The notes under the pieces were generated by a model. The model was not told where the DNA came from. It saw only the letters and a program-made list of their open reading frames with translations, and searched no databases. A DNA stretch of 64,000 nucleotides from an uncultured Chloroflexia bacterium (GTDB lineage Bacteria; Chloroflexota; Limnocylindria; Limnocylindrales; CSP1-4). Shown here one piece after another: positions 1-64,000 of this stretch. How positions within the stretch are numbered: position 1 is the stretch's first letter; each line of letters opens with the position of its first letter. The stretch is from NCBI GenBank assembly GCA_963700245.1, contig CAVOWV010000001.1:5666-69665 (forward strand), in the 5' to 3' direction. A program made the position numbers and the translations under genes.

Positions 1-317
1 CGCCTCCAACGTCGAGCAGGTCGGCGCCGTCCGCCACCATGCGGCGCGCCTGTTCGAGCGCCGCCTGCGGTGGGGTCGGCTGCCGCGAGGAGGCCGTCCC
101 CGGCGAAGCTGTCCGGGGTCACATTGACGATCCCCATGATCCAGGTCCGGTGACCCCAGTCAAGCGTCCGGGGGCCGACCACCATCGGCCGCGGGTCACC
201 GGGCAGGCCGGACCCGGCGTCGACCGGCAGCGAGCGGGACGGCGTCGCCGCGCCGCCACCTTCGTCGGGGCGGGCACGGACCACACCCAGCTCTTCGGGG
301 AGGTGCCGGTCGCTCAT
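1..317 (-). CDS. folP: dihydropteroate synthase, N-terminal part. The gene runs off the window start. One apparent frameshift near 65-75.
   Basis: Own minus-strand translation from ATG at 317 gives MSDRHLPEEL...LDWGHRTWIMGIVNVTPDSFAGDG. The adjacent frame then gives QAALEQARRMVADGADLLDVGG. These are classic DHPS N-terminal motifs. The gene starts 18 nt after the folC stop. It is absent from the ORF track because it is split and open-ended. Confidence 0.75.
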   Translation of the reverse strand, partial: MSDRHLPEELGVVRARPDEGGGAATPSRSLPVDAGSGLPGDPRPMVVGPRTLDWGHRTWIMGIVNVTPDSFAGDGLLAAADPTAGGARTGAPHGGGRRRPARRWR

Positions 318-335
318 CGCCAAATCATGCCTCGT

Positions 336-1760
336 TCAGGACACGTCCGGGTCACGCAACGCCGGGTCATCCACGAGCCGTGCGCGAGCCGCCCCGACGA
401 GGTACAGCGAACCGGCCACGACGACGGGGCCGCGGCCCGCCGCCAACGCGAGATCCAGCGCCTCATCCGGGGTCGGAGCGGTACGCACATCCCCACCGGG
501 CAGCGCGGCCCGCCAGATCACGGCCAGGTCCGCGGCGGGCATCGCGCGCGGCAGGTCCAGGGCGGTGCACACGATCGTGGCGCCGGCCAAGGACCGCGAG
601 GCCGCAGCCGCGGCCACGACGGCCCCGACGTCCTTGTCGGCCATGGAGGCCCAGACCACGGTGATCGGGGCCGGAGGCGTCTCGCCCCCGCCGGCGAGGT
701 GCGGGCGGAGGTCATCGAGCGCCTGGGCGAGGGCACGGGCCCCGTCCGGGTTGTGGGCGCCGTCGAGGAGGACCTCGCGCGCATCTGCGGAGCCGGGCAC
801 CCGGGCCGTCACCAGCTCCAGGCGCCCCGGCCAGCGGGCGGCCGCGTAACCCCGGCGCCGCGCCTCCGGCGGTACGGATGCGATTCCCACCCGCTCGAGC
901 GCGTCCAGCAGCCCGTCTGCGACGGCAGCGTTGAAGGCCTGGTGGCGGCCGCGGAGCCCCACGTCCACGGCACCCAGGCGCGGCAGCTCCAGCGTGATCG
1001 CGTCCCGCGACCAGCCGAGGACCCCGGCCGGAGGCGCCACGGCCAGCGGGACGTCCAGCCGGGCGCACCGCCGGCGCAGGATCGCCAGCGCCTCGCCGTC
1101 CGCGCCCGTCACGGCCACATCCCCGCGCTTGACGATGGCCGCCTTCTCGCGCGCGATGTGCGCGATCGTCGGCCCGAGGCGGTCGGTGTGGTCCAGGCCC
1201 ACGTTCGTGAGCACCGCCACGCCCCCGTCCCAGGCGTTGGTGGCGTCCAGGCGCCCGCCGAGGCCGACCTCGACCAGGGCGACGTCGAGGCCCACGTCGG
1301 CGAAGTGGCGGAACATGACGGCGGTCAGGAGCTCGAACTCCGTCGGCGGCCCGAGGCGGCGGGCGATGCGATCCGCTGCCGGCAGTGCCTCGTCGACAAG
1401 CCGGGCGAAGTCCGCCGCCGCGATCGGCTGCGCGTCGACCACGATCCGTTCCCGATAGGTCACGAGGTGCGGCTTGGGAGTCTCGCCAACCCGGTAGCCG
1501 GCCGCCCTGAGGGCGGAGCCCGCCAGCGCGATGACGCTGCCCTTGCCGTTCGTGCCGGCAACCAGGGCGCCGCGCACCGCAAGCTCCGGGTCGCCCATCG
1601 CACGCAGCAGCGCCCGCACGCGCCCCAGCCCCAGGCGGATGCCGTACCGGCCCCGGGCCTCGATCGCCTCGAGCGCCTGCGCGTACGTCCGCGCGGCGTG
1701 CGCGGGTGTCCGCGCATCATGCGCGGGTGGCGGCGGAAGCCGCGGAACGGGGTCGCTCAC
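336..1760 (-). CDS. folC: folylpolyglutamate synthase / dihydrofolate synthase
   Basis: ORF 336..2069(-). Mur-ligase/FolC motifs are present: VAGTNGKGSV (P-loop), VEVGLGGRLDATN, GLDHTDRLG. The most plausible start is GTG at 1760. The part of the ORF upstream of that is Pro/Arg-rich read-through. Confidence 0.9.
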   Translation of the reverse strand: MSDPVPRLPPPPAHDARTPAHAARTYAQALEAIEARGRYGIRLGLGRVRALLRAMGDPELAVRGALVAGTNGKGSVIALAGSALRAAGYRVGETPKPHLVTYRERIVVDAQPIAAADFARLVDEALPAADRIARRLGPPTEFELLTAVMFRHFADVGLDVALVEVGLGGRLDATNAWDGGVAVLTNVGLDHTDRLGPTIAHIAREKAAIVKRGDVAVTGADGEALAILRRRCARLDVPLAVAPPAGVLGWSRDAITLELPRLGAVDVGLRGRHQAFNAAVADGLLDALERVGIASVPPEARRRGYAAARWPGRLELVTARVPGSADAREVLLDGAHNPDGARALAQALDDLRPHLAGGGETPPAPITVVWASMADKDVGAVVAAAAASRSLAGATIVCTALDLPRAMPAADLAVIWRAALPGGDVRTAPTPDEALDLALAAGRGPVVVAGSLYLVGAARARLVDDPALRDPDVS

Positions 1761-2362
1761 TCGCGGGTCAGCTCGTCCTCGTAGAAGACACATTGGTTGA
1801 AGCGCGGCGTGAGGCAGACATCGTTGACGAAGCCCTCGTCGAGGTGGACCCCGCCTCGCAGCTGGCAGCGTGAGATGTTGCTCGGCTGGCGGAGCAGGCC
1901 CTTGAGCAGGTGCGGGGCCTGGATGGGGATCGCCCCGCGCGTGCCGGTCATGTAGAAGTGCGGGCAGACGTTGCGCCGCAGGCTGGGCAGGCCGAAGCCG
2001 CGGCCCGGAGGCATCGAGCCACGCGGCCCGGAAGGGGCGCCCGGGCGTGGCGGGTACGGGGTCACCCACGGCCGGTTCGGGACGGGCATTGGCGCGCGAG
2101 CCGGGGGCGTGGCGGGTGCGCCGGCCATCACCTGGCGCGGATCCATGCCGATGGACGAGCGGGGCGGCGCAACCGCCGGCAGCGGGCGGCGTGGGGGCTG
2201 GTAGGGTCCGCGGGCCTGCATCCCGCCCGTGGCGGCCGACCCGCCCTCGTCAGCCTCGGCGCCGGTCGCGGGTCGCGGGTTCACGCGGGAGATCGGTCCA
2301 TGGCTCCACGAACCGCGATCTCCCGGGGACGGACGTACAGGTCTCCGGTCCCGCGCTTCCAC
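1757..2362 (-). CDS. hypothetical protein with a Pro-rich N-terminal region and a C-terminal ~75-aa four-Cys domain
   Basis: ORF 1757..2362(-). The C-terminus reads NVCPHFYMTGTRGAIPIQAPHLLKGLLRQPSNISRCQLRGGVHLDEGFVNDVCLTPRFNQCVFYEDELTRE. Its TGA stop overlaps the folC GTG start (GTGA at 1757-1760). The start codon is uncertain and I recognise no family. Confidence 0.5.
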   Translation of the reverse strand: MEARDRRPVRPSPGDRGSWSHGPISRVNPRPATGAEADEGGSAATGGMQARGPYQPPRRPLPAVAPPRSSIGMDPRQVMAGAPATPPARAPMPVPNRPWVTPYPPRPGAPSGPRGSMPPGRGFGLPSLRRNVCPHFYMTGTRGAIPIQAPHLLKGLLRQPSNISRCQLRGGVHLDEGFVNDVCLTPRFNQCVFYEDELTRE

Positions 2363-2706
2363 TGATCCCTCGCCTCGAGCGGCCCCGGGGACGGGGCGCG
2401 ACGCGATCGCAGCGTATCACCGGAGGGCGGGCCGAGCCGGACGTCGCCCGTCGGGCCGGACCTCAGCCGCCGAGCCGAACCCGGGATCCCGACGCCGAGC
2501 GCCGATCCGGCGAGGGGCTCCGCCGCGCTTCGTGCGACAATCGAACCCGATGGATCCCCGCCGCGGGGACCGGCCGTCGCAGGTCAGGCCCCGTCCACCC
2601 TCCACCGGTCGGCCCGGCCCCAGTGCGCACGCGTCCGGTGACGCCATCGCCCACACGGCTGAGCGGATACCGCCGCATCGAGCGCCGGAGGGGCCTCCCG
2701 CTGGCG

Positions 2707-3759
2707 ATGAAGGCCCTGCTCGCCGTGTCCATCGTGATGCTGGGCGGCGCGATCCTGTGGGTCGGCAGCGGCCAGGTCGGGCCGTTCATCTCCTCGATGG
2801 TCAAGGGTTTCGGGGGGTTCGTCACGCAGGTCGGGGTCGTGGCGGGCAGCCCGAGGCCCACGGACGCGCCGGATCTGGCCGACGCCCCGTCGATCGAGGT
2901 CCCCGAGAAGCCCTACACGAACCAGGACAAGGTCGACGTCACCGTGAACGTGCCGCCCTCGGTGGCCGGCCTCGAGGACTACACGGTCCGCCTCTACGTC
3001 ACGCTCGAGGACGAGGAGCCGCAGCTCATCGTGGAGGAGCCGGTGGGCGACATCTCGGTCCTGGTGCTCTCGGGCGTCAGCCTCGCCGCCGGCCGCAACG
3101 ACATGCAGGCCGCGATCATGGGCCCGGCCGGGGAGAGCGAACGCTCGGCGGTGGCGACCTGGGTGCTCGACCAATCCAAGCCCAAGGTGAGTGTGATCTC
3201 GCCCAAGAACAACGCGCAGGTCAAGAAGGCCGTGGTGACCATCAAGGGCAAGTCCCAGGCCGGCGCGGAGATCCGCCTCACCAACGCCGCCAACGGCGCG
3301 ATCGCCACCGTGGTGGCCGGCAAGGACAACCTGTGGGAGACCACGCTCGCGATCGCTGACGGCAGCAACGCGATCACGATCACGGCCACGGATCCGGCGG
3401 GGAACGAGAACGCGACGGAGCTCAGCCTGCGCAAGGGCTCGGGCCGCCTCACCGCCGCGCTGACGAGCTCGGCATACCGGTTCAAGGCGTCCAGGCTGCC
3501 CAAGGACATCACGCTCAAGGTTGCCGTCACCGGCCCCGATGGCCGGCGCGTCGCCGGCGCGACGGCGCTGTTCACGATCAGCGTCCCGGGCCTCGAGGCG
3601 ATCGTGTCCGGCGAGGTCCCGACCAACAAGAGCGGGGTGGCGTCGTTCACCACCACGATCCCCGCGGGAGCGACGCCGGGAGGCGGGCTCGCGACGGTCC
3701 TCGTGACATCCGGGAATGGCACCATCACCGATCGCCAGGTCCTGACCATCACCAAGTAG
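2707..3759 (+). CDS. membrane-anchored protein with repeated Ig-like/beta-sandwich extracellular domains
   Basis: C-terminal part of ORF 2047..3759(+). The signal-anchor is MKALLAVSIVMLGGAILWVGSG. It is followed by beta-rich repeats such as VSVISPKNNAQVKKAVVTIKGKSQAGAEIRLTN and ITITATDPAGNENAT. An alternative in-frame GTG start lies at 2638. Confidence 0.7.
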   Translation: MKALLAVSIVMLGGAILWVGSGQVGPFISSMVKGFGGFVTQVGVVAGSPRPTDAPDLADAPSIEVPEKPYTNQDKVDVTVNVPPSVAGLEDYTVRLYVTLEDEEPQLIVEEPVGDISVLVLSGVSLAAGRNDMQAAIMGPAGESERSAVATWVLDQSKPKVSVISPKNNAQVKKAVVTIKGKSQAGAEIRLTNAANGAIATVVAGKDNLWETTLAIADGSNAITITATDPAGNENATELSLRKGSGRLTAALTSSAYRFKASRLPKDITLKVAVTGPDGRRVAGATALFTISVPGLEAIVSGEVPTNKSGVASFTTTIPAGATPGGGLATVLVTSGNGTITDRQVLTITK

Positions 3760-3818
3760 AGCGTCGCCCGCGCAGATTCGCCTCGACAGCCGGGCCGAGC
3801 GCAGCTACGATCCGGGCC

Positions 3819-4310
3819 ATGCCGGTCTGGCGTTGCCCCCACTGCGCCTCTCCGCAGCCGGAGTCGTCCCGCTGCTGGGTCTGTCGCCGATCCACGACGT
3901 CCTGCGCGACCTGTCGGCACTTCCGGCGCGGCGTCGCGGGCGGGCTCGGAGTGTGCGGTCTCGATCCGAGACGCCCCGTTCTCGATGGAAGCGAGATGCG
4001 TGCCTGCTGGACCGCGACACCTCGAGCGACGGAGCCCGAGGAGCGCCGCCTGGTGGCCGTCGGTCCCGGGCGCAGGCACGCTGCCGAACACCATGCGGCG
4101 ACCGGATCGGGGCGTCAGCCTAGAACGTTCGTTCCAGTCGAGCCCGAGGCGGCGGCGACGACACGGGAGGACGCATCGAGCCCGGCCGGCACCACGACGG
4201 ACGCCGCCGTGACGCAGGCCGCGGCGATCTCGCCCGCGACGGGCACGGGCGGGCGGATCCCGGGAACGTGGTGGCTGTGGGGCGACCCCGATCCCTGGCC
4301 GGATTACTAG
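3819..4310 (+). CDS. hypothetical zinc-ribbon (multi-CxxC) protein
   Basis: ORF 3819..4310(+). The N-terminus MPVWRCPHCASPQPESSRCWVCRRSTTSCATCRHF carries CxxC-x10-CxxC-x6-CxxC. The C-terminal half is low-complexity. Confidence 0.5.
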   Translation: MPVWRCPHCASPQPESSRCWVCRRSTTSCATCRHFRRGVAGGLGVCGLDPRRPVLDGSEMRACWTATPRATEPEERRLVAVGPGRRHAAEHHAATGSGRQPRTFVPVEPEAAATTREDASSPAGTTTDAAVTQAAAISPATGTGGRIPGTWWLWGDPDPWPDY

Positions 4311-4392
4311 CGCGACCTCGGGGCCAGCCGCAAGCGCGACCACGGGGTCGGATGTCGGACGGGGCGCCGCGGCGAGGCGCCCCGCCGGTCCG

Positions 4393-6314
4393 TCAGGGAC
4401 AGACGGTCTGCGTCGCCGGGTCCTGGGCCGTCAGGTCGATCGCGGTCCCGACCGGCTGCTTGACGCCCGCCTTCGGATCCTGGGCCGTCACGATCCAGGT
4501 GACCGGGACAGGGTCCGTGCCGGCCGGGTCGGACACTACCGAGCCGAGGGTGAAGCCATCACCGTCGATCAGGGTCGTGGCGACCTCGACCGTGCTGCAC
4601 ACGTAGTCGCCGACGTTGACCGGCGCGGGTGTCGGCGTCGGCGTGGGCTTGGGCGTCGGGGTCGGCGCGGGCGTGGGCGTGGGCGTCGGCGCAGGTGTGG
4701 GCGTCGGGCTGGGCGTGGGCTCGGGGCCGTCGGAGAGGACGTAGTCAACGGGCGTCTCGGGCGCGACCGCGATGCCCGCGCTTGGGTTCTGCGAGATCAC
4801 GGAGCCCGCGGGCACGGTGGGACTGAAGTCGCTCGTCTCGTTCCCGACGGTCAGGCCCTCGCTGACGATCAACTGGAGCGCCTCGCTGCGAGGCAGGTTC
4901 CGGATGTCCGGCACGGGCACCAGGCCCCTGGCGATGGAGACGGTGATCGCGACCTCGGAGCCCTCAGCAACCATCTCGCCCTCGGCGGGGTCCTGCGTCA
5001 GGACGGTGCCCGGCTCGACATCGTCCCGCTCCTCGCCCCCGGCGACCTTGAGGACCAGGCCGGCGCTGGCCGCCGCGGTCTCGGCGTCCGTGATCATCAT
5101 GTCCACGAACCTGGGCACCTCGATGGTCGCCCCGGACGGGGACTCGCTGGGACTGGCGGACGGCTCCTCGCCGCCACCACCCGTGAGCATGCGGAACACC
5201 AGGAAGCCCACGATCGCAAGGATGCCGATGCCGAGCAGGCCGGCGACCCAGCCCCACGGGCTCGAGCCGCCACCGTCGTCCTCGACCTCGCCATCGGCGG
5301 ACGGGGGCGGCGGCGGCGTGCCGGTCGTGGTCACCGGGGCGGCGGGCGGCGCCGAGCGCGCATACGCATCGGGCGGATACGGGACGGCGTTGGGGCGGGC
5401 CTGGGCGCTGGCGACGGTGGCGGCGGCGCCAACCGCCTGACGGCGGCTGCACCGGCTGCGCCGGCAACAGCGGCGGTGCCCGGGGTGGCAGGGTCGGCCA
5501 GCCAGCCCTCGAGGGCGCTGGCCATCGACGCAGCGGAGGCATACCGGGCGGCCGGATCGAGCGCCATCGCGCGCTGGACGATCTGATCGAGCGGAGCCGG
5601 CACGCCGGACCGGATCGCGGACGGGAGCGGCGGCGTCGTGGTCAGGCGGGCGAGCGCGACGGCGGCGGCCCCGTCACCGGAGAACGGACGCTGGCCGGTG
5701 AGCGACTCGTACAGGACGATGCCCAGCGAGTAGATGTCCGACGCCTGGGTCGCGGGCTCGCCGCGCGCCTGCTCGGGGCTGAAGTAGTGGACGGACCCCA
5801 TCGTCACGCCCGGCAGCGTCACCTGCGCATCGTCGAGCGCCCGGGCGATGCCGAAGTCGGCGACCTTCACCCGGCCATCGCGGCCGACGAGGATGTTCGA
5901 GGGCTTGACGTCGCGATGGACGATCCCGCGCACGTGGGCGGCCTGGAGCGCCTTGGCCACCTCGGCGGAGACGCGTGCGGCTTGTCGCGGAGGGAGCGGC
6001 CCGTTCTCGCGGAGGATGGACGACAGGTCCTGCCCGTCGATCAGCTCCATGACGATGTACGGGTCGGACTGCTCCTCGCCGAAGTCGAAGACCGCCACGA
6101 TGTTGGGGTGGCTGAGCGACGCCGCCGCCTTCGCCTCGTCGCGGAACCGCGCGAGGAAGTCCGGGTCGCGCCCGAACTCGGGTCGCAGCAGCTTGACGGC
6201 CACGTCGCGATCCAGCTGCGCGTCGCGCGCCCGGTAGATCGTGGCCATGCCACCCTGGCCAAGGAGCTCGACGAGGCGATACCGCCCGCCCAGCACGCTC
6301 CCGATCTCGGTCAC
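4393..6314 (-). CDS. pknB: PknB-like Ser/Thr protein kinase with a TM segment and PASTA repeats. It is read as two ORFs because of one frame change at about 5415-5460.
   Basis: ORF 5331..6314(-) holds the kinase domain (GMATIYRA, HRDVKPSNIL, DFGIA, SPEQ). ORF 4393..5334(-) holds a TM helix (WVAGLLGIGILAIVGFLVF) and three PASTA-like repeats. The PASTA frame stays open upstream and reads ...QAVGAAATVASAQARPNAVPYPPDAYARSAPPAAPV, a normal juxtamembrane linker. Confidence 0.85.
4622..4726 (-). repeat. low-complexity Pro/Thr-linker coding repeat (PTPSPTPTPAPTPTPTPAPTPTPKPTPTPTPAP) inside the PASTA region
   Basis: Seen directly in the translation of ORF 4393..5334 and as GGCGTSGG-type DNA repeats. 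Confidence 0.8.
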
Positions 6315-6399
6315 CGTCTGCCCGTCTCCCCTCTGTGCCGCGCGCCCGATGTCACGCCCGCCGGCATCCTACCTCAAGGCTTCCGATCCCCCGCCGGCG

Positions 6400-7278
6400 T
6401 CAGATGTCCAGCGAGCGAAGATAGGTGCGGAACTCGCTCCCGAACTCCGGCCGCGCGAGCGCCAGCTCTACCGACGCACGGAGCCAGCCCATCGTGGTGC
6501 CGGCGTCGTAGCGGGTGCCCTCGTACGCATAGCCGAAGACGTTCTGCTCCTCCATGAGCGCCTGGATCGCGTCCGTGAGCTGGATCTCACCGCCCGCCCC
6601 GCGCTGCGTCTGCTCCAGCTTGTCGAAGATCTTGGGCGTCAGCACGTAGCGGCCGATGACCGCGAGGTTCGAGGGAGCCGTGCCGGCGGCCGGCTTCTCC
6701 ACGATGCCGGTCATGCGGTACGTGCGCTCCCTGTCATGACCCGTGTCCACGTGCTCGCCCGCGATCACCCCGTAGCGGCTCGTCTCCTCGTCCGGGACCT
6801 CGGTCACGGCCACCACGGATCCGTGGTGCTGGTGGTAGGCATGGATCAGCTGTCCGATCACCGGGCGGTCCGCGATCAGCACGTCGTCCGGGAGGATGAC
6901 GGCGAACGGCTCGTGGCCGATCAGGTCCTTGGCCATCAGGACCGCATGCCCCAGGCCCAGCTGCTCCTTCTGGCGGACGTAGGCGATCTGCGCGAGGTCG
7001 CTGATGTGGCGGACCTGGCGCAACCGCTCGATGTCGCCCTTCTCCTCGAGCAGGTGCTCGAGCTCGTAGTTGAGGTCGAAGTGGTCCTCGATGGCGCGCT
7101 TCTGCGAGGAGGTGACGATGATGACCTGCTCGATGCCGGCGGCCACCGCCTCCTCGACGGCGTACTGGATCACCGGCTTGTCGACGAGGGGCAGCATCTC
7201 CTTCGGCTGGGCCTTGGTGGCCGGCAGGAAGCGGGTGCCCCAGCCGGCGGCCGGGAAGACGGCTTTGCGGACGCGCAT
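6400..7278 (-). CDS. galU: UTP--glucose-1-phosphate uridylyltransferase
   Basis: C-terminal 292 aa of ORF 6400..7803(-), starting from ATG at 7278. MRVRKAVFPAAGWGTRFLPATKAQPKEMLPLVDKP is the GalU signature. Confidence 0.92.
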   Translation of the reverse strand: MRVRKAVFPAAGWGTRFLPATKAQPKEMLPLVDKPVIQYAVEEAVAAGIEQVIIVTSSQKRAIEDHFDLNYELEHLLEEKGDIERLRQVRHISDLAQIAYVRQKEQLGLGHAVLMAKDLIGHEPFAVILPDDVLIADRPVIGQLIHAYHQHHGSVVAVTEVPDEETSRYGVIAGEHVDTGHDRERTYRMTGIVEKPAAGTAPSNLAVIGRYVLTPKIFDKLEQTQRGAGGEIQLTDAIQALMEEQNVFGYAYEGTRYDAGTTMGWLRASVELALARPEFGSEFRTYLRSLDI

Positions 7279-7363
7279 CGAACCTCTCAGGCGGAGGGAG
7301 GAGAGATGCCCAGTATACCCGTCACCGTCCCGCAACCCGGCGAGCGGGATGGGCCGGTGAGCG

Positions 7364-8188
7364 TCAGCGGCCGCGTACGGCCCGACTCGCGAAGCCGGCG
7401 ACCAGCCGGGAGAAGGTGCCCGGGCGATCCAGGTTCGAGAGGTGCATGGCCCGGGAGATGACGACGTGGCGACCCCGCCGGCACGACGCCGCCCAGTACT
7501 CGCCTCCCGGCCCGAAGACCGGGTCCAGGGATCCGTTGACCACGAGGACGGGGGTCCACAGCCGGCCGAGACGGTCCAGGTAGCGACGCCCGATGAGCAG
7601 GTCGAGCGCGGCGGCCCCGCCCTGGGGCCAGAAGCCGGCGGCGATGATGGGCTCCGCGATCCGCCGCCCGTAGCGCAGCCGGAAGAACGCCCGGTTGGCG
7701 GTGTCTTGCACGTTCGCGGGCGCACGCTCCAACAGCGCGCGGAAGAGACGGTACGGCCAGGACATCGGTCCGAGGGCCTCCCCGGAGCAGCCCGCCAGGA
7801 CAAGCCCGGCGACGTGGTCGGGATACGCCTCGGCGGTGTCGATCGCCACGTAGCCGCCCAGCGAGAGGCCCACGATGACTGCCCGCCCGGAGGGGATCTC
7901 GGCCTCGATGGCCACCCGGACCAGGTCGGACGCCGCCTCGATGGTGAACGGGTGGTCTGCCAGGACGCCGTGACCCGGCAGGTCCACCGCCACGCACCGG
8001 TACGAGCGCGCGAGCCGCCGCAGCTGCGGCGCCCACTGGGCTCGCGTCAGCCGCGTGCCGTGCAGGAACACGATCCCCGGGGCGTCCTGTGGCCCCAGTG
8101 CGGTCCAGGGTCGCGTGTCCGAGATGGTGGGCAGGCCCGCGGACGCGGGGGTGGGACTCGTGGACGAGACGTTCATCGCCACGAGCAT
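7364..8188 (-). CDS. alpha/beta-fold hydrolase
   Basis: ORF 7364..8188(-). It has HG (FLHG) and the nucleophile elbow GLSLGG. The length of about 270 aa is typical for the family. Confidence 0.8.
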   Translation of the reverse strand: MLVAMNVSSTSPTPASAGLPTISDTRPWTALGPQDAPGIVFLHGTRLTRAQWAPQLRRLARSYRCVAVDLPGHGVLADHPFTIEAASDLVRVAIEAEIPSGRAVIVGLSLGGYVAIDTAEAYPDHVAGLVLAGCSGEALGPMSWPYRLFRALLERAPANVQDTANRAFFRLRYGRRIAEPIIAAGFWPQGGAAALDLLIGRRYLDRLGRLWTPVLVVNGSLDPVFGPGGEYWAASCRRGRHVVISRAMHLSNLDRPGTFSRLVAGFASRAVRGR

Positions 8189-8219
8189 AGCGGTGCGGGC
8201 CGCCCGGCGGCCCCGGGCC

Positions 8220-9311
8220 TCAGGGCCGGGGCGCCGACACCTCGCGGGCCTCGCCAGCCGCCTGGTCCCGCCGGCGGGCGCGTTCCCGGCGGCGCGTCGC
8301 GAGGCGGATGTGGGTGAACGGGATGCGGATCTCGCGGAACACCTCGGACGAGACGAGGAACCCTGCGAACAGGAACACGACGCCCAGGAACTTGCCCGCC
8401 TGGAACAGCTCGGTGGAACCCGCCCGGTTGAGGGAGTCCGTGATGGTCGGGAAGAACGCGCCGATCGCGATCAGGATGGTTGCCGGCACCCGCGAGTGGA
8501 GTCGGCCGGCCGCCAGGTCGCGCGCCGCACCCGGCAGCGACACGACCAGGTTGACCACGATCGCGACCGGGGCGATGAGCAGGTTGAACAGGAACTGGTC
8601 GCCCGGCTGGTTCGGGTCGAGCGAGTAGTCCAGCACCCGCTTCTTGGGCATGAAGACATACGCCGAGAACAGGGCCCCCAGGAGCAGCGCCAGCGCGCCC
8701 GGGATGTTCATGACGGGCGTGAGCAGGCGAAGGTAGCCCGGCATCGCGTCGCCAACGGGCTGTCCGGTCTCGGGGCTCAGCGCATACCCGGGCGCCGGCA
8801 GCGGCGGTGTGAGGATCATCAGGACGATCGAAAGCAGCGTGACGCCCACGATCGCGCCTGCCGCAAAGCGAGGCCAGGAGTCGTTGCCGAAGTAGGTCTC
8901 GACCCCGATGGCCAGGGCCAGGATCACGGCGCCGATGAGGTACAGCAGCGGCAGGGGACCGGCTCCGGCGTAGGCGGGGTTGTTCCTGATCATCAGGGCG
9001 ACCAGCCCGGACAGCAGCAGGAGCACCGCGTACGTGTAGCCGAAGCGGGTCCGGCCCAGGAGGAAGGCGGTGCCGAGACCCAGCCAGGCTGCCGTCCACA
9101 CGGCACCGGTCAGGTACCAGGCCCGGTACAGGGTCTCGTTCCAGCCACTGGCGGCGGCGAGTGCCTCGGCGCCGGTGCCGATCGCGAACCACGTCATCCC
9201 CAGCGCCCAGACGAGCTGGAAGCCCTGGCGCCGCTCACGCCATTGGTCCAGCAGCATGAGGGCGAACAGGAGTGCCAGGAGCGAGGTGATCGCCGGTAGC
9301 AGGGCGGGCAT
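8220..9311 (-). CDS. polytopic membrane protein of unknown function (about 10 TM helices)
   Basis: ORF 8220..9440(-). The likely start is ATG 9311 (MPALLPAITSLLALLFALMLL...). Hydrophobic helices run throughout and the C-terminal tail is Arg-rich. Confidence 0.65.
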   Translation of the reverse strand: MPALLPAITSLLALLFALMLLDQWRERRQGFQLVWALGMTWFAIGTGAEALAAASGWNETLYRAWYLTGAVWTAAWLGLGTAFLLGRTRFGYTYAVLLLLSGLVALMIRNNPAYAGAGPLPLLYLIGAVILALAIGVETYFGNDSWPRFAAGAIVGVTLLSIVLMILTPPLPAPGYALSPETGQPVGDAMPGYLRLLTPVMNIPGALALLLGALFSAYVFMPKKRVLDYSLDPNQPGDQFLFNLLIAPVAIVVNLVVSLPGAARDLAAGRLHSRVPATILIAIGAFFPTITDSLNRAGSTELFQAGKFLGVVFLFAGFLVSSEVFREIRIPFTHIRLATRRRERARRRDQAAGEAREVSAPRP

Positions 9312-9315
9312 CGCG

Positions 9316-10080
9316 TCAGGTCTTCTGCTCGTCAGCCACGGACGCACCGGCACCTGCGGGGGGCTCGTCACGGGCACTCGCGATCGCGTCACGCCGGGCC
9401 CGCGCATCCGCGCTCGCGAGCTCCTGTGACGCGCTCTCATGGGCGGCGACGAAGGCCAGGAGCAGGCGGTCCAGGAGGCCGGTGGAGGTGTCGTAGAGCT
9501 CGCCGATACGCGCCCCTTCCACGCCTCGTCGCCGGGCCACGATGCTCAGCTCCGCGAGGAACGGGCGACGGGCTGACACGAACATCGAGACGCCGTCCGC
9601 GAGCGGGACCCCGTGCACCGCAAGGCGCTCGCCAAGGTGCGCCGCAAGATCCACGGCCTCTCGCTCCGCCAGCGCTCGGCGGGGGCCCGTCTCATCGAGA
9701 TGGCGCACCAGTGCGTCCACCAGGCTGCGCCCAACCTCGCGATACGACTCGCGCTCCGAGGCCGGGACCGTCGCGCGCGGGTCCAGCTTGCCTCCGTGGT
9801 GCTCTCCGTAGCGGCGGCGGTAGGCCGCCGAGAGGCGGTCCTGGCTGGCGCCGAGGCTTGCGAGGCCACCGGCCGGCCCGGTGCGACGGGCTGCGATGAG
9901 GCGTTCCAGGGCCCGCCGCTCGAACCGGCGGTGGCCGCCCGGCGTGGTGAACGCGGGAACCCGTCCCTCGTCGGCCCAGCGGCGGAGCGTGTCGGGGTCG
10001 ACACCCAGGAGCCGGCTCGCCTCGCCCAGCGCGAGGCGCTCGGGCAGGGGCCGGTCTGCGGGCTGCCGGGAGTCGGACAC
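9316..10080 (-). CDS. MerR/excisionase-type helix-turn-helix DNA-binding protein with a C-terminal helical sensor-like domain
   Basis: ORF 9316..10080(-). LALGEASRLLGVDPDTLRRWADEGRVPAFTTPGGHRRF matches the excisionase-family HTH pattern. Its stop lies 5 nt before the start of the downstream membrane gene. Confidence 0.75.
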   Translation of the reverse strand: MSDSRQPADRPLPERLALGEASRLLGVDPDTLRRWADEGRVPAFTTPGGHRRFERRALERLIAARRTGPAGGLASLGASQDRLSAAYRRRYGEHHGGKLDPRATVPASERESYREVGRSLVDALVRHLDETGPRRALAEREAVDLAAHLGERLAVHGVPLADGVSMFVSARRPFLAELSIVARRRGVEGARIGELYDTSTGLLDRLLLAFVAAHESASQELASADARARRDAIASARDEPPAGAGASVADEQKT

Positions 10081-10225
10081 TGGTTCTCCGCTGCGGATCC
10101 CGCCCGGCCGCGGGGCGCCGGAATTCTGGGCAAACCTAGGTTCGATTGGCTGGCCGGAGGGCGCGAGTGTAGGGCGGGGGTGTAAGGGGCGTCAACCGAC
10201 CCCGGGCACGCCGGCCGCGGGTGGA

Positions 10226-10579
10226 TCAGGCCGGGACGAACTCGTGGTCGTCGCGGTGGATGCCGTCGCACAGACCCCAGGACGGCGGGTCCGTGGGCAG
10301 CGCGACCGGGCGCATGATCTCGCGTACCTCGCCGCGCCGGCAGAACCGGTAGCCGCGCTCGCCCATCCAGCGCCGCACGCAGGCGGGATCAGCGTGGAAC
10401 TGGTGCGGCCCGGGGTTGACTGGCGTGGACTCGGTCCAGCCGACCGCCACCTCGGGAGCGACGATGTCCAGCAGGTTCACCCGCCAGGGCGTGTCCGGGA
10501 TGACCTCCCGGCAGCCGTCACAGCGGATCGCGACGTTGTCGTTGACGATGGTGCGGATCGTCACGCCCATGATCTCCAT
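10226..10579 (-). CDS. hypothetical protein
   Basis: ORF 10226..10579(-), 117 aa. Its composition is balanced, unlike the Arg/Pro-rich shadow ORFs. No family recognised. Confidence 0.45.
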   Translation of the reverse strand: MEIMGVTIRTIVNDNVAIRCDGCREVIPDTPWRVNLLDIVAPEVAVGWTESTPVNPGPHQFHADPACVRRWMGERGYRFCRRGEVREIMRPVALPTDPPSWGLCDGIHRDDHEFVPA

Positions 10580-10630
10580 CGCCCCGCAGGATAGCAGGGG
10601 GCTGTGGTCGCAGACAGGGTCACGGAGGGC

Positions 10631-11587
10631 TCAGGGCACCGTTCCGGGTGCCAGCCGGCGGCTCAGCGAGATCGCGACCGGGGTGGCGTGGCGGGCCCAG
10701 AAACGGACGGCCTCGCCGTTCGCGGTTTCGTGGTCCACCGCCCACCGGTCATACCCCTCCCCGTGGGCCCAGTCCACCGCGGCGGCCAGCAGGTGCGATG
10801 CCACCTCGGAGCGGCGGACCTCCGGCCTGGTGAAGGCCGCGGTGACACTCGCCGTGCCTGCCTCGCGAACGATGGTCGCGACGTCACTGGCGCACGGACC
10901 GATGCGCAGGAACGCCACGAGCGCACCCTCGCGCTCGGCGACGAAGGTGGCGGCGGCAGGATCCTCCAGGCGCCGTCGGTGAACCTCGAGCGGCGATTGC
11001 GGTCCGAGGCGCAGGAACACAGGCGAGGCCTCGAGGTGGCGCCGGAGTCCTGCGTCCAGGTCCACGACCTTGCCCGCGTCGGCGGGAAAGGCACGCCGGA
11101 TGGTCACGTCCTCGGGCAGGGACCCCGCCGCGATTGGCCGCAGGTCCGCGACAAGATCCACGACGTGGTGTCCGAAGCCGAGGCGGGCGTAGGTGGCGAG
11201 CGCGACCTCATCATCGGCCAGGACGGTGACGACGTGCTCCACGCAGGCACTGCGGATCCACCCGTCCGCAAGCTCGGCGTACAGGCGGGAGCGCACGCGA
11301 CCGGCGGGGTCCGGCGGCGCGGCGTGCCCCACGTCCGGGGTGTAGGCGAAGCGGCCGCCGCGGCCATCCAGCAGGACCGCCGCCTGAAACGCGACCGGGA
11401 CCCCATCGTCGAGTGCGACCAGCCCCGTGCCCCGGTCCGCGAGGCCACCAACGACCTTGGCGACGTGCGCTGGGTCCGTCCCCGCCTCCGGGAGCGCGGG
11501 GACACGTCGGCGCAGCCGCGCCACGTCGGCCGCGACGAGCTCTGCGACCGGCAACACGTGCGCAGGGGAGAGCGCGACGAGGGTCAT
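10631..11587 (-). CDS. GNAT-family N-acetyltransferase (two-lobed)
   Basis: ORF 10631..11605(-). I prefer ATG 11587, which has GAGG upstream. YARLGFG and WARHATPV segments are GNAT-like. Confidence 0.6.
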   Translation of the reverse strand: MTLVALSPAHVLPVAELVAADVARLRRRVPALPEAGTDPAHVAKVVGGLADRGTGLVALDDGVPVAFQAAVLLDGRGGRFAYTPDVGHAAPPDPAGRVRSRLYAELADGWIRSACVEHVVTVLADDEVALATYARLGFGHHVVDLVADLRPIAAGSLPEDVTIRRAFPADAGKVVDLDAGLRRHLEASPVFLRLGPQSPLEVHRRRLEDPAAATFVAEREGALVAFLRIGPCASDVATIVREAGTASVTAAFTRPEVRRSEVASHLLAAAVDWAHGEGYDRWAVDHETANGEAVRFWARHATPVAISLSRRLAPGTVP

Positions 11588-11706
11588 GGCGTCAGGATGC
11601 CTCAAGCAGCAGGAAGGGTGTCGGCCATGCGCGGCAACGACGGTGAGGGCGCTGAGGCGGCGTGCGCGGCAGGCCCTCTACGCGGCCCGCGGGTCGGCGC
11701 GGCGGG

Positions 11707-11783
11707 TGGTACCCCCAACCGGATTCGAACCGGTGATCTCCACCTTGAAAGGGTGGCGTCCTAGGCCTCTAGACGATGGGGGC
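11707..11783 (-). tRNA. tRNA-Glu (anticodon UUC), CCA encoded
   Basis: The reverse complement reads GCCCCCATCGTCTAGAGGCCTAGGACGCCACCCTTTCAAGGTGGAGATCACCGGTTCGAATCCGGTTGGGGGTACCA. It has a 7-bp acceptor stem, an anticodon stem CCACC/GGTGG with loop CTTTCAA, and a GGTTCGAATCC T-loop. Confidence 0.95.
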
Positions 11784-11817
11784 TCGGTGCCGCCTGACGG
11801 CCGGCCGAGTGTAGCAG

Positions 11818-12267
11818 TCAGGCTCCCCGGGTCCCGCTCCAGATCAGGCTCATGATCACGGCACCGGCCAGCGACATGAGCGCAGCAACGGCGATCAGCC
11901 CGCCGACCAGCGCCGTCATGACGGCCGTGCCATCACGACCCGCACGACCCGCCCTGACGACGGCGGCAAGGGCCAGCACGGCCATCGCGGCGAACACGAG
12001 ACCGATGACGGCGAACCCGGACGCCATCAGCGGCACCTGGAGCTGGTCGCGCACCAGCACGGCATAGGCAAGGAAGCCCAGGCCCCCGAGCAGGGCGATC
12101 AACAGCATCACGCGCACCGGCGAGAGCCGGATGCGGCCGACGTGGGGACCCCGCCCGCGACCTGTCGCCGGGGCATCGGGGGGCCCGTAGCCGCTCACCG
12201 GACGGCGCTGCTGGGCGCCGCGCGGCGAGACCTGCGATCGCCGGTCCACGGGGGTACGGCCACTCAT
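11818..12267 (-). CDS. small membrane protein (three TM helices), unknown function
   Basis: Distal 149 aa of ORF 11818..12621(-), starting from ATG 12267. Hydrophobic segments include VMLLIALLGGLGFLAYAVLV, GFAVIGLVFAAMAVLALAAVV and ALVGGLIAVAALMSLAGAVIM. Confidence 0.5.
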   Translation of the reverse strand: MSGRTPVDRRSQVSPRGAQQRRPVSGYGPPDAPATGRGRGPHVGRIRLSPVRVMLLIALLGGLGFLAYAVLVRDQLQVPLMASGFAVIGLVFAAMAVLALAAVVRAGRAGRDGTAVMTALVGGLIAVAALMSLAGAVIMSLIWSGTRGA

Positions 12268-12304
12268 GGAGCCGAGCGTAGCAGGGGTGCGCGAGTGGGC
12301 GCGA

Positions 12305-12895
12305 TCAGCCGGCCTCGGCGGTGACGGCGGGATCCACGCCTCCCTGCCAGCGGTGGTAGACCGCCACGTTCCAGGACAGCCGCGGGCGCTTGAGCCGGGC
12401 TGCGACGGCCTCGCCACGCTCGCCGAACCGGGCAAGAGCGTCACGCGCCTCGTCCATCGTCGGGAACGTCCAGAAGCAGTGGATGACCCGGATCCTGAAC
12501 CCCCCGTCGCGCAGGAACGGGCCGTCACGGCGGCTCCAAGCGTGGTACTCGGGGGCGTCCGGATCACGCACGGCGGACACGTCGTCGCGTCCGTAGTCAT
12601 GGACGACGAGGAGGCGGCCACCGGGCCTCAGGACGCGGTCCACCTCGGCGAGATCCGCCGCCTCCACGCCCCGGAAACCGGTCCAGAGCGTGACCACGAC
12701 GTCGAGCGAGCCATCCGGGGCATCGATCCGCAGGTGGTCGCCGTCGGACGGGGGTGTCACGACGACGGGCTGCACACCCCCTGCGCGGAGGCGGTCCAGC
12801 CACGGGGTACCGGGTACGTCGAGGACCGCGACCGTGCCACCGGCCAGCGGGCCCAGCGCCTCGAGGGCACGTGGGATCTTGCCCTCGGTGTCCAT
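12305..12895 (-). CDS. class I SAM-dependent methyltransferase-like protein
   Basis: Distal part of the 1146-aa composite ORF 12305..15745(-). TVAVLDVPGT resembles motif I, and RPGGRLLVV resembles the post-II motif. The start is either ATG 12895 or GTG 12952. Confidence 0.6.
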   Translation of the reverse strand: MDTEGKIPRALEALGPLAGGTVAVLDVPGTPWLDRLRAGGVQPVVVTPPSDGDHLRIDAPDGSLDVVVTLWTGFRGVEAADLAEVDRVLRPGGRLLVVHDYGRDDVSAVRDPDAPEYHAWSRRDGPFLRDGGFRIRVIHCFWTFPTMDEARDALARFGERGEAVAARLKRPRLSWNVAVYHRWQGGVDPAVTAEAG

Positions 12896-12996
12896 GACAC
12901 CGGCGAGCTGATCGGCAAGGGACGGGACACAGGCGAACGGCAGGTCGACCACTGCAATCGAGGATACGCGGCCCGGGGCACCCGGGTTGCGGGAAT

Positions 12997-14560
12997 TCAG
13001 CCGGTTGAGCGGAGGATCCGGCCCGTGCGCGGTCCGACGTGGACCGTGGCGCTGCCATCGTCGGCCACGGTGGTCGCGGGCCCGGCTCCGGCGGGGAGCC
13101 GCTGATCCTCGAGCGTCACACCGGCCAGCTCCGGGACCCAGACCCGCAACTCCGCAGGTGTAGTCGCCCGCGTTGACGACGACCAGGACCGCACCGCCAC
13201 CTGCCGCCTCACCGCGCACGAAGGCCAGCGCGTCGTCCCCGGACCCCACGATCCGGAAGGAGCCCCGCCGGAGCGCCGGCAGCGCATGCCGGGCGGCGAA
13301 CGATGCCCGCGTCCACTCCAGCCCGGCGCGGTCCCAGCGCGCCTGGTCCCACGGGAACGCTCGCCGGCAGTCGGGATCGTGGTCGCCCTCGACGCCGATC
13401 TCGTCGCCGTAGTAGGTGCAGGGCGCGCCCGGCAGCGTCGCCTGGAGGAGGACGGCGAGGTGGTATGCGGCCCGGTCCCGCCCCGCCATCGTCCGGAAGC
13501 GCGGGCTGTCGTGGCTGTCGAGGAGGTTGAGCTGTGCCTGCGTCACAGCCGGGTCGTAGAGCGCCATGAGGCGCTCGAGCTCGGCGCCGAACGCGGCTCC
13601 GTCGCGCCGCACGACCGTGCGCCCGTACTCGTGGTGACGGCGGACCACGCCCTCGTCGAGGTGCCCCTGGGCCGTGAAGCCCACGATCGCCTGTGCCAGC
13701 GGGTAGTTCATCACTGCGTCGAACCGGTCGCCCGCCAGCCACTCCGGGCACTCGCTCCAGATCTCGCCGACGAGGTACGCCTCCGGGTTGACGGCCCGGC
13801 AGCGCCGCCGGAACTCCTGCCAGAACGCCTCATCGCGGATCTCGGTGGGCACGTCCAGGCGCCAGCCATCGATCCCGAAGCGCAGCCAGTGCTCGGCGAC
13901 GTCGAAGATGTGTGCTCGGACCTCCGGGTTGTCGGTGTTGAGCTTGGGCAGGGCAGGCAGCCCCCACCAGGCCCGGTACCCGAGATTGCGGAACGACTCG
14001 TCGCCGCGCTGGTCCTCCGCGATGCCGACGAACGGCTCGCTCGCCGCATCCAGCGGGTCCGAGGGCCACGGGTAGGGCCGGAAGGGCCGATGGCCCTCGA
14101 GCGCGGCCGTGGAGAAGTGGAACCAGTCCCGGTACGGGGATCCGGCGCCGTTCTCCAGGACGTGGTGGAACGCCCAGAACCCGCGCCCCGTGTGGTTGAA
14201 CACCCCGTCGAGCACCACGCGCATGCCGCGTGCGTGCGCCGCGTCCAGCAGCTCGCGCAGGGCGTCGTTGCCGCCCAGCAGCGGGTCGACCTCCAGGTAG
14301 TCGAAGGTGTGGTAGCGGTGGTTGGAGGCCGATTTGAAGATCGGGGTGAGGTAGACCGCCGTGACGCCCAGGTCCGCGAGGTATGGGAGCCGCTCCGCGA
14401 GGCCGAGGAGGTCGCCGCCCTTGAACCCGTGGTCGGTCGGCGGCGCGTCCCAGGCCTCGAGCGTGCCCGGCTTCCGGACCCGGAGCGAGGATGCGAAGCG
14501 GTCGGGGAAGACCTGGTAGAAGACGGCGTCGCGAACCCACTCCGGGGTGTCGATGGCCAT
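12997..14560 (-). CDS. cytoplasmic GH13 alpha-amylase-family enzyme (neopullulanase/maltodextrin glucosidase-like). One frameshift at the CCC run 13167-13169.
   Basis: From ATG 14560: MAIDTPEWVRDAVFYQVFPDRF. GH13 regions are present: VLDGVFNHTG, GWRLDVPTEI, GEIW, LLDSHD. The C-terminus continues in ORF 12997..13287(-) as TTPAELRVWVPELAG...VHVGPRTGRIL. Confidence 0.85.
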
Positions 14561-14647
14561 GGGTACCTCGTTCGCAGCTGGGCGTGCCGACGCAGTGTAG
14601 GGCGAGTCGCCCCGGTCCTTTCCGCAAGTCCCCCTAGACTGCATGCC

Positions 14648-16383
<1,736 letters not shown>

Positions 16384-16387
<4 letters not shown>

Positions 16388-16836
16388 GCGAGCGCCAGCG
16401 CGAGCGGCGGGAGCGCGGCATCACGCCGGCAGGCCTGCCGGCGGAACCCACGGGCCCGGTCAGGCCGCCCCGGCCCGTCGCCGTGGAGGTCGCGTCCGCC
16501 GTGATGGTGGTCTCGGGGCTCATGGGCCTCCTGATCACGATCGAGGCGACGGCGTCGCTTGCAGCCCGTGATGAGGCGAGCCTGGCGATCGCCGCGCTCT
16601 CGTTCGCGCTGGGCATCGGCTTCGTGGTCCTGGGCTTCCTCGTCCGACGCGGCAAAGGCTGGCTCGTGGCTGTGAACGTCGCGGCCGTGGCCGGCTTCCT
16701 GGAGCTGACCTCGGGGTCGGCGCAGGGCATCCTGTTCGGCGCTCTCGACGTGGCGGTGGTGCTGATCCTGATGCGCCATCGCCCATGGTTCCACTGGTCG
16801 CCCGACGAGGAACAGGAAACGACCCCGCCGGCCTGA
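16384..16836 (+). CDS. small membrane protein, translationally coupled to the secreted amylase
   Basis: GTG 16384 overlaps the amylase TGA (GTGA). It has four hydrophobic helices, including VASAVMVVSGLMGLLITI and ALSFALGIGFVVLGFLV. Confidence 0.55.
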
Positions 16837-16876
16837 GCCGGGCGGGGTCGTTCTGGGTGCGAGAGGGTGGCCGGGA

Positions 16877-17845
16877 TCAGCCCTTGACGCCGCCGACCGC
16901 GAGGCCGCCGACCAGGTACCGCTGGAAGATGAAGAACACGATCGAGACCGGGAGCGCGAACAGGATCGCGAACGCGGCGAACTCGGACCACGGGGTGTTC
17001 CGCGCGAACTGGCCGACCATGCTGTTGAGCGCGATCGACAGCGTCCAGTCGGGCACGTTGCCGCCGATGAACATGTAGACCGTCAGGTACTCGGTCCAGC
17101 CACCCAGGAAGCCCAGGAAGCCGGTGACCGCGATGGCAGGCGTGGCCAGCGGCAGGATGATCTTGGTGAACGTCTGGTTCTGGGTCGCCCCGTCCACGAA
17201 GGCCGCCTCCTCGAGGTCGTGCGGGATCGTGTCCAGGTAGCCCTTGAGGTTCCAGATCGCGAATGGCAGCGCCGCCGAGGTGGTGGCCAGAATCACGCCC
17301 AGGAGGGACGCCCGCAGGTTGAAGTCGAAGCCGAAGGCCTCGATGCGGAACTGGTTGAGGAACACGTACAACGGGATCAGGGTGGCGACCGCCGGCAGCA
17401 TGAGCACGCCGAGGATGACGATCATCAGGATCTCGCGGCCACGGAACTTCAGGCGGGAGAAGGCATAGGCGGCGAGGATGCCCAGGCCCACCGCGACGGT
17501 CGCGGTCCCCACCGCGATCTTGAGGCTGTTGAGCATCAGCTCGAGGAAGCTGATGTCGTTGCTGGTCGGCTGGGTCAGGATCTTCGCGTAGGCGTCGAGC
17601 GACGCGCCGGGCGGGATGAGGTTCAGGCCCTCGGGCCGGAACAGGTTCCGCGGGTCGATGGACAGGCTGAAGATCCAGAGGACCGGGAACATGACGGTGA
17701 ACAGGATCGCGAGCAGCGCGAGCTGCAGGGCGATCTGCTGCTTCAGGGGGAGACGCTTCTCCTCCTCGGTGCTCCGGCGCCGCGTCCAGGACCGGAAGCC
17801 GCGGTTGTCCTTGGCGACGAGTGTCTGGTTGGAGAGACCGCTCAT
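16877..17845 (-). CDS. carbohydrate ABC transporter permease (MalG-like)
   Basis: ORF 16877..17845(-). The EAA-type loop HDLEEAAFVDGATQNQTFTKIILPLA is present, and the protein has a 6-TM layout. Confidence 0.9.
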   Translation of the reverse strand: MSGLSNQTLVAKDNRGFRSWTRRRSTEEEKRLPLKQQIALQLALLAILFTVMFPVLWIFSLSIDPRNLFRPEGLNLIPPGASLDAYAKILTQPTSNDISFLELMLNSLKIAVGTATVAVGLGILAAYAFSRLKFRGREILMIVILGVLMLPAVATLIPLYVFLNQFRIEAFGFDFNLRASLLGVILATTSAALPFAIWNLKGYLDTIPHDLEEAAFVDGATQNQTFTKIILPLATPAIAVTGFLGFLGGWTEYLTVYMFIGGNVPDWTLSIALNSMVGQFARNTPWSEFAAFAILFALPVSIVFFIFQRYLVGGLAVGGVKG

Positions 17846-17869
17846 GACTGGCTCCTCCGAGATCGGGCG

Positions 17870-18884
17870 TCAGTCCGCATAGCTCTTCGTCGCCTTGGCG
17901 AACTTGTTCGTGACGAGGGTCACGGCGAGGAGGAGGAAGAACAGGTAGACGGAGAAGGCGGCGGCGACACCCAGGAGCTGGCGATCCACCGCGAGGCGGT
18001 ACGCCTGCGTCACCAGGATCTCGGTGCGCCCGAACGGCTCACCACCCGTCATGAAGTACGGCAGGAAGAACAGGTTGAACGTCACGACGAAGCCGTAGAT
18101 CGCGTACGGCAGCATCGCCGGCCGGAGGAAGGTGACGGTGATCGTCGTGAACTTCTGCCACCAGTTGGCGCCATCCATCTCGGCGGCCTCGTACAGGTCG
18201 CCCGGGATGCTCTGGAGTGCGCCGGTGGCGACGACCGCGTTCAGCGGCCAGCCCAGCCACGTGTTGGCGGTGATCATGGCGAAGTAGGCGAGCGGCAGCG
18301 GGATGAACGGGATGGGGTCGTCCGATTGGCGCAGCCAGTTGAGGTTCAGGCCCGGGTGCATCGGGCGGGATCCCGAACACGCCGCCGATCGCCTGCAGCA
18401 GGAAGTTCACGGCACCCGCGTCGGTGTCGAACATCGAGCGCCAGACGGTCGCGACGATGATCGACGGGATCACGACGGGGATGATGAACAGGGCCCGGTA
18501 CACGCCCCGCCCGATCAGGCCCTTCGTGTTGAGCAGGACCGCGATCAGCACGCCCAGGATGACGTGGATGACGACGTTGGAGAGCGCCCACCACAGGTTG
18601 AACAGGACGAGCCGGATGAACTCGAAGTTCGGGATCTGGAGCTGGGAGGTCGCGATCCGGATGTAGTTCTCGAGCCCCACGTAGTTGGGAGCGATGGGGT
18701 TGTTCACCCGGAAGTTCTTGGGGCCGAAGTCCGTGAACGACATCCAGACCTGGTAGATCAGCGGGTAGAAGGTGATGACGGTCATCACCGCCAGTGCCGG
18801 AACCAGGTAGAGGTAGGGCTGCGCCCTGCGGCGCCAGTTGCGCCGCCTCCGCGGCGCGGGTGAGACCGCTGCGGCTGTGGTCAT
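17870..18884 (-). CDS. carbohydrate ABC transporter permease (MalF-like). One frameshift in the G runs at 18363-18369.
   Basis: ORF 18039..18884(-) covers the N-terminal two thirds up to ...LLQAIGGVFGI. ORF 17870..18361(-) supplies MHPGLNLNWL...GDLYEAAEMDGANWWQKFTTITVTFLRP, which is the EAA loop. Confidence 0.85.
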
Positions 18885-19044
18885 CCCTGGATGCCCCTCC
18901 TCTTGCGTCCTTCGCCCGGGATCGTGTGACGGGTGCCCAGCGTATCGGCCCCGGACCGGGCTCCGCTCGGTGGTTGAGCGCGATCCGGGGACGACACCGG
19001 GGGCGCCTCGCGACGCCCCCGGATCGTGTGTGACGGTGCGAAGG

Positions 19045-20328
19045 CTACTTGCCGTTCGCCTCGTTCATGCTCTTGCAGGCGGTGGCGATGGCCGCGGTGG
19101 GATCCTCGCCCTTGTCGAGGACGCGGTTGAGCGCGTCGCCGAAGCCGCCCCAGTAGTTGTTGAACTCGGCGCGCTGCGGGCGCGGGAGGCCGGCGGCCGC
19201 CGCGTCGGCGAAGCCCTGGACGATGGGGCTGCTGATGGTCACGCCGGGCGCCGCCGGGACATGGCCGGCGTCGTCGGTCATGGTCTGGGCGCTGGCGGTG
19301 CCGACGAGCTGGAGGGCCAGCTTGGTCGCGAGCTCCAGGTTCTCGCTGTTGGGGTTGAGGTACCAGCCGTCGGTGCCGGTCAGGGGGTTGGCCTTGCCGG
19401 TGGCGGCGGGGATCGGCGCCACGGCGAGGTTCTCGCCGAGGGCCTTGGTGAAGTCGGCCGTCTGCCACGGGCCGTCGAAGACCGCGTTGAGCTTGCCGGT
19501 CTGGAAGTCCTGCTTGAGGGCGTTGCCGTCCGTGTAGAACTTGGCGCCGGCGGCCTTGAGGTCGGCCATGAACTTGTAGCTGTCCGCCCAGCCGGTGGTC
19601 TGGTCGGCGACGCACTTGCCGGTGTCGTCCATGAGCGTGCCGCCGAAGGCGCCGCTGAGGCCGAAGTTGTGGTAGGCGTTCTGGTTGAGGCCGAGCAGGG
19701 CGGCGCCGGACTTGACCGCGGCGAGCAGCTCGTCGGTGGTGGCCGGCGGGGCGGTCACCTTGGACTTGTCGTACCACATGGCCACGGCCTTGAGGGACTC
19801 GGGGACCATGAACATCTTGCCGTCGACCTTGGACCCGTCGACCGCGACCTGGTTGAAGCCCTCGAGCTTGCCCTCGAGCGCCGTGGTGAGGTCGGCCAGC
19901 GCGCCGGCGTCAGCCTGCGAGAACAGGTTGTCGTTCGGGGCGATGTACATGTCGGGGCCGCCGCCCGCGAGGACGTCGGTCTGCCACTTGGTGAAGATGT
20001 CGCTGAACGGCTGCTCGACGACGTTGACCTTGAGGTCCTTGTTGGCCGCGGTGATGGCGCCCAGGGTCTTCATGAAGGCGCCGGTCTCGCCGCCGCCCGA
20101 GCCGTAGGAATGCCAGAGGGTGATCTCGCCGCTGAGGGGCTCAGCCGCGGGGGACTCCGGGGCCATGCTCTCGGGGGCCATGCTCTCGGGGGCGGTGGTC
20201 GCCGGAGCCTCGGTCGCTGCCGGGGCCTCGGTGGCCGGGGCGGGGGTGGCCGTGGTGCCGCCGCAGGCGGCCGCGAAGATGGCCGCGCCCGCGAACAGCG
20301 CGACGAGCCGCATCTTGTGGTTCTTCAT
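19045..20328 (-). CDS. extracellular sugar (maltose/maltodextrin-type) ABC substrate-binding lipoprotein
   Basis: ORF 19045..20445(-), with start ATG 20328 (MKNHKMRLVALFAGAAIFAAACGG lipobox). It has a tandem APESM repeat, GGAGGAG lies upstream, and the MalE-like length is about 427 aa. Confidence 0.88.
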   Translation of the reverse strand: MKNHKMRLVALFAGAAIFAAACGGTTATPAPATEAPAATEAPATTAPESMAPESMAPESPAAEPLSGEITLWHSYGSGGGETGAFMKTLGAITAANKDLKVNVVEQPFSDIFTKWQTDVLAGGGPDMYIAPNDNLFSQADAGALADLTTALEGKLEGFNQVAVDGSKVDGKMFMVPESLKAVAMWYDKSKVTAPPATTDELLAAVKSGAALLGLNQNAYHNFGLSGAFGGTLMDDTGKCVADQTTGWADSYKFMADLKAAGAKFYTDGNALKQDFQTGKLNAVFDGPWQTADFTKALGENLAVAPIPAATGKANPLTGTDGWYLNPNSENLELATKLALQLVGTASAQTMTDDAGHVPAAPGVTISSPIVQGFADAAAAGLPRPQRAEFNNYWGGFGDALNRVLDKGEDPTAAIATACKSMNEANGK

Positions 20329-20355
20329 CCTGGTGTCGATCTCCTCCAAAGAAAC

Positions 20356-20367
20356 AACCGATTGGTT
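20356..20367. promoter_or_regulatory. candidate LacI-family operator AACCGATTGGTT (near-palindrome) just upstream of the binding-protein gene
   Basis: A 12-bp palindrome with 5 of 6 matched pairs lies 28 nt upstream of ATG 20328. It shares the AACC..GGTT arms with the sites at 21656-21678. Confidence 0.35.
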
Positions 20368-20466
20368 TGCCAGATTGTCGATCGGCGGAGCCGATCGCGT
20401 CGGGCCGGGTCCGGCCCTGGAGCGTGAGTCGACGTCGGGCGTCAAGCGCTCGCCGCCTCCTCGTCC

Positions 20467-21567
20467 TCAGCTTCGGGCCCGGTCCACCTCCTGCCGCCGG
20501 CGCGGCGCCGGCCCCGTCGAGCCGCGGACGATGAGCCGCGTCTCGAGCCGGAGCTGTTCGGGGGGTAGATCCCGTCGTGCGACGACGGTCAGGAGCACGC
20601 GCACCGCGCTCTCGCCCTTCTGGCGGATCGGCTGGTGCACCGTGGTCAGGGGGGGGTTCGTGTGCTGGCTGATGTCGATGTCGTCGAAGCCCACGACCGA
20701 GAGGTCCTCGGGCACGCGCAGCCCGAGCTCCCGCGCGGCACGCAGCACGCCGATCGCCATCGCGTCCGACATCGCGAGCACGCCGGTGGGCCGGAGGCCG
20801 TCCTCCCAGGCGCGTCGCAGGGCGGCGATGCCGCCCTCGATGCTGGCCGGCGCGACCACGACAGCGTTGTCGGGCAGCTCCAGACCACGCGCGGCGAGCG
20901 CCGCCACGTAACCGCGCATGCGCCGGGCGGTCACGCCATCCGGTTCCGAGTCGGCGCCGGGCGTCGGGGGCTCGACGCCCACCACCAGGATGTCCCGGTG
21001 GCCGAGGCCCAGCAGATGGTCCGCGGCGGCACGGGCGCCGCCCTCGTCGTTGACCTCGACGCCCGGCTGGTCCGGCAGGGCGCTCGAGTCCACCATCACC
21101 AGCGGCACGCCGGCGGCCCGGATCTGCTCAACCTCGGGATGGCTGGCCGCGAGACCCACGACGACCACGCCGTCCACCGTCGCCCTGCCCATCGCGCGGG
21201 CGAGCGAACCGTGGAGTGGCGAGATGAAGTGGAGGGCGTAACCCTCCTGTTCGGCTGCCAGGGCAACACCCTCGCTGAAGGCCCCGAAGAAGGGGTTCGA
21301 GAAGATCACGGACAGCGCCTGGGGCGTCAGCACGCCAAGGGTATGCGTGCTTCGCTGGGTGAGCATACGCGCAACGGGGTGCGGACGGTAGCCGAGCGAA
21401 TCCGCAACACCACGGATGCGGATCGCCGTCTCCGGCGCCAGCCGATCCGGGCTGTTGAACGCGAACGAAACAGCCGTCTTCGACACGCCCGCCTCGCGGG
21501 CGACATCGGCGATGCGCGGCCGTCGCGGGTTGCGGTCCTCCAAGGTCTCCTCACTGCGGCCTGCCAT
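20467..21567 (-). CDS. LacI-family transcriptional regulator
   Basis: ORF 20467..21567(-). The HTH reads RIADVAREAGVSKTAVSFAFN, followed by a periplasmic-binding-fold core. Confidence 0.9.
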   Translation of the reverse strand: MAGRSEETLEDRNPRRPRIADVAREAGVSKTAVSFAFNSPDRLAPETAIRIRGVADSLGYRPHPVARMLTQRSTHTLGVLTPQALSVIFSNPFFGAFSEGVALAAEQEGYALHFISPLHGSLARAMGRATVDGVVVVGLAASHPEVEQIRAAGVPLVMVDSSALPDQPGVEVNDEGGARAAADHLLGLGHRDILVVGVEPPTPGADSEPDGVTARRMRGYVAALAARGLELPDNAVVVAPASIEGGIAALRRAWEDGLRPTGVLAMSDAMAIGVLRAARELGLRVPEDLSVVGFDDIDISQHTNPPLTTVHQPIRQKGESAVRVLLTVVARRDLPPEQLRLETRLIVRGSTGPAPRRRQEVDRARS

Positions 21568-21655
21568 CGGTCCGGCCGCTGTTCGCGCGGGTCGCGGAGC
21601 CGGTGGCTGCCCTGGTCAGGCAGCCCCGCGCCAGCGCGTCGCTGCGCGATCACCA

Positions 21656-21678
21656 AAACCGGTTTAGCAAACCGGTTT
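21656..21678. promoter_or_regulatory. two tandem perfect 10-bp palindromes AAACCGGTTT (13-bp period); candidate autoregulatory operator
   Basis: Sequence caAAACCGGTTTagcAAACCGGTTTag lies about 90 nt upstream of the LacI-family gene start. Confidence 0.4.
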
Positions 21679-21853
21679 AGCGGAGGTTAGTTGGGCGCTC
21701 CGGAAGTGTCAAGGGGCTTGCGCCAAGGTTTCGGGAAAGGGGCGCCCGGCGATCCGCCGGCAGCCAGCCTGCGGGCCGTGGGCAGGGCAGCGAGCCAGCC
21801 CCGAGCAGGCCTCCGGCGCGGCGGCGGGCCTGGACCGGTGGCATCATCGGGTC

Positions 21854-22225
21854 ATGCTCAGCCAGTTCCGCGCGATGCCCGGCGGCATCCGCATCTTCCT
21901 CGGCTATGCGCTCCTCGTGCTCGGGCTCATCGGCCTGTCGCTCCGGTGGGTGGTGGACCAGGCGATCAGCGCCCCGATCTCCCTGCCCGGCGTGGTGGTG
22001 ATGGTGCTCCTCGCCTACACCATCTTCACCACGACGCTCGTCCTGCAGCGCAAGGAGGCGAGCCGCACCCTCGCCCTGGGCCTGTCGACCCTGACGCTCC
22101 CGGCCATCCCGCTGGCGCTGCTCGCCGCCCAGCCGGTCGCCGCCGTCATCATCGCGATCCTGGCCGCGCTGCTGTTCTTCGGTCTGACCCGCCCCGAGGT
22201 CCGCGCCTGGCTCAACGAGCCGTAA
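21854..22225 (+). CDS. small membrane protein (four TM helices)
   Basis: ORF 21854..22225(+). It is strongly hydrophobic, with an ordered helix pattern. Confidence 0.55.
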   Translation: MLSQFRAMPGGIRIFLGYALLVLGLIGLSLRWVVDQAISAPISLPGVVVMVLLAYTIFTTTLVLQRKEASRTLALGLSTLTLPAIPLALLAAQPVAAVIIAILAALLFFGLTRPEVRAWLNEP

Positions 22226-22360
22226 CGCGCGGTCCCGGACGACCTGCTGCGCGCGCGCGGCCCGGAGCGATACCCTTCGCGGAGCATCGCGGCCCCTCGC
22301 GGTGCGGCGGCATCACGGAACACGCCCGATGCCGTTGGTCGCCTGCCCGGAGCACAGCCC

Positions 22361-23182
22361 GTGACCCCTCCCAGTCAGACGCCCCCGAACAAGGACGCCG
22401 GCTCGCGCCGCCACCAGAGCACCAGTCCCACCGGCAGCGAGCGTGCTGGCCGCCGCGAGTCCGCGGTCCGGCGACCCCCGGAGAAGACCACGCTCCAGCG
22501 CCTCCGCACGCCGATCCTGGCGCTGGTCGCGATCGCCGCGCTGGTCGGCATCGGCATGTACGCCCTCACCAGCGCGACGGCGCCCGCCTATGCCTGCACC
22601 ACGATCGACACCATCGCGGCCGACGCTGGCGGGGAGCTTGGCCAGGTCCAGCCGGACCAGGGCAACGGTCACGTCCAGACGGGCGACAAGGTCACGTACC
22701 CGGTCTGCCCGCCTGCCTCGGGCAAGCACCTCAACCGGGTTGGCTTCGGGCCCCTGGAGCCCCAGGTCTACGGCCCGGACGACGAGAGCCTGCCCAACGG
22801 CTGGATCCACAACCTGGAGCATGGCGGGCTCGTGCTGCTCTACTCCTGCGACAGGGGCGCCTGCGACGACGCCGGAATCGCGGCCCTGACGACATTCGAC
22901 GACGGCTTTCCCAGTAGCGCGGTCTGCAACCTGCCGCCCGGAACGGTTGGGCCGGTGGTGGCACGGTTCGAGGAGATGCCCGCCAGGTACGCGGCGCTCG
23001 TCTGGAACCGTGTCCTGTACCTCGACACGCTCGATGCCGCCAAGGTCTACGACTTCTACCTGCGCTACGGTGAGCGAGTGTCGGACGGCCGGTTCGTCGC
23101 CCCACCGGAGCCGCAGTGCGCCGTCCCCTCCGCGAGCCCGTCGGCCGGGGCGTCCGTGGAACCCAGCCCGGCCTCGAACTGA
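22361..23182 (+). CDS. DUF3105-like membrane-anchored protein
   Basis: ORF 22361..23182(+). It has a single TM helix (ILALVAIAALVGIGMYAL). I associate the conserved NGWIHNLEHGGLVLLY block with DUF3105; this is from memory. Confidence 0.65.
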   Translation: MTPPSQTPPNKDAGSRRHQSTSPTGSERAGRRESAVRRPPEKTTLQRLRTPILALVAIAALVGIGMYALTSATAPAYACTTIDTIAADAGGELGQVQPDQGNGHVQTGDKVTYPVCPPASGKHLNRVGFGPLEPQVYGPDDESLPNGWIHNLEHGGLVLLYSCDRGACDDAGIAALTTFDDGFPSSAVCNLPPGTVGPVVARFEEMPARYAALVWNRVLYLDTLDAAKVYDFYLRYGERVSDGRFVAPPEPQCAVPSASPSAGASVEPSPASN

Positions 23183-23196
23183 CGGAGCGTCGATCC

Positions 23197-24181
23197 ATGC
23201 GCCTCTACGCCTACTACGACCGCTTCGGCGACGAGCGGTTCGGCGTGCTCGTCAAGGGGCGCCTCCTGACGGGAGCGCAACTCGAGAAGCGGGGCCGGCT
23301 CGATCCCGCCATCGACACCCACCTGGGCATCGGCTTCCAGATCGGGTTCGAGGACGACTGGCTCGGTGAGCTGCGGCGGGCGACCAGGCGCGCGCTCAAG
23401 GCCGGCGCGCCGCTGCTGGATCTCGACGCCCGGCGTCCGGCCCCGGCGATGAACGAGATCCAGACCGGCAAGATCGTGTGCGTGGGCCTCAACTACGGGG
23501 ATCACGCAAAGGAGGGGGGCCGGGCGACGCCCGACCGGCCCATGCTGTTCTCCAAGTTCACCAACGCCATCGTCGGCGACGGGGAGGCCGTGGTCCGTCC
23601 CGAAGGCACGCGTGCCCTGGACCTCGAGGTGGAGCTCGGCGTCGTGATCGGCCGGGCCGCTCGGCGGGTCACGCCCGAGCAGGCGCCCGACCACGTCGCG
23701 GGCTACGTCGTCGTCAACGACGTCAGCGCCCGGGACTGGCAGGGCAACCCGCAGGCCCTCCGCGAGGGCGAGAAGGGCGACGGCCAGTGGCTGCGCGCCA
23801 AGGGCAGCGACACGTTCCTGCCGATTGGTCCCGTCTTTGCCACCCCGGACGAGGTGGATCCCCGCGCGGGGCCTCGCGCTCCGCAGCTGGCGCATCCCGG
23901 GCGCCGACGGCGACGCGGCCGCGCCGGTGCTGATGCAGGACGGGAACACGGCCGACATGCTGTTCGATGTCCCTACCCTGGTGAGCTACATCTCGCGCCA
24001 CATCACGCTGGAGCCCGGCGACCTGATCGCCACCGGCACGCCCGCGGGCGTCGGCGTGTTCCGCGACCCACCGGTCTTCCTCGAGCCCGGCGACCGCGTG
24101 CGGTGCGAGATCGAAGGCATCGGCATGGTGGAGAATCCGGTCGTCGACTGGACCGAGGACACCCGGCCGGAACCCTGGTGA
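23197..24181 (+). CDS. fumarylacetoacetate hydrolase (FAH)-family protein. One frameshift in the GGGG run 23868-23871.
   Basis: From ATG 23197: [39 protein letters not shown]. After removing one G the frame continues DPRAGLALRSW...[40 protein letters not shown] (ORF 23825..24181). Confidence 0.85.
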
Positions 24182-24218
24182 GGGAGCTCGGCCGGGCGCC
24201 GGAACGAGGGAGCCGCGC

Positions 24219-25253
24219 ATGCTCGCCCTGGTGAAGACCACTCCCGGCCCGGGACTCTCGCTGGAGCAGGTCCCGGACCCGGTCCCCGGCATCAACGATG
24301 TCCTGGTGCGGGTGCACAAGACGGGCATCTGCGGCACCGACCTGCACATCGAGTCGTGGGACCCGTGGGCGGCCAGGACCATCAGGCCGCCGCTCATCAC
24401 GGGCCACGAGTTCGTCGGCGAGATCGTGGAGGTGGGGTCCAACGTCATGGACTTCCACCCCGGCGACATCGTGAGCGGCGAGGGCCATGTCACCTGCGGG
24501 CGTTGCCGTCACTGCATGGCCGGACGCCGTCACCTGTGCGCCAGCACCGTGGGTCTCGGCGTGGGCCGCGACGGGGCCTTCGCCCAGTACGTCGTGCTGC
24601 CGATGACCAACATCTGGCACCACTGGCCGGGGATCGACGAGGAGGTCGCCGCGATCTTCGATCCGTTCGGCAACGCGGTGCACACGGCCCTGGCCTTCCC
24701 GGTCCTGGGCGAGGACGTGCTCATCACGGGCGCCGGTCCGATCGGCCTGATGGCCACGGCGGTCGTGCGCCACGCGGGCGCCCGGTACGTCGTCGTCTCC
24801 GAGCCCAACCCGGTGCGCCGTGAGATCGCGATGCGCATGGGCGCCACCGTCGCCGTCGACCCGCGGGAGCGGGACCTCGCCGACGTACAGCGCGAGCTGG
24901 GCATGGTCGAGGGCTTCGACGTGGCCCTCGAGATGTCCGGCGCGTCCGCGGCGATCCGGAGCGCCATGGACAACATGGCCCACGGCGGGTCCATCGCGAT
25001 CCTCGGGATCCCCACCGCGGACATCAGCCTGGACGTCAACGAGATCGTGTTCAAGCTGCTCACGATCCGGGGCATCTACGGCCGGGAGATGTACGAGACC
25101 TGGTACAAGATGACGGTGATGCTCCAGTCGGGCCTCGACATCGCGCCCGCGATCACCCATCGCTTCGGGTTCCGGGACCACGAGGCCGCGTTCGAGACCG
25201 CCCGGTCGGGCGACTCGGGCAAGGTGATCATGGACTGGACGGACCAGGGCTAG
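24219..25253 (+). CDS. tdh: L-threonine 3-dehydrogenase
   Basis: ORF 24219..25253(+). Zinc-ADH motifs are present: [27 protein letters not shown]. It is followed by kbl. Confidence 0.9.
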
Positions 25254-25269
25254 GGCGGAGGAGCAACCC

Positions 25270-26496
25270 ATGGACACGGCATCGCGCCCCAACCCGCTCG
25301 CGTACCTGGACGACGAGCTCGCCGCCATGCGCGAGCGCCACCTGTACCGGCCGCTCCGGATCATGAGCAGCGCCCAGGGCCCCATCGTGTCCGTGGACGA
25401 CCGGCGCGTCATCAGCCTCTCGTCCAACGACTACCTGGGGCTGTCGCACCACCCGCGCATGAAGCGGGCCGCCATCGCGGCCGTGGAGCAGTTCGGGGCG
25501 GGCTCCGGGGCCGTCCGGACCATCGCCGGGACGCTGACCCTCCACGAGGCCCTCGAGGCGGAGCTGGCGGTGTTCAAGCACACCGAGGCGGTCCTGACGT
25601 TCCAATCGGGCTTCACCGCCAACACCGGCGTCATCCCCACGATCACCGGCGAGACCGACCTCATCGTCTCCGACGAGCTGAACCACGCCAGCATCATCGA
25701 CGGGATGCGGCTCTCGAAGGCACCGCGCAAGGTCTTCCGGCACGCGGACGTGGACTCGCTGCGCGAGGTCCTCGCCGAGGCGACCGAGCAGGGACGCGAC
25801 GGCCACGGGACGCCGCACCGGCTGATCCTGGTCGTGACCGACGGCGTGTTCAGCATGGACGGGGACATCGCCCCGCTGCCCGGCATCGTCGAGGTGGCCG
25901 AGGCCTTCGGGGCGGCGGTCATGGTCGACGACGCCCACGCGTCGGGGGTGCTGGGCAGGGACGGCCGCGGGTCGGTCAGCCACTTCGGGCTCGAAGGACG
26001 TGTCGCGATCCAGGTCGGGACGCTGTCCAAGGCCGTCGGCGTGCTCGGCGGATACGTGGCGGGCTCGCAGGCCCTGCGCGACATCCTCGTCCAGCGGGCT
26101 CGGCCGTTCCTGTTCTCCACGAGCCATCCGCCGGCCGTCGCCGCCGCGTGCAGCGAGGCGATCCGGATCATGGTGGAGGAGCCGGAGCTCATCGCGCGGC
26201 TGTGGGCGAACACCCGCCGCTTCAAGGCGGAGCTGGGACGGCTGGGCTTCGACATCGGTCGCAGCGAGACGCCCATCACGCCCGTCATCCTGGGCGACAG
26301 CGAGACGACGATCCGCTTCTCCAACCGGCTGTTCGACGAGGGCGTGTTCGGGACATCCGTCGTGTTTCCCACGGTGCCCCTGGACCGGGCACGGATCCGG
26401 ACGATCGTCACCGCCGCGCACACGGACGATCTCCTGGACCAGGCCTTGGCCGCCTTCGACCGGGTGGGTCGCGAGCTGGGCGTGATCTCCGGGTGA
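25270..26496 (+). CDS. kbl: glycine C-acetyltransferase (2-amino-3-ketobutyrate CoA ligase)
   Basis: ORF 25270..26496(+). Alpha-oxoamine synthase pattern: SNDYLGL, DDAHASG, GTLSKA (PLP lysine). Confidence 0.9.
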   Translation: MDTASRPNPLAYLDDELAAMRERHLYRPLRIMSSAQGPIVSVDDRRVISLSSNDYLGLSHHPRMKRAAIAAVEQFGAGSGAVRTIAGTLTLHEALEAELAVFKHTEAVLTFQSGFTANTGVIPTITGETDLIVSDELNHASIIDGMRLSKAPRKVFRHADVDSLREVLAEATEQGRDGHGTPHRLILVVTDGVFSMDGDIAPLPGIVEVAEAFGAAVMVDDAHASGVLGRDGRGSVSHFGLEGRVAIQVGTLSKAVGVLGGYVAGSQALRDILVQRARPFLFSTSHPPAVAAACSEAIRIMVEEPELIARLWANTRRFKAELGRLGFDIGRSETPITPVILGDSETTIRFSNRLFDEGVFGTSVVFPTVPLDRARIRTIVTAAHTDDLLDQALAAFDRVGRELGVISG

Positions 26497-26595
26497 GCCG
26501 CGCGCACCCGGTGGGGTCGCCCGACCCGACCGACACCCGCCCGCGGGCCGACATCGAGCACGACGTCTTCCGGGCGGGCCTCGCCGCCGGCCTCG

Positions 26596-27420
26596 GTGAC
26601 GCCCGACGACCTGCCGCTTGACTCGCACCTGCACACGGTCCGCTCGCCGGATGCGAACGCGATGCTCGAGGCCTACTGCGTCCTGGCAGCCGAGCGCGGG
26701 ATCGCGGAGCTGGCCATCACCGACCACGTGGATTTCGATCCCACGATGCCGGCCTACGGGTTCGCGTCCTTCGCGGATCGAGAGCGGGATGTGCGCGAGG
26801 CGGCCGCCCGATGGGCGGACCGCGGGCTGGCAATCCGGTTCGGCGTGGAGATCACCTACGAGCGGGCGTTCGAGGAGGACATCCGCGGCTGGCTGCGGCG
26901 GCATCCCCACGACTACGTCATCGGCAGCGTCCACGTCAGCGCGGAGTCGCCGTACAAGGCATCCAACGTGGCGTCCTTCGCCGCTGGCCGGCCACTGGCG
27001 GACATCGTGGCGCCCTACTTCGACGAGGTCATCGGCGCGGCGCGATCCGGGCTGTTCGACACCATCGGCCACCTGGACTTCGTCAAGCGCTACCTCGTGC
27101 CGCACGTCATGCCGGCCCAGCTCGCCGCAGCCCCCGAGCTGTACGAGCCGGTCCTCGCGGCACTCGTCGACACCGGCACCGCCCTGGAGGTCAACGCGTC
27201 CGGCCTTCGACAGCTCCCGCGGGAGACCTACCCGTCCCCGGCGATCGTCGCGCGCTACCGCGAGCTGGGCGGCCGGCACGTGACCATCGGCAGCGACGCC
27301 CACCGAACGGAGTGGTTCGCCTACGGCCTGGCGGCGGCGTATGGTGCGGTCTCCGGCGCCGGATTCGAGGCGCTGGCGTTCCGGCGGGGGGGCTCGCGGA
27401 TCGAGGTGCCCGTGCCATAG
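26596..27420 (+). CDS. PHP-domain histidinol-phosphatase (HisJ) family protein
   Basis: ORF 26596..27420(+). Motifs: DSHLHT, ITDHVDF, GSVH, IGHLD, GSDAH. Confidence 0.8.
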   Translation: MTPDDLPLDSHLHTVRSPDANAMLEAYCVLAAERGIAELAITDHVDFDPTMPAYGFASFADRERDVREAAARWADRGLAIRFGVEITYERAFEEDIRGWLRRHPHDYVIGSVHVSAESPYKASNVASFAAGRPLADIVAPYFDEVIGAARSGLFDTIGHLDFVKRYLVPHVMPAQLAAAPELYEPVLAALVDTGTALEVNASGLRQLPRETYPSPAIVARYRELGGRHVTIGSDAHRTEWFAYGLAAAYGAVSGAGFEALAFRRGGSRIEVPVP

Positions 27421-27469
27421 GTTGGATGACGTACGACGCGCGGGCCAACACGGGGGACCACGGATCGTT

Positions 27470-28058
27470 ATGACCATCGACGACGGGGCGATCGAACGCC
27501 TCGTGGCGGCGGCGCAACAGGGTGACCCAGAAGCGTTCGGGGCCTTGTTTGACCACTACTACGGGCCGGTGTACCGCTACGTCGCGGCCCGCGTCGGCCG
27601 CCCGAGCGACGCGGAGGACCTGGCGCAGCTCGTCTTCGTCAAGGTCCTGGAGGCCCTGCCGCGCTACGAGTCGCGGGGCATCCCCTTCGGGGGCTGGCTC
27701 TTCCGGCTGGCCAGGAACGTCGTCATCGACCACACCAGGACCCGCCGCGACCACGCCACGCTCGACATCGTCGCCGAGCGTGCCGACCAGGACGACGGGC
27801 CCGACGAGCTGGCGGTCCTCCGCCAGGAGATGGACAGCGTCGCGCTGGCGCTGCGAAGGCTGACCCCGGAGCAGCGCGAGGCCATCGAGCTGCGGTTCTT
27901 CGCGGGGCTCTCCGCGAGGGAGGCGGCCGAGGTCATGGGCCGCCAGGAAGGGACCGTGCGCGGTCTCCAGTTCCGGGCCATCGCGGCGCTCCGGCGAGAG
28001 CTGGGGATTCGAAGACCCGGCGAACACCCTGCCGCGGGTCTCAGGAACGACCCGATGA
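27470..28058 (+). CDS. ECF-type RNA polymerase sigma factor. The end shown assumes a 1-nt correction in the GGGG run 28003-28006; as assembled it runs in frame into the anti-sigma gene.
   Basis: From ATG 27470. Region 2 is DAEDLAQLVFVKVLEALPRY...GWLFRLARNVVIDH. Region 4 is LTPEQREAIELRFFAGLSAREAAEVMGRQEGTVRGLQFRA. Removing one G gives ...RRELGFEDPANTLPRVSGTTR-TGA, which overlaps ATG 28055. Confidence 0.8.
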
Positions 28059-29026
28059 ACGAGGACGAGATGGCCACTGCCGAGCCGCTCGCGGGCGAAG
28101 AGCTCGAGCGGGCACTGGGGCGCTACGCGCGGGTCAGGCTGGATCCCAGCCAGGCCCAGCGGCGACGCGCCCGCTCGGCGGTGATGGAGGAAGCCTGGCG
28201 GCGCCGGATCGATCCCACCGGGAGTGTCGCCGCGGCCGCGGCGTACCCGCCCGTGAGGCGCGCCACGTTCGCAGGTTGGACGACGCGGCGTATCGCCGCG
28301 TCGCTGAGCGCGGCGGTCCTCGTGGGGCTGATGGCCGGTTCCTCGGTGTTCGCCGCTTCGCGGGCCGGTGGGCCCCTCTACGAATCGCGCCTCGCCCTCG
28401 AGTGCTGACGCTGCCGTCCGAGCCATCGGCGCGCGTCGACGCCGAGCTGGCCCTCGCGCAGGCCCGCCTCGCGGAGGCCGTGGAGGCTACGGGCCGTCAC
28501 GACGACCGGGCCGCGATCGCCGCTCTCGACGCCTACGACGTCGCCATCGAGCGGCTGAAGACCGCGGGGGAGGCATCTGCCGCTCGGGCCCGCGAGGCCA
28601 TCCAATTCCACCGCTCGGTCCTGCTGGAGGTCGCGGCAAACGCGCCGGCGGGTGCGGCTGCGGGCCTCGAGCGCGCCCTGCAGAACAGCAGCCGCGTCAT
28701 CGAGTCCCTCGGGAGCGAAGGCGGCCCCGTAACGGGAACGGGAGTACGAATGGTGCCGGGAACGGGAACCCGGCGCAGCCCGCGACTGGAGGCCACGGCC
28801 AAGCTCGGCAGGACTCCGGACCATGGCGCGCCGGAAGCCACGGCCAAGCCCGGCAAGACCCCGGACCTCGACAGGCCGGAGGCAACGGCCAAGCCCGGCA
28901 AGACCCCGGACCCCGGCAGGCCATGAAGCAAGCCCGGCGAAGCCCGGCAAGACCCCGGACCCCGGCAAGCGGGCCGCCACGCCGGATCGCGGCGAGAAAC
29001 CCGCGCCAAGCGACGCGCGACCCTAG
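28055..29026 (+). CDS. membrane-anchored anti-sigma-like protein (DUF5667-like) with a 15-aa tandem-repeat tail. At least two frameshifts (about 28395 and about 28920).
   Basis: MNEDEMATAEPL... contains the TM helix RIAASLSAAVLVGLMAGSSVFAA, then GGPLYESRLALE. The next frame continues LTLPSEPSARVDAELALAQARLAEAVEA, followed by EATAKPGKTPD repeats. The last piece ends at 29026. Confidence 0.6.
28789..28970 (+). repeat. 45-nt tandem repeat, about 3.5 copies, encoding (P)EATAKPGKTPDxxxx
   Basis: Units start at 28789, 28834 and 28879, with a partial unit from 28924. The core is GARGCMACGGCCAAGCYCGGCARGACYCCGGACC. Confidence 0.85.
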
Positions 29027-29072
29027 CGGGCAAATCGAGCGGGCGCCCCAGCGGCGCGCTACCCTCCCCGTG

Positions 29073-29837
29073 ATGACGGCCACCATGCAGTTGACGGTGC
29101 TTGGCGCCGGGCCCGCCTACACGGACCGTGAAGGCGCCTCGGGGGCCTGCTACCTGGTCTCCCACCGCACCACGACCGTCCTGCTGGACCTTGGCCAGGG
29201 ATCGTTCCCGCGGATCTTCCCGCTGATCCGGCCCGAGGCCCTGGACGCGGTCGTGGTTAGCCACCTGCACCCGGACCACTTCATCGATCTCGTCCCGCTG
29301 CGTCACTACCTGCGCTACGAGTTCGAGCCTCCGCGGCGGGTCCGGGTGCTTGGCCCCACCGACCTGGGCGCGCGGCTGGACGCCCTGCACGCCTCGCCGG
29401 GCTTCGCCGCGGAGGCCCTGCAGCTCGAGACCCTGGGCGAGAGGCTCTCACCGCGTCGGGGAGCTGCTGGTGCAGGGCCGCCTCGTGACCCACACGGACG
29501 AGAGCTACGCCGTCCGCGTGTCACCGGCATCCGGTGATGGACCCGGGCTGGTCTACAGCGGCGATTGCGGGCGAGCGGAGGACATCGCCCCGCTCGTGCG
29601 TCCCGGCGACACGCTCCTGGCCGAGGTCTCGTTCGGCGCGGGACCGGTGCCGCGCGGGGTGGCGCACCTCGACGGACCGGCGCGTGGGGCGCCTTGCGAA
29701 CGTCCACGCAGGCGGGGCGTGTCCTGCTGACCCATCTCCTGATGGGTCGCGACGCCGAGGCCGCCGTTGCCTCCTGCCTGGCCGAGTACACCGGGCCGGT
29801 CGAGATGGTCTGGCCCGGGTCCCGCCTGGAGGTGTAG
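29073..29837 (+). CDS. MBL-fold metallo-hydrolase (RNase Z/beta-lactamase-like). At least two frameshifts (about 29445 and about 29690).
   Basis: MTATMQLTVLGAGPAYTDREGASGACYLV...VVVSHLHPDHFIDL carries the HxHxDH motif. It continues as ...LVTHTDESYAVRV...LVYSGDCG in ORF 29350..29730. It ends as ...AGRVLLTHLLMGRD... in ORF 29565..29837. Confidence 0.7.
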
Positions 29838-29969
29838 GCCACAGGCCGCCGGCGGCGGCCCTCGCCGGACATGGTGCGACCGGGGTGCGGACGGATCCGC
29901 AACCCCGGTCGATGTCGGCCCTCGGGGACAGCGACGAGTGTTGTGGTGGGGCCTCACGGGCCCCGATGG

Positions 29970-30799
29970 CTAGCGGCGCGAGCGCCGGGTGGCCGGGGTG
30001 GCGAGCAGGGCGCCCAGGGCGAGGATGCCCAGGACCAGCATCGCCAGGCTCCAGCCGCTGCCGGTGGACGAGCTGCCGGTCGAGCCCGAGGCGTCCGTGG
30101 CCGGCGGGGTGATGTCCGGGGTGCCGGTGATCTCCTCGACCTCGCCGCTCGGGGTCGGGGTGGTCGGCGTCGCGGTCGGCGGGGTGGTCGGCGTCGCGGT
30201 CGGCGGGGTGGTCGGCGTCGCGGTCGGCGGGCGTGGTCGGCGGTCGCGGTCGGCGGGGTGGTCGGCGTCGCGGTGGTCGGGCGTCGCGGTGGTCGCGGTC
30301 GGGGTCGCGGTCGGGCGTCGGGGTCGGCGTCGGGGTCGGCGGTCGGGGTCGCGGTCGGGGTCGGCGTCGGGGTCGGGTCCTCAGGGGTCTCGCCCTTGCA
30401 GACGATGACGTGGCTGATACCCTTCGCCGCTCAGCGCACTGTACTTCACCCCGGCGGTCGGTCGACGGGTACTCGTCGTTGACGGTTCCAGCCTTGACAA
30501 TGAGGGCCTCCCAGTGGTCGCCCGCACCACGACTGGTTGAACGTGTTGAGGACGTACGACTTCCACTTGCCGTCGACCTTGTCGGTGAAGTAGCCGTGTT
30601 CCGAGTTCTCGCCCGCTTCGTGCTTGAAGCACAGGCGACGGCGTTCGGGAACTGGTCCTCCCAGTTGTCCGGGTCGTTGGCGTCTGAGATCCATCGGAGA
30701 GCCGGCAGCAGCGGTGCCTGGCACGATCAGCGCGGTCACGCAGAGGGCGGTGGCAACCAGCCACCCGACTCCCTGCCTCTTGATAGCGAAGTGCTTCAT
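29970..30799 (-). pseudogene. secreted protein with a signal peptide, a ~110-aa Cys-containing domain, a (PPTATPTT)n linker and a C-terminal TM plus Arg-rich anchor. At least four frameshifts as assembled.
   Basis: Own three-frame reading of the minus strand gives five pieces. First is MKHFAIKRQGVGWLVATALCVTALIVPGTAAAG. Then SDANDPDNWEDQFPNAVAC, then KHEAGENSEHGYFTDKVDGKWKSYVLNTFNQSWCG, then DHWEALIVKAGTVNDEYPSTD, then AGVKYSALSGEGISHVIVCKGETPEDPTPTP. The C-terminus reads ...GSGWSLAMLVLGILALGALLATPATRRSRR with stop TAG at 29970. Confidence 0.55.
30150..30385 (-). repeat. 24-nt tandem repeat (GGTGGTCGGCGTCGCGGTCGGCGG on the plus strand), several exact and several degenerate copies, encoding a Thr/Pro linker
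   Basis: At least three exact consecutive copies are visible from 30170 to 30235. They are followed by copies containing indels. Confidence 0.85.
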
Positions 30800-30951
30800 G
30801 TCGTGGTCCCCGAGGTGCCGGATACCCGGCGAATGGATGCTCGAACAGGGATACCCCCGTTCGCCTGCCTGACTGGCGAGGTCTGTATCTTCGGGTACAG
30901 GTCCTGGGCAGTCCAGTACTCAGGGCTCCTCATCAGTGCCCTCAACCCCAC

Positions 30952-31338
30952 TCAACCACAGCGGCGAGCCACGATTTCGGTGCCCATGGTCAACGCAGGT
31001 CCCAGGACGTCGGTACCCCCAGCCGCCATGGTCGCGGTGACTGGTGGCGCACGCAATGTCGGCGACGCGACACGCGTGCGCCGGACAGGCAGACGGGACG
31101 TCCTCAGGCTCGGCACGACGACTGCGTTCTTGGTGCAGGCGATGCTCTCGCCGATCGCGAGGGCTACCTTTGGCCCGGGAGGTACTGCGGCTGCCTGAAC
31201 CGGATTGCTCGCCTCTCCCCGATCCGCCCGGTTCGCGGTGACGTTGTGCACTGCCTGGTCCCACAGCTTCCGGCAGAGGCTCTGGCGGTAGGATTGCGTC
31301 CGTCCCGCCCAGCCCGCCAGGAGGTCCCCGGTGACCAT
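30952..31338 (-). CDS. possible small ORF of unknown function (very uncertain)
   Basis: Distal 128 aa of ORF 30952..31653(-). It reads MVTGDLLAGWAGRTQSYRQSLCRKLWDQAVHNVTANRADRGE...KVALAIGESIACTKNAVVVPS.... Third-position GC is only moderately elevated. The ATG overlaps the divergent argS start by 8 nt. Confidence 0.2.
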   Translation of the reverse strand: MVTGDLLAGWAGRTQSYRQSLCRKLWDQAVHNVTANRADRGEASNPVQAAAVPPGPKVALAIGESIACTKNAVVVPSLRTSRLPVRRTRVASPTLRAPPVTATMAAGGTDVLGPALTMGTEIVARRCG

Positions 31339-33028
31339 GCCCGTCGATCCCGTCGCCGCCCCCGCGGCCATCCGCGCCCGGGTTCGCGCCGCCGTGGAAC
31401 GGGCCTGGGCGGACGCGGTGGCAGCCGGTCGCCTGCCGGCGCTCGAGGATCCGACGTCGGCACCGGCCATCGAGGTGGAGCGGCCCGCCAACGCCGCCTT
31501 CGGCGACTTCGCGACCAACCTCGCCATGAAGCTGGCCCGCCCGATGCGCCGGTCACCGCTGGACATCGCGGAGGCCCTGGCCGAGTCCCTCCGCGGCGAA
31601 GCGGGTGCGGGGCTGGTGGCCTCCGCGGAGGTCGCCCGGCCGGGCTTCGTCAACGTGCGGATCCTGGACGCGGCCTACGAGGAGCTGGTGAAGGGCGTCC
31701 TGGCCGCGCCGGCGGCGTGGGGCAGGATCCCGGCGGTCAATCCGCGCAGCGTCAACGTGGAGTTCGTCTCCGCCAACCCGACCGGCCCGCTCACCGTGGG
31801 CAACGCTCGTGGGGCGTTCGTCGGTGACCTGCTGTGCCGCGTCCTCGAGGCCGGCGGCCAGACCGTGGCCCGCGAGTACTACTTCAACGACTCCGGCACC
31901 CAGATCGACCACCTGGGCGCGTCCGTCGCGGCCGTGAAGCGCGGGGAGCCCGTGCCGGAGGACGGGTACCGGGGCGCCTACGTGGAGACGCTCGCGCGGG
32001 AGGTGCCGGACGACGTGTGGGCCGCCGCTGCGGCCGATGGGGCCGACGAGGCCGCCGTCCTGGGCGCCTGGGCGTCGACGCGGGTGCGCGGGATGATCGA
32101 GGCCAGCCTCTCCCGTCTCGGCGTCCACTTCGACGTCTGGAAGAGCGAGGCCTCGCTCCACGACGAGGGCTGGGTCGAGCGGGCGGTCGAGCGGCTCCGG
32201 GCCGCGGACCAGGTCTACGAGCAGGACGGCGCGGTCTGGTTCCGGTCGACCGCCTTCGGCGACGACAAGGACCGGGTCATCTACCGCTCGGACGGCCGGC
32301 CCACGTACTTCGCCGCGGACATCGGCTACGTGACCGAGAAGTTCAGCCGCGGCTTCGACCACCTCATCTACATCTGGGGCGTGGACCACCACGGCACCGT
32401 CGCCCGCAACAAGAACGCGGCCCAGGCGATGGGCTACGACCCGGACCACTACCAGGTGCTGCTGATCGGCTGGGTCCGGTTCGTGGTGGATGGCGTCGAG
32501 GTCTCGATGTCCAAGCGCGCGGGCACGTTCGTGACGCTGGACGACCTGCTGGATGCCGTGGGCACCGACGCCGCCCGCTGGTTCTTCGCGTCACGCGCCG
32601 CGCACGTGGAGATCGACTTCGACATCGAGCTCGCGAAGAAGCAGTCCGCCGAGAACCCGGTCTACTACGTGCAGTACGCGCATGCGCGGATCGCGTCGAT
32701 CGTGCGCAAGGCGGCGGAGGCCGGCCTGGCGCCGGCGCCCGGCGTGGAGGGGCTCCTCGCCGGCGAGCCGGAGGCGGCGCTGGCGCGGGTGGTCTCACGG
32801 CTCCCGGAGGTGGTCGAGGACGCCGTCCTGGCCGAGGAGACGCAGGGCATCACGGCCTACGCGACGGAGCTGGCGACCCAGTTCCACGCGTTCTACCGGG
32901 ACGCGCGGGTCGTGGACACCGACCAGCCGGAGCGGTCCGCCCAGCGGCTGGCGCTCGCGTTGGCCACGCAGACGACGCTGGCCAACGCCCTCGGCCTGCT
33001 GGGGATCTCCGCGCCCGACGCGATGTAG
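31331..33028 (+). CDS. argS: arginine--tRNA ligase
   Basis: ORF 31331..33028(+), 565 aa. Motifs: VEFVSANPTGPLTVGNARG (HIGH-type region), YYFNDSGTQI, SMSKRAG (KMSK-type). Confidence 0.93.
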   Translation: MTMPVDPVAAPAAIRARVRAAVERAWADAVAAGRLPALEDPTSAPAIEVERPANAAFGDFATNLAMKLARPMRRSPLDIAEALAESLRGEAGAGLVASAEVARPGFVNVRILDAAYEELVKGVLAAPAAWGRIPAVNPRSVNVEFVSANPTGPLTVGNARGAFVGDLLCRVLEAGGQTVAREYYFNDSGTQIDHLGASVAAVKRGEPVPEDGYRGAYVETLAREVPDDVWAAAAADGADEAAVLGAWASTRVRGMIEASLSRLGVHFDVWKSEASLHDEGWVERAVERLRAADQVYEQDGAVWFRSTAFGDDKDRVIYRSDGRPTYFAADIGYVTEKFSRGFDHLIYIWGVDHHGTVARNKNAAQAMGYDPDHYQVLLIGWVRFVVDGVEVSMSKRAGTFVTLDDLLDAVGTDAARWFFASRAAHVEIDFDIELAKKQSAENPVYYVQYAHARIASIVRKAAEAGLAPAPGVEGLLAGEPEAALARVVSRLPEVVEDAVLAEETQGITAYATELATQFHAFYRDARVVDTDQPERSAQRLALALATQTTLANALGLLGISAPDAM

Positions 33029-33449
33029 GGGTCCGGAGCCGGCCGCGAGGCGCGGCCCGGGTGTGGCGACTCGGGCCGGAGTCACCATGGGCTCCTTGCC
33101 CCTAAGGTGGACCCGGATTCCGTCAATTCCGGGCCTGACCGCTGTGTGCCGATCGCCCTGGTGACCCCCAGCGGAGTCAGATCAGGGCGGCGACTCCGAG
33201 CGGAGTCGCGGGCCGGGCAGCCGGTCCGCGCGACGGCGGTGCTGGATCCGCCCGCCGGATATCAGCGCCGGCTGATGTTCGGTCCCGCGGACCACCCGCC
33301 GGGCGCCGTTGCATCACCCGGGGGTGATGCTGGGCACGCGGAGCCGCGCCGGTGTCGTCGCAACATCAGGGGGGACCGATATCTGGCGGCGTCGCTGGGA
33401 ACCCAGCCCTGCGTCAGGGCTCCGTGGCAGTCCCGTCCAGTCGGTGGAC

Positions 33450-34854
33450 CTACCCGGCGAGACCCAGGGCGTTGGCGACGCGGCCCATCGTGTCGGGCGA
33501 CTCCGCCGAAACGAGGACCACGCGGTTCTCGGCCGGGCGCAGGATCGTGGGCGAGCGGCCCAAGTCCCTTGAGCTTGTCCACCGTCGGCCCGAGCGCCGC
33601 CTCGAACTCCGCGGCGTCCTCCGTGGTGTCCCAGGCCGTGTCCATCACGACGGCCTTCGCGCCATCGGGTCCCTCGAGGAGGGCGACGCGGTCGCCGCCC
33701 CAGCCGGCCGCGGCGTCGTTCGTCGCTGAGGCACCACCGTCACGCAGGACGACCTCGAGGAGCACCTCGCCGAGCGTGTCCTCGAGCGAGACCTTCCACC
33801 CATCACCCAGACGCGTCGCCAGGTCCTTCGGGAAGGCGACCTCGACGGGCTTCTCGCGCGACGCGAACTTCTCCGGGTGGAGCACCTGCTCGGTGGAGTC
33901 GGGCGGGTTCGCGAACAGGCCGTCCACCGACTCGAAGCCGCCGTTCGTGAACGCGCCCAGCGCGAGCTGGATGCCGCTCGTGTACGGGAACAGCAGCGGA
34001 TCCTTGAGGATCGCCGGCATCTTCGCGAGGATCGCCTCGGACGCCGGGTCCGTGCTGCCGGCGACCTTCACGAGCTCGGCCGGGGTCAGGAACTGCTGGG
34101 CCCACAGGCTCATGAGGAGCGTGGCGTCGCCCTCGACCACCGCCGCCCGGGCCATCGTGCGATCGCTCTGGTCGGTGTCCTCGCCCATCACCTTGCGCAG
34201 GTTGAACCGCTGGTCCTGCAGCGCGTGCGTGAACTCGTGGGCGTAGGTGATCTCCTCGACAGGGCCGATGGCGCCGTCCTTGGAGACCACGTACATCTGC
34301 TTGGTCTCGTCGTCGTACAGGCCCGCGACCTGGCTCGTCAGCAGCTCCAGGTAGAGCTGCTCGAGGGAGTCGTCCTGGGGCATCAGCCCGAGCTCCTTGT
34401 ACAGGGTCTCGGTGCCCTTGACGAGCTCCTCGGGGTTGTCCTTGCGGAAGCCCTCGCGCAGGTAGGCGCACAGGCTGGGTGTGTCGAACACGCCGCGCGC
34501 GACCGGCGCCGTGGCGGTGATGCCGCGCAGATCCTGGACCTGACCCTCGACCTCCGCGTAGATGGCGGCATTGGGGTCGTTGGCCCCCGCCGTGGCGGCA
34601 GGCCCGCCGGTGACGGACTCGTCGCACACGGAGGCGATGGGCGAGGACGAAGGAGCCGCGCTGGGAGCGACCGTGGGAGGGGCGGTCGCGGGGGCTTCGG
34701 TGGGAGCCGCGGTTGCCGCCGACGTGGGGCCCGTGGTCGCGGGGGCAGTTGTGGGGGTGGAGGAGCCGCAGGCGGCCACGACCAGGATCGCGACCAGCGC
34801 GACCAGGCCACCCGTAAGGCGTTTCGAGGAGTTCATCGCGGGCGATTGTGCCAT
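33450..34854 (-). CDS. lipoprotein with an HExxH zinc-metalloprotease-like motif. One frameshift at the CCC run 33559-33561.
   Basis: ORF 33262..34854(-). The lipobox is VAILVVAACG and the metalloprotease motif is YAHEFTHALQD. After VDKLKGLG the adjacent frame gives RSPTILRPAENRVVLVSAESPDTMGRVANALGLAG with stop at 33450. Confidence 0.75.
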
Positions 34855-35166
34855 GGCATCCCGACGGAGCCTGCCGACCCGTGAGTTCCCTGTGCGAGAT
34901 GTCCGTTTCTTAACCGTTCCGCGCGCCGGGCATGAATCCTCCCCGTCTATGGTTCGTCATGGAACACCCCTCAGGTTCCATCCTCCCTCCCTCGGGACCG
35001 GGGGCGCCGATTGGGCAGGCGTCTCCGGTCCTTCTCTTTGTCCCGCGCGATCAGGCGCCGCACGGGAGGGCGCCACGCTCCGGGCAACTCCGCGCCGCGC
35101 TCCGGGCGAACCGCGCCGCGCGGAGGCGAGGATCCCGGGCGAAGCGGCCTGTGCGAGAATCGGCGC

Positions 35167-35839
35167 ATGGAGCTGACCTGGTACGGACGAACCTGCATCC
35201 GGCTGCGCGGCAAGGACGCCGTCGTGGTGAACGACCCCTACCCGGCGATCGTCGGGCCAACGGGCCGTGGCATCACCGGCGACGTCGTCACCTACAGCCA
35301 CCCCGACGACGCGCCCCTCGCCAAGAAGGCCGTCAAGACCTCGCGGGACGGCGGGACCGCCATCCCGACCAGCCTGGAGCCCGCCTTCGTGCTCGACGGA
35401 CCGGGTGAGTACGAGGTCCACGACGTCCTCGTCACCGGTGTGCGGACCTACCGGGACAACGCCAAGGGAGCGGAGCGCGGCCGGCAGACCGCGTTCATGA
35501 CGGAGCTCGACGGGCTGCACACCATCCACCTGGGCGACATCGGCCACGAGCTGACGGAGGAGAAGCTCGGGGACATCGGACGCGTGGACATCGCGTGCGT
35601 GCCGATCGGCGGCGCCCTCACCGCGACCAGGGCGGCGGCGCTCATCGCCCAGCTGGACCCCAAGATCGTGGTCCCGATGCCCGTGTGCGAGGAAGAGGCG
35701 GACTGCGACGAGGCGATGAAGAGGTTCCTGCACGAGATGGGCGCAGAGCCCACCGTGCAGGCCGAAGCTGTCCGTGACCACGTCCAGCCTGCCGCCCGAG
35801 ACGACGACGGTCCTCCTGGAGTCGCGCGGCAAGGCCTGA
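35167..35839 (+). CDS. MBL-fold metal-dependent hydrolase (UPF0173-like). One frameshift near 35760.
   Basis: From ATG 35167: MELTWYGRTCIRLRGKDAVVVNDPY...VVTYSHPDD...HLGDIGH. The C-terminus in the adjacent frame is PKLSVTTSSLPPETTTVLLESRGKA with stop 35837-35839. Confidence 0.75.
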
Positions 35840-35843
35840 CGCC

Positions 35844-36566
35844 GTGACGCCGGCGGGGTGGGAGGCGTTCTGGCGGTTCGTCCTGCCGTTCGCGGTCGCC
35901 GCGGTCCTCGCGGTCGCCGACTGGCTCGCGGTCTGGGCCGGGGGGACCGCGGGGCGGCGCATCGAGCGGGTCGCGAAGCCCGGCGTCCTGGTGGCGCTCA
36001 TCGCGGCGGCCGCCCTCGTGACGCCGGTCACCCCGGAGGCGCGCGCCGCCCAGCCGTGGCTGGTCGCGGGGCTGGTCGCCTCCCTGGCGGGCGATGTCCT
36101 GCTCCTCCCGCCCGGGCGGTTCGTCCCCGGGCTCGGGGCCTTCCTGGTCGCCCATCTCGCCTACCTGGTCGCGTTCCTCCAGCTGCCGGGCGAGGAGGCG
36201 TGGCTCGTGGCCGGCGTGGCCGCGGCCCTGGTCGCGATGGCGACGGTGGGCCGGGTCCTCGTGCGAGCGGCGACGCGGTCAGGCCTGGGGCTGCCGGTCG
36301 GGGCGTACCTCGTCGCGATCTGTGCGATGGCGGTCGCGGCGACCCGGACCGGCGGCACGGCGGCAATCGCGGGTGCGTGGCTGTTCGTGGCGTCGGACGC
36401 GCTACTGGGCTGGGGGCGGCTGCGGGAACCGCGGCCCGGGTTGCCGCGGGGCGGTGGACGGGCGCAGCGCGTGGCGGTGCATGCCACCTACCACGTGGCG
36501 CAGGCGCTGATCGTGCTCGCGCTCGCGGGCTTCGGGGTCGCGGAGGCGGTGCAGGGCGGGGCCTGA
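35844..36566 (+). CDS. YhhN-family (lysoplasmalogenase-like) membrane protein
   Basis: ORF 35844..36566(+), GTG start. It is a multi-TM protein. LVASLAGDVLLL and FVASDALLGW are YhhN-like conserved blocks. Confidence 0.75.
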   Translation: MTPAGWEAFWRFVLPFAVAAVLAVADWLAVWAGGTAGRRIERVAKPGVLVALIAAAALVTPVTPEARAAQPWLVAGLVASLAGDVLLLPPGRFVPGLGAFLVAHLAYLVAFLQLPGEEAWLVAGVAAALVAMATVGRVLVRAATRSGLGLPVGAYLVAICAMAVAATRTGGTAAIAGAWLFVASDALLGWGRLREPRPGLPRGGGRAQRVAVHATYHVAQALIVLALAGFGVAEAVQGGA

Positions 36567-36614
36567 CCCCGGGGCGGTCCGGAGTGGCCACGACGCGCGG
36601 TCACAGCCGGAGGG

Positions 36615-37979
36615 TCAGGCGCGGCGGTAGATCACGCGGCCGCGCTTGATCACGACGTCGGCGAGATCCGCTCCCACCCAGTAGGGCAGCTGCTCCACCG
36701 TCGTCGCCCGCCAGATCACGAGATCCGCGGCCTTGTCGGGCTCGATGGACCCGACCTCGTCGGCCACGCCCACCGCGTGCGCCGCGTTGATCGTCACGGC
36801 CGCGAGGGCCTCGGCCGGTGAGAGCTTCATCGCCAGGCACGCGACGGTCATCACCAGGGGCAGCGACGGCGTCGGCGAGGTGCCCGGATTGAAGTCCGTG
36901 CCCAGGGCCACCGGGACCCCGGCGTCGATGAACCGGCGGGCCGGTGCCGCCTCGTCGGCCATGAGGAACCAGGTGGTGGCGGGGAGCAGGGTGGCGACCG
37001 TGGGATGTGGGCCGTCGGCCGCCGCAGAGAGCGCGGCGATCCCCTCGTCGGAGGGCGTGTGCAGGTGGTCCGCGGAGAGCGCGCCCAGCTCGGCGGCCAG
37101 CTCCGCCCCGCCGGAGGGAGCGAGCTCGTCGGCGTGCAGACGGATCGCCATCCCGTACCCGGCCGCGGCCTGGAGGATCCGCCGACTCTGATCCGCGCTG
37201 AACACGCCCTGCTCGCAGAACACGTCGCACGACCGGGCACGGCCCTGCGCCGCGACGCCCGGCAGCTGCTCCTCGATGACATGGCGCACGTACGCCTCGA
37301 CACCGTCGGGCCGCGAGCGGTACTCGGACGGGACGGCGTGAGCGCCGAGGTAGGTCGGCACGACATCGACCGGCCCCTCGCGCCCCAGCTCGTGCGCGAC
37401 CTCCAGCAGCCGCAGCTCGGTCTGGAGGTCCAGCCCATAGCCCGACTTCGCCTCGATGGTGGTCACGCCGTGGCGGCACATCTCGTCGAGCCAGCGGCGC
37501 CCGTGCTGGGCCAGCTCCTCGGCAGAGGCCGCGCGGGTCGCCGCCACCGTGGACAGGATCCCGCCACCCGCCGCCAGGATGTCGAGATAGCCGGCACCCT
37601 GCTGGCGCATGACCAGCTCGCCCTCCCGGCTGCCGGCGAACAGCAGGTGCGTGTGCGGATCCACGAGCCCCGGGGTGACCACGCCGCCGTCGGCATCGAT
37701 GCGCACGAACCTCGCCAGCGGCCAGCCGTTCGCCTCCAGCCCCTGCTCCACGAGGTCCCGCGGTCCCACGCCGACCACCCGGCCCTCCCAGCACGCGACG
37801 ACCGGTGCCGCCGGCGCGCCTGGACCGCCCACGAGCGCCGCGTCCAGCATCGCGATATCGCCCTGCGTCGGACCCCGGCGCAGACCGCCGGCCAGCGTGG
37901 CGATCTGCGAGGCACCGTGGATGAGCAGCCCCGCAGCATCGGCAGATGCCCGGCCGCCCTCGATCAGGCGGAGCGCCAT
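36615..37979 (-). CDS. hutI: imidazolonepropionase
   Basis: Distal 454 aa of ORF 36615..38660(-), from ATG 37979. Amidohydrolase and HutI pattern: GLVDPHTHLLFAG, EAKSGYGLD, LHADEL, GTDFNPGTSP. Confidence 0.9.
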   Translation of the reverse strand: MALRLIEGGRASADAAGLLIHGASQIATLAGGLRRGPTQGDIAMLDAALVGGPGAPAAPVVACWEGRVVGVGPRDLVEQGLEANGWPLARFVRIDADGGVVTPGLVDPHTHLLFAGSREGELVMRQQGAGYLDILAAGGGILSTVAATRAASAEELAQHGRRWLDEMCRHGVTTIEAKSGYGLDLQTELRLLEVAHELGREGPVDVVPTYLGAHAVPSEYRSRPDGVEAYVRHVIEEQLPGVAAQGRARSCDVFCEQGVFSADQSRRILQAAAGYGMAIRLHADELAPSGGAELAAELGALSADHLHTPSDEGIAALSAAADGPHPTVATLLPATTWFLMADEAAPARRFIDAGVPVALGTDFNPGTSPTPSLPLVMTVACLAMKLSPAEALAAVTINAAHAVGVADEVGSIEPDKAADLVIWRATTVEQLPYWVGADLADVVIKRGRVIYRRA

Positions 37980-38962
37980 CAGCGGTCCCGCCCCGTGTCG
38001 CGCGCCGCTGCCAGCCGCAGCTCCAGGGCCATCAGCGGCGAGAAGTCGCGCAGCCCGATGGCCGCCGCGGCCGCGCGCAGGCGCACCTCGACGGCGGCGT
38101 CGCGCGGCGCGCCGGCGTGATCGGCCACGTCCAGGAACGCGGCCAGCGGGGCCAGCCCGATCAACTCCGACTCGGCCAGCGCCACGCCGTCCTCGGCCGC
38201 CAGCTCCCCGACGGTCTCCCAGACCCGCCACAGCGGGGTCACTCCGAAGTCCAGCAGGTTCATCGAGACCTGGGCGCGGACCGGGTGGCCACGCTCGGGC
38301 TCCTCCACCCGGAAGCCGTTGCCCTGGAGCCTCGGCAGGCCGCCTCCCGACTCGCGGACGCGGCGGGCGATCCGCTTCGCGAGCTCCACGTCGTCCGAGT
38401 CGAGGTTGATGTTCCAGGCGATCAGGAAGGGCCTGGCCCCAACCGCCACGGCCCCGAACCGCGGATGCATCCGGGCGGGCCCGAAGTCCGGCTGGCGCCC
38501 GTTCTGGGCGATCTCGTCGCGGAGCCCCTCGTACTGGCCGCGGCGGACGTCGCTGAGCTTCACGCGGTCGGCGCGGGCGGCGGCGCGCGCGTAGAGGTAG
38601 ACGGGGATCTCGTGCCGGCTCGCGATGCGGGCGCCGAATGCCCGGGCGAGGTCCACGCACGCGTCCATGGTGGTGTCGCCCAGGGGGACGAACGGGATCA
38701 CGTCCACGGCGCCGATCCGCGGGTGCTCGCCCGTGTGCTCCTCCATGTCGATGTCGGCGATGGCCTGGTCGACGAGTCGCTCGAGGCCGGACGAGACGGC
38801 GTCATGCTCACCGGCGACGGTGAACACGGACCGGTTGTGGCTAGGGTCCGACGTCCGGTCGAGGAGGAACACGCCCGATACCGAGGTCAGGGCGTCGGCG
38901 AGGCGCTCGACGACATCGAGGCGACGACCTTCGGAGACGTTGGGCACGCTTTCGACGAGCAC
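37979..38962 (-). CDS. glutamate formimidoyltransferase (FtcD N-terminal-type)
   Basis: Distal part of ORF 37979..39247(-), from GTG 38962. Motifs: VLVESVPNVSEGRR, DPSHNRSVFT, HPRIGAVDVIPFVP. Its TGA shares one base with the hutI ATG (TGATG). Confidence 0.88.
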   Translation of the reverse strand: MLVESVPNVSEGRRLDVVERLADALTSVSGVFLLDRTSDPSHNRSVFTVAGEHDAVSSGLERLVDQAIADIDMEEHTGEHPRIGAVDVIPFVPLGDTTMDACVDLARAFGARIASRHEIPVYLYARAAARADRVKLSDVRRGQYEGLRDEIAQNGRQPDFGPARMHPRFGAVAVGARPFLIAWNINLDSDDVELAKRIARRVRESGGGLPRLQGNGFRVEEPERGHPVRAQVSMNLLDFGVTPLWRVWETVGELAAEDGVALAESELIGLAPLAAFLDVADHAGAPRDAAVEVRLRAAAAAIGLRDFSPLMALELRLAAARDTGRDR

Positions 38963-39083
38963 GTGGTCGATGCTACAGGCCGCGGAGGGCGCAGGAGGGA
39001 CAGGCGCGCTGCACCCGGGGGCCATCCGCGGCGACCCGGCTCGCGAACCTGCCAGCGAACACCCCGTACCGCGAGACCCGAGG

Positions 39084-39320
39084 ATGAACGACTCCGCCGC
39101 ACTCCCCATCGTGACCATCACCCCCCGCGACAACGGCGGGTACCGCATCACCGGCCCCGTGGTGCTCCAGGACGCCGAGGGCGGCTCCTGGGTGCTGCCC
39201 GAGGGCAAGGCCGTGTTCCTGTGCCGTTGCGGGCTGTCCGCGAACAAGCCGTTCTGCGACAGCTCTCATGGGGACGCCGGGTTCGAGAGCGTCGTGCGAG
39301 CGCCCGCGCCCGAGGCCTGA
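39084..39320 (+). CDS. CDGSH iron-sulfur domain-containing protein
   Basis: The last 78 aa of ORF 38625..39320(+), from ATG 39084, contain CRCGLSANKPFCDSSH (CDGSH-type 2Fe-2S motif). Confidence 0.8.
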   Translation: MNDSAALPIVTITPRDNGGYRITGPVVLQDAEGGSWVLPEGKAVFLCRCGLSANKPFCDSSHGDAGFESVVRAPAPEA

Positions 39321-39404
39321 CGGGCCTCGCACCCGCCCGATCGCGTGCCGAGGCCAACCGCCGACGGCGTCCTCGACAAACCGGGACGCTAGACTCCCGG
39401 CCTG

Positions 39405-40844
39405 ATGCCTGGCCCCAGCCGAAGCCTCCTCCGCCACCCCGACTTCCTCAAGCTGTGGACCGCGGAGACCGTCTCCGTCTTCGGGTCCGCGATCACGCAG
39501 CTCGCGCTCCCGCTGATCGCCGCGACCTACCTGCAGGTCACGCCGTTCGAGTTCGGGCTGCTCACGACCATCGAGTTCCTGCCGTTCATCCTGCTCAGCC
39601 TGCCGGCGGGCGTCTGGGTGGACCGGCTGCGGCGTCGCCCGATCCTGATCGTCGCCGACCTGGGTCGCGCGGTCGCGATCGCGTCCATCCCGGTCGCCTT
39701 CTACTTCGACGCCCTGACGATCTGGCAGCTGTACATCGTCGGCTTCGTCAACGGCTGCTTCACCGTGTTCTTCGACGTCGCCTACCAGAGCTACCTGCCG
39801 TCCGTGGTGGAGCGGGACCAGCTGGTCGACGGCAACTCCAAGCTGGAGATCACGCGGTCCGCCGCGCAGATCCTGGGGCCCGGGGCGGCAGGCCTGCTGA
39901 TCGGTGTCCTGAAGGCGCCGTTCGCGATGGTGCTGGACTCGCTCTCCTATCTCTGGTCGGCCATCTTCGTGTTCTGGATCCGGCGGCCGGAGCCCCCGGT
40001 GGAGCCCCACGACGAGGCGGCCCACGGCCCGAAGCCGTCGATGCGCCAGGAGATCGCCGGCGGCCTCCGGTACGTAACCGGCCACCGCTGGCTGCGGTCG
40101 ATCGCCGCCACCACGGGCATCTCCAACTTCTTCGGCAACGTCAGTCGGCGCGATCCTGATCCTGTACCTGACCCGACGAGCGGGACCTCGGCCCGGCGGC
40201 GATCGGCATCGCTTTCTCGATCGGGTCGCTGGGGTTCCTCTGGCGGCCTTCACGACGGGGGCAGCCACGGAGCGGCTGGGCGTGGGCCGGATGCTCGTGC
40301 TCACGGCGATCGGGTTCAGCCTCTCGGGCCTGCCCCTCGCGTTCGCGCCCGAGGCCTGGTCTGTCTGGGCCGCGCTGTGGCGGGCTTCATCGGCGGCTTC
40401 TTCGGCGTCGCCTGGAACATCAACCAGGTCTCGCTCCGCCAGGCGATCACGCCGCCGCGGATGCAGGGGAAGATGAACGCCACGATGCGGTTCATCGTCT
40501 GGGGCACCATGCCGATCGGAGCGATCCTGGGTGGGGCGCTGGGCAGCCTGATCGGCCTCTACCCGACGATCGTCATCGGGGCGATCGGAGGGCTGGTCGC
40601 ATTCATCCCGGTGACCCTGTCGTCAGTGCGCCACATCGTCACGATGCCGGAGCCGGCGGAGGACGAGGGCGGCGTGGCGAGCGCACGGCGGGCGCGTAAG
40701 GGTCCGCCCCGACGCCGTTCGGTCGGTGTCGGCCAGTTGCGTCAGTTGGAGCGGGCAGCCCGGAGAGCGGCCTCCAGGCGGGCGGCACGTGCCTCGGCCT
40801 CGCGGACCCTGCGGACACAGCGGGCGCAGTCGCCGTCGAACTGA
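39405..40844 (+). pseudogene. MFS transporter, with about four or five frameshifts between 40140 and 40385. The true 3' end is uncertain.
   Basis: ORF 39405..40844(+) is MFS-like up to ...ISNFFGNV and again from AGFIGGFFGVAWNINQ. The gap is bridged in other frames by VGAILILYLT, LGPAAIGIAFSIGSLGF and AAFTTGAATERLGVGRMLVLTAIGFSLSGLPLAF (ORF 40282..40476). Confidence 0.7.
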
Positions 40845-41032
40845 TCCTCGCGCAGGAAGGCGAGCCTGGCGCGGTGCGCCTCCTCGAGCGCGGCCTTGAG
40901 CCGGAGCTCGTTCACCCGGGTGGCGATGGTCTTCCCGATGTCGATCACCGGCGCGTCCTCGTGGCGCGGATGGTGGATCCCGCGCGTCAAGGCGATCATC
41001 GCGAGGTCGCGCTCCGACGGCCATGACCCCAT
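40742..41032 (-). CDS. hypothetical small protein (96 aa)
   Basis: Distal part of ORF 40742..41323(-), from ATG 41032. It reads MGSWPSERDLAMIALTRGIHHPRHEDAPVIDIGKTIATRVNELRLKAALEEAHRARLAFLREDQFDGDCARC.... It is helical and lies downstream of hutU. Confidence 0.45.
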   Translation of the reverse strand: MGSWPSERDLAMIALTRGIHHPRHEDAPVIDIGKTIATRVNELRLKAALEEAHRARLAFLREDQFDGDCARCVRRVREAEARAARLEAALRAARSN

Positions 41033-41100
41033 GGTCCCTCCCCCGATTCGGGGATACGGTCCGCGGCAACCCGTCGGTGTGGGCGGCGATCGCGCGGGAC

Positions 41101-42786
41101 CTACCCGTCCAGCATCGGGATGCGGACGCCGCGCTCCCGGGCCACCTCGATCGCGTGCTCGTAGCCCGCGTCCACGTGGCGCACGACGCCCATGCCCGGG
41201 TCGCTGGTGAGCACCCGCTCCAGCTTGCGTGCCGCGAGCTCCGTGCCGTCGGCGACCACGACCATCCCCGCGTGCTGGCTGTACCCGATCCCGGTCCCGC
41301 CGCCGTGGTGGATCGACACCCACGTGGCACCGGCCGCCGTGTTGACGAGGGCGTTGAGCAGCGGCCAGTCGGCGACCGCATCGGAGCCGTCGGCCATCGC
41401 CTCGGTCTCACGGTTGGGCGACGCGACGGACCCCGAATCCAGGTGGTCCCGCCCGATCACGATCGGTGCCCTGACCTCGCCCGTCGCGACGAGCCGGTTG
41501 AACTCCAGGCCGGCCTTGGCCCGCTCCCCGTAGCCCAGCCAGCAGATTCGCGCCGGCAGCCCCTGGAACGGGACCTTGGCCTCGGCCAGCTCCAGCCAGC
41601 GCCGGAGCCCGCGATCGTGCGGGAACAGCTCCAGCAGTGCCCGATCCGTGCGCCGGATGTCCTCCGGATCCCCGGAGAGTGCGGCCCAGCGGAAGGGCCC
41701 GCGCCCTTCGCAGAACTGGGGCCGGATGAACGCGGGCACGAAGCCCGGGTAGTCGAACGCGTTCTCGACGCCCGCCTCCTGGGCCTGGGCGCGGAGGTTG
41801 TTGCCGTAGTCGAACACGACCGACCCGGCCTCCTGGAACGCGAGCATCGCCCGGACGTGGTCCGCCATCGAGCGCATCGAGCGCTGCATGTACACGTCCG
41901 GCTGGCTGACCCGGAGCACGTGCGCGTCGTGGAGCGAGATCTCACCAGGCACGTAGCCCGCCAGGGCGTCGTGCGCGGACGTCTGGTCCGTGACGACGTC
42001 GAACCGCTCCCCCGCCTTCGCCCACGCGGGCTCGATGTCCGCGGCGTTGCCCACCAGCGCGATCGACGTGGCCTCGCCGGCGGCCGCCGCCTGCCGGGCC
42101 ATCGCCAGGGCCTCCTGCGGCGAGTGCGTGAGGTGGTCCACGTAGCCGATCTCGTGACGGCGCTGTGCGCGGTGCTCGTCCACCTCGATCGCGATGCAGA
42201 CACCCTCGTTCATCGTCACCGACAGCGGCTGGGCGCCGCCCATCCCGCCGAGACCCGCCGTGAGGACGACGCGCCCGCGCAGCGTCCCGCCGAAGTGCTG
42301 GCGGGCCAGCTCCGCGAACGTCTCGTAGGTGCCCTGGAGGATGCCCTGCGTGCCGATGTAGATCCAGGACCCCGCGGTCATCTGGCCGTACATCATCAGG
42401 CCCCGCTTCTCGAGGTCCCGGAAGACGTCCCAGGTGGCCCACTTGCCCACGAGGTTGGAGTTGGCGATCAGGACCCGCGGCGCCCACTCGTTGGTGCGGA
42501 AGACCGCGACCGGCTTGCCCGACTGGACGAGGAGTGTCTCGTCGTCCTCGAGGCGGCGGAGCTCCCTGACGATCGCGTCGAAGGCCTCCCAGCTGCGGGC
42601 CGCCTTGCCGGTCCCGCCGTACACGACGAGGTTGTCCGGGTCCTCGGCCACCTCGGGATCGAGGTTGTTCATGAGCATCCGCAGGACGGCCTCCTGCTGC
42701 CAGCCCTTCGTGGACAGCGTGGTGCCGCGCGGGGCGCGGACGGGGCGCGGGCCGGAGGGCGAGGCGCCGGGTGTGTCGGTGCTCAT
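41101..42786 (-). CDS. hutU: urocanate hydratase
   Basis: ORF 41101..42807(-), with preferred start ATG 42786. Motifs: [42 protein letters not shown]. Confidence 0.93.
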
Positions 42787-42832
42787 GCGCGGGAGTCTAC
42801 GTCGCACGCGGGCGCGTGACGGGCGGATTTCG

Positions 42833-43459
42833 CTAGGGCCGCAGACCCGCCATCAGGCGCTCCCCGTACCGTCCCTCGCCGACGGAGAACGCGGAGACGA
42901 GCAGACCCCGGCCCTCGAGCCACGCGTGGTACGTCCGCAGCCCACCGGCGCAGGTGCCGATGTAGACGGTCCGGCCGCCAAGCTGTGCCTCCGCGTTGCC
43001 GGCCACGCCCCCCGACTGGCCGCAGGCGCCCTCGTCGTACGAATCCCGCCAGTCCCGGAACCAGGCCTCGGACCAGGCCCCGGGCACGGGCTGGGCCACC
43101 ATGGCCGACGACAGGTCGTTGCCGGCGACGACGACTCCGAACGCCGCAGCCTCCACGTTGGCCGCGAACGCCGGGTCGGCGATCGCGTCCGCGAACGCCT
43201 GCGACTCCAGGACCACGGGCTGGCCGGCCACCGACGCCGGGAGGACGGCGATCAGCGACGGGTCCTCGACGGCGACGTCGGGCGCGGAGGCGGATGGGGC
43301 CGCGGCGGCCGGCGCGTCGGTGGGCAGGCCGGGGCCGACCGACTCCGTCGGAGCGATCGTCGGCGGGGGGCCCTTCGCGGTCTCTCCGGGCGTTCCGCAC
43401 GCCGCCGCGGCCAGGGCGACGACGACGACCAGCCCCGCTGCGCCCGCGACCCGCCTCAC
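42833..43459 (-). CDS. lipoprotein of unknown function
   Basis: ORF 42833..43459(-). The lipobox is [11 protein letters not shown]. Its GTG start overlaps the upstream gene's stop (GTGA at 43456-43459). Confidence 0.6.
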
Positions 43460-44220
43460 GCGAGCTCGCGCCGCATGACCGGGAAGCGCTCGTCCGGGGC
43501 TGCGACGGCGAAGCCCAGCCCCTGCCAGAACGCGGGCTCGGCGGCGCTGGTCGCGTTGGGCTTGGCGCCGACCTGGGGATACGTCTCGACCGCGGCGAAC
43601 CCGCGTCCGGCCAGGTCATCGCAGACCGCCTCGACCAGCATCGCGGCCAGCCCGCGGTCGCGGGCGGCGGCGGTCGTGGCGATGCACGTGATCACCGCGG
43701 GCAGCGGTGCGGACGGCAGGCGCGGGTACAGGTCCCGGGTCCGGAGGGCTCGCGGGTACGCGGACAGTGGCCCGAACTGGGCGTACGCCGCGGGCTCGTC
43801 GTCCTCGAGCAGCACCTTGGCATACGAGCCGAAGACCGCCAGCCCGCGGGCCAGCAGCCGGAGCTTCGGCGGGGCATCGGCGGCCACTACCGGGCCCGTC
43901 TTCGGCTTCGGGGCGAACGGGTTCTCGGGTGCCTCGTCGTCCGAGGCCAGGAACGGGTTGTACGTCTCGCGCCGGGCCGGGGCGAAGGGGTTGAACGCCG
44001 GCTCGTCATCATCATCCCCGCCGAACGGGTTCCGTGGCCGGGACGGCTTCGGCGGCTCGGGCGCGGCCTGCGCCCCGAACCACGACGCGCGCGCGGCCTT
44101 CGAGCCGCGATCGGCGTCCTCCCAGTAGTCGCAGGAGCGGTGGTCGAACCCCGGGTCAGCGCACGGCGGCAGGAGGGCGAACGTGGGGTCGTCGGTCACG
44201 TCGACGATGCGGATGGCCAT
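43456..44220 (-). CDS. GNAT-family acetyltransferase-like protein with an internal acidic insert carrying four NPF motifs
   Basis: ORF 43456..44220(-). The N-terminal block is CADPGFDHRSCDYWED. The insert is RNPFGGDDDDEPAFNPFAPARRETYNPFLASDDEAPENPFAPKP. The C-terminal GNAT-like core is RDRGLAAMLVEAVCDDLAGRGFAAVETYP. Confidence 0.65.
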   Translation of the reverse strand: MAIRIVDVTDDPTFALLPPCADPGFDHRSCDYWEDADRGSKAARASWFGAQAAPEPPKPSRPRNPFGGDDDDEPAFNPFAPARRETYNPFLASDDEAPENPFAPKPKTGPVVAADAPPKLRLLARGLAVFGSYAKVLLEDDEPAAYAQFGPLSAYPRALRTRDLYPRLPSAPLPAVITCIATTAAARDRGLAAMLVEAVCDDLAGRGFAAVETYPQVGAKPNATSAAEPAFWQGLGFAVAAPDERFPVMRRELA

Positions 44221-44236
44221 GATCGGGCCAGTCTAG

Positions 44237-44308
44237 CGGCCCATGACGCTCTATCGGCCCGTGTGTCGGCCCATGGTGCGGCGTGTGTGTCGGCCCGTGA
44301 CGCGGCGG
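44237..44308. repeat. cluster of four CGGCCC(R)TG motifs, including a 24-bp tandem duplication (GTGTGTCGGCCCRTGRYGCGGCGT), in the leader/promoter region of the GNAT-lipoprotein-hutU transcription unit
   Basis: CGGCCC occurs at 44237, 44255, 44267 and 44291. The 24-nt units are 44261-44284 and 44285-44308. Confidence 0.8.
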
Positions 44309-44669
44309 CTGAGGGTGACGCTCGGGAGCGAGGTTGGCCATGTCATCTGGCCAGGTACCGAAGCCTTGCGTCGTACGGTGCGTGCCAGCCACCGGACGCC
44401 GGCTTCAGGCCCCATGACCGGCGCGCCGCCTCCGTACAGGCACCCGAGACCCCGGCGAATACCGATGCCGTGCGTGTTCGGCCAGGTGCTGATGGCCGAG
44501 CACGCACCCCGCCGTTGCGTGGCCGCGAGACCGCCCCATGGCAGCACGCAGACACGCGCCTCATCGGTATCTGGCCACCTTGCCGTCGGGAGGCCGCGAT
44601 ACCACGCGCGTGGTCGGTAACTGGCCAGCGTGGGCCGCCTGGCTGGGCTGCCGCCACGCTGCGGCTCGC

Positions 44670-46313
44670 TCAGCCCGCGAGATCCGCCAGCGTGCCGTCG
44701 TGGACGAGCGCGAGCACCGCCGCGAGGTCGGGCCCGGGCTCGCGATCCTCGGCGAGGGCGTTCACCCGTTCCCGGACCCGGCGATGCGCTTCGGCGACGC
44801 CCACGCCGGGCGCCGGCGCCGCGGAACCCTCGGCGACCGATCCCATCAGCGCCAGCCGCAGGTCAAGCGCCTGGGCGGCACACAGCAGCTCGATGGCCAG
44901 GATCTGCTCGACGTGCCCCAGCACGATGCGGGCATGGCGGGCCGCGGCGGCCCCCATCGAGACGTGGTCCTCCTGGTTCGCCGACGTGGGGATCGAGTCC
45001 GCCGACGACGGGTGGGCGAGCACCTTGTTCTCGGACGCGAGGGCGGCGGCCGTGTACTGGACGATCATGAGCCCGCTGTTCCGCCCGGGGTCGGGCGTCA
45101 GGAAGGCCGGCAGGCCGCCATTCAGCCGCGGGTCCAGGAGCAGCGCCGTCCGCCGTTCCGAGATGGCGCCCAGCTCCGACAGCGCCAGCTTCGCGAAGTC
45201 GAGCGCCAGCGCGATCGGCTCGCCGTGGAAGTTGCCGCCGGAGATGACCAGGCCACCGCCCGTCGCGAGCGTGTCGGCAGGGGCCGCGCCCCCCTCGGGG
45301 AACACGAGCGGGTTGTCCGTCGCGGAGTTGAGCTCCACGTCCAGCACGCGCCGGAGGTGGTCCATGGCGTCGCGCACCGCTCCGTGGACCTGCGGCACGC
45401 AGCGCAGCGAGTACGGGTCCTGGACCTTGTGCGCGGACCCGTGGTGGGCGCCCTGGAGCCCGGAGTCCCGCAACAGGTGCCGCATCTGGCCCGCCACCGC
45501 CACCTGGCCCGGGTGCGGCCGCGCCAGCTGGTACGGCGCCGCGTAGGCGACCTCGGTACCCAGGAGCGCCTCGAGGGACATCGCCGCGGCCACGGACGCC
45601 GTGCGGATCAGCCGGTCGGCGTCCGCCAGGAGCAGGGCCCCGAGCGCAGACATCAGCTGCGTGCCGTTGAGGAGTGCCAGGCCCTCCTTCGGGCCGAGCG
45701 TGAGCGGCTCCAGGCCGGTCTCCCGAAGCGCGATCAGCGCCGGCAGCACCTGCCCGTTCAGCTCCACCTGCCCTCGCCCGATGAGGGGTAGCGCGAGGTG
45801 GGCGAGCGGCGCCAGGTCCCCCGACGCCCCCACGGACCCCTGCTCCGGCACCACGGGGTGGATGCCCAGCGCAAGGAACTCGCAGATCCGGTCCACCAGC
45901 AGCGGCCGGCAGCCGGAGTGGCCGAGTGCGAGCGTGTTCGCACGAAGGAGGAGCATCGCCCGCACCACCTCGCGCGGGAACGGGCGCCCGACGCCCGCCG
46001 CGTGCGAGGCGAGGAGGTTCTCCTGGAGGCGGGCCGCGTCGTCCGGGGGGATGGAGGTCGTGGCCAGGTCGCCGAAGCCGGTCGTGACCCCGTAGACGAC
46101 TGCGCCCTGGGCGACGAGGCGCTCGATGACGTCGCGCGCCTCCTGCATCCGCTCGCGGGCATGGACGTCCAGCGCCGCACGGGCGCCGTGACGGGCGACC
46201 GCCTCGACGTCGGCGACGGACAGGTCGGCGCCGGTCAGGACGACGAGATCACGCTCGCGCGGGATGGGTGAGCGCTCTGGTACGAAATGGGCATCGGTCA
46301 CGAGAGCGAGCAT
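44670..46313 (-). CDS. hutH: histidine ammonia-lyase
   Basis: ORF 44670..46313(-). YGVTTGFG is present, and GSVGASGDLAPLAH carries the MIO-forming ASG triad. Confidence 0.93.
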   Translation of the reverse strand: MLALVTDAHFVPERSPIPRERDLVVLTGADLSVADVEAVARHGARAALDVHARERMQEARDVIERLVAQGAVVYGVTTGFGDLATTSIPPDDAARLQENLLASHAAGVGRPFPREVVRAMLLLRANTLALGHSGCRPLLVDRICEFLALGIHPVVPEQGSVGASGDLAPLAHLALPLIGRGQVELNGQVLPALIALRETGLEPLTLGPKEGLALLNGTQLMSALGALLLADADRLIRTASVAAAMSLEALLGTEVAYAAPYQLARPHPGQVAVAGQMRHLLRDSGLQGAHHGSAHKVQDPYSLRCVPQVHGAVRDAMDHLRRVLDVELNSATDNPLVFPEGGAAPADTLATGGGLVISGGNFHGEPIALALDFAKLALSELGAISERRTALLLDPRLNGGLPAFLTPDPGRNSGLMIVQYTAAALASENKVLAHPSSADSIPTSANQEDHVSMGAAAARHARIVLGHVEQILAIELLCAAQALDLRLALMGSVAEGSAAPAPGVGVAEAHRRVRERVNALAEDREPGPDLAAVLALVHDGTLADLAG

Positions 46314-46330
46314 AGGCTAACCTTCCGCCC

Positions 46331-47002
46331 GTGTTCGACTTCATCAACGGCCCGGTCCGCGACCTGGTCACCTCCCTGTACGAAGCCGTGGGCTATCTCG
46401 GCGTGATCCTGTGGGTCGCGATCGAGAGCGTCGTGATCCCGATCCCGTCGGAGCTGGTGCTGCCCTTCGCCGGGTTCCTGGCGGCCGACCCCACGTCCAT
46501 CGAGCCGCTGACCGGGGCCGCGTGGACCATCCCGCTGCTGGTCACAGCGGCGACGGTCGGATCGCTCCTCGGCGCGCTCGTCGCCTACGCCATCGGGTAC
46601 TTCGGGGGCCGTCCGCTGCTCCTCCGCTGGGGTCGGATCCTCCGCTTCACCGAGGACGACCTGGTCCGCACCGAGCGGTTCTTCGATCGCTGGGGCGCGT
46701 GGGCCGCCTTCTTCGGGCGGATGGTGCCCGTCGTGCGGTCGCTCGTCTCGTTCGGCGCCGGCGTCGGCCGCATGCCCCTGGTGCCGTTCGCGGTGTTCAC
46801 GGTCCTCGGCTCCATCCCGTGGAACCTGGCGCTCGTGCTCGCCGGCTACCTGCTGGGTGAGAACTGGGCGCAGTTCGAGCTCTGGATGGCCCAGTACGAG
46901 GTCCTCGCGCTCGCGGGCATCGCCCTCGTGGGCCTCGCCTGGATCTGGCTGCGCTTCGTCCGGCCGCGCCTCTCGGCGGCCGACTCGGAGAGCCAGCCGT
47001 GA
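46331..47002 (+). CDS. DedA-family membrane protein (paralog 1)
   Basis: ORF 46331..47002(+), GTG start. DedA blocks: ESVVIPIPSELVLPFAG, GRMVPVVRSLVSFGAG. Confidence 0.85.
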   Translation: MFDFINGPVRDLVTSLYEAVGYLGVILWVAIESVVIPIPSELVLPFAGFLAADPTSIEPLTGAAWTIPLLVTAATVGSLLGALVAYAIGYFGGRPLLLRWGRILRFTEDDLVRTERFFDRWGAWAAFFGRMVPVVRSLVSFGAGVGRMPLVPFAVFTVLGSIPWNLALVLAGYLLGENWAQFELWMAQYEVLALAGIALVGLAWIWLRFVRPRLSAADSESQP

Positions 47003-47715
47003 TCGCCTTCATCGACGAGATCGCCCTGCCCTTCCTGCAGTCGCTGTACGCAGCGGTCGGCTACGTCGGCGTGATGATCGCGATGGCGATCGAGTCCGCG
47101 ATGATCCCGCTGCCGTCGGAGCTGATCCTGCCGCTGGGCGGGTTCATGGTCTCGGACGCCTCGCAGATCGAGCCGCTCACCGGGGGGGCGTGGAACTTCT
47201 GGATCGTGGTGATCGTGGCGACCATCGGCAACACGCTCGGGTCGCTGATCGCCTACGCCATCGGCGCCTGGGGCGGCCGGCCATTCCTGGAGCGCTACGG
47301 CAAGTACATGCTGATCCGGGAGCACGAGCTCGAGGCCGCGGACCACTTCTTCGCCCGCTACGGCTCGGCCACGGTGTTCATCGGCCGCCTGCTGCCCATC
47401 GTCAGGACGTTCATCTCGTTTCCGGCAGGCGTCGCCCGCATGAACCTCGGCAAGTTCATCATCTACTCGACGCTGGGCGCGCTGCTGTGGTCGATGCTGC
47501 TGGTCTGGGCCGGCCTCCAGCTGGGCGCCAACTGGGTGACGATCCGGGACATGCTCAAGCCGTTCGACATGGCGATCGCCGGCCTGGTCGTGGCGCTGTT
47601 CCTGGGCCTGCTGTGGTGGCGGCTGGGGATGCCGGGCTGGCCGAAGAAGGCCGCGCCGGCCGCCGAGACATCACCGGCCGCCGAGCCCGCCGTGGACCCC
47701 GAGCCGGGCGCGTAG
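46999..47715 (+). CDS. DedA-family membrane protein (paralog 2)
   Basis: ORF 46999..47715(+). DedA blocks: ESAMIPLPSELILPLGG, GRLLPIVRTFISFPAG. There is a 4-nt GTGA overlap with paralog 1. Confidence 0.85.
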   Translation: MIAFIDEIALPFLQSLYAAVGYVGVMIAMAIESAMIPLPSELILPLGGFMVSDASQIEPLTGGAWNFWIVVIVATIGNTLGSLIAYAIGAWGGRPFLERYGKYMLIREHELEAADHFFARYGSATVFIGRLLPIVRTFISFPAGVARMNLGKFIIYSTLGALLWSMLLVWAGLQLGANWVTIRDMLKPFDMAIAGLVVALFLGLLWWRLGMPGWPKKAAPAAETSPAAEPAVDPEPGA

Positions 47716-47752
47716 CCCAGGGCGTCTAGCCCGGACCCGCCGCCCGGGATCC

Positions 47753-48461
47753 CTAGCCCCAGGGCAATTCGTTGGCCGCGCGCAGGTGTCCGAGGTCGTT
47801 GGCCACCAGCAGCTTCGCGTCCTCGGGGCCGTCGCCCGCCTCCCAGCGGAGCACCGTGAGGTTGGCCTGCGCCTGGACGAACCGCTTGCGGTAGTCACGC
47901 AGGTCCGTGCCCAGGGCCACGCACATGAGGACCCGGTTGGTGGAGCTGTGGGCCACGGCGAGCACGGCCCGCTCCCCGGGGGCGCCGCCCGGCCCGCCGA
48001 CGGAGGTGGCCGCCCGGAACGAGGCCCGCGCATGCCATGCCTTGTGGTCGGCGATCAGGTCCTCGAGGAAGGCCCGGACCCGCAGCGCGACGTCGTTGCC
48101 GGACTCCCCGCCCGGGCACGCCAGCCGGTCGGGTGCCAGCTCCCACTCGCGCCGGGCCGCGCCATCGCGCTCCTCGATCTGCTCGTAGGTGAGACCCTCC
48201 CAGGCCCCGTAGTCCATCTCCTTGAGCCGCGGGTCCGTCTCCAGCGCCGGCGCCGCGGGCCAGGATCTCGGCCGTCTCCTGGGCCCGGAACAGCGGGCTG
48301 CTGATCCGCCGTTCGAAGCGCACACCCGCGAGCCGGCGGGCGAGGGCCTCGGCCTGGCGGCGCCCGGCGGCGGACAGGGAGATGTCGATGTGCTGGCCGA
48401 GATGCTGCTCGGGCTCCGAGCGATCCGTGAGGCCGTGGCGGGTGAGGACGAGGGTGAGCAC
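47753..48461 (-). CDS. histidine phosphatase (phosphoglycerate mutase-like) family protein. One frameshift near 48257-48261.
   Basis: ORF 47895..48461(-) gives the N-terminus MLTLVLTRHGLTDRSE...SSPLFRAQETAEILA. ORF 47753..48502(-) supplies PAAPALETDPRLKEMDYGAWEGLTYEQI...AVAHSSTNRVLM. Confidence 0.8.
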
Positions 48462-48524
48462 GACGCAAGTCTAGGGGGTCCGAGTCGTGGGACAATGCCC
48501 ACCGGAGGTACAAGCGAGACACCG

Positions 48525-48749
48525 ATGAGCGGTCACGAGCCCACACCCGCCAATGACGCCGACGCGCCCGAGGCCGGCCATGCCGACGACCACGGCGGCG
48601 GTCATGGCGACCACCACGACGGCGGCACCCTCGGCCCGATCGCCTGGCGGATGTGGGGCGTGGGCATCCTGGGCGTCGTGGTTGCGCTGATCGTCGTGGC
48701 GGCCTTCGTGGTCGCGACGGACTTCGTCTTCCTGACCCCGGTCGCCTAG
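48525..48749 (+). CDS. possible small His/Asp-rich membrane protein (74 aa)
   Basis: Tail of ORF 48222..48749(+), from ATG 48525. It reads MSGHEPTPANDADAPEAGHADDHGGGHGDHHDGG followed by a TM helix WGVGILGVVVALIVVAAFVV. Confidence 0.35.
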   Translation: MSGHEPTPANDADAPEAGHADDHGGGHGDHHDGGTLGPIAWRMWGVGILGVVVALIVVAAFVVATDFVFLTPVA

Positions 48750-49876
48750 TCCGCAGCTTCCGGTATCGCCGGCCCAGCCTCGCCGATCTTGCCGGTCACC
48801 TCGACGGGCTCGGTCACCTTCGGCTCGTCGGTCACGTACGCCGAGCGCATCGGCCGGTCCCACCACGGCGCGGGCGCCATCGTGAGTCGCTCCAGACCGC
48901 GCAGGGCCGCGTCGTAGTTCACGCGCCAGCCGTTGAAGTCGCGCCATGCCTGGTCCCGGTCGGCCACCATCGGCACGCCGGCCTCCGCGAGGACGTTGAA
49001 GGCGTCGTCGAAGCGCGCACGGTCGATGCTCGTGGCATCGGTCGGCCTCGGCTCGGCGTCGTAGGGGATCCGGAAGTAGTCGCAGATGCGGCGGAGCGCC
49101 AGGTACCCGGACCGGATGACGAGGTCCGCCTGGACGTCCATCGGGATGGCCACCGCCGACCGCGCGAGGGCGGCCGCGTCCATGATCGCGCCGGCCGCGT
49201 TGACCCAGGACTGGCTCGGCTGCTGGCTCCGGTAGTAGACGAGGACCGGCAGGGAGCTGTGCGACTCCTCCACCTCGGCGAACCACTGCTCCCAGCGCTC
49301 CCACATCGGGTGCAGCGCGTCGAGCCCGTGGAGCCGGTGCATCCGCGTGAGCATGACGACCGGCGACGGCGGCGAGTCCGCTCGGACCTCAAGCATGCTC
49401 ACCAGCAGCTCGCGGCGGGAGAAGGCGCCGTAGATCGTGGGCAGGTACGAGATGAGCAGGGCCACGAGCGCGAGACCCATCGCCGCCTCGACGAACGCGA
49501 TGAAGTCCCCGCCCTGCACCGCGGGGCGGAAGAACCCGAGCGTGAGCAGCGACGATCCGGAGACCTCGAGGGCGTCGGCCACCGGGAGGCCAAGCGCCCA
49601 GTAGATGGCCGCGAAGCCGACGAGCAACAGCACCAGCCACCAGGCCGGGAGGAGCATCAGGGCGATGGGACCGTAGTAGGCCATGACCCGGTCGCGGGCC
49701 GCGTACGGTCGGGATGGCGGCGCCGCGAGGGTGAAGCCCCTGCGGATGACGCCGAACGCCATGCGCGTGAGCCGGTCGTCGACACCCCGCGGCACGACGA
49801 AGGTCCGCACGGCACTGAGCACCGTCCGCGCGATGAGGACGATGCCCGCCAGCGCGACGAGGGCCTGGATGATCAC
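48746..49876 (-). CDS. membrane protein of unknown function (N-terminal TM bundle plus a soluble C-terminal domain)
   Basis: ORF 48746..49876(-), 376 aa. It has four or five N-terminal helices and a Trp-rich soluble half (HPMWERWEQWFAEVEESH). No family recognised. Confidence 0.65.
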   Translation of the reverse strand: MIIQALVALAGIVLIARTVLSAVRTFVVPRGVDDRLTRMAFGVIRRGFTLAAPPSRPYAARDRVMAYYGPIALMLLPAWWLVLLLVGFAAIYWALGLPVADALEVSGSSLLTLGFFRPAVQGGDFIAFVEAAMGLALVALLISYLPTIYGAFSRRELLVSMLEVRADSPPSPVVMLTRMHRLHGLDALHPMWERWEQWFAEVEESHSSLPVLVYYRSQQPSQSWVNAAGAIMDAAALARSAVAIPMDVQADLVIRSGYLALRRICDYFRIPYDAEPRPTDATSIDRARFDDAFNVLAEAGVPMVADRDQAWRDFNGWRVNYDAALRGLERLTMAPAPWWDRPMRSAYVTDEPKVTEPVEVTGKIGEAGPAIPEAAD

Positions 49877-49991
49877 CGCGGGAGCATAGCGGGCCGGCCC
49901 GCCGGAACCAGCCCGACCGCGGGGATCTGCGCGGCTGCTATCAGCCGTGCGGGGGCCGTCAGCGCGAACGCGGCCACCGGAGCGGCGGCCG

Positions 49992-50946
49992 TCAGCCCGA
50001 GAACACCGCCGCCACCACCGGGAACGCGACCAGGGTGACGACCGTCGCCAGCGACAGCGTGTCCGCCACGTAGTCGCGCTCTGCCTCGTCCTCCGGGCGC
50101 GAGCCCATGTACAGCGGGATCACGAACGGCGGCGGCAGGATCGCCATCGTCATCACGGCCGCGGCGAACAGGGCGTCCAGCCCGAGCAGGCCCTGGACGA
50201 CGATGACGGTGAATGCGCACCGCCAGGGTGACCCAGGCGGTGAGACGGATCGCCACCGTGCGCGCGGGCCGGCTCAGGGCCCCTCGCCCAAGACGGGTGC
50301 TGTACCCGATGACCACGGCGATCAGCGGGGTGGTGCAGGCGCCGAGCAGGGCGAGCGTCGCGAGCAGGGCCGACGTCAGCGTCGACGAGTCGAGGATCGC
50401 GCCCAGGCCCACGAGGTTCCCGACGACGCCGGCCAGGATCGCCACGATGACCGGCGTGCGGATGAAGGCGACGACGGTGTCGCGCACCCCGGGCATGACC
50501 CCCGTCGCCCGCCTCGTCAGCACCGTCGCGAGGACGAAGAAGACGAACAGGACCTGGCCAAGGTCCACGATCCCGAACCTGTACAACGCGTCCGGCCCGA
50601 ACACGCCGCCGTAGATCGCGTAGCCCAGCATCCCTGCCTCGAACCCGGTCATCAGCGGCCCGGCGTACGGCGAGCGAACCCCCACCAGCCGCGCCAGCCC
50701 CGGACCTGCCAGCAGCATCAGGACACAGGCGGCGAAGACGAGCACCACGATCGGCAGGTAGCGGACGTCCAGGCTGACCCGCAGGAACGTCAGGAACAGC
50801 GCCGACGGCAGGGTGACCGCCAGCACGAACCGGCGGAGGTCCGCGACGGTGGACTCGGCGAAGAAGCCGCGCCGGCGCAGGAGGGCGCCGAGGCCGAACA
50901 GGAGCAGGACCGGGAGCACCCGGCTGACGGCGTCGATGATGGCCAA
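49992..50946 (-). CDS. AEC (auxin efflux carrier)-family transporter. One frameshift near 50215-50218.
   Basis: ORF 49873..50946(-) is transporter-like up to ...IRLTAWVTLAV. The adjacent frame then gives AFTVIVVQGLLGLDALFAAAVMTMAILPPPFVIPLYMG...VAFPVVAAVFSG with stop 49992-49994. Confidence 0.8.
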
Positions 50947-51024
50947 GGGGTACCTCGAGGGCCGGGAGCGATACCTCGCGGGCCGCGGCGGAGCCCGGAG
51001 CGGTCGTCCCTGCGCGGTCGACGC

Positions 51025-52732
51025 CTAGAACAGCCCGACCACGTTCCCGTCGGCGTCGATGTCGATCCGCTCACCGCCGGGGCGGCTGTTCAGGCCGGGC
51101 ATCGTGCGCATGTCGCCGCAGATCGGGGTCACGAAGCCGGCACCGGCGCTGAGGCGAACCTCGCGGATCGGGAGCCGGTAGCCCGTGGGCCGGCCCAGGA
51201 GCTTGGCGTCATGGGACAGGCTGTACTGGGTCTTGGCCATGCACACGGGCAGGTGGCCGAAGCCCATGTCCTCGTAGAGCTTGAGGCTCTTCGCGGCGGC
51301 GGGCTGGTAGTCCACGCCGTCCGCGCCGTAGATCCGGGTGGCGATGGTCTCGATCTTGTCGCGCAGCGGCATGTCGTCGGGGTAGAGCAGGCGGAAGTCC
51401 GGGCTCCCCTCCTCGGCCGCGGCCCAGACCGCGCGGGCCAGGTCCTCGGCACCGGCGCCGCCGTCGGTGAAGTGGCGCGCGACCACGGCATCCCGGGCGC
51501 CGGCCTCGAGCGCGACCTCGCGCACGGCCGCGATCTCGTCGGCGGTGTCGGTCGGGAAGACGTTGATCGCCACGACCACCGGCACGCCGAACGCGCGCAC
51601 GTTCTCGATCTGCTTGGCGAGGTTGACGCCGCCCCGCCGGACGCCCTCGGGGTTGTTCTCGAGCAGCGCCGGGTCGAGGGGCTTGCCCGCCACGACCCTG
51701 CCCACGCCGCCGTTCATCTTGAGCGCGCGGATCGTGGCCACGATCACCGCGGCATCGCAGGTGAGCCCGGACGCGCGGCACTTGATGTCGAAGAACTTCT
51801 CGGCGCCCATGTCGGCCCCGAAGCCCGCCTCGGTGACCAGGATGTCGCTGCCCGCGAGCGCCGCCCGGTCGGCGAGGATGCTGTTGTTGCCGTGGGCGAT
51901 GTTGGCGAACGGGCCGCAGTGGACGAAGGCGGGGCCGCCCTCGAGGGTCTGCATCAGGTTGGGCTTGAGGGCGTCCTTGAGCAGGACCGCCATCGAGCCC
52001 GCGACCTTGAGATCCTCGGCGGTGATCGGGGTGCCGTCCTTGCGCGTCGCGAGGACGATCCGGCCGAGCCTGGCGCGGAGGTCCTTGAGGTCCGATGCGA
52101 GCGCGAGGATCGCCATGACCTCGGACGCGACCGTGATCACGAACTGGCCCTGGCGCGGGATAGCCGTTGTCCTTGCCGCCCAGCCCGACCACGATGTCGC
52201 GCAGGGCGCGGTCGCTGATGTCCATCACCCGCGGCCAGAGCACGTTGTTGGCGTCGATGCCGAGCTCGTTGCCGTGGTGGATGTGGTTGTCGATGAAGGC
52301 CGCGGCGAGGTTGTGCGCGGCGCCGATCGCGTGGACGTCGCCCGTGAGGTGGAGGTTGAAGTCCTCCATCGGGATGACCTGGGAGTAGCCGCCGCCCGCG
52401 GCGCCGCCCTTGATCCCGAACACGGGGCCAAGGCTGGGCTGGCGGAGGGCGACGGTCGCCTCCTTGCCGATCCGCTGGAGCCCCTGGGCGAGCCCGACCG
52501 TGGTCGTCGACTTGCCCTCGCCCAGCGGCGTGGGGCTGATGGCGGTCACCAGGACGTACTTGCCCCGGCCGTGCTCGCGCTCCTTGCGCTCGATGCCCTC
52601 GATCGTGATCTTGGCCTTGGTGTTGCCGTACAGCTCGATCTCGTCGTCGCGGAACCCGAGCTCGTGGGCGACATCCGCGATCGGGCGCGGGGTGACGGAG
52701 CGGGCGATCTCAAGATCGGACGGGAACGACAT
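51025..52732 (-). CDS. fhs: formate--tetrahydrofolate ligase. One frameshift at the GGG run 52157-52159.
   Basis: ORF 51209..52732(-) gives the N-terminus with [17 protein letters not shown] 51025..52140(-) gives the remainder. The joined sequence reads [25 protein letters not shown]. Confidence 0.92.
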
Positions 52733-53660
52733 CTAGCGTGCCTCCGGCATGGCGACGGCGAGAGAATGGGCACCCAGGGGGACCAGGCCCTGGGCCTGGG
52801 CGCGGGCGGCTTGGACAAGGTGGGTCAGCAGGATCGCGTTGGTCAGCGGACCGACGCCACCGGGGACGGGCGTGATCGCCGCGGCGACGCGGCTGGCGGT
52901 CTCGAACTCCACGTCGCCCGACGAGCTTGCCGTCCACGACGTTGATGCCGACGTCCACGACGACCGCACCCGGCTTGAGCATGTCGCCGGTCACGAAGTT
53001 GGCGCGCCCGATGGCCACGATCACGATGTCCGCGCCGCGGATCACGTCGGCGAGGCCCTGGGTCTTGCTGTGGCAGACGGTGACCGTGGCGTTCTCGCGC
53101 AGGAGAAGGAGCGCCGCCGGCTTGCCGATGACGTTGGACCGGCCGACGACCACGGCATGCTTGCCGCTGATCTCGATGCCGCTGTGCTTGAGGATCTCGA
53201 TGCTGGCGTGGGCGGTCGCCGGGAGGAACCCGTCATACCCCAGCGAGAGGAGCCCCGCGTTGAGCGGGTGGATCCCGTCGATGTCGCGGAGCGGGTCCAG
53301 GACGTCGATCACGGCCCGCAGGCCAATGCCAGGCGGCAGCGGCATCTGGGTGATGATCCCGGCCACGTGGGAGTCGGCCTGGAGCTCGCGCAGCGCGCCA
53401 GCGATGTCGGCTTCGTCGGCGTCCGCGGGCAGCTCGACCAGGCGGTCCTCGATCCCGACCAGGCGGCAGCCGTCGAGGATCTTGTGCAGGTAGACCGCCG
53501 ACGGCGCGTCCTTGCCGACCACCACGACGGCGAGTGCCGGCGTGTAGCCGGACTCCAGCTTGAACGCCTCGACGTCGGCGGCCACCTGCTCGCGGATCGA
53601 CGTGGCGATCGGGCCGCCGCGCAGGAGGCGCGGCCCGTCGTCGGCGGCGAAGGAGGTCAT
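52733..53660 (-). CDS. folD: bifunctional methylenetetrahydrofolate dehydrogenase / methenyltetrahydrofolate cyclohydrolase. One frameshift at the CCC run 52917-52919.
   Basis: ORF 52710..53660(-). Motifs: [31 protein letters not shown]. After DGKLVG the adjacent frame gives [30 protein letters not shown] (ORF 52733..52969). Confidence 0.92.
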
Positions 53661-54326
53661 GCAGGATCGACGGGCAGCGGACCGCGTGACGCGCCCCCAC
53701 GGACCTGCTCACGGGTCCGCGAGGCCAGCCGCTCGACGGCGTCCGCGATGCCCTCCGTCCGCTCGTAGAGCTCGCGGGCCCGGCGCTCGTCACCCAGGCT
53801 CGGCAGGTTGATGTACACGTTCGCGGCGGCGGAGCGGCAGGCCGCGACGGACATCAGCGCAGCGACCTCGAGGTCCGACGACGCGTTCTTGTTGCTGCGG
53901 CCGGCGAGCTCCTCCGCGAGCGCGACAACCTCCAGCGAGGCCTCGACGGTCCGCAGGGGAGAGAGCGTGGCCGCCAGCGCGGCCTCCTGGATCGCCGCGG
54001 TTCGGGCTGCCCGCTCCTCGTCCGTCTCGCGCGGCAGGCGCATCGCGGCGCCATACCCGGCGAATGCCTGTGCATCCTCGTCGGCCAGGGCGAGGAGGCG
54101 GTCCACCAGCTCCTGCGCCGCGGGGATCGCCCGGGCGTGCAACGCCGCGTGCTCCGCGTACTTCGGGCGCCCCATCGGAGAGGTTGGCGACCATCGCGAC
54201 CAGGGCAGCCCCCAGGCTGCCGGCGATCGCTGCGGCGGCGCCGCCACCGGGGACGGGCTCGCCCGAGGCGAGCGCTTCGACGAACTGGGCGACCGTCAGG
54301 TCGCGAAACCGGCTGCTCGTATCCAC
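53657..54326 (-). CDS. formiminotetrahydrofolate cyclodeaminase / cyclohydrolase-family protein. One frameshift near 54177.
   Basis: From GTG 54326: [50 protein letters not shown]. It then continues [14 protein letters not shown]... in ORF 53657..54247(-). There is an ATGA overlap with the folD start. Confidence 0.8.
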
Positions 54327-54534
54327 CCGCCGATTGTAGGGACGCGGCGGTGTCCCCGGCAGGCCCATGGGCCCACCGGGCGCGGGACGTCCGTCCTCCC
54401 CGGCGGCGCTCGATTCCGGCGCCGCATCACCCGCCGGCTTGCTGATAGCGGCAGTGTGGCGAGCGACCTCCGGCCCTTGCGTGACGGTGTCGGTAGTGGG
54501 ACCCTCCGGTCCCGGGGAGTCGATAGGGGGAGAC

Positions 54535-55090
54535 ATGCAGGGGGCGGGCATCGAGCCCGGCGCGCGATCCACGGCGGATGGCGGCCTGTTCGTGAGGGCA
54601 CGCGGCGGCGATCTGGCGGCATTCGAGGCGATCGCGGTCGAGCGACTGCCCCGCCTGTACCGCATCGCCCACGCGATCCTCGGGGGCGATGCGGACGCCG
54701 CGGAGGCGACCTCCAGCACGCTCGTCGGCGCCTGGCACGAGCTCCAGCGCCTGGACGACCCGGCGCGGTTCGACGAGCTGGCTCGACCGGATCCTGATCA
54801 GCGAGTGCCGGATGGAGCTGGAGCGCGCCGGCCGCGGGGAGGTGCCGCCAGGGCCGTCCGCATCGCTCGCAGCACCGGACGAGCTGGATCGCGACGAGAT
54901 CCTCCGCCTGCTGGACGGTGCGTTCGAATCGCTCGATGCCGTTGATCGCGCCGTGCTCGTCCTGCACGACCTGGAGGGCCGGTCGCCCGGGGCCATCGCC
55001 GACACCGTCCATCTGCCCCTCGGGACCGTCAAGTGGCGGCTCCACGAGGCGCACCTGGTCCTCCGGGCGGCGCTCGAGGTTCCCGCATGA
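54535..55090 (+). CDS. ECF-type RNA polymerase sigma factor. One frameshift near 54773.
   Basis: From ATG 54535: [21 protein letters not shown]...LDDPARFD. It then continues [16 protein letters not shown]...[33 protein letters not shown] (ORF 54689..55090). Confidence 0.8.
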
Positions 55091-56218
55091 CATCGCCGGA
55101 CCGGACCGACGAGCTGATCCGCGCGATGCTCGCGCTCAGGGCGGGCGGGCAACCGCCGGCCGACCTCGTCGGTCGCACGCTGCTGGCGCTCGCGGCGGCA
55201 CCACGGCGCGAGGGTGCAAACCATCGGGCGGTCGCGCCTCGGGCCGGCCAGCGGCGCCGGCTGTGGCTCGCAGCCGGGCTCGTCGTTGCGATCCTGGCGC
55301 TCGTCGTCGCCGTGCTCGCAGCTGGACCGCTCATCGGGGCGCCGGCCGGCGGCAACGATCCCGGGATGGCGGCCGGGGTCACGGCGGTGCCATCGACCAC
55401 GCCGGTCGCCTCGGTGGCCGCAGCGAGCCCGGAAGCGTCGGCGGCAACGCCTCCCTCCACGGGTGAGTCACCCGAACCCACCCTGGCGGTCGGGTCGCTC
55501 GCGGCGGTCACGATCGAGGGGGACAACCTGCGGGTCCGGAGCCTGCCTTCGACCGCTAGCGTCTCGAAGAAGTTCAAGCCGACCCTGCCGGCCGGGACCC
55601 GGATGCTGGTTGTCGGTGGGCCAGTGTCGGCTGATGGCATGGAGTGGTACGAGATCCAGACCGACAGCGAGCTGATCGACCTGTTCGGGTGGGTATCCAC
55701 GGGCCAGGACGGCGAGGTCTGGCTGGCACCCCGAAGGCCCCGCTGCCCGGAGGACGTGGACGCCTCGGCCGTTGCGACGCTCACCCGCATCGACTTCCTC
55801 GCCTGCTACGGCCAGCACCCAGGTGGAGGTCAAGGCTCGACCAGCGGACCTCTGGGAGCGACGTGTCGAATCGGGCGGCTGCGGGTGGGTCCGGCGCACC
55901 GGCACCTGTGACGTCGACACCCGCTGGCTGCTCTTCCCGTCCACGTCGGTCACGCTCATCACGGACCGGGGCAACGAGCATCGAGTCGACCTCGCCATGC
56001 CCCCCGAGCTGGCTGCCAAGCTGCAGGAGGTTCCCCACCAGGCGACGCTCCTCTTGACGATCTCCATGGATGCGCCAGAGGCAGCCTCGTGCGAGGTTCA
56101 CGACGCCGTCACCGGCGCGGAGCTGATCCCCGCCCACCGTGCGGTGACGGCATGCCGCCTGCAGTTCGTCGTCCAGCAGATCGCCTGGCGGGACGCGGCT
56201 GGATCAGGCGCCGGATAG
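55087..56218 (+). CDS. anti-sigma-like membrane protein with an SH3b-like extracellular domain. One frameshift near 55818.
   Basis: ATG 55087 overlaps the sigma factor's TGA (ATGA). The TM helix is LWLAAGLVVAILALVVAVLAAG. The SH3b-like segment is GDNLRVRSLPSTASVSKKFKPTLPAGTRMLVVGGPVSADGMEWYEIQ. The C-terminus continues in ORF 55772..56218. Confidence 0.7.
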
Positions 56219-56337
56219 CCGACCCATAGCCCGCGCGTCCATCAATGGCCCGCGGGGCGAGCGCGATCACGCCCGCCCCGCAGCCGACCCAGGGAGCCGC
56301 GGGAGAGGAGCCCCGACCCCCGTGTCTGATGGCGCCG

Positions 56338-56607
56338 TCAGGCGGCGGCGGGCATCCCGTCCAGGCCCTCGATCGTCCAGCGCCTGGATCGATGCTGGAA
56401 CGTGAGAGCGAGACGGAGGCCTGGCGTGTCGACCTCGAACAGCGTGCGCGGCCCGGTGATGGCCGGGTAGGCACGAGCCTCGTCGCGGACCGAGACGAGA
56501 CGGGTGACCTGGAGGCGGTCCTCGCCCCACCTGATCTCGCGAGGGATGCCGTTGACCCAATCGGTGCGGACCTGGACGGTGACCGGTGCGACGCGAACCA
56601 TCGCCAT
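56338..56607 (-). CDS. SOS-box-controlled small protein of unknown function (89 aa)
   Basis: ORF 56338..56625(-). I prefer ATG 56607, which has AAGGAG 9 nt upstream. It reads MAMVRVAPVTVQVRTDWVNGIPREIRWGEDRLQVTRLVSVRDEARAYPAITGPRTLFEVDTPGLRLALTFQHRSRRWTIEGLDGMPAAA. It is preceded by its own promoter and two LexA boxes. Confidence 0.7.
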   Translation of the reverse strand: MAMVRVAPVTVQVRTDWVNGIPREIRWGEDRLQVTRLVSVRDEARAYPAITGPRTLFEVDTPGLRLALTFQHRSRRWTIEGLDGMPAAA

Positions 56608-56661
56608 GGTGGTGATCTCCTTCACTCGGCGGTTCGTCGTCAGCCGGGGGCACTCCGGATG

Positions 56662-56675
56662 CGAACGCTTGTTCG
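56662..56675. promoter_or_regulatory. LexA (SOS) box CGAACGCTTGTTCG, promoter-proximal and downstream of the -10 element
   Basis: Perfect CGAAC-N4-GTTCG palindrome, 55 nt upstream of ATG 56607. Confidence 0.8.
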
Positions 56676-56686
56676 TTTCTGGCCTA

Positions 56687-56716
56687 ACGCTAGACCGAAC
56701 AGGTGTTCGATGTCAA
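56687..56716 (-). promoter_or_regulatory. candidate sigma-70-type promoter TTGACA-N18-TAGCGT driving the small ORF
   Basis: The minus strand reads CTTGACATCGAACACCTGTTCGGTCTAGCGT. The -35 element is at 56711-56716 and the -10 element at 56687-56692. Confidence 0.6.
56696..56709. promoter_or_regulatory. LexA (SOS) box CGAACAGGTGTTCG, inside the promoter spacer
   Basis: Perfect CGAAC-N4-GTTCG palindrome between the -35 and -10 elements of the minus-strand promoter. Confidence 0.8.
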
Positions 56717-56953
56717 GCGTCGTGAGCGAAGGATCGGCGATTGCTGTGACAGGTTGCGTGTCACCGGGCTCGGAGGGGCCCGAGCGACTCGCCTCGGGGT
56801 CAGATCGCAGGGTTCGGCGAGGAGCTGGGGCGCGATCCTGCACGAATTGGGGTCGAGCCCCTCGTGCCGGCCGGCCGTTTGACACGAGCACGAGTCAGCC
56901 TCTGCTCGTCTTGCGCGTGCGCCATCAAAACTCCTCTCCGGGCGCTGGGTCGA

Positions 56954-58274
56954 TTACGGGCGCTGGGTCGACCCACTCCTCGTCGATGACGTCCCGCCCC
57001 GGGTCCCCCGCCGCGGCTCCTCCGTCCGACGTCGTCGCCCTGTTGGCGCCTCCGGCACGCCGAGCCGGCCCTCCACCGCGGAGTTGGGGTCGCGTTCGAA
57101 GACCGTCGGCACGCCGGCCCGGACGAGCCGCCCGCGGGTCACCGCCCGTTCGCCGTACTTGCGCCGGATCGAGTCCATCGCCTCCGCCGCCTGGTGCCGC
57201 TTCGGATCCTCGTCAGCCCCGAACAGCTCCAGCTGCTCGCGATCCCGGAAGTTGGACGCGGTCACGCCCACCAGCCGGATCCGCTGGCCATGGAGCTCGC
57301 GCCGCAGGAGCACCAGGGCGGCCTCGTAGATCGGCTCGGTGAGGTCGCCCGGAACCTCGAGCGTCACCTGGCGGGTGATCGTGGCGAATGACGAGTCACG
57401 CAGCTTGAGGGTGATCGTCGCCGCCTTGAGCCCCGCCGCGCGCAGCCGCCACGCCACGCCATCGGCCATGCCCAGCAACGTCCGCTCGATGACCTCCCGG
57501 TCCGCGGTGTCGTGCCCGAACGTGTGCTCGTGCCCGATCGACTTGGCCGGATCGCCAGTGGCCACGGGGTCGGCGTCGATCCCGTGCGCGCGCTCGACCA
57601 GCGCCGCACCGTGCTTCCCGAACCGCCGCTCCAGGGCGTCCGGCGGCAGCGCAGCGAGGTCGCCGATCGTCTGGACCCCGAACTCGCGCAGGACAGCGGC
57701 GGTCTTCTCGCCCACGCCCCACAGCCGGGAGATCGGCAGCGGCGCCAGGAACGCCGCCTCCTCCCCGGGCGGCACGACCACGAGCCCGTCCGGCTTGCGC
57801 AGGTCGGACCCGATCTTCGCGACGAGCTTCGTGGCCGCCACGCCCACCGAGGCAGTGAGCCCGACCTCGTCGTGGACCGTCCGCTTGATCACGCGGGCGA
57901 TCGTCTCGCCGTCGCCGAACAGCGCCCGCGACGCGGTCACGTCGAGGAACGCCTCGTCGATGGAGATGGGCTGCACCTGTGGCGTGAACCGCCGGAGGAT
58001 CGCCATGACCTCGCGGCTGGCCGCCTGGTACCTGCGCCCGTCCACCGGCAGGAACACGCCGTGCGGGCAGAGCCGGTACGCCGTCCGCAATGGCATCGCG
58101 GAGTGCACGCCGAAGCGCGCGGGCCTCGTAGCTCGCGGCCGAGACGACTCCCCGCTGCGTCGGATCGGAGCCGCCGACGATCACCGGCCTCCCGCGCAAC
58201 TCCGGCCGGTCGCGCTGCTCCACCGCGGCGAAGAACGCGTCGAGGTCGACGTGGAGGATGGTCCGTGCACTCAC
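56954..58274 (-). CDS. dinB: DNA polymerase IV (Y-family). One frameshift near 58115-58121.
   Basis: ORF 57396..58304(-) gives the N-terminus [30 protein letters not shown]...[11 protein letters not shown]. It then continues [17 protein letters not shown]...[10 protein letters not shown]...LWGVGEKT in ORF 56954..58108(-). The start is either GTG 58274 or ATG 58304. Confidence 0.9.
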
Positions 58275-58362
58275 GGGAGAATTCTGCGCCCCTCGCACCC
58301 ACACCGGCGAGGACGCCGGTTGCTACGCTCTGCGAACGGTCAGCCGCTGCAGTCGAGGGAAG

Positions 58363-59700
58363 ATGGCACACGGGACGGCGATCGAGGAACCGCGACACGG
58401 AGAGGGCGGACGCATGCGCGCCTACCTGGGCGGGACGTACGGCGCGCTCCTGGTCCAGCGCGCGGAGCGCCGCCCGGAGCTGTGGGGGTTTGTCCTCATG
58501 AGCGTCCTCGGGGCGGCCGTGTTCCTCCTGACCGCCGAGAGCGAGCCACAGGCCCTCGACTACTTCAGCCGTCTCGCCGATGCCTTCCTCCAAGGCCGCT
58601 ACTGGCTCGATGAGGCACCGTCCTGGCTCAACGAGCTGATCCCGGCCGGCGACGGCCGCTGGTACGTCCCCTACCCGCCGATGCCAGCGATCCTGGCGCT
58701 CCCCTTCGTGGCCGTGTTCGGGCGCGAGTTCCCGGCCCAGACGTACAGCGCGCTCTACGGCGGCCTCGCCGTCGGCCTCGTCTACCTCGTCCTCGGACGG
58801 CTCGGCCTGGCGCTCCGGGTGCGCGATCGGCTGGCACTGACCGCCGTCTTCGCGTTCGGGACCTGCTTCTGGTTCATTGCGATCGGAGGCTCGGCCTGGT
58901 ACTTCGCCCACGTGGCCGCCGTGCTGCTCCTGGCGGCGTCCGTGCTGTGCGCGCTCACGAAGCGGCCGGCGTGGGTGCGGGACTGCTGCTCGGGCTGGCG
59001 GCGCTGGCGCGCCTGCCGGTAGGCCTCGCGCTCCCGTTCGTGCTCGCGGCCCAGCTGGGCTTCCCGGGGCTCGCGGCGCTTCGCGCGGTTGACCGTGGAG
59101 CGCTCGTCCGAACCATCGTCGTGTTCGGGCTCGGGCTCGCTGGCCGGCCCTGAGGGGGCATCGTACCTCGCCTACGTCGCGTTCAACCTCGCCCGCTGGG
59201 GCACGATCCTCGACCAGTCGTACGTCGCCATCCCGGGCGTGCTCGAGGACCCCATCTACGCGAAGCACGGGATCCTCTCGCCCTGGTACATCCCGCGCAA
59301 CGTGTTCGCGATCCTGTTCCGCAGCTGGAACTACGTGGACGACGCACCGTGGCTGCAGCCATCGTGGTGGGGGCCTCGGCATCTTCCTCACGACACCGCT
59401 CTACCTGTGGCTGCTCAAGGCACGCCCGCGGACGCCGATGGTGGCCTGGGCGCTGCTCGCGACCGCCATCGTGTCGATCCCGATCATCACCCACGGCAAC
59501 GTCGGGATCACGCAGTTCGGCTACCGGTTCAGCCTGGACTTCCAGCTGCTGCTGTTCGTGATCCTCGCGACCGTCGTCGCCCGCGGCTGGACCAGGCTGA
59601 TGGCCGCGGCGGCCGTCGCCTCGATCATCATCTGCGCCTACGCCGTGTGGGCGATCTCGATCGACTTCGGCGTTGGCGGTGACAGGAGGCCGCGTCCGGC
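58363..59700 (+). pseudogene. GT-C-type membrane glycosyltransferase-like protein (ArnT/PMT_2-like). At least three frameshifts, one in the GGGGG run 59369-59373.
   Basis: The protein can be followed through four frames. The pieces are LWGFVLMSVLGAAVFLLTAE...YPPMPAILALPFVAVFG...FGTCFWFIAIGGSAWYFAHVAAVLLLAASVL, then VGAGLLLGLAALARLP, then AYVAFNLARWGTILDQSY...WLQPSWWG, and finally GLGIFLTTPLYLWLLKARPRTPMVAWALLATAIV...VWAISIDF. Confidence 0.6.
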
Positions 59701-59719
59701 TAAGGCGTCGAGGGCGACG

Positions 59720-60510
59720 CCCGGCCAGCGTACGCGGCGGACGGCATCGGGGCGCTGGGCGTCGGTCTGGTGCCCGGTCCGCGTACACGCTGCGCATGCT
59801 GGCGGACGTGGGCTTCTGGGACACGGCCGTGTTCCAAGGGGCCGCACCGGTCTGGGCCTAACGCATCCAACGGGCTACCCCACATACCTGCCGCTCGGCT
59901 GGCTGTGGACGCACTATGCGATGACGCGAACCCGGAAACACGATGAACCTGCTCGCCGCGGTCACGGGGGCGGGCGCAGTCGCGATGGCGATCTCTGGGC
60001 GCGGATCGTGCGGGAATGGCTGCCGCAGCGAGCTGCGGCGCTGGCCGGCGGCCTGAGCTCGCGATCTGGCGGACGGCGACCCGAGCAGACCCGCATCCGC
60101 TGCACGTGCTGATGGCCTGGCGATCATGCTGGTGCTCGCCTGACCGGCGCAGGGACTGGCGCCCCCTGGTCTGGCCGCCTGCTTCGGCCTGGCGATGGGC
60201 AACCACCTGCTGACAAGCATGTTGGCGCCCGGCATCGCGGTGTTCGTGTTCACCCGGCGGCCGGCCATACTGCGCCGGCCAGCGGTCGTGCTTGCCGCTG
60301 CCGGGTGCGTCGCGCTGGGACTCCTGGTCTACGCCTACGTCCCGACCCGCGCCGCCGCCAACCCGCCCATCCACCACGATTTCGCCCCCACGACGCCGGA
60401 GCTGATCCTGCGCTACGTCCTAGGTCAGGACTTCTCGGGCTCCATGGGCTTCCTCAGCGCCCGAGGGCCCGGGGCCACCGCCCGCGAGCTGCGCAGGTTC
60501 GCGGCGCAGT
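59720..60510 (+). pseudogene. DUF2723-like membrane glycosyltransferase fragment. At least four frameshifts, and 3'-truncated.
   Basis: Pieces in three frames: AYTLRMLADVGFWDTAVFQGAAPVW, GLTHPTGYPTYLPLGWLWTHYA, NLLAAVTGAGAVAMAI and FGLAMGNHLLTSMLAPGIAVFVF...YAYVPTRAAANPPIHHDFAPTTPELILRYVLGQDFSG. From memory this matches the DUF2723 N-terminal pattern (HPPGYP, GNH, RxQY). No continuation is visible after about 60510. Confidence 0.45.
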
Positions 60511-61191
60511 GGGCGAGTCGATGCCGCCCCGGTAGCGGCGCGAACAGGAACTGCGCCGCGGGCGCGATGGCTGATGAACAGGACCGTTGGCTGCGCGACC
60601 TCCTGGTCGAAGTCGCGCTTCACCGCTGTACAGGCCGGTCACGACCGCAACGTAGGCCGAGCGGACACGATCAACCCGGTGGCGATCATGGCATCCCTAG
60701 CGGCGCTCGGGGCGACGACCACTGAGCGCCTATCAGGCCCACGCAGGACGCGAGCCGGCGCAGTTCACGTCGAGCGCCTCGCCGGCACAACGTAGCGCGT
60801 ACGGTCGCCGCCTTAGCGATGTACCGGCAGGCTCCCAGCGCTGCCAAACCCCCGCGAGCCGGAATTCGAACCCCGAGTCGCGCGAGCGGTGGGTCGTGGA
60901 CACAGCCACGCCTCGAGACAACGCGGCGTCATCTCGAAGTGGAGCATGCCACACCGCTGTGGTACATGCAGGCCGTCGAAGGCGGCGGCCCGACATCACC
61001 GTCGACCGGTCCGGCATCCGAGGCGGCCGGCCGGATCGTCAGCGTGCCGGCCCAGCACGAACAGTGCGAGCAGCCCGAGACCGACGCGCATGAGCACGAA
61101 GAGCCAGAGCGCCTCGCCGAGACCCTCGGGCAGGTCAGGGAGCCGGAGGCGCCGCGACCTGCGCAGGTCCCGGGCTGCCGTCGGTGGTCAT
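60500..61191 (-). pseudogene. membrane mannosyltransferase-like (PIG-V/GT-C-like) fragment. At least four frameshifts, and 3'-truncated.
   Basis: Own three-frame reading from ATG 61191 gives several pieces. These are MTTDGSPGPAQVAAPPAP, LPEGLGEALWLFVLMRVGLGLLALFVLG, VWQRWE, YIAKAA, MIATGLIVSA and AYVAVVTGLY. They are followed by KRDFDQEVAQPTVLFI and IAPAAQFLFAP. The family assignment is from memory only. Confidence 0.3.
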
Positions 61192-61306
61192 CGGGCGGGA
61201 GTGTAGCGCTCGCTGCTTGCCCGAAGCTCATGCGGGCGACCGCTCGAGCGCGACCGGAATCGACATCGCCCGAACCGAGCGGTCCGGGCGAGCGGGGGTG
61301 TGGGAT

Positions 61307-61327
61307 GCGCGGGCACGCGGCCCGCGC
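61307..61327 (-). terminator. GC-rich hairpin (8-bp perfect stem GCGCGGGC/GCCCGCGC, 5-nt loop) immediately after the rplI stop; candidate terminator without a U-tract
   Basis: The inverted repeat is read directly. It lies 5 nt downstream of the rplI stop on the minus strand. Confidence 0.4.
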
Positions 61328-61331
61328 GAGG

Positions 61332-61778
61332 TCAGCCCTTGGGCTCGACGACGATCGTGACCTCGGACGTCATGCCCGAGTAGACCTTGATCGCGACCTT
61401 GTACGTGCCGAGCGACTTGATCGGCTGATCGAGGTCGATCTTGTGCTTGTCAACCACGATGCCGCGCCGGCCGAGGGCCTCCGCGATGTCCTGGTTGTTG
61501 ATGGAGCCGTAGAGCTTGCCGCCCTCGCCGACCTTCACGCCCATGGTCAGCGTCGTGCTGCTGATCCGGGTCGCGGCGATCTCCGCGTCGGCGCGCTCGC
61601 GCTGGCGCTTCTCCTCGCGGCTCGCGATGTCGTGCTGGTACGCGCGATAGGCGCCACCGGAAGCCGACACGGCGAGCTTCTGCGGGATGAGGAAGTTCTG
61701 GGCGTAACCGTCCGCAACCGTCTTCATCTCGCCGGCCTTGCCGAGCTTCGCGACGTCCTTCGTCAGGATCACCTTCAC
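61332..61778 (-). CDS. rplI: 50S ribosomal protein L9
   Basis: ORF 61332..61778(-). [36 protein letters not shown] is the L9 N-terminal signature. Confidence 0.93.
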
Positions 61779-61792
61779 GCGTTCGAACCCTC

Positions 61793-62317
61793 CTAGTTGT
61801 TGATCCAGGATCGGACCTTCGGCCCGACCCCGCTGCTGCGCAGCGTCTCGCCGGCGAGCGCCAGCATGTCCGGCGCCCGGCGAATGATGCGCCTCAACAC
61901 GCCCGGCGTGAAGCGCCGGATTCGCGCGACGTCGTCGCGGAACGCCCGCGGGTCGATGCCCAGCTCGCCGAGCTTCTCGTCCAGGACCTCCGCGGGGACC
62001 CCATCGAGGAACACGTCGACGGCCAGGACCACGACCACGAGGTCGTCCAGGCCACCGATGACCGGGAAGTCATCGGGGACCAGGTCCCGCCCGAGCACGA
62101 GGTACCCCAGGGCCCCGGCCAGGATCGCCTTCCGCCCGCCGGGCGTCCGGTCGTCACGGACCAGCTCCCAGATCAGGCGCCCGTACAACGGCGCACGGCT
62201 TGCCAGGGGCAGGAGCACGGCCAGGCCGAGCAGCCGCCGGAGGCCGATCCGCTGCTTGCGGCGACCCTCGACCGATGCCGTCCCGTCCTCGCGGCCCTTC
62301 CGCGATCCTCGAGCCAC
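61793..62317 (-). CDS. DUF1232 (YkvA-like) membrane protein
   Basis: ORF 61793..62437(-), with likely start GTG 62317. The segment [38 protein letters not shown] matches the DUF1232 pattern (from memory). Confidence 0.7.
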
Positions 62318-62835
62318 GTTGCTCCTCACGTCGATCCCGAGGTCCGCTCTCGGAACCCGGGGAGGGCGATGGTAGCACCGGCCCTTTCCTTGATCGTCCC
62401 GGGGTCCTGGCGCGGGGCACCTTGTGTCCCGTCCCACAGATCCATGAACGGTTCAGGCGCGAACCCGGCGAGCGTGGACCGGTGACAGGAACCCGGTTCC
62501 GGGGACCGACCTGTGCGGCGGAGAGCCCGATCCGATGCACCGGCGGATCACTGCCCCTTCCCCACTGGGTCGAAGGCCACGACGAGGCCCCACCCCGTGA
62601 GCGACCTGCGGATCGGGACCGCCTGGGTGCGTGCGCGGCACGCATGGATTCCGGTCTGTCACGCCACCAACCTGCACCCCGCGCACGCTGCGTGCGGTCT
62701 CCAAGCCAGTTGAGCCGCCCATTCACCGGATTCCGGTCGAAGTCTTGCCTGCCGTGCACGCAGACAGCATCGGCGGGCCGATTGCTTGCGTCTCGCGCGG
62801 CGCCGCACCGCCACGGACACGGTCTCGAAACCGGC

Positions 62836-62863
62836 TTGACATCGAACGTCCGTTCGGTATGAT
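62836..62863 (+). promoter_or_regulatory. lexA promoter TTGACA-N16-TATGAT with a LexA box (CGAACGTCCGTTCG, 62843-62856) in the spacer
   Basis: Read directly: TTGACAtCGAACGTCCGTTCGgTATGAT. AAGGAG lies 6 nt upstream of GTG 62888. Confidence 0.85.
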
Positions 62864-62887
62864 CACAGCAACCACAAGGAGACGCCC

Positions 62888-63538
62888 GTGACCCGTCACG
62901 ACGCGGAACGCAAGCGGAAGATCATGGACGTGATCGCAGCGACGATCCGCGCGCGCGGCTATCCCCCGTCCGTGCGTGAGATCGCGAAGGCAGTCGGCCT
63001 CGCGTCCACGTCGGCGGTGCACCACCACCTCCAGGTCCTCGAGAAGGAGGGCTACCTGGAGCGGGGGGCGGCCCAGTCGCGGGCCATCCGCCTCACGCCC
63101 ACGGCGGCGCTGATGCTGGGCCTGGGTCCGGAGCTCGTGCCCCAGTCGATGGCCAGCGAGGCTCACGCCCTGCCGATCATCGGGGAGATCGCGGCCGGCG
63201 GTCCCATCGAGGCCTACCAGGACGTGTCGGAGACGCTCGCCGTCCCGGACATCCTCGCGCCGGCCGGTGAGGCCTACGTGTTGCGCGTGCGTGGGGACTC
63301 GATGATCGAGGCCCACATCGCGGACGGGGACTTCGTCGTCATCCGCCAGCAGGACACCGCCCGGGACGGAGACATCGTCGTCGCCCAGGTGGAGGAGAAC
63401 GCCGTCACGCTGAAGCGCTTCTTCCGCGAGAAGGACCGGATCCGCCTCCAGCCCGCCAATCCCAACTACCCGCCCCAGTTCTATCCGTCGGTGCGGATCC
63501 AGGGAAGGCTCATCGGGGTCATCCGGAGGCTGGACTGA
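62888..63538 (+). CDS. lexA: LexA repressor
   Basis: ORF 62888..63538(+). The winged HTH is PSVREIAKAVGLASTSAVHHHLQVLEKEGYL. The cleavage site is EIAAGGP, and the catalytic residues lie in VRGDSM and LKRF. Confidence 0.95.
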   Translation: MTRHDAERKRKIMDVIAATIRARGYPPSVREIAKAVGLASTSAVHHHLQVLEKEGYLERGAAQSRAIRLTPTAALMLGLGPELVPQSMASEAHALPIIGEIAAGGPIEAYQDVSETLAVPDILAPAGEAYVLRVRGDSMIEAHIADGDFVVIRQQDTARDGDIVVAQVEENAVTLKRFFREKDRIRLQPANPNYPPQFYPSVRIQGRLIGVIRRLD

Positions 63539-63551
63539 GGGTTCGTCCACA

Positions 63552-63586
63552 CGTCGTCCACAATCCGGGCAAGTCCGTGGACGACG
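63552..63586 (+). terminator. 10-bp inverted repeat (CGTCGTCCAC ... GTGGACGACG, 15-nt loop) after lexA; candidate terminator or attenuator ahead of dnaB
   Basis: Read directly. It begins 14 nt after the lexA stop and has no U-tract. Confidence 0.35.
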
Positions 63587-63678
63587 CGGGGCATGCGTGC
63601 CCACCTTCGTGGATGCCGCACCGCGGCTGCCCGGCGACTATCTGATCCTCTCCCCGTCGCCCGGAGTTCGCGCGCGTC

Positions 63679-64000
63679 GTGATCGATCGCCTGCCCCCGC
63701 AATCCATCGAAGCCGAGCAGTCCGTTCTCGGGTCGATCCTCATCGACCGGGACGCGGTCATGGAGGTCGCCGACTTCCTCAAGCCGGAGGACTTCTACCG
63801 CCAGGCGCACGGCCGCATCTATGCCGTGATCATCGAGCTGTCCGAGCGGCGCGAGCCCGTGGACGTGGTGACGGTCGCGGAGGCGCTGGAGCGGACCGGT
63901 GATCTCGAGGCCATCGGCGGGCGAGCCTACCTCGGCACGCTATCGAACCAGACACCCACGGCGGTCCATGCCGCGCAGTACGCCCGGATCGTGGAGCGCA
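63679..64000 (+). CDS. dnaB: replicative DNA helicase DnaB, N-terminal part (runs off the window end)
   Basis: Own translation from GTG 63679 gives VIDRLPPQSIEAEQSVLGSILIDRDAVMEVADFLKPEDFYRQAHGRIYAVIIELSERREPVDVVTVAEALERTGDLEAIGG. It is not in the ORF track because it is open-ended. Confidence 0.9.
   Translation, partial: MIDRLPPQSIEAEQSVLGSILIDRDAVMEVADFLKPEDFYRQAHGRIYAVIIELSERREPVDVVTVAEALERTGDLEAIGGRAYLGTLSNQTPTAVHAAQYARIVER

Follow-up and report, generated by a model that had tools for sequence, protein, structure and literature searches.

The locus and its small gene

At the locus considered here, a short open reading frame (ORF) lies on the minus strand next to dinB, within the window that was analysed, a stretch of 64 kb that also contains lexA. 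The genes concerned are the following:

56338-56607, minus strand: coding sequence of 89 aa (ATG at 56607, stop codon at 56338-56340), predicted ImuB-C-like stand-alone protein
56954-58304, minus strand: dinB, encoding a Y-family DNA polymerase IV (Pfam IMS, IMS_HHH and IMS_C; NCBIfam Pol IV), the presumed partner
62888-63538, plus strand: lexA ORF

The small gene is real and conserved. The same ATG serves as the start in all 86 homologous loci; among the 86 homologues the dN/dS of about 0.2 indicates purifying selection, and codon position 3 varies 3.3 times more than positions 1 and 2. An overlapping frame of 128 aa, starting at GTG 56653, is rejected because this codon-position variation fits the 89-aa frame. 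The ORF, which an earlier note on this DNA had called an orphan, belongs to a family of more than 1,300 database proteins; at least 230 species genomes from the Chloroflexota class Limnocylindria encode relatives, all of which carry the label "hypothetical protein". Protein identity amounts to 75-98% in the best 120 database matches and to 67-92% across the species genomes that were fetched.

Some matches were set aside. The representative search gave the long-protein matches P0176 and P0236, with P0244 as a third; on reading, P0176 and P0236 turn out to be unrelated repeat proteins. Three others (P0161, P0221 and P0224) result from reading through a frameshift, and P0189, in which a peptidase-like protein is joined to the last 60 residues of the ORF, is probably an artefact of gene calling or assembly. 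A tblastn search of family members against plasmids gave nothing useful. Neither the stretch between dinB and the small ORF nor the DNA downstream of the latter shows an intrinsic terminator.

Promoter and predicted LexA operators

The region upstream of the small gene is densely packed with conserved elements, listed here together with the operator of lexA as a reference:

56746-56764, unstranded: palindrome GTGACA-N7-TGTCAC, whose centre lies about 75 nt upstream of the expected transcription start
56711-56716, minus strand: -35 element TTGACA, the TGA of which is the dinB stop codon in many relatives (for example, loci L001 and L031)
56696-56709, unstranded: LexA box 1, CGAACACCTGTTCG, predicted operator, a perfect CGAAC-N4-GTTCG in the promoter spacer
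56687-56692, minus strand: weak -10 element TAGCGT, kept as TAG[C/T]GT in relatives
56662-56675, unstranded: LexA box 2, CGAACAAGCGTTCG, predicted operator, beginning 11 nt past the -10 element, over the expected transcription start
56644-56653, minus strand: 5'-leader motif GTGCCCCCGG, kept in 82 upstream regions and still discernible at distant loci
56617-56622, minus strand: Shine-Dalgarno sequence AAGGAG, 9 nt before the ATG, with GAAGGAG invariant in 82 aligned upstream regions
62843-62856, unstranded: LexA box of the lexA promoter, inside TTGACA-N16-TATGAT just upstream of lexA

The two promoter elements are separated by 18 nt, and a generic sigma-70 scan calls no promoter at the small gene because the -10 element agrees with TATAAT at only three of six positions. 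Two perfect boxes of the organism's own operator type overlap this promoter, and the placement of a box in the spacer is shared with the promoter of lexA. CGAAC-N4-GTTCG is the LexA box of Gram-positive bacteria and also of Dehalococcoides within the Chloroflexota. The window holds exactly three perfect copies, against 0.08 expected from shuffles, and none of 100 shuffles of the window gave three. Furthermore, a box is present inside the TTGACR spacer in all 83 non-identical upstream regions and a second one, with at most one mismatch, in 78 of them; the design is still seen at 35-42% protein identity. In 82 aligned upstream regions, conservation of the boxes far exceeds that of the DNA around them. 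The small gene thus looks LexA-controlled, and we infer that LexA binds at these boxes and that DNA damage induces the gene. For the 5' leader, no consensus RNA structure is predicted.

With one small correction, all that the earlier note had read from the sequence of this region is borne out: the TTGACA-N18-TAGCGT arrangement on the minus strand with two perfect boxes, one of them in the spacer, the ribosome-binding site 9 nt before the ATG of an 89-aa ORF, the matching design at lexA, which supplies the third and last perfect box in the 64 kb, and the appearance of a LexA-controlled gene. The correction concerns the position of the second box, from about 12 nt to 11 nt past the -10 element.

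The adjacent polymerase and the gene order

In the window, dinB is spread over two frames because of a 1-nt insertion near 58115, an extra C by comparison with locus L007. Four parts of its product are of interest:

58218-58253, minus strand: DinB catalytic motif HVDLDAFF, present
57935-57964, minus strand: DinB catalytic motif SIDEAFLDV, present
57131-57202, minus strand: RecA-N-terminus-like (RecA-NT-like) motif of 24 residues in the DinB C-terminal region, found with hhalign
57086-57109, minus strand: DinB tail motif P-x-x-F-E-R-D-P, at least 90% conserved in 76 distinct DinB tails and also found at the distant loci L097 and L098

The catalytic Asp and Glu residues are retained. In an hhalign comparison with residues 7-30 of E. 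coli RecA, the RecA-NT-like motif scores 22.0 (P = 5e-4), while shuffles score 8.1 +/- 1.8 with a maximum of 15.3; such a motif marks the partner polymerase in the PolY-RecA-[ImuB-C] scheme of Timinskas and Venclovas (2019, 2026). Pfam DUF4113 is undetected in DinB. The conserved tail may be where the small protein docks.

From dinB, the gene order almost always runs through the promoter with its boxes and the small ORF to the FTCD_C gene, and this is seen down to 35% protein identity. The earlier note had proposed neighbourhood conservation as a check, and the succession of dinB, boxes and ORF proves to be conserved in Limnocylindria. In nearly all of the 86 loci dinB is directly upstream of the small ORF, with one or two genes in between in some species, and in many loci lexA lies within a few kilobases, so that these loci present an adjacent translesion polymerase, often with lexA, as stand-alone ImuB-C loci do. 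The dinB gene of the window has no LexA box with up to one mismatch within 250 nt upstream (the earlier note had found no perfect one within about 150 nt), and among 75 species only 3 have a perfect box at dinB. All of the family lies in a single syntenic block, to which the unrelated FTCD_C gene also belongs; the adjacency of dinB could therefore be an inherited order and not a functional coupling.

Similarity to the C-terminal domain of ImuB

The earlier note had likened the product to DUF6504-like proteins. The nature of that domain can be read from S. meliloti ImuB, the product of a gene that lies between imuA and dnaE2. This protein matches DUF6504 at residues 430-500, and its C-terminal segment retrieves PF20114-bearing fragments named "protein ImuB" or "DUF6504 family protein"; some ImuB genes are also given the latter name by PGAP. 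By these matches, DUF6504 (PF20114) is the C-terminal domain of ImuB, ImuB-C. A literature search found no paper that mentions DUF6504 or PF20114.

Strict membership of the Pfam family fails because no member of the small-ORF family reaches the gathering threshold of 24.2 bits. The best one, P0132, scores 22.3 bits (E = 1.7e-4), followed by P0190 (16.4 bits) and P0128 (14.2 bits), all three matching the same part of the model. The protein of the window itself has no match in Pfam or NCBIfam at E <= 1, and an NCBIfam search with 33 family members gave scattered chance matches only. The model is strict even on true members, since the bona fide ImuB reaches only 17.2 bits.

A relationship at the level of the superfamily emerges from hhalign with a diverse ImuB-C profile. 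The family alignment scores 27.5 (P = 3.3e-4, HH probability 38%) over the full length, in 75-83 co-linear columns, and none of 400 shuffled controls (200 column and 200 block shuffles) matches that score. The clear signal comes from this more diverse profile only: the family compared with a single ImuB-C sequence is not significant, nor is the comparison with a narrow rhizobial ImuB-C profile (P = 0.059), and the family HMM scores ImuB-C sequences no better than shuffled decoys. The conserved residues P22, E43, R54 and W77 align to conserved ImuB-C positions, W77 pairing with the Trp of W-x-x-x-G and R54 with the Arg of R-D-Y. Within the family, W77 and R41 never vary, and R54 hardly does. 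Like ImuB-C, the small protein has a C-terminal Trp, at least two basic residues and no catalytic pattern. The resemblance to DUF6504 thus stands for the superfamily and falls short for the Pfam family.

The predicted fold is in agreement. An AF2 model of the small protein has seven strands and no helix (pLDDT 79.7), which fits the beta-rich product with conserved Trp and Arg foreseen by the earlier note, and an AF2 model of ImuB-C is all-beta with the same strand order. ImuB-C itself is described as a beta-barrel of a new fold without close PDB relatives (PMC12926913). As modelled, the ORF product would likewise be a domain of about 90 residues, mainly beta-strands, without known fold relatives: Foldseek gives no match at E <= 0.001 in the PDB (best E 0.39) or BFVD (best E 0.05). 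In BFVD an uncharacterised phage protein comes first (TM 0.58); it is absent from the 50 best BFVD matches of the ImuB-C model, a model that has no significant match there either. A comparison of the family profile with the sequences of solved structures gave one chance match only.

Taken together, the small ORF probably encodes, though we say so with some reserve, a divergent stand-alone member of the ImuB-C superfamily that acts as an SOS-controlled partner of DinB. The earlier idea of a DinB accessory fits this evidence.

Comparison with known systems

The kind of protein is not new, although the earlier note had taken it as uncharacterised. Stand-alone ImuB-C proteins encoded beside dinB and lexA were described in 2013 and 2019, and this is the commonest published context (PMC3765255, PMC6511836). 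Since 2013 such proteins have been predicted to serve error-prone polymerases, either as small subunits or as recruiters. In these papers, "Chloroflex" has 0 occurrences and the Limnocylindria lineage is unmentioned.

The likeness to these systems is considerable. The proteins are about 90 aa long and all-beta, with a conserved C-terminal Trp and basic residues and without a catalytic pattern; an active DinB-type polymerase with a RecA-NT-like motif is adjacent, the locus is LexA-linked, and the neighbourhood is devoid of imuA and dnaE2. Judged by their sequences, the neighbouring DinB and small protein match the published scheme of Y-family polymerase, RecA and stand-alone ImuB-C. The differences concern sequence and control. 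Here the sequence has diverged beyond the reach of Pfam DUF6504 and the C-terminus is a conserved Ala-Ala. Whereas loci of the Geobacter type have lexA, imuB-C and polY in that order in one SOS operon, here dinB precedes the imuB-C-like gene, the two-operator promoter of the latter lies at or over the dinB end, and dinB is mostly without a box. The local twist is that the predicted LexA boxes guard the small gene and not dinB.

ImuB proteins such as that of S. meliloti pSymA and M. tuberculosis Rv3394c have the same succession of Y-family polymerase domain, RecA-NT-like motif and ImuB-C, and dinB plus the small ORF read like an ImuB split over two genes. However, ImuB is a single chain that has a dead polymerase domain and acts together with ImuA and DnaE2, whereas the DinB here has its catalytic residues. 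UmuD' of Pol V and YolD/YqjX are also small SOS-induced accessory proteins of Y-family polymerases, thought to bind the conserved tail past the RecA-NT-like motif (PMC6511836). They differ in fold (an SH3-like core; self-cleavage in UmuD), and the small ORF matches neither Pfam Peptidase_S24 nor YolD. In E. coli, RecN and other SOS proteins carry a C-terminal Ala-Ala tag for ClpXP; an -AA ending is found in the protein of the window and in 81 of the 86 homologues.

Proposed mechanism and its implications

In the reading that we favour, LexA would occupy both operators in the undamaged cell, the one in the promoter spacer as well as the one at the transcription start, and the small gene would stay off. 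Upon DNA damage, RecA-stimulated cleavage of LexA would release the gene, and the small basic protein would then join the adjacent, catalytically intact DinB, probably together with RecA, in a "split ImuB-like" translesion complex. Physical binding of the small protein to DinB or RecA is here inferred. Since dinB of this clade usually has no LexA box, the damage signal would reach the pair mainly through the small subunit. By analogy with other SOS proteins, the terminal Ala-Ala may serve as a protease tag by which the small protein is cleared afterwards.

A more far-reaching version is possible, but we hold it only tentatively. The SOS response of Limnocylindria would switch on only an ImuB-C-type licensing subunit and not the polymerase; this subunit would make a LexA-independent DinB RecA-dependent and mutasome-like, it would be quickly removed by means of its Ala-Ala tag, and a second regulator at GTGACA-N7-TGTCAC would add a further input.

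We know of no stand-alone ImuB-C protein that has been characterised biochemically. The locus adds to these proteins a large unannotated branch, present in at least 230 species of a Chloroflexota class abundant in soil and freshwater, whose divergent stand-alone members are missed by the Pfam DUF6504 model. The arrangement is an unusually clean one, with predicted LexA operators on the small gene alone and a catalytically intact DinB usually without them. If the small protein is a damage-dependent switch of DinB, this would be a compact system for testing ImuB-C function, and if so, induced mutagenesis would be controllable at the level of an accessory subunit.

Alternative explanations

The small protein might instead act on its own and not as a subunit of DinB: as a damage sensor or DNA-binding factor it would recognise lesions or stalled forks and bring in whatever repair enzymes are available. 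This was the original idea of Aravind and co-workers for ImuB-C, and their paper proposes DNA binding and lists polymerase-free contexts (PMC3765255). The very basic character of the protein (pI 10.96, 13 Arg and 0 Lys), its conserved Arg and Trp and the lack of a catalytic pattern would suit such a role, and so would the gene's own promoter and the genes that separate it from dinB in some species. Against this, ImuB-C is modelled as a protein-protein module whose partners are ImuA and DnaE2 (PMC12926913), and the DinB here has the RecA-NT motif and conserved tail expected for a polymerase with a small subunit. We therefore regard a free sensor as rather unlikely, but worth serious consideration.

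It is improbable that, like ImuB-C in the mutasome, the protein serves another polymerase (the replicative DnaE, or a DnaE2 whose gene lies elsewhere) and that the adjacency of dinB is historical. The ImuB-C domain is a main DnaE2 contact of ImuB, and for some DnaE2 proteins the only link is to a stand-alone ImuB-C (PMC12926913), but dnaE2 and imuA are absent from the 64-kb window and the small gene is beside dinB in nearly every locus.

Slightly less probable again is a spurious similarity to ImuB-C, in which case the ORF would encode some other type of lineage-specific SOS protein, perhaps a damage checkpoint protein or a division inhibitor such as SulA, YneA, ChiZ or SidA. SOS regulons commonly contain a small, poorly conserved division inhibitor, and in the present family no member passes curated thresholds and the fold has no significant match. 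The earlier note had offered this option, for which nothing was found: the small ORF has no Pfam or NCBIfam match to SulA, YneA, ChiZ, SidA or DivS and no LysM-type domain, and its longest hydrophobic run is 4 residues, which leaves no membrane segment. Furthermore, its high conservation is unlike that of fast-evolving inhibitors, and the ImuB-C alignment outscores every shuffle, with conserved residues falling on conserved positions.

Finally, that the boxes are not LexA operators, or that LexA control is marginal and a regulator at the upstream palindrome mainly governs the gene, might be argued from that palindrome and the weak -10 element, but it is very improbable given the same box at the same position in the lexA promoter, the known type of the box and its conservation relative to the flanking DNA. 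The palindrome GTGACA-N7-TGTCAC is possibly the site of a second regulator: it occurs once in the window, 78 of 83 upstream regions have it with at most two mismatches, and loci L004 and L005, in which dinB is not immediately adjacent, retain it.

Promoter and putative operators of the small gene

The small gene downstream of dinB has a promoter of its own, furnished with two perfect copies of CGAAC-N4-GTTCG, the presumed LexA operator. Its control region is made up of the following elements:

56746-56764, perfect palindrome GTGACA-N7-TGTCAC, about 30 nt upstream of the -35 element
56711-56716, minus strand, -35 element TTGACA
56696-56709, box 1, CGAACACCTGTTCG, perfect, inside the promoter spacer (18 nt, minus strand), which encloses it
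56687-56692, minus strand, -10 element TAGCGT
56662-56675, box 2, CGAACAAGCGTTCG, perfect, beginning 11 nt past the -10 element
56644-56653, minus strand, leader motif GTGCCCCCGG, conserved among the upstream regions of relatives
56617-56622, minus strand, AAGGAG, 9 nt ahead of the ATG
56607, minus strand, ATG of the 89-codon ORF, which ends at 56338

The coordinate check bears out the earlier note, which had described this promoter (-35, 18-nt spacer, -10, AAGGAG and ATG 56607) with its two perfect boxes, a box in the spacer of the lexA promoter, and a dinB without a box upstream. Indeed, a third perfect box (62843-62856) is located within TTGACA-N16-TATGAT just upstream of lexA, so that the box-in-spacer design is common to both promoters, and no box with at most one mismatch occurs in the 250 nt upstream of the window dinB. 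Only 0.08 copies of the perfect box are expected in the 64-kb window, against the three found. With 3 of 6 positions agreeing with the consensus, the -10 element of the small gene is weak, which explains why a generic promoter scan makes no call here; among relatives the hexamer is kept as TAG[C/T]GT. Boxes with one mismatch are likewise more frequent in the window than chance predicts (11 versus 2.6 expected). Two such LexA-like boxes, at 10131-10144 and 10237-10250 and thus about 100 nt apart, precede an HTH gene of MerR/excisionase type (9316-10080, minus strand).

Conservation of the control region

Among 83 non-identical upstream regions, every one has a box with at most one mismatch within the spacer of a TTGACR -35 element; at least one perfect box is found in 82, and two or more boxes in 78. 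The two-box design persists in the most distant members (35-42% protein identity), in which the box has become AGAAC-N4-GTTCG/GTTCA or CGTAC-N4-GTTCG while both positions are kept (L096:195-260 and L097:430-500, loci in the genomes of relatives). As judged from these sequences, the operator may have evolved within the class Limnocylindria. The palindrome GTGACA-N7-TGTCAC, present as a single copy in the window, recurs with at most two mismatches in 78 of the 83 regions, also where it falls within the coding end of dinB or where dinB is not adjacent, and is missing in the loci furthest removed (L006, L096, L097). A second regulator may bind this palindrome. The leader motif, which lies between box 2 and the ribosome-binding site, persists as GAGTGCCCC(C)GG in distant relatives as well; structure prediction for the 5' leader gives no consensus RNA fold.

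The gene family and its neighbourhood

A search of 5.8 billion proteins yielded 486 relatives (75-98% identity among the matches listed), most of them exactly 89 aa long, all labelled 'hypothetical' and all from metagenome-assembled genomes of Chloroflexota or Candidatus Limnocylindrales. A profile search extends their number to 1,374. Only 127 clusters match when 1.84 billion cluster representatives are searched exhaustively, the most distant full-length members being 36-50% identical. The gene is present in 230 species according to one scan of species-representative genomes, from which 80 loci were taken. Over 86 loci, the same ATG start is used throughout, codon position 3 varies 3.3 times more than positions 1 and 2, and the median dN/dS is about 0.2; since these data fit the 89-aa ORF, an overlapping 128-aa frame was rejected as coding.

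The protein is strongly basic (pI 10.96, 13 Arg, no Lys) and contains no hydrophobic segment. In the family alignment V13, P22, R41, E43, A46, G52, P53, R54 and W77 are invariant or nearly so, and a tail of variable length closes with Ala-Ala in 81 of 86 copies. One subtilisin-like protein of 516 aa (P0189) has at its C-terminus the final 60 residues of the small protein with their -AA ending; this fusion is probably an artefact of gene calling or assembly.

The gene block consists of lexA, a DUF1232 gene, rplI, dinB, the ORF and an FTCD_C gene, followed by folD and fhs; imuA, dnaE2 and recA do not occur within the window. In nearly all loci dinB is the direct upstream neighbour on the same strand, with a median of 110 nt from its stop to the ATG of the ORF. 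In many species (L001:5790-5900, L031 and most of L007-L086) translation of dinB stops at the TGA of the -35 TTGACA; the polymerase gene therefore ends inside the promoter of the next gene, and the palindrome falls within the dinB 3' end. In a few species one or two genes lie between dinB and the ORF, and promoter, boxes and palindrome are still kept. A perfect LexA box of its own precedes dinB in only 3 of 75 species, and one with at most one mismatch in 5. Distant members display the same order dinB, ORF, FTCD_C, which makes the family one orthologous group in one conserved block and limits the weight of the adjacency as sole proof of a functional tie. With the whole family in a single block, the adjacency may be merely inherited synteny. 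Gene order alone is compatible with this, and most weight is therefore carried by the motifs in DinB and the homology to ImuB-C.

Probable relationship to ImuB-C

The ImuB-C superfamily was defined by Aravind and co-workers as a beta-rich domain occurring at the C-terminus of ImuB and also stand-alone, with a highly conserved C-terminal Trp and conserved basic residues; the stand-alone genes mostly adjoin dinB, often with lexA (PMC3765255). Timinskas and Venclovas described systems of a polymerase with a RecA-N-terminus-like motif and a stand-alone ImuB-C, and later modelled ImuB-C as a beta-barrel of new fold (PMC6511836, PMC12926913). The small protein is probably a divergent stand-alone member of this superfamily.

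The window protein has no match in Pfam or NCBIfam. Three of 33 members match a single Pfam family, DUF6504 (PF20114), just under its 24.2-bit threshold, co-linearly and in the same part of the model:

Matches of homologous proteins to the DUF6504 model (103 positions)
P0132, residues 18-80, model 24-100, 22.3 bits, E 1.7e-4
P0190, residues 15-74, model 20-85, 16.4 bits, E 0.011
P0128, residues 20-73, model 25-85, 14.2 bits, E 0.052

DUF6504 is ImuB-C: ImuB from the imuA-imuB-dnaE2 located on S. meliloti pSymA matches it at residues 430-500 (17.2 bits), the C-terminal 98 residues of this ImuB retrieve 'protein ImuB' or 'DUF6504 family protein' fragments carrying PF20114, and some plasmid ImuB genes are named 'DUF6504 family protein' by PGAP. 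Bona fide ImuB scores no better against the model than the ORF family does.

Comparing the family with just one ImuB-C sequence, or with a narrow profile from rhizobia, gave nothing significant. With a broader profile, to which eight divergent plasmid-borne ImuB C-termini were added, hhalign gives a score of 27.5 (P = 3.3e-4, probability 38%) over 75-83 co-linear columns, from the first strand through the terminal W-x-x-x-G. Column-shuffled profiles reach 11.3 +/- 2.1 (maximum 18.2) and six-column block shuffles 14.2 +/- 2.5 (maximum 22.8), none of 400 shuffles attaining 27.5. P22, E43, R54 and W77 of the ORF align with the conserved ImuB-C positions P24/25, E49, R61 and W92.

The AF2 models of the ORF protein (all-beta, seven strands, pLDDT 79.7) and of ImuB-C (pLDDT 81.6) have the same strand order, a long first strand and a Trp in the last strand. 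Neither PDB nor BFVD yields a significant match to the ORF model. Its best structural match is BFVD A0A8S5PG70, an uncharacterised 100-aa Siphoviridae protein (TM 0.58/0.52, 88 columns, E = 0.05), which on the model may be a phage-borne relative; it stands outside the top 50 that the ImuB-C model retrieves from BFVD, and the two models could not be linked through a shared match there.

DinB as presumed partner

The adjacent DinB contains the catalytic motifs HVDLDAFF and SIDEAFLDV. A C-terminal segment of 24 residues aligns with residues 7-30, the oligomerisation motif, of E. coli RecA (score 22.0, P = 5e-4; shuffles 8.1 +/- 1.8, maximum 15.3). It is followed by a strongly conserved P-x-x-F-E-R-D-P and a variable acidic tail. 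The published layout of small-subunit polymerases (polymerase, RecA-NT-like motif, conserved tail, separate ImuB-C gene) is the same, and by sequence dinB and the ORF would resemble an ImuB split in two with the polymerase active.

A free damage-sensing DNA-binding role, as proposed in 2013, is possible too, and the charge of the protein speaks for it. Pairing with DnaE or DnaE2 in place of DinB is conceivable and finds no support here, nor does a role as division inhibitor.

In the proposed mechanism, LexA on box 1 in the -35/-10 spacer and box 2 at the start site would repress the small gene until DNA damage leads to LexA cleavage. The basic beta-barrel protein would then bind the DinB tail and/or RecA and alter how DinB is recruited to, or acts at, lesions. 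SOS input would thus reach DinB through its small subunit, since dinB itself mostly lacks a box. By analogy with E. coli RecN, the C-terminal Ala-Ala is possibly a ClpXP-type tag that limits the lifetime of the small protein.

A polymerase with a stand-alone ImuB-C is an already described, predicted kind of system. New are the lineage, Limnocylindria being absent from PMC3765255, PMC6511836 and PMC12926913, the sequence divergence past detection by Pfam, the gene order with a private two-operator promoter fused to the dinB end, the dinB without boxes, the Ala-Ala C-terminus and the additional palindrome.

In the window, one C more than in the close relative L007, within a GCGCGC run (58100-58130, minus strand), splits dinB into two frames, and the frame of its 3' tail (56954-57060) differs from the one in L008; either the assembly has an indel here or dinB is a true pseudogene in this genome. 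Divergent from dinB lies a membrane protein gene (58258-60112, plus strand) that is a single 416-aa gene in L001 and corresponds here to three overlapping or adjacent ORFs (58258-59022, 59089-59682 and 59438-60112), which suggests further indels in this assembly.
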